DNA from: an uncultured virus (IMG/VR IMGVR_UViG_3300042479_000659)
Lineage: Duplodnaviria > Heunggongvirae > Uroviricota > Caudoviricetes
Strand: one strand, 5' to 3'
Virus record (IMG/VR): IMGVR_UViG_3300042479_000659
Length of the DNA: 20,000 nt
Shown here: piece by piece, positions 1 to 20,000 of the stretch
How the letters are laid out: each line of letters starts with the position of its first letter
How positions within the stretch are numbered: the stretch's first letter is position 1
The notes under the pieces: generated by a model
Database searches by the model: none
Told to the model about the DNA's origin: nothing
What the model saw: only the letters and a program-made list of their open reading frames with translations
Translations under genes and position numbers: made by a program

Positions 1-100
1 CGCATTGCCAGCGGCCTTTGGGTTCGAAGACTACCACCCGTAGCTGTCACACTACTTCTCATCGTCAGGGTCTGACTATCCGGAGACACCCGGAACGTTC
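1..100 (-). ncRNA. Candidate structured non-coding RNA starting right after the tRNA-Tyr CCA (runs off the window edge)
   Basis: Minus strand has consecutive hairpins UCCGGG-UGUC-UCCGGA, GUCAG-ACC-CUGAC and GUAG-UGUGACAG-CUAC; loops UGUC/GACA are complementary; GC-rich, no tRNA cloverleaf. Confidence 0.45.
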
Positions 101-184
101 TGGTGGAGATGATAGGGATCGAACCTATTGTGACTAAGTCGGAGGATTTACAGTCCCCTGCCATACCATTACGGCGGCATCTCC
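101..184 (-). tRNA. tRNA-Tyr(GTA)
   Basis: Acceptor GGAGATG/CATCTCC-A-CCA, anticodon loop CT-GTA-AA, extended variable arm, GGTTCGATCCC T-arm. Confidence 0.95.
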
Positions 185-189
185 ATGTG

Positions 190-264
190 TGGTACTCGAT
201 AGCGGAGTCGAACCGCTCTTGCCTGGATGAAAACCAGATGTCCTAACCGATAGACGAATCGAGC
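190..264 (-). tRNA. tRNA-Glu(TTC)
   Basis: Acceptor GCTCGAT/ATCGAGT-A-CCA, anticodon arm TCTGG-TT-TTC-AT-CCAGG, GGTTCGACTCC T-arm. Confidence 0.95.
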
Positions 265-272
265 AAAAAGAG

Positions 273-337
273 GAGAGCCACGGTTGCAGGACCTAGTGTC
301 TCGTTGCCGAGAGAAGTGTCCAGGCGATGCGGCTCTC
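273..337 (-). ncRNA. Candidate 65-nt structured RNA between tRNA-Asp and tRNA-Glu
   Basis: 9-bp closing stem GAGAGCCGC/GUGGCUCUC, inner CCUGG/CUAGG stem, apical UCUCG-GCAA-CGAGA GNRA hairpin; G-U pairs work only on the minus strand. Confidence 0.55.
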
Positions 338-343
338 AAAACT

Positions 344-418
344 TGGCGGTCTGTGGGGGAATCGAACCCCCGTAAGTGGATAGACAATCCACAGTAATAA
401 CCTCTATACGAACAGACC
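344..418 (-). tRNA. tRNA-Asp(GTC)
   Basis: Acceptor GGTCTGT/ACAGACC-G-CCA, anticodon arm GTGGA-TT-GTC-TA-TCCAC, GGTTCGATTCC T-arm. Confidence 0.93.
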
Positions 419-426
419 AAAATCTA

Positions 427-641
427 CTATTTTAAAACATACTAAAGGAACCATTGTGCATCTATGTCTACCTATAGGACCGTCTCCTATAGACCTGCAC
501 GGTCATTACTGCCTACATGCTCCGCCGCTTTTCTGGACATTTCTGCCCGGTTTCATAGACCTAGCTTGAGCGTGGGCGGCCCCACAGTCCTCGCCTTAGA
601 TCCCTAACGGTGTAGGTAACCTTTAATACGTTTTAAAATAG
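427..641 (-). ncRNA. Candidate ~215-nt multi-helix structured RNA closed by a 22-bp stem
   Basis: Arms 620-641 and 427-448 pair over 22 bp with two G-U pairs (minus strand); internal helices CCUACA/UGUAGG, GUGGG-GCCG-CCCAC, GGGCA-GAAA-UGUCC, GUGCA/UGCAC, CUAUAGGA/UCCUAUAG. Confidence 0.65.
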
Positions 642-671
642 CAACCCTTGCAGGTTACCAAAAACAACAAC

Positions 672-705
672 TTTTTAAAGAACGTCTAGTTAATTTCCTA
701 ACTAG
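672..705 (-). promoter_or_regulatory. boxB-like hairpin followed by boxA-like antitermination signal
   Basis: Minus strand CTAGTTAG-GAAA-TTAACTAG (686-705) then GTTCTTTAAAAA (672-683), resembling rrn boxA TGCTCTTTAACA, directly downstream of the 711-739 promoter. Confidence 0.65.
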
Positions 706-710
706 TCTCT

Positions 711-739
711 AGTATAACACAATGGCTATATCTAGTCAA
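711..739 (-). promoter_or_regulatory. sigma70-type promoter (downstream member of a tandem pair)
   Basis: TTGACT-17 bp-TATACT with TGn extended -10. Confidence 0.8.
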
Positions 740-754
740 TTTGTTTTGCAAAGT

Positions 755-876
755 CCCTACACTGTGTAGGGTTATTTGCAGATCCAGCTAATTTCTTAAC
801 TTGTTTCTATTATAGCAAAACGGCATTAAATGGTCAAGTTAGTACTTTAGTATACCCTACAGCAAGTAGGGTTATT
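755..876. repeat. Two copies of palindrome CCCTAC-N5-GTAGGG-TTATT, 100 bp apart
   Basis: 755-771 and 855-871, lying 15 and 17 bp upstream of the -35 boxes of the two tandem promoters. Confidence 0.8.
809..837 (-). promoter_or_regulatory. sigma70-type promoter (upstream member of a tandem pair)
   Basis: TTGACC-17 bp-TATAAT with TGn extended -10. Confidence 0.85.
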
Positions 877-878
877 AT

Positions 879-952
879 TGGCGTACCTCCAGGGACTCGA
901 ACCCCGACGAACAGTTTTGGAGACTGTGATGCTGCCATTACATTAGAGATAC
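879..952 (-). tRNA. tRNA-Trp(CCA)
   Basis: Acceptor GTATCTC/GAGGTAC-G-CCA, anticodon arm ACAGT-CT-CCA-AA-ACTGT. Confidence 0.93.
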
Positions 953-958
953 ATTATT

Positions 959-1032
959 TGGTAGCCTGTAGAGGTAACGATCCTCTGTCGCTCGATTATC
1001 AGTCGAGTGCTCTACCATTGAGCTAACGGGCT
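959..1032 (-). tRNA. tRNA-Ile(GAT), atypical T-loop
   Basis: Acceptor AGCCCGT/ACAGGCT-A-CCA (one C-A mismatch), anticodon arm CTCGA-CT-GAT-AA-TCGAG, T-arm AGAGG-ATCGTTA-CCTCT. Confidence 0.9.
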
Positions 1033-1039
1033 AAATTTT

Positions 1040-1114
1040 TGGCGGGTCCTGCAGGAATCGAACCCACACCACTTGGTTCGAAGCCAAGCATGATATCCAT
1101 TTCACCAAGGACCC
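1040..1114 (-). tRNA. tRNA-Arg(TCG)
   Basis: Acceptor GGGTCCT/AGGACCC-G-CCA, anticodon arm CTTGG-CT-TCG-AA-CCAAG. Confidence 0.93.
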
Positions 1115-1118
1115 TGAT

Positions 1119-1194
1119 TGGTAGGAACGATTGGACTCGAACCAACCACACCCAGATTTTCAGTCTGGTGCTCTACCTGATGAGCTACGTTCCC
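1119..1194 (-). tRNA. tRNA-Phe(GAA)
   Basis: Acceptor GGGAACG/CGTTCCT-A-CCA, anticodon arm CCAGA-CT-GAA-AA-TCTGG. Confidence 0.95.
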
Positions 1195-1200
1195 ACGACG

Positions 1201-1290
1201 TGGCGGTGTGACTCGGACTCGAACCGAGAACCCGGATTACGCCGAGCGACGGTTTAGCAAACCGCTCCGATACCATTACGGGACCACACC
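1201..1290 (-). tRNA. tRNA-Ser(GCT)
   Basis: Acceptor GGTGTGG/TCACACC-G-CCA, anticodon loop TT-GCT-AA, long variable arm, G73 discriminator. Confidence 0.93.
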
Positions 1291-1890
1291 GTTGATCATT
1301 TTCAAATACTCTTGTTGTAATTCTTCCCAATTTAAAATTATGTCTTTGTACCGATACGGACTTGGTTGATGTACATGACCAACTTGCAATTTGTTGTAGC
1401 GTAAATCTAATTTATCAGCAACAAATTTTGCACCTTTATCTATTAGATCTTCATAATAGATGGTTACAACTTTTTTATAACCGGACAAGATTAAATTACT
1501 TGCCCACATCAAATTATTCACTAACTCAATAAATTCTGCTTTATCAAAAACCAGTGGCTCTACAATCTTGTTGCTGTAATCTTTACCACTCCATTCATCA
1601 ACTAGTAGAGCTACGCACATACTCATCAGTTGGGCAAATATATCTCGTCTGAGACTCAGTATTAATGTCACAGTTGATTTATCTAAATCTCTAATTTCTA
1701 TGAGATTATGAAGATGTATCACTGTGTTTTGATCTTTAATACCCTGCTGATATTTTTCTTTGTTGGCTGGGAGCCATATTGCATATGCGTCAGCTAATCC
1801 CCCTTTAGTGCCTATAGGTCCGGTCAACATTTCTAATATGATGTGACTTCCGGTTCTTCCAGGAGAATAAATTACATATATGTTATTCAT
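1276..1890 (-). CDS. Stf0-like sulfotransferase family protein (204 aa)
   Basis: N-terminal SPGRTGS PAPS-binding-like loop, LRRDIFAQLMS, IYYEDL, C-terminal ILNWEEL; start moved to ATG 1890 because the longer ORF start lies inside tRNA-Ser(TGA). Confidence 0.7.
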   Translation of the reverse strand: MNNIYVIYSPGRTGSHIILEMLTGPIGTKGGLADAYAIWLPANKEKYQQGIKDQNTVIHLHNLIEIRDLDKSTVTLILSLRRDIFAQLMSMCVALLVDEWSGKDYSNKIVEPLVFDKAEFIELVNNLMWASNLILSGYKKVVTIYYEDLIDKGAKFVADKLDLRYNKLQVGHVHQPSPYRYKDIILNWEELQQEYLKMINGVVP

Positions 1891-1915
1891 TGTTGTATTT
1901 AAAGATTGATATTGT

Positions 1916-2007
1916 TGGCGGAAGACGGAGGAGTCGAACCCCATCCCTGTTAAGAGAACCTGGTTTTCAAGGCCAGTCGCAGGACCAACCCCGCTGCATC
2001 ATCTTCC
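1916..2007 (-). tRNA. tRNA-Ser(TGA) with 8/4 (tRNA-Sec-like) cloverleaf
   Basis: 8-bp acceptor GGAAGATG/CGTCTTCC-G-CCA, 4-bp T-stem GGGG/CCTC around TTCGACT, anticodon loop CT-TGA-AA, long variable arm. Confidence 0.85.
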
Positions 2008-2016
2008 TAAAATATG

Positions 2017-2778
2017 TTAAAGATTTTTAAAAACTTTTTTTATAATTGCACTGCGATCCAGTTTGGAACTGGCACCCAATACAATGACTGCGTACTGTTG
2101 TTTGTTGTGTTCTACCAGCATGGCCACACACCATCCAGCAAGATTGGTAAATCCAGTCTTGCTCACGTCTACACGGTCAAACTCTGTCAACAGTGGACGG
2201 GATGTGTGAATGAGATTCACAGAGCTGCCACGAGTTCGATCCGACTTTGTTAACTGTACAGTAGACTGTCCGCTGGCTTCTTGTATAAACCAATAGCTGG
2301 CAGCAATCTGTACCATTTCTACTAGATCCCGTGCAGTGGTCACATTGAACACACCTAGCCCCGAAGGATCTACAAATTTAGTATCTTGAAGATTCCACAT
2401 CCGGGCATGTCGATTCATTTCAGACACAAAGGCAGATCGGCCACCAGGATAGTTCTGTGCAATGGTTTCGGCTGCTCCGTTGTCACTGCTAACCAGCATG
2501 GCCAGCAACAACTGTTCTCTGGTGTATCTGCCAGGCGGCAATCGACTACCAGTGTTTTTTCTCAGCACCAACTGCTGTTGAAGATCTCTGTTGTGATCCA
2601 ATGCAACCATGGCAGTCATCAACTTGGTCACACTGGCCATTGATCTGATTTGATCACTATTTTGGCTCAGTTCCGTGCGCTGTGCATTGATGTTGTAGAC
2701 CAACACAGTGGGCTCACGTGCGTGGGCCGCCGCATTGGATAAGACTGTACAAAAAAACACTGTGGCAAATAGTTTCAT
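2017..2778 (-). CDS. Peptidase S11 D-alanyl-D-alanine carboxy/endopeptidase (PBP7/PbpG-like), secreted
   Basis: Signal peptide ending AHA; SxxK (ASVTK), SxN (SDN) and KTG motifs all intact. Confidence 0.9.
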   Translation of the reverse strand: MKLFATVFFCTVLSNAAAHAREPTVLVYNINAQRTELSQNSDQIRSMASVTKLMTAMVALDHNRDLQQQLVLRKNTGSRLPPGRYTREQLLLAMLVSSDNGAAETIAQNYPGGRSAFVSEMNRHARMWNLQDTKFVDPSGLGVFNVTTARDLVEMVQIAASYWFIQEASGQSTVQLTKSDRTRGSSVNLIHTSRPLLTEFDRVDVSKTGFTNLAGWCVAMLVEHNKQQYAVIVLGASSKLDRSAIIKKVFKNL

Positions 2779-2796
2779 ATCTTTATTTTGTAAAAT

Positions 2797-2871
2797 TGGA
2801 ACACAGGACAGGACTCAAACCTGCATGATACGGATTTGCAATCCGTTGCGTAATCATTCCGCCACCTGTGC
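2797..2871 (-). tRNA. tRNA-Cys(GCA)
   Basis: Acceptor GCACAGG/CCTGTGT-T-CCA (U73, a Cys identity element), anticodon arm ACGGA-TT-GCA-AA-TCCGT. Confidence 0.92.
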
Positions 2872-2902
2872 ATATACGTCAAACACACTGTTTCCAATGT
2901 GT

Positions 2903-2958
2903 GTATTAAAGCACTCTAAAATACTTAGGCTGCCTGTTCTTAAAGAATGCTTTAATAC
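2903..2958 (-). repeat. 15-bp inverted repeat upstream of tRNA-Cys
   Basis: GTATTAAAGCATTCT ... AGAGTGCTTTAATAC, one G-U on the minus strand. Confidence 0.75.
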
Positions 2959-3022
2959 GAACTAATTTTTAGTCCCACAAGAGGGATTCCATCCTAGTCG
3001 CCGCCCGTTTGTGCTTGTTTAT

Positions 3023-3052
3023 AGTGTAGCACAGGACCTCGTTTCCTGTCAA
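3023..3052 (-). promoter_or_regulatory. Possible sigma70 promoter (alternatively part of an RNA hairpin)
   Basis: TTGACA-18 bp-TACACT with TGn; the same bases form hairpin ACAGGA-N7-TCCTGT. Confidence 0.4.
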
Positions 3053-3063
3053 CACTTTAGGAT

Positions 3064-3225
3064 CTATGCTGGAAGTTGATTCTTGACTCGCATGCGAGTT
3101 TCGAGCATCAACCTAGCACGTTCCAACTTTTCCCGAATCAACTTTTCACGTTGTTCCGGTGTCAGCGTGTGCTCTGTTGTGTACTTTACTTCACGCATTC
3201 GTTGTTTTAAATCTAATTTCTTCAT
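3064..3225 (-). CDS. Small basic helical protein, 53 aa (MKKLDLKQRMREVKYTTEHTLTPEQREKLIREKLERARLMLETRMRVKNQLPA); not in the ORF track
   Basis: ATG 3225 preceded by AAAAGGAAAA SD-like sequence, TAG stop at 3064-3066. Confidence 0.65.
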   Translation of the reverse strand: MKKLDLKQRMREVKYTTEHTLTPEQREKLIREKLERARLMLETRMRVKNQLPA

Positions 3226-3237
3226 TTTTCCTTTTCT

Positions 3238-3274
3238 AAAAACAAAAAACCCTAGGGTTTTTAATCCTAGGGTC
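3238..3274 (-). terminator. Rho-independent terminator (attenuator candidate)
   Basis: ACCCTAGG/CCTAGGGT stem (3266-3273 with 3249-3256) followed by TTTTTGTTTTT. Confidence 0.85.
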
Positions 3275-3300
3275 CTTGGAGTTTGTGTGTAAACTTTTAT

Positions 3301-3441
3301 TTACGACATGGTCTCCTGGACCCTGGTACCCTCTGGTGTGCGATCATATGACATGCTATTAATTGCCGACCAAATAGAGGGCGCGAAGCCGGCCTGTTTG
3401 GCTGAACAATTTGACATAGAATGTAATACGTTTGTTTGCAT
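3301..3441 (-). CDS. Putative 46-aa leader peptide (MQTNVLHSMSNCSAKQAGFAPSIWSAINSMSYDRTPEGTRVQETMS)
   Basis: ATG 3441 to TAA 3301, between a consensus promoter and a terminator; its last codons overlap an antiterminator strand; A-rich 5' UTR with no strong SD. Confidence 0.55.
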   Translation of the reverse strand: MQTNVLHSMSNCSAKQAGFAPSIWSAINSMSYDRTPEGTRVQETMS

Positions 3442-3489
3442 TTTTGTTTCTTTAAATTTACATACACCTTTTTATTGGCGCATGTGTGT

Positions 3490-3518
3490 ATTGTATAGGT
3501 TTATTTATACAAGGTCAA
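3490..3518 (-). promoter_or_regulatory. sigma70 promoter with an embedded T4-type late promoter motif
   Basis: TTGACC-17 bp-TACAAT; TATAAATA at 3502-3509 within the spacer. Confidence 0.8.
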
Positions 3519-3576
3519 CCACTTGGTTGCTCAAAATACAAATTTTTTTCAAGATATTTGCCTTAATAAGTACACT

Positions 3577-4671
3577 ATGCAACAGGCATTCAACGGAGTA
3601 CACAGCGGCGAGATTTGGAATCAAAGCCAATGTCTAGTACACGAATACAACATCAATAACACAATATATCAAATACTACGCGATACCGGGTTTAGTGTAA
3701 CTGACAATCCACGGATATGGAAAAAATCAAACCAAACAGTGATCGTCTGCCTGGTTGACGATATACGAAGTTGTAGTACAGACTATCACAGTGACTTGCC
3801 CTACTTGTTTGATGCCAATACCACAGTCATAACCGACAACTATATCACTTGTCCCACACAGTACCGTGTGGTAAGATTGCCCGCTAGTTTCTTGGGAATC
3901 TATCACTATGTGCCCAGCAATTACACATGGCGGCCAGAACGAGATTTTTCTTTTGCAGTAAATCGAATTGACCAACGCAGATTTATGCTGATGTTGGAAA
4001 TCGGACTCAGAGTACATTTGCACAAAGGCCATGTAAATTTCAACTGTTATCGTCCAGGAAATTCCGTAGTGTCAGACCCTGCTCTTATTTCCACAACCCG
4101 GGCATTAGAACATTGGAATGACCATTGGAACCAGACCAGCAACGAAGACAAATCAAAATATCAAAAAAGTTATGAATTGCTAACAGCACAAATGCCTGTG
4201 CGCAATTATGAAATAGAACATGATGAAATTTTTAATCGGTCATATGTTAACATTGTGGCCGAAACCTACAGCAGTGACAACAACATATCACTGAGTGAAA
4301 AAATATTCAGAGCATTAGTAACACCTGCTCCGTGGACCGTGTCGTCGGGTCGATACACAGTGGCCTATTTAACTAGCTTGGGATTTGATACTGTGTCAGA
4401 TCTAATAGACCACAACCATTACGATAGACTAATAGAAGTGCAAGAGAAGCAACGCATATTTGTATGGAAAAGCCTTGAAACTATTAAATCATTGAAGTCT
4501 CAAGATCTAGCTCTGCTACAAGACAGATGTCAACGTGCTGCCACACACAATCAAACTGTATTGGCCGTAATGGCTGCTCGGTGGCCCAATGACTTTGCTC
4601 AGTGGATCAGCATACTTACACAAACGCTAACCAATCCACAGGCGATCGGGCCCATTCAGTATCAAATTTAA
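3577..4671 (+). CDS. Glycosyltransferase-like protein (GT10-like C-terminal motif)
   Basis: SYVNIVAETY...LSEKIFRAL..P..V.....LTSLGFD signature; ATG 3577 follows AATAAGTA. Confidence 0.55.
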   Translation: MQQAFNGVHSGEIWNQSQCLVHEYNINNTIYQILRDTGFSVTDNPRIWKKSNQTVIVCLVDDIRSCSTDYHSDLPYLFDANTTVITDNYITCPTQYRVVRLPASFLGIYHYVPSNYTWRPERDFSFAVNRIDQRRFMLMLEIGLRVHLHKGHVNFNCYRPGNSVVSDPALISTTRALEHWNDHWNQTSNEDKSKYQKSYELLTAQMPVRNYEIEHDEIFNRSYVNIVAETYSSDNNISLSEKIFRALVTPAPWTVSSGRYTVAYLTSLGFDTVSDLIDHNHYDRLIEVQEKQRIFVWKSLETIKSLKSQDLALLQDRCQRAATHNQTVLAVMAARWPNDFAQWISILTQTLTNPQAIGPIQYQI

Positions 4672-5269
4672 AATTCTTAACTTGTGCGTCAAGATAATTT
4701 TGCATCATTGTCAGTCTGAGATCACTACTGTGCAGATGGTGGCCGGTGCTTTGATCGCCAATTTCTAACCACTCAAGTCCGTAGTCAGCACCAAACTGTG
4801 TGGCAGTAACTAATATTGTTGTGTTGTTGGCATCAAATTGGGTCAGTCTTATCAAGTCTTGATCGTTGTTAATTTGCTGCCAAGTGTTGTATTGTACAGC
4901 GTTCGATGCTGTGCATGTTATAACAACACTGACTGTGGATATTTTGGGATTTAGTTGCAGTGTCATCAGTCGTGTGTCGCCACAATCAACTACGTACTGT
5001 TCATGTTGTTGGTGTATCAACAAGGGCTTTCGTATGGGCTCTTTGTGTAAATTTTGATAAAAATAGTTGACCCGCAGTAATTTTGCAATTTCGTTTTGCA
5101 GTCCCGCCGGCCAAGACAACAAATCAGTGCCATACAAATCTAATGCTTGATTTACCACAGAACAAGATCCTTCGAGTGTCTGTACCGGAGTTAGTTGTGC
5201 AATGGGAAATGCTGGATGATAAAACATACAGTATGTTGATCCAAGTGCTGTTTTTATTATATCTGTCAT
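4616..5269 (-). CDS. Hypothetical protein, possible ParB/sulfiredoxin-like domain (217 aa)
   Basis: IRKPLLI...YVVDCGDTRL resembles the ParB-N P-hhh...hhDGxxR pattern; start reassigned to ATG 5269. Confidence 0.45.
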   Translation of the reverse strand: MTDIIKTALGSTYCMFYHPAFPIAQLTPVQTLEGSCSVVNQALDLYGTDLLSWPAGLQNEIAKLLRVNYFYQNLHKEPIRKPLLIHQQHEQYVVDCGDTRLMTLQLNPKISTVSVVITCTASNAVQYNTWQQINNDQDLIRLTQFDANNTTILVTATQFGADYGLEWLEIGDQSTGHHLHSSDLRLTMMQNYLDAQVKNFKFDTEWARSPVDWLAFV

Positions 5270-5274
5270 GTTAA

Positions 5275-5290
5275 TATTTACTTGTAAATA
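5275..5290. promoter_or_regulatory. Back-to-back GTAAATA late-promoter-like motifs
   Basis: Palindrome TATTTAC-TT-GTAAATA in the 27-bp gap between divergent ATGs. Confidence 0.5.
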
Positions 5291-5296
5291 CAGGCC

Positions 5297-6229
5297 ATGA
5301 TTGAAATACACGGTCCTACTTACACCTACTCTGGCGAGATTCTGTCCAGCCCCGAAATTATTTTGGTTCGTGACCACCACTATAGTCCCGACGAACACTG
5401 TTATCATGTGGAAAAATTATTGGAAAACAGTTCATGTGATCCGCAACAGCATCTGTTGGTATTTGATCATGTGACAGTACAAGAAGGATTAACTGAATAT
5501 CCGTATGTTTGTTTACCTATGTTTTTGGCCCGAGAAAATAAAGAATTTATACATCAAGACATACAACCAGATTGGAGCCGTAAAACAGCTACATTCAACT
5601 TTATGATCAACAAACCCAGATCCAACAGACGTCGATTGTTGGCATTAATCGAACAACATAAATTAACCAATTATTGTCATTCTCTTGCGTGGAAAACAAA
5701 TGACATTAATACCATACCTGTAACCAACTATGTCTTTGGCCCCGAAGTTGCGATGGACCAAGGAGTTCGTAACGGTTCATTTAAAAATGCACACACCTAT
5801 AATAAATTGTTGCAGAAAACAGTGTTTGAACCCACTTGTATTTCTTTAATAACTGAACCTGCGTATTATGAAAAAGAAACCATAGTAACAGAAAAGACAC
5901 TGATGGCATTATACGCAGGAACTATTCCAATGTGGGTCGGCGGTTGGCGCATAGCAGATTATATGGCCAGCATGGGATTTGATGTGTTTGATGATGTTGT
6001 TGATCACAGTTACCAAACAGAGTTGGATCCTGGTCGCAGATGTGATCTTGCAGTGGAACTTAATCTTGGATTGCTGACCAACTTTGATCTGGCACACCGC
6101 AGTCTTAATTTAGTACGTCTACAGCACAATTATGATCTGTTGCAACAAAATGTGTTTTTAAAAGATGTGTTAGAAAAAGCCCGACAGCGACCAGAGTTGC
6201 AGTCAATAGTTGCGCAGGAACTTTTCTAA
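5297..6229 (+). CDS. Glycosyltransferase-like protein (GT10-like C-terminal motif), distant paralog of 3577..4671
   Basis: ISLITEP...VTEKTLMAL....PMWVG.....MASMGFDVFDDVVDHSY signature. Confidence 0.6.
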   Translation: MIEIHGPTYTYSGEILSSPEIILVRDHHYSPDEHCYHVEKLLENSSCDPQQHLLVFDHVTVQEGLTEYPYVCLPMFLARENKEFIHQDIQPDWSRKTATFNFMINKPRSNRRRLLALIEQHKLTNYCHSLAWKTNDINTIPVTNYVFGPEVAMDQGVRNGSFKNAHTYNKLLQKTVFEPTCISLITEPAYYEKETIVTEKTLMALYAGTIPMWVGGWRIADYMASMGFDVFDDVVDHSYQTELDPGRRCDLAVELNLGLLTNFDLAHRSLNLVRLQHNYDLLQQNVFLKDVLEKARQRPELQSIVAQELF

Positions 6230-6568
6230 ATCACCATACAGTTGTGCCATGACTGCTTCACGACTGCCAAACATATAAACACCGGTTGGAATACGTTTGT
6301 CTATTCTAATGTAATACGGACTTTGCAGTTTACGGTCAAGAGTTAACACAATGCGTCGGTTGCCCGGTGTTGGTTTAATTTCTAGTTCATAATGTGCCAG
6401 ATCTAACACACGACTGAATACATAAAATCCATGTTCGGTAAGACGCAGGCCACCAGTCTTGCGAATGTTTGCCCACCAAGTCTTAACAGCAACTTCAACG
6501 GGCTCGGCAAATTCTTCTGGCAGATTGGCCACCAGTGCTTGGGTTAATTTTAGTTTATCACGCACCAC
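6203..6568 (-). CDS. Hypothetical phage protein
   Basis: 121-aa ORF overlapping the upstream gene in the same operon; exact start uncertain. Confidence 0.7.
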   Translation of the reverse strand: MVRDKLKLTQALVANLPEEFAEPVEVAVKTWWANIRKTGGLRLTEHGFYVFSRVLDLAHYELEIKPTPGNRRIVLTLDRKLQSPYYIRIDKRIPTGVYMFGSREAVMAQLYGDLEKFLRNY

Positions 6569-6854
6569 TGGGCTGAACTGTGTCGCCCTGGGTCAACAAT
6601 ACCACAGTGAACTTGTCGGTCTTGAACTGTGCGTTTAGTTTCTTTGAAAGATTGTGTGCATGGCCGGGATTGGAGAAACTGACTTTCTTGTACTTGGGCC
6701 CAGGGTGTTGCACTAACATGTTGCTGGTTTTGAGATTGATAGGAGAGTTGTTGTAGAACACAGCCCACACTCCTGCTGACGATAAAACCTGTTCAGTTTT
6801 GTACGTGGTTTTGTTTGTCAGTTCTAGAATAACTTTGGGTTTTGGTCTTGACAT
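6558..6854 (-). CDS. Hypothetical basic phage protein
   Basis: 98 aa, AGGAG SD and CATAAATA motif upstream. Confidence 0.8.
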   Translation of the reverse strand: MSRPKPKVILELTNKTTYKTEQVLSSAGVWAVFYNNSPINLKTSNMLVQHPGPKYKKVSFSNPGHAHNLSKKLNAQFKTDKFTVVLLTQGDTVQPSGA

Positions 6855-6897
6855 TCATTAAACTCCTACATTTATTTATGACAAATATAGGGACTTT

Positions 6898-7104
6898 TTA
6901 AAATGCTCCGCCCTTCATTTCCACTGTGATTTCGCTTTCTTGTGCGGCATTTACAGCAGATTCTCTTGCAGCCTGTAGTGCGATCAACAGCCTGGTAAGG
7001 TCAGCATGCAGGTCCTTGGCATCTTTAATGGGCATGGTAAAGTCTCTGGCACCACGTGCTTCAAAGCCTTGAAGGCGTTCAATAAATTTTTGTATGTGTA
7101 TCAT
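6898..7104 (-). CDS. Hypothetical protein (68 aa)
   Basis: ATG 7104 overlaps the upstream TGA stop (ATGA coupling). Confidence 0.7.
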   Translation of the reverse strand: MIHIQKFIERLQGFEARGARDFTMPIKDAKDLHADLTRLLIALQAARESAVNAAQESEITVEMKGGAF

Positions 7105-7469
7105 CTTGTCAAGTATCCTTTTAAGTCTGGCGGAGTCCATCCCACTGGCTTGAGCACTTTACCATCTTCGCGTTTACGCACCCGGCCTGTTTCGTGATCA
7201 ATCTTGGCAAAGTTGGTTGCCATAACTTCTTTCCAGGCACCCTCGGCATCAAATCCTGCTGAATGAATGGCACCAATTGTAACAACCAATATATCGATCA
7301 GCGCATCCAGTTGTTCAGTCAAGTCATCGGCTTCAACTGCTTCTTGCAGTTCTCGATGCTCTTCGTCTATTAGACTCAAATACATTTTATATTGTGAAAT
7401 AGAGTAGGCATCAACCTTTTGGTCACAGGCCTTCATGAACTTTTCTTGATCTCGGAATGGATTTGTCAT
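7101..7469 (-). CDS. MazG-like / PRA-PH nucleoside triphosphate pyrophosphohydrolase
   Basis: EEHRE...EQLDALID acidic motif, EVMATNFAK, REDGKVLKP..W.PPDL C-terminus. Confidence 0.85.
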   Translation of the reverse strand: MTNPFRDQEKFMKACDQKVDAYSISQYKMYLSLIDEEHRELQEAVEADDLTEQLDALIDILVVTIGAIHSAGFDAEGAWKEVMATNFAKIDHETGRVRKREDGKVLKPVGWTPPDLKGYLTR

Positions 7470-7903
7470 AGTGTCACTTGTTCTTTGTTCTTAAACGGGC
7501 CTTGGTAAGGATAGCGTTGTAGTGCAATCAGTTTGGGATCCTGAATGATCTTCCAATTTCGTCCACGCTTGATAGAATACCATCCTGCGGCAAACCAACT
7601 TTTGCTTTTGGCAGTCTTGGTATAAATTGGCAAGTGATGCACCACGTCCCACACAGGATTATAACAACGACCTGCTACCGGATACCCGTGTACCACGGTA
7701 TTGTCAGGTTTGGATGTTGTTTCTTCTTTGGCAAATACAATGTTTGATTCTTTGGCTGCAAGTTTGATTGTTTTAAATTGCTTTACTTGATTGTTGATAC
7801 GAACTTGATATCCGCCATTCCATGCTTCGATGTTGCCAACTTTGCGATCATCTTCTTGTAAGATCCAAAACTGTTTGTCTGCTACGACTTTAGCTACTAA
7901 CAT
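7466..7903 (-). CDS. Hypothetical phage protein
   Basis: 145-aa ORF with AGGAG SD, coupled to its neighbours. Confidence 0.8.
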   Translation of the reverse strand: MLVAKVVADKQFWILQEDDRKVGNIEAWNGGYQVRINNQVKQFKTIKLAAKESNIVFAKEETTSKPDNTVVHGYPVAGRCYNPVWDVVHHLPIYTKTAKSKSWFAAGWYSIKRGRNWKIIQDPKLIALQRYPYQGPFKNKEQVTL

Positions 7904-8897
7904 TTAAAACTCCTTTGTATGTTTCATTTAACCAACGGCCAAACCCTTCAGCATTTTCACTACACCGTACTAGATCATACTTGCCGCAAAATTGCATAAA
8001 CCTTACGCCCACCTGTCCGATATCCTTGTGCGAGATCTGTTCAATGATAGCAAGATCCACTGTGTCTTTTACTGCCTGTGGTTGATGTGTAAGATCAATC
8101 AACTGACGATTGCGTTCATAGTCATCCAACACACGGTGTTCTTCACCGTTATGGTCGGTCCATCTTTGCAACATCATGTTGTTCCAGTTGTAGCCTTTGG
8201 TTGTACGGTCTGCAAATGCTTCTTGTAGACCCACCTTGTTCTTGGTGCCTTTTGTTCGCACACCAGGAAATGCACTAAACACATTGTCGCTGGTATCGCC
8301 ACGCATACATTTTTCGAACAACAACCATGCAGGATCAGGAATCTGTTTGGGTTCCTTGGTCTTCTTATCAACTACAGGTCGACCTTTGGCATCATAGATG
8401 CCTTCGGTGGTGATAAGTTCGTCTGTGATACCATTGTATTGTTTTACGTTTGCGGCCAGCAACTGCACAAAATCTGTGTCGCTACTGATCACAATGTGTT
8501 CGTCTTGGGGATGTAGAGCAATCCAGCGGGCAATAATGTCATCGCCCTCTGCAGTGGGACATCGAATCACACTGCAATTGGTTCTTTCTGACAAGTATTT
8601 AGTCAAATTATCATACGTTTCCCAGAACATTTTATCTTCTTCTGCTTCTGTTTCTGTAAGCGCGGCACGGGCTACAGCACGGTTTGCTTTGTAGGGTTTG
8701 TAGTGATCTTTGCGCCAGCTACGTCCCTCCAGTGCAAAAACAACATGGTCTGCTTCAAAACGTTTAACAACCTTGTTGGCACTCATCAGCGTTGTGTGCA
8801 GTGCTACTCCAACTTTTTCCCATGGATCTGACGCACGAAATGCAGTGTGCCTTGCACGAAAAAACATATTAGCTGTGTCAATTAACACATAACGCAT
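7890..8897 (-). CDS. rnh: T4 RNase H-like 5'-3' exonuclease (FEN/PIN fold)
   Basis: LIDTAN, SWRK..Y..YKANR, EGDDII, SSDTDFVQL, GDTSDNV motifs; start reassigned to MRYVLID at 8897. Confidence 0.9.
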   Translation of the reverse strand: MRYVLIDTANMFFRARHTAFRASDPWEKVGVALHTTLMSANKVVKRFEADHVVFALEGRSWRKDHYKPYKANRAVARAALTETEAEEDKMFWETYDNLTKYLSERTNCSVIRCPTAEGDDIIARWIALHPQDEHIVISSDTDFVQLLAANVKQYNGITDELITTEGIYDAKGRPVVDKKTKEPKQIPDPAWLLFEKCMRGDTSDNVFSAFPGVRTKGTKNKVGLQEAFADRTTKGYNWNNMMLQRWTDHNGEEHRVLDDYERNRQLIDLTHQPQAVKDTVDLAIIEQISHKDIGQVGVRFMQFCGKYDLVRCSENAEGFGRWLNETYKGVLNVSS

Positions 8898-8905
8898 AGA
8901 GAACC

Positions 8906-9607
8906 TTAGACTTTGTTGTGGGTATTGATATATTGTAACATAAAACGATTCCAAAAGCTATGGCCATCCTTGCCAAAATGCCAAGAATTGGGTGCAACTG
9001 TTTCTATTCCAGCGGCTCTGATTCGAGCATTGTATGTGCCTTCTGAGTTGTATGGGTCAATATAACTGTTGCCCCATTTTTTTGATTTCTTAATGCTACT
9101 AAAATCATTATTACCATTGAAGAAGATATGATTAACGCCCAGTTTGTTTAGTTCGGTATGTAACTGCCAAATTTCATCGTGCGCTTGTTGGGTCTTTTCT
9201 TTCCAATCTACTCCAACCACAAACTCTTTGTAGCGTTGTTTATGCTCGTCGGGGACATCATCCTGGCCACTGGCACCAATTTGATAATACACCCCATCAA
9301 TCAGCCACTCTTCTCGTTCCCAGGTGCTCCATTGTATTACCATTAGCACTTCTTCGACATGATGTATTTTTTTTAACCAATCTCTGGTTGTGCGTAAAAT
9401 TCTAGTGTTACTACTGGCACTTTCAGCATCACAGTGAAAACTGGCTCGTAGTGCATCGCTTAATCGCCTGCCCCAACTCACTGCTAAGTTTTCTGGATGC
9501 GGAGCACGACCCATGTAAAACAACTGTCCATCGTCCATGGCAAATGCATGCGGATTAACTGCTTCGGCAGCCGCAGTGTGGCTATCACCGTTTACATAAA
9601 GAATCAT
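8906..9607 (-). CDS. SGNH/GDSL-like hydrolase or acyltransferase
   Basis: N-terminal NGDSH, ASSN.RI, IQWS..ER, C-terminal WHF...GH. Confidence 0.65.
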   Translation of the reverse strand: MILYVNGDSHTAAAEAVNPHAFAMDDGQLFYMGRAPHPENLAVSWGRRLSDALRASFHCDAESASSNTRILRTTRDWLKKIHHVEEVLMVIQWSTWEREEWLIDGVYYQIGASGQDDVPDEHKQRYKEFVVGVDWKEKTQQAHDEIWQLHTELNKLGVNHIFFNGNNDFSSIKKSKKWGNSYIDPYNSEGTYNARIRAAGIETVAPNSWHFGKDGHSFWNRFMLQYINTHNKV

Positions 9608-10290
9608 ACAATGTTGTGTTTTGTAATATGGTCATGCATGACATTTGCCCACTGAGTATGAGCCGCACTTTCGTAGTGTTGCCACCCTGGAGTTATTTCT
9701 TTATAACCTTGGTGATGGCACCATTCAGTGTAGATTAATTCTTTAGAGTACGGTGTTAAAAATACATTGTTCCAGTCAAGTTGGGTCACTTCGACTGGTA
9801 AAATAAACTCGTCAAACGCATTGAAAAACAAATGCGGAATTTTTTTGTACTCTAACAGCTTGTGTATGTTAAAAATTTTATTGTGCCAATATGCACCTTG
9901 CACCAAACGCCAGTGCCCATCGCGTTGCACATTTTCAACATAATGTTTATATCGATCGTTGTATTCTTCAGGAACAGGAATACCTACTCCAATTTGATTT
10001 ATTTCCCAAAATCGTCCCTTGCCCCACTCGTCCACTAAAAACCATTGCACTCGACTAAACTGTGTCCATCCAATCACTACCAAGTCAGGTTTTGGACTGC
10101 TGGGATTGTTTAAAAAATCCAGTGTTTGTTCGTAAATTAAATCATTGCTTGCACCCGGTGTTGCATCATTGATAAATTTTGTTTTGTATTGCCCGTTGAA
10201 TTTTTCGGCCAACTTAGGTGCCATTCCGTGAGTAGACTCCGGCAACTCTGTGCCAGCTACATTGCTATCACCGTTGAAATATATTAGCAT
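9604..10290 (-). CDS. SGNH/GDSL-like hydrolase or acyltransferase (paralog)
   Basis: NGDSN, PGASNDLI, IGWT...R, QHY...AH; start reassigned to ATG 10290. Confidence 0.65.
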   Translation of the reverse strand: MLIYFNGDSNVAGTELPESTHGMAPKLAEKFNGQYKTKFINDATPGASNDLIYEQTLDFLNNPSSPKPDLVVIGWTQFSRVQWFLVDEWGKGRFWEINQIGVGIPVPEEYNDRYKHYVENVQRDGHWRLVQGAYWHNKIFNIHKLLEYKKIPHLFFNAFDEFILPVEVTQLDWNNVFLTPYSKELIYTEWCHHQGYKEITPGWQHYESAAHTQWANVMHDHITKHNIV

Positions 10291-10673
10291 TATGACACTT
10301 CGGATCGGCCATCCCCTATGTCGCGACTTTTCACCACACGATTGGGATTGTTTGCCATTTCTTGTTCCCATGTTTCCATCACAACATGACGACAAACATT
10401 CTGGAACCACCGATCAACAATATCTGAATCTTTGTCGTCAGGTTTGCCTTGATATCCGGCACGAATCAAATTGGCAACAAACTTATCATTCCAGTCCAGT
10501 TCAAATGCACCTTGATGCATGTTCTCAGGATCCACTTGCATGCTGAGAATTGCCACATATGGCTCGCCTTTTTCTGTGGCAATTTCTTTTTCAGTTTTTA
10601 CTGGTACCTTGGGCTTGGGCTCAGCCTTGACTTTGGGTTCAGGTTTCTTTTTAAATCTATCAAAAAATCCCAT
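10290..10673 (-). CDS. Hypothetical phage protein
   Basis: 127 aa, MGFFDRFKK N-terminus, AAGGAA SD. Confidence 0.8.
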   Translation of the reverse strand: MGFFDRFKKKPEPKVKAEPKPKVPVKTEKEIATEKGEPYVAILSMQVDPENMHQGAFELDWNDKFVANLIRAGYQGKPDDKDSDIVDRWFQNVCRHVVMETWEQEMANNPNRVVKSRDIGDGRSEVS

Positions 10674-10682
10674 ATAGTTTCC

Positions 10683-11783
10683 TTAGAATAAATCCACAGT
10701 TTCCCAAGGCAAATAGTCTTTGCCAAAGTGTCCGTAGTTGGTTGTGCTACTGTAGATAGGACGGAAGAGATCAAACCGTTCAATAATGCCTCGAGGTGTT
10801 AGGTCAACGTTGTCTTGCACCCACTTGGTCAATTCACGACTTTGTGGTTTGTGGTCTGTTTCAACGTAAAAGCTCATGGGCTGTGCCATGCCAATGGCAT
10901 AACTGATCTGCACAGTTGCCCAATCTGCTCGACCACTGGCCACAATGTTCTTGGCAATCCAGCGTGTCAAGTAGGCAGCACTGCGATCAACCTTAGTGGG
11001 ATCTTTTCCCGAGAAAGCCCCGCCACCATGAGGACTATACCCGCCATACGTGTCAACAATAATCTTGCGGCCAGTAAGCCCAGTATCACCATCGGGGCCA
11101 CCAACGACAAATCTACCAGTGGGGTTAATATAAAATTCAGTTTGATTATCAATATAATTTTTAGGAAGAATATTACGGATAATCGATTCTACTTTGTTGC
11201 GGAGTAACGCTGTTTCAATTTCATCGCTATGTTGTGTAGAACAAACAACTTTAGCGATGCGTTTGGGTGTGCCAGCATCATTGTACTCAAATGTCACTTG
11301 GCTCTTGGCATCTGGGCCTAGCCATTCAATGCCCAGTTCCTTGCGTTGTCGTGCAAGTTCTTCCACAATACGATGGCTCCAATAAATGGCACTGGGCATG
11401 TGTGTATCGGTTTCGTTACAAGCATATCCAAACATCAGTCCCTGATCTCCGGCACCAAATGTGTCTGTGCCCAGTGCAATGTCTACACTTTGCCCATGTA
11501 ACAAATTGGTGATCTCAACAGTGCGCCAATCAAACCCAGACTGTTCGTATCCAACGTCTTTGATAACTCTGCGTACTGCTGATTCAACTTCTTCGGCATG
11601 TAAGATGCCTTTGTATTCGCCAGCAACCACAACACGATTGGTAGTCACTAGTGTTTCACAAGCACAGCGTAGTGCAGGATTTTCCTTGGACATTACCAAG
11701 TCCAGAACAGCATCGCTAATAGCATCTGCAATTTTATCCGGATGTCCTTCGGATACACTTTCACTTGTAAATAGATAACTCAT
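10683..11783 (-). CDS. metK: S-adenosylmethionine synthetase
   Basis: FTSESVSEGHPDK, GAGDQG, GLTGRKIIVDTYGG, HGGGAFSGKD.TKVDRS; start at MSYLF (AAGGAA SD). Confidence 0.98.
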   Translation of the reverse strand: MSYLFTSESVSEGHPDKIADAISDAVLDLVMSKENPALRCACETLVTTNRVVVAGEYKGILHAEEVESAVRRVIKDVGYEQSGFDWRTVEITNLLHGQSVDIALGTDTFGAGDQGLMFGYACNETDTHMPSAIYWSHRIVEELARQRKELGIEWLGPDAKSQVTFEYNDAGTPKRIAKVVCSTQHSDEIETALLRNKVESIIRNILPKNYIDNQTEFYINPTGRFVVGGPDGDTGLTGRKIIVDTYGGYSPHGGGAFSGKDPTKVDRSAAYLTRWIAKNIVASGRADWATVQISYAIGMAQPMSFYVETDHKPQSRELTKWVQDNVDLTPRGIIERFDLFRPIYSSTTNYGHFGKDYLPWETVDLF

Positions 11784-11793
11784 TAATTTCCTT

Positions 11794-12648
11794 TTATTTT
11801 CCCCATCCATTGCCCCAAAGATCCACATGCAATCTTGGAGTATAGTAGTATCCACGCACAAGTGCCCAGTCTGCAACATTCACACGATTCTCTGCATATG
11901 GAGCAACAACACCACCTTGTGGCATAACATATACCACACCTTCAAATCCTGCGGCACGATAAGCAGCCACAGCACGATCTACTTCTTCAAAGTGTACTTC
12001 GCTGTCAATCACAAACTTAAGATACACAGTACCAAAGTTTTGATAGTCTGCAACAATCTCGGGTTTAATTGCCTCTGCCCATGCTTCTCCACTGGCACTG
12101 AGTTTGGGACTGACAGAGAATGTAAGTTCATTGTGTCCAGCAAGCCATGTGTTAAGATATTCTCTAAACTTGGGCTGTAACTTTTGAGTACCATTGGTCT
12201 CAAATGTAACATTCTTAATGCCACGCATATCGTCATGATCAAACAAGTCTTGATATGTACGTTGCCATCCCAGCAATGGCTCACCACCTGTGATCACAAG
12301 ATGTGTGTCATTGCCTGTGCGATTGGTCCAACGACGGTCAGGAATCAAGTCTAGCATTTTGTTTACTAGTTCATCAATCTCATATGTAGGGCTGAGTTCT
12401 TTGAAGTCAGGATGCCAACTTGCATAGCTGTCGCAACCAGTGTTTACAAGCGGCAGCTCTTCAAATGTTTTGTACAAGTGTACGTTCTTGGCAACTTCAT
12501 CTGCTTCGGTGCTTTTCTCACCAGGCCGGCACCCGAAACCTGCACAGGTAAAGTTACATCCAAATGTGCGTAAAAACACACTGGGTACACCAATAAAGCG
12601 ACCTTCGCCTTGTGCCGAATAGAATAGTTCTGATACTTTTAATTTCAT
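11794..12648 (-). CDS. queE: 7-carboxy-7-deazaguanine synthase (radical SAM)
   Basis: ELFYSAQGEG, FLRTFGCNFTC...GCDS, TGGEP, ETNGT, SVSPKL, PRLHV.LW. Confidence 0.9.
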   Translation of the reverse strand: MKLKVSELFYSAQGEGRFIGVPSVFLRTFGCNFTCAGFGCRPGEKSTEADEVAKNVHLYKTFEELPLVNTGCDSYASWHPDFKELSPTYEIDELVNKMLDLIPDRRWTNRTGNDTHLVITGGEPLLGWQRTYQDLFDHDDMRGIKNVTFETNGTQKLQPKFREYLNTWLAGHNELTFSVSPKLSASGEAWAEAIKPEIVADYQNFGTVYLKFVIDSEVHFEEVDRAVAAYRAAGFEGVVYVMPQGGVVAPYAENRVNVADWALVRGYYYTPRLHVDLWGNGWGK

Positions 12649-12653
12649 GTACT

Positions 12654-12683
12654 ATTATACAATAATTGTTTATGACTTGTCAA
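12654..12683 (-). promoter_or_regulatory. sigma70 promoter for queE-metK, probably giving a leaderless mRNA
   Basis: TTGACA-18 bp-TATAAT, then only 5 nt before the queE ATG. Confidence 0.75.
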
Positions 12684-13581
12684 CTAAATTTTTAATAATT
12701 CGTTTGACACCTTGCTCAAATGACATTGGTTTATAATCGGACATGACCGATCTCAATTTGTCAATGTTGGGTCTACGTGTTGCAGTACTGCCGGCCTTGC
12801 CAGGTGAGGTAGTCCACTCAGGGTCAGTGTGACCCAGTTCTTCGGCAATGACTTTTACTGCGTCCCGAATGGTAATTTCTCTATCATTGCCTATGTTGAA
12901 CAGTTCACGTGTTTGTGTTTTGGCGCAGAAAATCGTGGCTCGAACAGCATCTTCTACATGACAAAAACTGCGTGTTTCTTCTGGACCAACAACTTCAAAT
13001 ATACCATTTTGAATCTTGGCAATTTGATCTGCTAAGAAATGTCCGGCCTTGCTGTTGTCGCCGTACACGTTAAAGTACCGTATCATCACATAGGGCAACG
13101 GTGAATTGGTCAAGTAGTTTTCTGCACAGATCTTGGGCAAACGATAACTCCATCTGGCATTGTGAATATTGTTGATTGTGATATCTGTATGCTCAGCAAC
13201 AGGACTAACCGGATCGTCACTTACTACTTCACTGGAACTAGCGTACACTAGTTTTTTTAACTGTTTATTCATGCCGGCAAATTCAAACACATTGAAGTCA
13301 CCCACCATGTTGTTCCATAACACTTGGTTAGGACGCTCGTAAAAGTTCTTGGTTCCGTTGATTGCACCATAGTGATAGATGTAATCAAAGTCCACAGGCA
13401 AGTCTGCGTAGGCCACATCGCCAGCAGTCAAGTCTACATCAATAAACTTGTCACAGGGCGGTATGGTTGAACTACGACTATGGTTGTCCATGGCCCATAC
13501 TACATTTTTTTTATCGTGTTTGAGTTGGCGGCAGATTTCTGTGCCTAATAAGCCGCTGGCACCGGTTACTAATATTTTCAT
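12670..13581 (-). CDS. NAD-dependent NDP-sugar epimerase/dehydratase (extended SDR)
   Basis: TGASGLLG, ASSSEV, YRLPK (YxxxK), RYFNVYG, TRSFCHVED. Confidence 0.92.
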   Translation of the reverse strand: MKILVTGASGLLGTEICRQLKHDKKNVVWAMDNHSRSSTIPPCDKFIDVDLTAGDVAYADLPVDFDYIYHYGAINGTKNFYERPNQVLWNNMVGDFNVFEFAGMNKQLKKLVYASSSEVVSDDPVSPVAEHTDITINNIHNARWSYRLPKICAENYLTNSPLPYVMIRYFNVYGDNSKAGHFLADQIAKIQNGIFEVVGPEETRSFCHVEDAVRATIFCAKTQTRELFNIGNDREITIRDAVKVIAEELGHTDPEWTTSPGKAGSTATRRPNIDKLRSVMSDYKPMSFEQGVKRIIKNLVDKS

Positions 13582-14351
13582 TTGATAAATTTCTCGTTGT
13601 CGTCGATTACACTTTGAATCAGTTTAAAGTCAAGTCCCAGTTTCTTGATCAAGTTATTCCACGCACTGGTGTCTTTGGGCAAGCAATGTCCGCCGTAGCC
13701 ACGTGTGTTTTTATTGGCCATCAAGTATGCAGGGTTGATACAATCACGTTGAGTAATTGCATTGTACACATTCATGTAGTTGGCGTCTAGTTTTTGACAA
13801 ACTTCATAAGTGACGTTGGCAAATGTCACTTGCATGGCATGGTGAACATTGTTAAAGTACTTGACAATTTCTGCTTCTGTAGGTTTAACGCAGGCCACAT
13901 GCTTGGGATAAAACCCATGAATCTTCTTAATCAATTCAAAGTCCTCTTCACGATGGCTGCCAATGATCAACAGGTCATGATTGTGAATAAAGTCTGCCAA
14001 TGCAGTCTTGGCACGTAGGAACTCTGGCACACTACAGATTTTCATACGTGGATACTCTGCACTGAGCCGTTCGCTGGTGCCCGGTACCACTGTACTTTTA
14101 ACTGCAATCAATCCTCGGTAGTTTAGTCCATCAAGATCTTTGATTACATTTTCTACAATGCTGGTATCGCAGTCTCCGTTTGGTGCTTGATTGGTTGGCA
14201 CACTGACAAAAACACAATCAGCGTCTATAACGTCCATGATAGAAGATCCTTCGTATGCAGGATCAAAGAAACACATGTTATGGCCCAGATACTCTAGTCC
14301 TTCGTACACTGCTTTGCCCACAGTGCCTTTACCAATTACACCCACGTTCAT
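13578..14351 (-). CDS. UDP-glucose/GDP-mannose dehydrogenase family protein (short form)
   Basis: GKGTVG, KSTVVPGT, PEFLR, EAEIVKYF.N, GYGGHCLPKD; ends without the C-terminal UDP-binding domain. Confidence 0.9.
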   Translation of the reverse strand: MNVGVIGKGTVGKAVYEGLEYLGHNMCFFDPAYEGSSIMDVIDADCVFVSVPTNQAPNGDCDTSIVENVIKDLDGLNYRGLIAVKSTVVPGTSERLSAEYPRMKICSVPEFLRAKTALADFIHNHDLLIIGSHREEDFELIKKIHGFYPKHVACVKPTEAEIVKYFNNVHHAMQVTFANVTYEVCQKLDANYMNVYNAITQRDCINPAYLMANKNTRGYGGHCLPKDTSAWNNLIKKLGLDFKLIQSVIDDNEKFIK

Positions 14352-14764
14352 TTGTCATCCTCTGGAATGATCGAATCCACTCTGTACGTGTCAGTTTCGT
14401 AGTCTTCTCCGCCACGTGGGCCTTCGGCAAAGGCAATGAATGTACAGCCATCCACAGTGGTTTTCATTGCGTGAATCTCATTGGGCGGACTGATAATAAA
14501 GTCACCTTTTCTGGCCAAGAATTCGGTAGGTGTTCCATCACTGTCTACAGGTTTGCTGTAATACACCATGCTGCCTGTGAGCACATAGGTATATTGAGTA
14601 GTGTGTTTGTGATAGTGATTACCACGTACTGCCCCGGCTGTGTTGGTAATCAAACAGGCGTGATTGACCCCGGCCTTGTAAAAGATATCTGTAATTGTGC
14701 CGCGATCGTCGCTGAACGTTCCTAGCCCTGTTTCGTTGTTGTTGTAAATGTTGTATTGTTTCAT
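14348..14764 (-). CDS. Cupin, NDP-sugar isomerase/epimerase-like (FdtA/RmlC-like)
   Basis: DDRG, RGNHYH....Y.YVL.G, P.E.HA motifs. Confidence 0.75.
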   Translation of the reverse strand: MKQYNIYNNNETGLGTFSDDRGTITDIFYKAGVNHACLITNTAGAVRGNHYHKHTTQYTYVLTGSMVYYSKPVDSDGTPTEFLARKGDFIISPPNEIHAMKTTVDGCTFIAFAEGPRGGEDYETDTYRVDSIIPEDDK

Positions 14765-15993
14765 TGTGATATAAACCTTGTGTTGGGATTGATGCGTAAT
14801 AATGCTCGCTTAAGACCTTCACCAATGTTCCAACTTAAAATTAAAGCGTATGGATTGGGATACTTTGCGAATTCATTATCATCTAAGATTGGTATACGGC
14901 TAAGAGGAGTATACTTACCTTGCTTGTGTTCACTAGCATCGGTAATACAATGCAGGTGTGTTTTATTTAGGCCATGCCACGCAAGCCATGTGTTTGCCTT
15001 GGCGGCAGCACCCACGCCAATGATCACAGCGTCAGGTTCGTCTTGTAGTATTTGATAAAATTTAGCCAACCATGCGTTGCGTTGTTGTTCAAACTTCTTT
15101 TGAAGACCCACGTAAAAGTCTGGATCAAATAACCCAGCAGTGGTTTCTGTGTGGATAGCATTCGACACCTTTTCTGGCACTCCAGCACCTGTGGCTTTCC
15201 TTGCTACCACACGCAAACTGCCACCATGATAATCAACCACATCAAAGTCCGCAATTTCTAATCCAGCCTCTGCCAACAAGTTGTGCAGGCTCTTGACAGT
15301 AAAGTAACTGATGTGTTCATGATACACCATGTCAGTGAAGCGGCCGCTACGAACCATTTCCAGCCAGTATGGAACTTCAAACACAAATACACCATCTTTG
15401 TCCAGTAGAAAACTTACACCATGTGCAAACTCCACAGGCTCATTGGCATGATTGAATACATTGTTGGCAATAACAACTGCGGCACGACCATATTTGGGAA
15501 CAAGATCATATGCAACATTAGGATGAAATACTGCCTGTACTGCATCAACTCCTTGTGATTTGGCCAACTCACACATTGCACTGCTGGAATCAATGCCCAA
15601 CGTGGCGGTTGATTCATTGTTGAATTGTCGAATTAGATATGCATCGTTGCTGCCAATTTCCACCACAAGACCCGCAGTGTTGTATTTTGATTTGATAGTT
15701 GTGGCAAACTCGTCCCAGTGATCTCTTGCTGTCTTTGAGTTGCTGGATGTGTAACTGTAACTGTACAAGTTGTATCTTGCTTCGGCATTGCTGACATACC
15801 CCAATTGCAACATGCCTGAGTTGGGATTTAAATGTACTTGCAATGGAAACACTGGCTCACTGAGATGCAACTGATCCCGGGACACAAACGTGTCTGCGTA
15901 GGCGTGTTGTCCAAAGTCCAATACCTTGGTCACTGATTCTGTAGTGATTAAACATGTGTCCAACTGTCTGCTGTGTGTTATGTCTGTTGTCAT
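14761..15993 (-). CDS. SAM-dependent NDP-hexose C-methyltransferase
   Basis: VEIGSND, ANNVFNH, VFEVPY, YHEH.SYF, HGGSLR, GAAAKANT, KQGKYTP, LSWN motifs of the TylC3/TcaB9-type family. Confidence 0.88.
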   Translation of the reverse strand: MTTDITHSRQLDTCLITTESVTKVLDFGQHAYADTFVSRDQLHLSEPVFPLQVHLNPNSGMLQLGYVSNAEARYNLYSYSYTSSNSKTARDHWDEFATTIKSKYNTAGLVVEIGSNDAYLIRQFNNESTATLGIDSSSAMCELAKSQGVDAVQAVFHPNVAYDLVPKYGRAAVVIANNVFNHANEPVEFAHGVSFLLDKDGVFVFEVPYWLEMVRSGRFTDMVYHEHISYFTVKSLHNLLAEAGLEIADFDVVDYHGGSLRVVARKATGAGVPEKVSNAIHTETTAGLFDPDFYVGLQKKFEQQRNAWLAKFYQILQDEPDAVIIGVGAAAKANTWLAWHGLNKTHLHCITDASEHKQGKYTPLSRIPILDDNEFAKYPNPYALILSWNIGEGLKRALLRINPNTRFISQ

Positions 15994-16811
15994 TTTGGAA
16001 GTTTAAATTGTGTTGTTTGATTGTTTGGATCGTTGGCCTTCATAAGTGCCCATGGATCAATTTTTCCTGCGGCTGCCGCATCCCAGTGGGCGGTGTCGAT
16101 ATTTTTAGATCTCATGTACGCAGCCAGTTTGCCAACGTCAACCAGCCGATTGTGTGTGACGTACTTGTTATGGAAGTCTTCAGGATTTTTTGGATTGCCT
16201 TCAAAGTACTTTTTCTTTTTGGCATTTTCATCTGCATTATTACCAGTTAAATCATGACGGTCGTGTGTGACATCTACTTCAATGATTTTCATTATGTCCA
16301 ACAAGTAAGCCATTTGACTAACTTCAGCATCGATCAATTGATGCTTGCTAAGATAACCTGTTAGCTCTGGCCACTCCGCCGGTATAATGGGAAATATACT
16401 GTATGGATGTTCATTGTGAGTGTGTACTTTTAACAACTTGAACTCTCCGGTGCATTCTATAATACGTTGGTCCCATGCTTGGGTTGACATGATAGCATCG
16501 TCGCACCAAACAAACAACCAGTCAGCGTCGGCATGTTCAGCCAGTGTATTAAAATAACGATTGAGTGCTCCGTAACCCAACGGTTCAAACTCCAGTGCGG
16601 TATATGTCACATCTCGTTGGTCCAATACAGGTTGAATCGCATTGACAAAATGTTCACAGCCAATTTCATCGTTGCTGTCAATGCCAAACACAAATTGTAT
16701 TTGACTCAAGTCGTGGGCATTATCCAACAGACTAAACACACTGCGGCTCAGTGCATCTGTTCGTTTGTGCGTGGGAAGTAGTACGGCTATTTTAAATTCA
16801 CGATTTGTCAT
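15990..16811 (-). CDS. GT-A fold glycosyltransferase (GT2-like)
   Basis: IAVLLPT..R, WLFVWCDD acidic motif, THDRHD. Confidence 0.8.
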   Translation of the reverse strand: MTNREFKIAVLLPTHKRTDALSRSVFSLLDNAHDLSQIQFVFGIDSNDEIGCEHFVNAIQPVLDQRDVTYTALEFEPLGYGALNRYFNTLAEHADADWLFVWCDDAIMSTQAWDQRIIECTGEFKLLKVHTHNEHPYSIFPIIPAEWPELTGYLSKHQLIDAEVSQMAYLLDIMKIIEVDVTHDRHDLTGNNADENAKKKKYFEGNPKNPEDFHNKYVTHNRLVDVGKLAAYMRSKNIDTAHWDAAAAGKIDPWALMKANDPNNQTTQFKLPK

Positions 16812-17418
16812 GGGGAGTTATTGTGATTTGTTCTATCTTGTATTTAATAGCAGTTGCAATGGCCTCAGCAATATCTGCAGGTGTCAGTGCAGGACCTTTG
16901 GCATAGAGTTCTTCAATTTCATCTGGGGTTTTTGCACCTTGATAATTTTGTTTTAACATATTGCTACGTATTTTGCCAGGCCTGATTTCTGTAAAGAGCA
17001 CAGTGGGATACTGTTTCTTCACTGTATTCATACTGTAATGCAGTGCGGCCTTGGCGGCAGTGTAGAATATGTTATACACAATAGGATCATCAATGTTACT
17101 GCTGGTGATATAAATGAAATGTCCGGTGGCACGTTGCTGAACATATTGTTTGGCCAATAGTAGTGCACCAGTGAAGTTTACATCAACTTGATTTTTCTGA
17201 TTTTGCCAAGTATTATCTTGCCAGCCGCGAAATGCACCTACATTGGCACCTGCACAGTTGATAACAATGTCGTACTGAGATAAATCCAATTGATCGATTG
17301 CTTCAAAATTGGATAAATCTAGTTCGTTCCTTGTTGGTGCTGTGATTGTGTGTTGGGCAAACAGTTTGACACATGCTTGACCAACACCAGAACTACCGCC
17401 GGTTATAAACAAGTTCAC
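16798..17418 (-). CDS. Short-chain dehydrogenase/reductase
   Basis: TGGSSGVG, INCAG, VNFTG, YTAAK, PG.I.S.M; GTG start overlaps the queD stop. Confidence 0.9.
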   Translation of the reverse strand: MNLFITGGSSGVGQACVKLFAQHTITAPTRNELDLSNFEAIDQLDLSQYDIVINCAGANVGAFRGWQDNTWQNQKNQVDVNFTGALLLAKQYVQQRATGHFIYITSSNIDDPIVYNIFYTAAKAALHYSMNTVKKQYPTVLFTEIRPGKIRSNMLKQNYQGAKTPDEIEELYAKGPALTPADIAEAIATAIKYKIEQITITPHDKS

Positions 17419-17921
17419 GCAAACAGATCCTCATTCCATTCACGATGGCCTTCACGAAAAGCCATGTTGGCTTGTGTTTCACGTACTTCCACACGATAAC
17501 ACCACAAACGAGCTGCCTCTCCTGGCCCCCACATTTCTGGAATGTAAACGCCATTAACATACTTGTACAGCATGTCGCTGAGTCCTTCACAGCCTAGACG
17601 AGGTAATACTACAACCTTGGCCATTTTCTTTTCCGCCAACAAGTTGTATGTGGCCATTTCTGGATCATCTGCTGCCACAATAAGCGTGTGGTCAAATTGA
17701 TCCTCTAATGTTCGCTTTAGTTCTTTGAGTCCACCATAGTCGGCAGCCCAATTGCGGACGTCTAGGTCGTTGGTACCAAAGAAAAACTTCATACTGAATG
17801 AATAGCCATGTATCAAATTACAATGACTATCTGCCCTCCACTGTCTGTACGCACATGGAAATGCGTCGTGATACTCTTTGGTTGAGGTATATTTGTAAAC
17901 TACGGGATTTAATGTTGTCAT
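17415..17921 (-). CDS. queD: 6-carboxy-5,6,7,8-tetrahydropterin synthase (PTPS/QueD family)
   Basis: HCNLIHGY, ADYGGLK, FDH, GCE, V.VRET..N.A. Confidence 0.88.
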   Translation of the reverse strand: MTTLNPVVYKYTSTKEYHDAFPCAYRQWRADSHCNLIHGYSFSMKFFFGTNDLDVRNWAADYGGLKELKRTLEDQFDHTLIVAADDPEMATYNLLAEKKMAKVVVLPRLGCEGLSDMLYKYVNGVYIPEMWGPGEAARLWCYRVEVRETQANMAFREGHREWNEDLFA

Positions 17922-17928
17922 GCTGTTT

Positions 17929-17991
17929 CTCCTATGTTATTGTAGCATAGGCAGCAGAGTTTGTAAAGCGGGAATGATGCCGAAGACCGCT
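17929..17991 (-). promoter_or_regulatory. Riboswitch-like pseudoknot plus anti-SD hairpin in the queD 5' UTR
   Basis: AGCGG/CCGCU stem, loop GGCA pairs with downstream UGCC, CCUAUG/CAUAGG hairpin covers SD AGGAG; GATAAATA motif just upstream. Confidence 0.55.
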
Positions 17992-18011
17992 GTAAAGAAA
18001 TATTTATCGTA

Positions 18012-18431
18012 TTACACATCGGGATGCGTATAACTGCCTGTGCGATAGTTGCCTTGTCCAGGAATAGTATTCCTAACACCGCCAATGGGATCCTCTACGT
18101 CGCCGGTTCTTCGTGGAATTAAGTGTACGTGTGGCCAAGGCACTGTCTGCCCGGCTGCCGCACCATAGTTTAATCCAATGTTAAATCCATCCCAGACACC
18201 CAATTCGACCTGCGATTGCCCGTGATAGATTGCATCTTGCACAGCATCCATCAGCACACCCACTGTGTTGTATTTAGGTACAAACAACAGATGTCCCGGA
18301 GTCACTGGATAAATGTCCTCAAATACCTGCACATGAAAATCTTCACGCACTAGTTCGGTCCACGGTGCAAGTTGTTTGTTAATTTCCTGCGGCAACCCAG
18401 GAACGATTTCTTTTGTGTGCGGTAAAGTCAT
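18012..18431 (-). CDS. HIT family nucleotide hydrolase
   Basis: PVTPGHLLFVPK, GFNIG.N.G.AAGQTV...HVHLIPR; AAAGGA SD before ATG 18431. Confidence 0.95.
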   Translation of the reverse strand: MTLPHTKEIVPGLPQEINKQLAPWTELVREDFHVQVFEDIYPVTPGHLLFVPKYNTVGVLMDAVQDAIYHGQSQVELGVWDGFNIGLNYGAAAGQTVPWPHVHLIPRRTGDVEDPIGGVRNTIPGQGNYRTGSYTHPDV

Positions 18432-18442
18432 AATTGATCCTT

Positions 18443-19741
18443 TCATTTGACAGTGGTATAGCCCCAGGGCTTACTAAAATATTCCGACAGTTGAATCTGT
18501 GCGGATTCGTTGTTTAACAAATCAAATCCACGGAACTGAGCGTAATAAAAGTCCCAGCCAACACTGTGTTTGGGATTTTGTATCCATTCGGCCTGACTCC
18601 ATGGCATATACTCAGACCATTGTACCCCAGAAACTCTACTGTTAAATTTGGATCCCAACAGTTCAAACACTGCCGCAATTTTGGTGCGTTGCAGTGCATA
18701 GTCGGGCGCTTGATTGGACCAGTGTACAACACTAGGATCTACGTCTTTACCTGTTGCTCCAACCATGATGGTATCTAACAAAATTGGTTTTCGATACAGG
18801 GTAGCAATGCGCTGAATATCAACAATCAAATTAAATACCACAGTATCGTTGATTATACTGGCCACTGTGGTGGCGGTAGATTTGGTTACCTGTGAGCCAA
18901 CATGCACTGCAACAAGATCTACTCGATCCCATACCTGGGTAGTACAGCGATCGCAGGATTCGTAAATCAATTTGCCTGTGTACACAGTTTTGATCTGAGC
19001 AATAACGTTGTCCCAGTCGGCCATGTAAGGGGCTGTATCAAGCCCAAGATTCATGGTTCCAATGTAAAATCCATCCACTTTGTATTTCTCTGCTTCTGTG
19101 GCCAATACTCGTTGATACGAGACTAGAGTGTTAAAGAAATTTGTGGTGGAGAATGTGGACGGCAATACAAATTTTGAACTGGTGCAGCCAGGACAAATAA
19201 GCCAATCAGTGATGTGATTGACCGGAATTGCTTTGATAAACACACGGAGTCCTCGGTCTTTGGAGTACTTGACCAGTCGCCAAAAATCTTTAGGTATATT
19301 CTTATCACGGTTGTAAGCAACCGGGCTTGAGTCATACAATGCTAAATGTCCAGTTTTGATATCAATAGGAATATTGGTTTGAAAAACAATTGTATCAAAT
19401 CCAACACAATCAATCTTATCAATAACCCGAGACACAGCATCGTATCCAGCTACCAATTTACCGTCCGCGGTATAGTCAATTTGTTCGAATCGCATGTCTA
19501 TGATTGCACTGCGGTATTTGTCGGAGCCTATTGCAGGTTTGACTATGCAATTAGTAAGAGCCGAAACTGTGTGTGTAGTAGGGGCAGGTGTGGACGCAAC
19601 TGCCGCAGGCGTGGACGCAACTGCTACAGTAGTTTCTATTGCAGTGGTGCCAGGCCCGGTTATCGGAGTTCCGGCCCCACCTCCTCCGCCACACCCAGTT
19701 AGGAATAAAATCAGCCCAATTGTGCTAACAATAAAACGCAT
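18443..19741 (-). CDS. Lipoprotein with GH113/GTA-like TIM-barrel domain
   Basis: Lipobox LTGC then Gly/Thr/Ala/Pro linker; RGLRVFIK, AEKYKVDGFYIGT, WDNVIAQIKTVYTGKLIY, WDRVDLVAV, KPILL patterns. Confidence 0.6.
   Translation of the reverse strand: MRFIVSTIGLILFLTGCGGGGGAGTPITGPGTTAIETTVAVASTPAAVASTPAPTTHTVSALTNCIVKPAIGSDKYRSAIIDMRFEQIDYTADGKLVAGYDAVSRVIDKIDCVGFDTIVFQTNIPIDIKTGHLALYDSSPVAYNRDKNIPKDFWRLVKYSKDRGLRVFIKAIPVNHITDWLICPGCTSSKFVLPSTFSTTNFFNTLVSYQRVLATEAEKYKVDGFYIGTMNLGLDTAPYMADWDNVIAQIKTVYTGKLIYESCDRCTTQVWDRVDLVAVHVGSQVTKSTATTVASIINDTVVFNLIVDIQRIATLYRKPILLDTIMVGATGKDVDPSVVHWSNQAPDYALQRTKIAAVFELLGSKFNSRVSGVQWSEYMPWSQAEWIQNPKHSVGWDFYYAQFRGFDLLNNESAQIQLSEYFSKPWGYTTVK
19584..19624. repeat. 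21-nt-period tandem repeat in the lipoprotein linker (AVASTPA x2)
   Basis: gcaggtgtggacgcaactgcc followed by gcaggcgtggacgcaactgc. Confidence 0.85.
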
Positions 19742-19774
19742 AATATTTTTACCAAGAGTTGTTCAATGTACCGT

Positions 19775-19803
19775 ATTATAGCAAATTAAGAATTATTGGT
19801 CAA
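19775..19803 (-). promoter_or_regulatory. sigma70 promoter for the lipoprotein gene
   Basis: TTGACC-17 bp-TATAAT with TGn. Confidence 0.8.
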
Positions 19804-20000
19804 CTAGCCATTTTTGATAAACTTGGTGTAATTCTTCCCAGTTTAGGATTAATTCTTTGTAATTTCTTGGGTTTTTAATACTTTGGTGTGTGTATTCAGA
19901 ATTTACTGTGTAATCAATGCCCAGTTGATCGGCCACATACTTTTCCGGAACAGCGGCAGCCACCAAACTATTGTAGTCGATGCGGATCATACTGTTGTAC
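19793..20000 (-). CDS. C-terminal part of a second Stf0-like sulfotransferase (5' end outside the window)
   Basis: IDYNSL...VADQLGI...KNPRNYKELILNWEEL matches the C-terminus of 1276..1890 (IYYEDL...VADKLDL...PYRYKDIILNWEEL). Confidence 0.65.
   Translation of the reverse strand, partial: YNSMIRIDYNSLVAAAVPEKYVADQLGIDYTVNSEYTHQSIKNPRNYKELILNWEELHQVYQKWLVDQ

What the first reader, a model, noticed from the sequence alone, without database searches (positions are those of the whole stretch)
427..641. ~215-nt ornate non-coding RNA as first product of the internal tRNA promoter
Seen: a 22-bp AU-rich closing stem whose two non-Watson-Crick positions are G-U only on the minus strand. It encloses a GC-rich core with at least five helices, including a GAAA-capped hairpin (535-548). 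Two possible pseudoknots exist: loop GCCG (577-580) with CGGC (524-527), and GUCUAUG (554-560) with CAUAGAU (460-466). It lies between boxA and tRNA-Asp with no long ORF. I see no RNase P, tmRNA or SRP signatures. Inference: a stable structured RNA excised from the tRNA precursor, of unknown function.
Basis: partly seen in the sequence, partly recalled or inferred. Interest (0 to 1): 0.7.

Follow-up and report, generated by a model that had tools for sequence, protein, structure and literature searches.

The report
Uncatalogued folded RNA of giant lake phages
The flagged stretch is a real gene for a tightly folded, roughly 220-base non-coding RNA that uncultured giant freshwater phages carry once per genome, often at the head of their tRNA genes; it matches no catalogued RNA family and its job is still unknown.

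Summary
Window 643-425 (minus strand) folds into a 24-bp AU-rich closing helix around a GC-rich multi-helix core.

Evidence that it is a real RNA family:
- I collected 128 distinct relatives from phage and lake metagenome contigs.
- On two separately gathered sets, 88-90% of cells are paired against 37-44% when partners are slid. Compensatory changes occur in 61 of 75 and 59 of 75 pairs.
- G-U pairs fix the RNA strand as that of the tRNAs.

What it is not:
- No Rfam 15 family matches, even with lax settings.
- It is not homologous to T4 rnaC/rnaD.
- It was not found in one genome each of 185,579 bacterial and archaeal species.
- It was not found in two cultured jumbo-phage relatives.

Distribution: it is single-copy in 5 of 5 large phage genomes. 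A same-strand tRNA starts within 400 nt downstream in 59 of 128 variants, Asp first in 36. Another 48 have no tRNA there, and the stand-alone loci I read have their own promoter.

A different loop-loop contact, 580-577 with 482-479, has modest support.

Most likely it is a trans-acting stable RNA. It would be released by RNase III or by tRNA-processing enzymes and would bind a host factor; that last step is inferred.

The scan found this family before on other DNA (e1-5322397, e1-5322417).

The parts
809..837 (-). Upstream sigma-70-like promoter site (TTGACC, 17 nt, TATAAT, with TG)
   Evidence: 11 of 12 matches. Such sites are not enriched over shuffles in the region (5 found, 5.5 expected). 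It is kept in close relatives by eye.
711..739 (-). Proximal sigma-70-like promoter site (TTGACT, 17 nt, TATACT, with TG); the expected start is near 704
   Evidence: 10 of 12 matches. Conserved in L003, L004 and L010. Function not shown.
686..705 (-). Leader hairpin (CUAGUUAGG AA AUUAACUAG)
   Evidence: Read from the sequence; kept in L003, L004 and L010.
672..683 (-). boxA-like motif GTTCTTTAAAAA
   Evidence: Read from the sequence. The motif [GT]TTCTTTAA[AG]AA lies 31-77 nt upstream of the element in 18 of 49 members examined. The likeness to rrn boxA is recalled, not tested.
620..643 (-). P1 5' arm of the closing helix
   Evidence: 24 pairs. 22 of 24 P1 pairs have compensatory changes.
606..616 (-). 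5' strands of P2 (CCUACA) and P2b (CCGUU)
   Evidence: for coordinates. Covariation appears once members are found without using this block as bait.
557..604 (-). P3 stem with internal loop and the P3a hairpin (585-572; loop GCCG at 580-577)
550..556 (-). Junction AUGAAAC (AUGAA at least 90% conserved)
533..549 (-). P4 hairpin with GAAA tetraloop; the loop is GNRA in most relatives I read, and the stem is sometimes extended
512..526 (-). 3' strands of P2b (GGCGG, 526-522) and P2 (UGUAGG, 517-512)
503..511 (-). Three-way-junction strand CAGUAAUGA; GUAAUGA was part of my search patterns, so its invariance is partly by selection
451..502 (-). P5 (502-496 with 460-451), conserved internal loop GUAGACAUAGA (471-461), and P6 hairpin (493-471) with 7-nt loop AGACGGU (485-479)
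425..448 (-). P1 3' arm of the closing helix
344..418 (-). tRNA-Asp (GTC), which starts 6 nt after the P1 helix

Best explanation
Window 643-425 (minus strand) is the gene of a new family of compactly folded phage non-coding RNA.

Shown:
- The architecture is a long closing helix P1 and a three-way junction joining P1, P2 and P5. One arm is P2-P2b, which opens into a branch carrying P3/P3a and the GNRA-capped P4. The other arm is P5, a conserved 11-nt internal loop, and P6.
- It is kept by compensatory changes across 128 distinct variants.
- It occurs once per genome in giant (235-353 kb) tRNA-rich phages from lakes.

Likely (about 0.7): the P3a loop and the P6 loop touch each other through at least two base pairs.

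Inferred (about 0.6): host RNA polymerase transcribes it from consensus-like sigma-70 promoters. This happens either as the first unit of a boxA-led tRNA operon, as in this window, or as a unit of its own. The two-turn AU-rich P1 helix serves to release the RNA and protect its ends. Host RNase III would cut within P1. Where tRNAs abut P1, RNase P and the tRNA 3'-end enzymes would set the ends.

Inferred, weakest step (about 0.3): the mature particle acts in trans. Its near-invariant junction and loop nucleotides would form a surface that binds and diverts a conserved host factor, as 6S RNA or adenovirus VA RNA do.
For: Structure:
- 90.5% of cells are paired against 37-44% when partners are slid. 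61 of 75 pairs have changes on both sides, and 0 of 500 shuffles reach the observed values, on 65 distinct sequences.
- This was replicated on 74 distinct metagenome sequences: 87.9% paired, 59 of 75 pairs.
- The strand is set by G-U pairs in P1.

Identity and distribution:
- Not in Rfam.
- One copy in 5 of 5 genomes, each of which carries 20-33 tRNA matches.

Trans-acting rather than leader:
- 48 of the 107 variants with enough flank have no tRNA within 400 nt downstream.
- In the stand-alone loci I read, a TTGACA/TATAAT-type promoter ends about 7 nt before P1, and the next gene's promoter follows P1 directly. The downstream genes differ between loci.

Release:
- P1 has 19-26 pairs in 81 of 125 variants measured.
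- Of 59 variants with a tRNA downstream, 31 have it starting within 7 nt of the end of the match.
- Some members are sandwiched flush between two tRNAs.
- No terminator-like site was found after P1 in the window.

Presence in RNA libraries:
- Contigs cover 347-819 and 292-563.
- A 198-nt contig of a relative has the highest depth of the pieces listed, 261.

Loop-loop contact:
- 82.2% paired against 75.6% in shuffles (0 of 500), and 15-60% when slid.
- Three loop combinations carry compensatory changes: GGCA with AGAUGCG (7), GAUG with AGACAGA (2), GCUG with AGACAGA (1).
Against: - No RNA ends, strand-specific reads or processing sites were seen. Only contigs were available, and DNA carry-over in RNA libraries is not excluded.
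- RNase III cleavage is inferred from helix length alone. The phages encode no RNase III of their own (0 of 5).
- 44 of 125 variants have a shorter P1 of 4-18 pairs.
- No binding partner is known. No Ro60 and no L7Ae homologue is encoded in 5 of 5 genomes.
- The middle pair of the proposed loop-loop contact fits in only 67 of 96 rows and is only weakly linked. The alignment is out of register for one subfamily.
- All relatives were found with patterns taken from the family itself, so its true breadth and its invariant positions are partly set by how I searched.
Confidence: 0.55

Rival explanations
1. It is a cis-acting module of the tRNA operon. In this reading it is a leader that helps antitermination, folding or RNase P/RNase III processing of the downstream tRNAs and has no function of its own after release.
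For: - In the window it sits between a boxA-like motif and tRNA-Asp, 6 nt from the tRNA.
- 59 of 128 variants have a same-strand tRNA within 400 nt downstream, and 31 of those within 7 nt.
- boxA-like motifs lie upstream in 18 of 49 members.
Against: - 48 of the 107 variants with enough flank have no tRNA within 400 nt downstream.
- Stand-alone copies have their own promoter, are followed by unrelated protein genes with their own promoters, and can lie about 250 kb from the main tRNA array.
- A 170-nt core with near-invariant junctions is far more than a processing stem needs.
Confidence: 0.1
2. It is a ribozyme or a ligand-binding aptamer. The conserved junctions would form an active site or pocket, for instance for self-cleavage that sets its own ends.
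For: - The fold is compact, with a three-way junction, a branched arm, a GNRA loop and a candidate loop-loop contact.
- Junction strands are near-invariant, both strands of P2/P2b are strongly conserved, and the helices covary.
Against: - No match to any ribozyme or riboswitch family in Rfam 15, even with lax settings.
- No conserved cleavage site or alternative pairing was found.
- A 19-26 bp P1 is too stable to act as a switch helix.
Confidence: 0.12
3. It is a trans-acting binder of tRNA-Asp, a T-box-like clamp. The 7-nt P6 loop would present A plus an Asp codon (AGAY) to the GUC anticodon.
For: - The P6 loop reads AGAC or AGAU in 118 of 128 variants. For 10 of these my pattern matched an AGACGAU in the internal loop, and I read the true hairpin loop as AGACGGU by eye only in the members checked.
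- In the window AGACGG is complementary to UUGUCU of the phage tRNA-Asp anticodon loop, with 4 Watson-Crick and 2 G-U pairs.
- The first downstream tRNA is Asp in 36 of 59 cases.
Against: - The P6 loop does not covary with the two tRNA-Asp loop types, UUGUCUA and UUGUCAC.
- C and G of the same loop covary with the P3a loop instead.
- There is no Rfam T-box match, and no terminator/antiterminator pair was seen.
- A three-letter match is weak evidence.
Confidence: 0.05
4. It is a DNA-level element, not an RNA. The 22-bp inverted repeats would be the ends of a miniature mobile element or a protein-binding cruciform such as an origin or packaging site.
For: - A GC-rich core of about 55% sits in flanks of 31-39% GC.
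- It is bracketed by a 22-bp inverted repeat.
Against: - G-U pairs make the fold strand-specific.
- Compensatory changes occur in every internal helix.
- There is one copy per genome, the terminal 15-mer matches only the two arms in the window, and I saw no target-site duplication by eye.
- The P1 sequence differs completely between phage lineages while the core is kept.
Confidence: 0.02

Closest known systems
Phage T4 rnaC and rnaD (species 1 and 2 small stable RNAs, 139 and 119 nt, GenBank AF158101 annotation)
   Same: Both are small stable RNAs of unknown function. Both are encoded on the tRNA strand inside a phage tRNA gene cluster, directly beside tRNA genes. From recall, not seen here: T4 species 1 RNA is a substrate of RNase III in vitro.
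   Different: - They are not homologous. The family model scores at most 4.7 bits over rnaC and rnaD with filters off.
- T4 rnaC ends in a tRNA-like T arm, and this RNA has none.
- The T4 RNAs lie at the distal end of the cluster, whereas this one lies at the head or stands alone.
- This RNA is larger and has a 24-bp closing helix.
Leader and processing stems of bacterial rRNA operons (boxA antitermination; RNase III stems around 16S and 23S); recalled knowledge
   Same: A boxA-like motif sits in an untranslated leader. It is followed by a structured RNA enclosed by a long helix formed from its 5' and 3' flanks, and tRNA genes follow in the same transcript.
   Different: - The enclosed RNA is about 170 nt.
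- It has no sequence likeness to any E. coli genome, rRNA genes included.
- Neither the boxA function nor RNase III cutting has been tested.
phi29-type packaging RNA (pRNA)
   Same: Both are phage-encoded RNAs of similar size, with a long helix made of the 5' and 3' ends, a three-way junction, and two loops that can pair with each other.
   Different: - There is no Rfam match to any family, the pRNA family included.
- The carriers are giant phages, not small protein-primed podoviruses.
- The core sequence is strongly conserved, whereas pRNAs share little sequence (recalled).
- Whether the loop-loop pairing is within or between molecules is untested.
Bacterial Y RNA / YrlA with Ro60 (PMC4201824; I saw the search listing and the start of the abstract only)
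   Same: Both are non-coding RNAs with paired ends and a structured module. YrlA occurs in some phages and is linked to tRNA mimicry.
   Different: - There is no YrlA (RF02553) match on the element.
- It has no T-arm-like sequence.
- No Ro60/TROVE gene is present in 5 of 5 carrier genomes.
GOLLD and ROOL RNAs (bioRxiv 10.1101/2024.12.08.627333; I saw the listing and the start of the abstract only)
   Same: These are ornate, covariation-supported RNAs of unknown function. From recall, they are associated with phages and often lie next to tRNA genes. GOLLD was first seen in lake metagenomes.
   Different: They are several times larger (recalled). Both are in Rfam and do not match here. Self-assembly of this RNA is untested.

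Membership tests
Any Rfam 15 family (4227 models) | Covariance-model match at or near the family's gathering score | tested here: not met
   - No match on 427-641 at gathering scores.
- None at E up to 10 in a 3-kb scan.
- In a 231-nt scan the only hit was a 10-bit chance match on the other strand.
- None on the element in 20 diverse relatives at E up to 5.
T4 rnaC / rnaD stable RNAs | Sequence and structure homology to the T4 genes | tested here: not met
   Model R1 with filters off over T4 69500-74500 gives at most 4.7 bits within rnaC and rnaD. The best hits anywhere are about 10 bits, in short AT-rich hairpins.
T4 rnaC / rnaD stable RNAs | Small non-tRNA RNA gene on the tRNA strand inside a phage tRNA cluster | tested here: met
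   Window layout; T4 annotation.
Y RNA / YrlA | Ro60 (TROVE) gene in the same genome | tested here: not met
   PF05731 was found in 0 of 5 carrier genomes. The control search found it in Deinococcus and Bacteroides.
Y RNA / YrlA | tRNA-like domain (RF02553 match) | tested here: not met
   The only weak RF02553 hits lie on true tRNAs, not on the element.
T-box riboswitch | Match to the T-box family model in Rfam | tested here: not met
   No T-box match. No terminator-like site follows the element on its strand.
T-box riboswitch | Specifier codon that pairs with the anticodon of the cognate tRNA and changes with it | tested here: inconclusive
   The P6 loop carries GAY in 118 of 128 variants. 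It does not covary with tRNA-Asp loop variants, and the same bases covary with the P3a loop.
RNase P RNA, tmRNA, SRP RNA, 6S RNA | Match to the family model, or ARAGORN detection for tmRNA | tested here: not met
phi29-type pRNA | Intermolecular pairing of two loops that builds a ring on the prohead | not testable with these tools
   The loop-loop complementarity has modest covariation support. Sequence alone cannot tell pairing within a molecule from pairing between molecules.
Miniature inverted-repeat mobile element | Many dispersed copies with target-site duplications | tested here: not met
   One copy in each of 5 genomes. The terminal 15-mer matches only the two arms in the window. I saw no duplicated flank by eye.

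The most novel reading that the evidence does not exclude
The RNA is a virus-made clamp for tRNA-Asp, a trans-acting counterpart of the T-box. Its P6 loop (AGAY, conserved in 118 of 128 variants) would read the GUC anticodon. The P3a loop would compete for the same bases as an internal lid. In this way the phage could sense, sequester or shield tRNA-Asp during infection.
Probability: 0.05. Interest if true: 0.85.

Novelty: new variant of a known kind. Interest (0 to 1): 0.62.

Why it matters
- Small stable RNAs beside phage tRNA genes have been annotated as "function unknown" since T4 species 1 and 2.
- This is a much better handle on that question. The family has 128 distinct variants in hand and more than 120 further metagenome loci, a helix-by-helix covariation model, one copy per genome, and two genomic settings: operon head and stand-alone gene.
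- Together these features argue for a trans-acting role.
- It is compact enough, about 170-220 nt, for structure determination, pull-downs and expression in a laboratory host.
- If it binds a host factor, acts catalytically or captures a tRNA, it would be a new RNA-based tool of giant phages.

Tried and rejected
GCCG 580-577 with CGGC 527-524, and GUCUAUG 560-554 with CAUAGAU 466-460, are no better than shuffles. The first also clashes with P2b.
- **A further pseudoknot.** An all-against-all column scan found only register extensions of known helices (48:133, 146:211) and lineage-linked pairs.
- **Middle pair of my loop-loop contact.** It fits in 67 of 96 rows, so it is only weakly linked.
- **DNA similarity.** E. 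coli genomes gave no match at E up to 10.
- **Cellular genomes.** Two patterns gave 0 hits. Only exact pattern matches are found this way.
- **Cultured relatives.** These were picked through the 5'-3' exonuclease (51% identity to Pseudomonas phage PA5oct). The model found nothing in PA5oct or in Erwinia phage Hallingskeid.
- **Phage-encoded partner proteins.** TROVE/Ro60, RNase III and L7Ae were each found in 0 of 5 genomes.
- **RNA libraries.** Only assembled contigs were on hand, so starts, ends, strand and level could not be read. Parts without cover say nothing. The 198-nt high-depth contig of a relative starts about 8 nt into the P1 3' arm, which I note only as a hint.
- **Literature.** Four full-text searches turned up no description of this family. 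This does not prove that none exists. The passages I read in PMC2330249 do not mention rnaC or rnaD.
- **Own genome.** The window's own assembly is not held.

Full report
**Setting**

The window is part of an uncultured giant phage.
- The nearest held record shares 75% of sampled words and is rated 12% complete at 57.8 kb.
- The 5'-3' exonuclease is 51% identical to that of Pseudomonas jumbo phage PA5oct.
- Other window genes include SAM synthetase, a sugar-nucleotide gene cluster and a PTPS/QueD-like gene.

On the minus strand the order is as follows:
- tRNA-Ser, Phe, Arg, Ile and Trp (1290-879).
- Two sigma-70-like sites (837-809 and 739-711).
- A leader with a hairpin (705-686) and a boxA-like GTTCTTTAAAAA (683-672).
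- The flagged element.
- tRNA-Asp (418-344).
- A second small folded element (337-273).
- tRNA-Glu and tRNA-Tyr.

**The observation**

The 22-nt inverted repeat is real: 427-448 / 620-641, 91% complementary, 171 nt apart. Its two non-Watson-Crick positions are G-U and U-G on the minus strand and C-A and A-C on the plus strand. The helix runs two pairs further, to 643-620 / 448-425, giving 24 bp.

The minus strand folds at -77.0 kcal/mol (z -4.57, 0 of 200 shuffles). The plus strand folds at -62.7 kcal/mol (z -3.99). No minus-strand ORF of 20 aa or more lies in 420-720.

**Relatives**

Pattern scans of IMG/VR gave the following.
- A 20-mer from the core: 10 loci.
- A degenerate 29-mer: 33 loci.
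- A 17-mer: at least 119 loci. Part of these were false hits in the Walker-A region of a protein gene.
- A pattern from the 3' domain: 58 loci. Of 59 matches in these, 19 lack the 17-mer.

All 80 loci fetched with flanks match the model. Pooled, there are 128 distinct sequences.

**Structure**

I aligned 35 members and ran RNAalifold. It predicted 53 pairs, 36 of them with compensatory changes. I built a covariance model from the window's fold mapped on that alignment and re-aligned all hits.

| Set | Distinct sequences | Cells paired | Paired when slid | Pairs with changes on both sides | Shuffles reaching this |
|---|---|---|---|---|---|
| Viral | 65 | 90.5% | 37-44% | 61 of 75 | 0 of 500 |
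| Metagenome | 74 | 87.9% | 39-41% | 59 of 75 | 0 of 500 |

These alignments are fitted to the model and so lean towards it. The slid controls and the plain MAFFT/RNAalifold result argue the signal is real.

At first P2 and P2b looked invariant. That was an effect of my bait. Members found through the 3' domain show compensatory changes:
- P2: CCUAC/GUAGG changes to CCUAG/CUAGG, CCUAA/UUAGG, CCUAU/AUAGG and CCCAC/GUGGG.
- P2b: CCGUU/GGCGG changes to CCACU/GGUGG and CCAUU/GAUGG.

The architecture in window coordinates:
- P1: 643-620 with 448-425.
- A three-way junction joins P1, P2 and P5.
- P2: 616-611 with 517-512.
- P2b: 610-606 with 526-522.
- P2b opens into a branch with P3/P3a (604-557; P3a loop GCCG at 580-577) and P4 (549-533, GAAA).
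- Junction strands: AUGAAAC (556-550) and CAGUAAUGA (511-503).
- P5: 502-496 with 460-451.
- Conserved internal loop GUAGACAUAGA: 471-461.
- P6: 493-471, with the loop AGACGGU at 485-479.

**Tertiary contacts**

The P3a loop and the P6 loop are complementary (G580-U479, C579-G480, C578-G481, G577-C482).
- On the alignment this contact gives 82.2% paired against 75.6% in shuffles (0 of 500), and 15-60% when slid.
- By loop type, the two core pairs hold in all 106 rows with GNCG and AGACGNU loops. In these rows the paired bases do not vary.
- The core pairs change together in GGCA with AGAUGCG (7 rows), GAUG with AGACAGA (2 rows) and GCUG with AGACAGA (1 row).
- The neighbouring pair fits in 67 of 96 rows. 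I left out 10 rows in which my pattern picked an internal AGACGAU.
- Two lineages with odd loops changed both loops at once.

I rate this contact likely but not proven. The alignment is out of register in P3a for one subfamily.

**Where it sits**

- Of 128 variants, 59 have a same-strand tRNA starting within 400 nt downstream. The first tRNA is Asp in 36, Glu in 10, Leu in 5, Ser in 3 and others in 5.
- In 31 of those 59 the tRNA starts within 7 nt of the end of the match.
- 48 variants have no tRNA within 400 nt downstream, and 21 loci are too short to tell.
- In the stand-alone copies I read, a consensus-like promoter ends about 7 nt before P1. The next gene's own promoter follows straight after P1. 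The downstream genes differ.
- Some copies lie flush between two tRNAs.
- It is single-copy in 5 of 5 genomes of 235-353 kb, each with 20-33 tRNA matches.
- In one genome it lies about 250 kb from the main tRNA array.
- P1 has 19-26 pairs in 81 of 125 variants measured and is shorter in 44.

**What it is not**

- No Rfam family.
- Not homologous to T4 rnaC or rnaD, which are the closest known by setting.
- No likeness to any E. coli genome.
- Absent from one genome each of 185,579 cellular species at pattern level.
- Absent from PA5oct and Hallingskeid. The same kind of search found it in 5 of 5 carrier genomes.
- The carrier genomes encode no Ro60, RNase III or L7Ae.

**Expression**

Twenty runs hold the stretch or part of it, and six of them are RNA libraries. 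I laid four RNA runs.
- One 505-nt contig covers 347-819.
- One 272-nt contig covers 292-563.
- A 198-nt contig of a diverged relative covers 446-510 at depth 261, the highest of the pieces listed.

These were contigs only, so ends, strand and level cannot be read, and DNA carry-over is possible.

**How it most likely works**

*Shown:* this is a conserved, compact RNA fold, selected at the RNA level on the tRNA strand, and independent of tRNA adjacency.

*Inferred:*
- Host polymerase transcribes it early.
- In operon copies, boxA shields the long untranslated transcript from termination.
- P1, two helical turns long and AU-rich, is the release and end-protection helix. It would be cut by host RNase III, or the ends would be set by tRNA-processing enzymes where tRNAs abut.

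*Weakest step:* the mature particle binds a conserved host factor through its near-invariant junction and loop nucleotides.

*Rivals:* an operon leader acting in cis, a ribozyme or aptamer, a T-box-like tRNA-Asp binder, and a DNA-level element. The last is largely excluded.

**Earlier notes of this scan**

After I had reached this reading, a look-up showed two earlier reports on the same family in other genomes, e1-5322397 and e1-5322417. Their conclusions match mine: an uncatalogued RNA, once per genome, with kissing loops, and T4 rnaC/rnaD as the closest known. I re-derived each of these points here.

- Covariation in P2 and P2b.
- A formal rejection of the two proposed pseudoknots.
- The AGAY / tRNA-Asp test.
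- The absence from two cultured relatives.
- The metagenome replication.

Noticed in passing
window 273-337, minus strand (between tRNA-Asp and tRNA-Glu): This is a second conserved small folded RNA of about 65 nt: an outer 9-bp stem and an inner GNRA-capped hairpin. It folds at -31.3 kcal/mol, z -3.46. My loci hold 13 distinct variants with compensatory changes in both stems, for example GAGAGCCGC/GUGGCUCUC against GAGUUAC/GUAACUC. There is no Rfam match.
   Followed up: partly
window 1920-2007, minus strand: Rfam gives a sub-threshold tRNA-Sec-like match of 36.6 bits against a gathering score of 47, which ARAGORN missed. Its 3' end resembles the other tRNA 3' ends (repeat D1). It overlaps the start of the 222-aa ORF 1276-1944. 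It may be a long-arm tRNA or a tRNA look-alike.
   Followed up: no
window 344-418 and relatives: The phage tRNA-Asp has an unusual anticodon loop, UUGUCUA, with U at position 37. Other members of the group carry the usual UUGUCAC or CUGUCAC.
   Followed up: no
window 755-776 and 855-876: Two copies of a hairpin module (CCCTAC nnnn GTAGGG TTATT) lie 100 nt apart, each just upstream of one of the two promoter-like sites. On the plus strand they score as terminator-like.
   Followed up: no
L055, L064, L092, L165, L166, L183 (upstream of the element): In one lineage of stand-alone copies the element is preceded by another conserved stretch of about 110 nt. It follows its own promoter and looks like a further folded RNA.
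   Followed up: no
L144 and L208 (76-299 and 302-530): These loci hold two tandem copies of the element. The upstream copy has both the P3a and P6 loops altered, and the downstream copy is canonical and abuts tRNA-Asp.
   Followed up: partly
L010 and L011, between tRNA genes downstream of the element: There are further stem-closed inserts of 200-450 nt between tRNAs, one closed by a 16-bp helix. These phages appear to pack several unrelated folded RNAs into their tRNA regions.
   Followed up: no
window 10683-19741: This block encodes SAM synthetase, a nucleotide-sugar epimerase and dehydrogenase, a C-methyltransferase, a PTPS/QueD-like protein and a HIT-domain protein. It is a sugar or base-modification gene block typical of large phages.
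   Followed up: no

Follow-up and report, generated by a model that had tools for sequence, protein, structure and literature searches.

The attenuators of enterobacterial amino-acid operons (trpL, hisL, leuL, thrL, pheL and ilv) have a promoter-proximal open reading frame (ORF), a terminator and a competing antiterminator, all of which are shared by the element described here. In these operons the position of the ribosome decides which structure forms, and a stall upstream favours read-through; by analogy, we propose the same for the present locus. Sampling of several amino acids is already known from the multivalent ilv and thr leaders. A further terminator/antiterminator switch, one that reports the status of a tRNA, is represented by the T-box riboswitches. 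The role of the tRNAs carried by phages, in turn, has been debated for decades.

Recent work links phage tRNAs to escape from tRNA-cleaving host defences, as far as the available parts of these papers go (PMC10264068, PMC11555353, PMC12409363). For bmrB-bmrCD, vmlR, msrD, toiL-topAI and the whiB7 uORF, passages of the respective reports describe that a short upstream ORF, when slowed, flips an RNA structure so that the downstream genes are switched on (PMC4191407, PMC9226507, 10.1101/2021.11.29.470318, PMC12121999, PMC10274678). In mycobacteria, according to excerpts of a further study, leaderless polycysteine short ORFs act as attenuators (10.1101/834739).

The element reported here heads a tRNA island of an uncultured jumbo phage whose complete relatives have genomes of 347-364 kb. 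We consider it quite likely to be a ribosome-dependent leader-peptide transcription attenuator, in which slow decoding of the leader would lead to read-through.

Anatomy and folding of the leader locus

The window, i.e. the whole stretch of 20,000 nucleotides that was analysed, contains the leader and the genes behind it on the minus strand. The region recurs in the virus record G001 (98.7-100% identical), with 25 same-strand tRNAs covering all 20 isotypes within ~14 kb behind the leader, plus a permuted tmRNA. The features are as follows.

3490..3518, minus strand: leader promoter, sigma-70-type, TTGACC-17-TACAAT, 10/12 matches in a pattern scan (-35 box 3518-3513, -10 box 3495-3490)
3463..3482, minus strand: predicted hairpin at the 5' end of the transcript, 6-bp stem, dG -6.8
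3301..3441, minus strand: leader ORF, ATG start, 46 codons, stop TAA at 3303-3301, all 20 amino acids
3345..3430, minus strand: ORF-body hairpin, long and irregular, predicted by folding
3266..3326, minus strand: antiterminator, a three-tier hairpin (P1, P1b and apical hairpin), from folding and covariation
3324-3318 with 3275-3269, plus CC/GG, minus strand: antiterminator helix P1, from folding
3316-3313 with 3281-3278, minus strand: antiterminator helix P1b, from folding
3308-3286, minus strand: apical hairpin of the antiterminator, containing the leader stop codon
3238..3276, minus strand: intrinsic terminator, whose 5' arm is the 3' strand of the antiterminator
3064..3225, minus strand: ORF2, a 53-aa protein with a good ribosome-binding site of its own, the first gene past the terminator
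3023..3052, minus strand: promoter-like site between ORF2 and tRNA-Cys, TTGACA-18-TACACT, 10/12, with TG
2872..3022, minus strand: structured spacer of ~150 nt 5' of tRNA-Cys, hairpin of ~15 bp, dG -43.6 over 151 nt
2797..2871, minus strand: tRNA-Cys (GCA), the first downstream tRNA
2778-2017, minus strand: Peptidase_S11 gene, after tRNA-Cys
1944-1276, minus strand: 222-aa ORF, after the Peptidase_S11 gene
101..1290, minus strand: eight tRNAs (Ser, Phe, Arg, Ile, Trp, Asp, Glu, Tyr)
837-809 and 739-711, minus strand: further promoter-like sites inside the array

The tRNA array extends past the window start (beyond 101). A first-pass annotation of this DNA had already recognised the promoter, the 46-codon ORF and the terminator, and all three were found again. 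The terminator consists of a ~10-pair stem (3276-3266 with 3256-3246), a 9-nt loop and a U6GU5 tail ending at 3238; a simple hairpin scanner did not list it, because the loop limit of that scanner is 8. The tRNA array, which had been placed right behind the terminator, does lie downstream on the same strand, but it does not follow directly, as ORF2, a promoter-like site, tRNA-Cys and two protein genes intervene. Independent expression of the tRNAs from downstream promoters had been raised as a caveat, and such sites are indeed present at 3052-3023, 837-809 and 739-711, the first being retained in the close relatives L222 and L234. Since promoter-like sites precede tRNA-Cys and sit in the array, the tRNAs in the lineage of the window need not rely on read-through.

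The leader of the window has a 5' UTR of ~42 nt, and its ribosome-binding site is weak compared with that of ORF2, which counts against the attenuator reading. Both arms of the 5'-end hairpin are altered together in the relative L032. A search of window positions 1-6000 against Rfam at E values up to 1 returned matches of the tRNA clan only, with no T-box and no leader family among them.

The leader RNA (~3490 to 3226) folds with a dG of -76.5 kcal/mol (z -6.25), and none of 200 dinucleotide shuffles folds as well. In the minimum-free-energy fold the terminator is absent, and the 13 pairs (CC + AGGGUCC + GGAG, 3326-3313 with 3281-3266) that had been pointed out as a complementarity are formed. 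The two structures had also been called mutually exclusive; in the folds of the window the 12 shared nucleotides at 3277-3266 have their partners on one side only, be it upstream or downstream. When single sequences are folded, the antiterminator reaches -18 to -30 kcal/mol and the terminator -13 to -17 kcal/mol. Because the antiterminator is more stable and also transcribed earlier, the RNA left alone should read through. The trp/his-type geometry proposed in the first-pass annotation is thus present in part: a terminator and an antiterminator compete behind a leader ORF, but a protector (1:2) pairing is missing, as no upstream segment competes for the 5' strand of the antiterminator in the window folds.

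Folding with a ribosome footprint, one of the checks suggested at the outset, was carried out by holding a 31-nt stretch of the window leader single-stranded in imitation of the ribosome. With the A site at codons 2-35, the antiterminator is predicted and 9 of the 12 shared nucleotides pair upstream; with the A site at codons 37-46 or at the stop, the terminator is predicted and 9-10 shared nucleotides pair downstream. Codon 36 is intermediate, so that the modelled structure flips at codon 36/37.

The body of the ORF is itself structured. From the ATG to P1, the 92 leaders included in the composition tests below have a mean z of -2.74, with 71% of them below -2. The evidence for this ORF-body hairpin comes from single-sequence z-scores, since the RNAalifold runs described below did not recover it. 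It does not overlap with P1, and in the members inspected its base is formed by the start-codon region pairing with conserved D-R-T codons, a predicted pairing that may account for the conservation of these codons. One may speculate that the hairpin times the test of translation, serving as a pause hairpin or occluding the start site once the first ribosome has passed. The unusual structure of the whole leader and of the ORF body would also fit a reading in which the terminated leader RNA (~245 nt) is the actual product, a structured and perhaps dual-function trans-acting sRNA with the ORF being secondary. For an attenuator-derived sRNA there is a precedent in rnTrpL of Sinorhizobium, as described in the available part of that report (PMC6614838). 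Such an sRNA would be compatible with attenuation; as an explanation of the locus in its own right it leaves the amino-acid statistics of the leader unaccounted for, and we regard it as very improbable.

Conservation and covariation in the phage family

Relatives were collected from viral contigs by two scans. The first used the two P1 strands as a pattern and yielded at least 119 stretches, representing at least 73 distinct family loci. Because this pattern presupposes the helix, a second scan was anchored on fifteen bases within the ORF (the five codons of a conserved D-R-T-P-E run) and made no use of the helix. Here, 52 of 110 distinct stretches belong to the family, as judged by a GGGTTTT tail within 135 nt, the others being unrelated coding matches. 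ORF, antiterminator, terminator and downstream same-strand tRNAs are co-conserved in more than 100 viral contigs, although family sequences are related and these counts are non-independent events. Between the window and its close relatives, in which the proteins next to the element share 83-97% identity, nucleotide identity is 89.5-98.7%, and promoter, ORF, both helices and terminator are all retained.

A covariance model built from family members found the element once per genome or contig in five large records, of which three are complete; among the ten further records in which it was detected, G007 alone has two copies, the others having one. Among 50,697 public phage records, no relative was detected by blastn with the window region or a typical family member, nor by tblastn with a window protein; the only public matches of a second window protein were to S-adenosylmethionine synthetase of unrelated phages. 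In 24 metatranscriptome runs, small portions of the stretch are present. Contigs from four of these runs mostly hold the conserved terminator part of relatives and then diverge, so that RNA ends, strand and read-through are unreadable from them.

In the unbiased MAFFT alignment (52 rows), P1 is paired to 98.1% over its seven pairs. The outermost pair is A-U in 26 rows, G-C in 22 and G-U in 3, and a second pair includes one U-A and one U-G; as the other five pairs hardly vary, the covariation evidence for P1 comes from one or two pairs. None of 500 column shuffles matched the pairing or the covariation score, and sliding the partner strand by 1-3 columns reduced pairing to 14-65%. The Y of GGACCCY is a nucleotide shared by both structures, which has one partner upstream in the antiterminator and another one downstream in the terminator. 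Written as upstream partner, shared nucleotide and downstream partner, the combinations are (G,C,G) in 22 rows, (A,U,G) in 17, (A,U,A) in 9, (G,U,G) in 2 and (C,U,A) in 1, with one row unparsed. Wherever the shared position is C, both partners are G (22/22).

For P1b, all 4 pairs covary with changes on both sides, and 87.9% of the cells pair in a model-fitted alignment of 96 distinct rows that leans towards the structure; this alignment was used for P1b alone, because about half of its rows stem from the helix-based scan. At one pair of the terminator, C-G (19), U-G (12) and U-A (9) alternate. RNAalifold recovered the terminator as the sole structure from the MAFFT whole-leader alignment, and it returned no structure from a codon alignment of the leaders. 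The sequence of the apical hairpin varies freely across the family.

The position of the ORF relative to these helices is conserved as well. Among the matches listed, the stop of the ORF falls between the two antiterminator strands in 72 of 73 loci. The ORF of these 72 listed loci begins with ATG and has 40-67 codons, and its end lies 10-29 nt past the point where the P1 5' strand begins and 22-32 nt ahead of the P1 3' strand; the single exception, L122, has an ORF of 14 codons only. Again among the matches listed, most loci have the ORF in reading phase 0 relative to the RNA motif, while twelve have it in phase 2 and three in phase 1. Because all three phases occur, the RNA motif is kept regardless of the encoded sequence, while the ORF is kept to end inside the hairpin. 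In the unbiased set the ORF was found in 49 of 52 rows, the remaining three (L208, L216 and L271) failing the P1 search expression and being left out of the peptide counts. The alignment of related phages that had been recommended for checking the proposal thus turned up a conserved short ORF, a conserved stop placement and covariation in both helices. Upstream, a promoter site scoring at least 10/12 is present in 91 of 96 family loci. In 23 of the 96 the -10 box ends 6-11 nt ahead of the ATG, for which reason the leader ORF is probably leaderless in these loci.

Downstream of the terminator, same-strand tRNAs follow in 37 of the 38 loci with at least 1400 nt of downstream sequence among the matches listed, L055 being the exception. 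The distance from the terminator to the first tRNA has a median of 424 nt and a range of 208-1199. This interval was scanned for sigma-70-like sites, a scan that would miss phage-specific promoters: 26 of 42 loci have no such site, 5 score 9/12 and 11 score 10-12, the lineage of the window belonging to the last group. An ORF2-like gene is located after the terminator in 50 of 77 family loci and missing from the other 27, which retain the switch; we conclude that ORF2 is frequent yet dispensable and the tRNAs are constant. The predicted fold of the ORF2 protein is a helical hairpin (pLDDT 92), for which we found no Pfam family, no informative Atlas neighbour and no PDB fold match.

These data also bear on the possibility that a genuine switch is operated not by the translating ribosome but by a trans factor, such as the ORF2 protein binding to the hairpin (autoregulation), a tRNA or some other protein of phage or host. 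The nearly invariant sequence of P1 is what a protein-binding site might look like, and ORF2, with its conserved predicted helical hairpin, stands directly after the terminator in the majority of loci. The 27 switch-bearing loci devoid of ORF2 speak against this reading, as do the freely varying apical hairpin and the lack of a T-box or any other Rfam family of this kind at the E values searched. A trans factor would further leave unexplained why the ORF stop is fixed inside the hairpin and why the leader has the composition reported below, and we therefore judge this reading quite unlikely.

Composition of the leader peptides and their tRNA blocks

Composition was analysed for 92 of the 97 distinct leader peptides, five outside the range of 40-55 aa being left out. 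The first-pass annotation had remarked that the window peptide contains all 20 amino acids, which holds for the window and extends to 70 of the 92 leaders (76%); 86 of them have at least 19, and the mean is 19.68. A regulatory run of codons for one amino acid is absent, and 19-20 different amino acids are found within ~36 codons instead. The expected share of peptides with all 20 is 4.2% for random windows from the phage's own proteins, and 3.5% and 3.4% for draws from the phage and the family composition, respectively, with means of ~17.3. Representatives with less than 50% pairwise identity include 25 of 36 with all 20 amino acids. As a control we used the 68 distinct ORF2 proteins of the same loci (median 53 aa), none of which has all 20 (mean 16.4).

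Rare amino acids are included without being fixed in position. Cysteine occurs in 86 of the 92 leaders, in 81 as a single residue, and is spread across 27 alignment columns, the commonest of which holds 17; histidine is present in all 92, across 23 columns. When only the unmasked part of the leader is considered, in which a ribosome stalled with its A site would leave P1 free (median 36 codons), at least 19 amino acids are present in 67% of leaders versus 3.2% expected. In 62 of 92 leaders Glu lies in the ribosome-masked zone, which counts against the attenuator reading; it is the residue most often absent from the unmasked part, since the Glu codon of the conserved run lies right at the border of the masked zone. 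Serine is in excess in the leader peptides (12.6%). Judged from these sequence statistics, having all 20 amino acids is a selected property of the family and no quirk of the window peptide.

The amino acids in the unmasked part of the leader were then compared with the isotypes of the tRNA block, taken to end at the next leader, in records with at least 10 kb downstream. The leader of G015 lay outside the scripted stretch; it was compared by hand and subsequently added, giving a test of 12 pairs. In the phage of the window (G001), G002 and G005, 19 amino acids in the leader face 20 in the block, the missing one being in the tail; in G004 it is 18 versus 20, with both missing ones in the tail. 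From the second leader of G007 and from its block exactly the same set is missing, namely C, D, E, L and Y (15 = 15), and the tRNAs for these five are located behind the first leader of G007. In G012, a relative of this second leader, the set missing from leader and block is again identical, D, E and Y (17 = 17), with Leu and Cys being present in leader and block alike. One difference is seen in G006 and two each in G008 and G013, with Val being present in leader and block of G013 and in neither of G008. Poor matches are G003 (4 differences), the first leader of G007 (6) and G015 (6, counted by hand).

Summed over the 12 leader-block pairs, the symmetric difference is 26 versus 52.7 for permuted pairs, and none of 100000 permutations is as low. 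With one pair per related group (8 pairs), it is 17 versus 37.0, a value reached by 24 of 40320 permutations. At the level of codons, 256 of 345 leader codons are readable by the tRNAs of the block under strict wobble rules, compared to 30834 of 44609 in nearby long ORFs; in the window's phage, 23 of 34 are readable versus 80% in control ORFs. Because strict-wobble matching is not enriched, the match between leader and block exists only at the amino-acid level, which, like the three poor matches, counts against the attenuator reading.

This composition has to be weighed against a simpler reading, according to which the ORF is an ordinary small-protein gene, the hairpin serves only to stabilise the mRNA at its 3' end or to adjust a leaky terminator, and the tRNAs merely happen to lie nearby. 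The peptide does appear to be under some purifying selection: in 240 leader pairs of 80-99% identity, 28/27/45% of the differences fall on codon positions 1/2/3, and single-base codon changes in these pairs, which are not independent, are synonymous in 921 and non-synonymous in 903 cases. Moreover, a Trp is fixed at one column in 91 of 92 leaders, together with the D-R-T-P-E run; a pure sampler would need neither, and RNA pairing may explain both. The promoter-like sites within the array of the window would permit tRNA expression independent of the leader. A small-protein gene leaves unexplained, however, the single Cys that wanders over so many columns, the complete set of amino acids in three quarters of the leaders, a composition that tracks the downstream tRNA isotypes, an RNA motif kept in three phases, and a hairpin that competes with the terminator instead of adding to it. 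In addition, no PHROG or Pfam family was matched by the leader peptide. We consider this reading unlikely.

Proposed mechanism and comparison with known systems

Conservation, covariation, stop placement, composition and isotype match favour the attenuation by leader translation that was proposed in the first-pass annotation, and it is from the observed anatomy and these comparisons of sequences that we infer what the ribosome does, which way the switch works and what triggers it physiologically. According to the attenuation model, a strong host-type promoter would give rise to a short RNA beginning with the 46-codon test ORF, the last ten codons and stop of which would sit within the antiterminator, whose 3' strand doubles as the 5' arm of the terminator. 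The first ribosome would then race RNA polymerase across ~140 nt. If it has arrived at about codon 37 or later before the 3' arm of the terminator emerges, it would hold the 5' strand of the antiterminator, and transcription would terminate. If it lags, the antiterminator would form first and the polymerase would continue into ORF2 and the tRNA genes. The ribosome could lag because it stalls at one of the first ~35 codons, in which 19-20 amino acids are sampled, or because initiation fails.

Since the leader samples the isotypes that are supplied by the block behind it, the circuit may provide negative feedback on phage tRNA supply, which would apply if the tRNAs produced relieve the stall; it would also sense tRNA loss or translation stress. 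Going one step further, we slightly favour the idea of a tRNA homeostat of jumbo phages: a test ORF that co-evolves with its block would list the amino acids of that block, in this phage one of each of the 20, the race between ribosome and polymerase would set the extent to which the block is transcribed, host tRNA loss through anticodon nucleases, shut-off or starvation would be answered with phage tRNAs, and the ORF-body hairpin would time the test or restrict it to a single round.

In line with the initial statement that no phage tRNA attenuator of this type is known, a literature search in a full-text index revealed no published account of a leader-peptide attenuator on phage tRNA genes in the texts it covers, and in the available parts of two papers on phage tRNAs (PMC12482277 and PMC10264068) the terms attenuator, leader, terminator and promoter are absent. 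Control of phage tRNA genes has barely been addressed, and a sensor of decoding speed would, if true, supply a concrete mechanism. Classical attenuation, which deals with the supply of amino acids, would thereby be widened to the supply of tRNAs, with a leader peptide selected to contain one of everything. The compact part of ~250 nt could also serve as a translation-stress reporter.

In comparison with the leaders described so far, those of bmrB, vmlR, msrD, toiL and whiB7 answer antibiotics or a particular starvation and control bacterial resistance or stress genes, as far as described in the parts available, whereas the present element is found in phages, upstream of tRNA genes, and has a composition matched to the block behind it. 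The polycysteine ORFs of mycobacteria are, in the excerpts at hand, leaderless, as the leader ORFs of the 23 loci mentioned above probably are; they contain runs of a single amino acid that sense cysteine, whereas the leader of the window is preceded by a 5' UTR. T-box riboswitches bind uncharged tRNA directly and need no ORF, and no T-box match was obtained here with Rfam.

The amino-acid operon attenuators remain the nearest relatives. In contrast to these, the element has no run of a single amino acid but about one codon for each of 19-20; its ORF crosses the 5' strand of the antiterminator and stops in the apical hairpin; and its targets are tRNAs and a small protein, not biosynthetic enzymes, in a phage-encoded leader that matches no Rfam family. 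As the 1:2 protector pairing is lacking, an untranslated leader should give read-through, the opposite of what applies to trp and his. Because three classical features fail, namely runs of one codon, protector pairing and biosynthetic targets, we would class the element as a variant of the leader-peptide attenuator.

Leader transcripts and paired switches

The leader mRNAs are probably leaderless in 23 of the 96 family loci (switch-carrying loci in related viral contigs), because only 6-11 nt separate the end of the -10 box from the leader ATG; the remaining loci have a 5' UTR of 37-66 nt. One relative, G007, has two switches in the same orientation with 7 kb between them, each ahead of its own tRNA block:

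L275:755-922, first switch of G007
L275:7781-7969, second switch of G007

Leu and Ser are abundant in the leader of the first switch, whose block opens with three tRNA-Leu genes and one tRNA-Ser gene.

Sequences behind the switch

In 50 of 77 family loci the first gene behind the switch is ORF2 (window 3064-3225, minus strand). Its product is conserved among the relatives (50-58 aa), with Lys32 and Arg35 invariant across the protein alignment A1. The protein is predicted to be a helical hairpin, for which searches of Pfam, Atlas and PDB yielded no relative. Further downstream, the 150 nt between a promoter-like site and tRNA-Cys (window 2872-3022, minus strand) have a strong predicted fold (dG -43.6), including one hairpin of about 15 bp and another of 8 bp. 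The spacer could be a processing site or an additional regulatory RNA.

Unusual tRNA calls and other genes of the window

A tRNA-Ser with the unusual anticodon ACT was called in three related records:

L273:8909-8998
L274:8766-8855
L275:4506-4593

In the window itself, a sub-threshold tRNA-Sec match (36.6 bits versus a gathering score of 47) overlaps the start of a 222-aa ORF, and ARAGORN called no tRNA at this position. It is listed here with other minus-strand features of the window:

1920-2007, minus strand, sub-threshold tRNA-Sec match
10683-11879, minus strand, S-adenosylmethionine synthetase-like protein
12670-13581, minus strand, nucleotide-sugar epimerase-like protein
14761-15993, minus strand, weak match to tRNA methyltransferase

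Predicted permuted tmRNAs

Four records of related phages have a permuted (two-piece) tmRNA where the tRNA island ends, as predicted by ARAGORN:

L273:9067-9465 (G001, near-identical to the window's region; outside the window)
L274:9322-9811
L275:11461-11866
L280:8396-8894

The tag peptides predicted by ARAGORN are unusually long in three of the four (27-29 residues). Permuted tmRNAs are typical of alpha-proteobacteria, some beta-proteobacteria and cyanobacteria, and this form may provide a hint as to the host.
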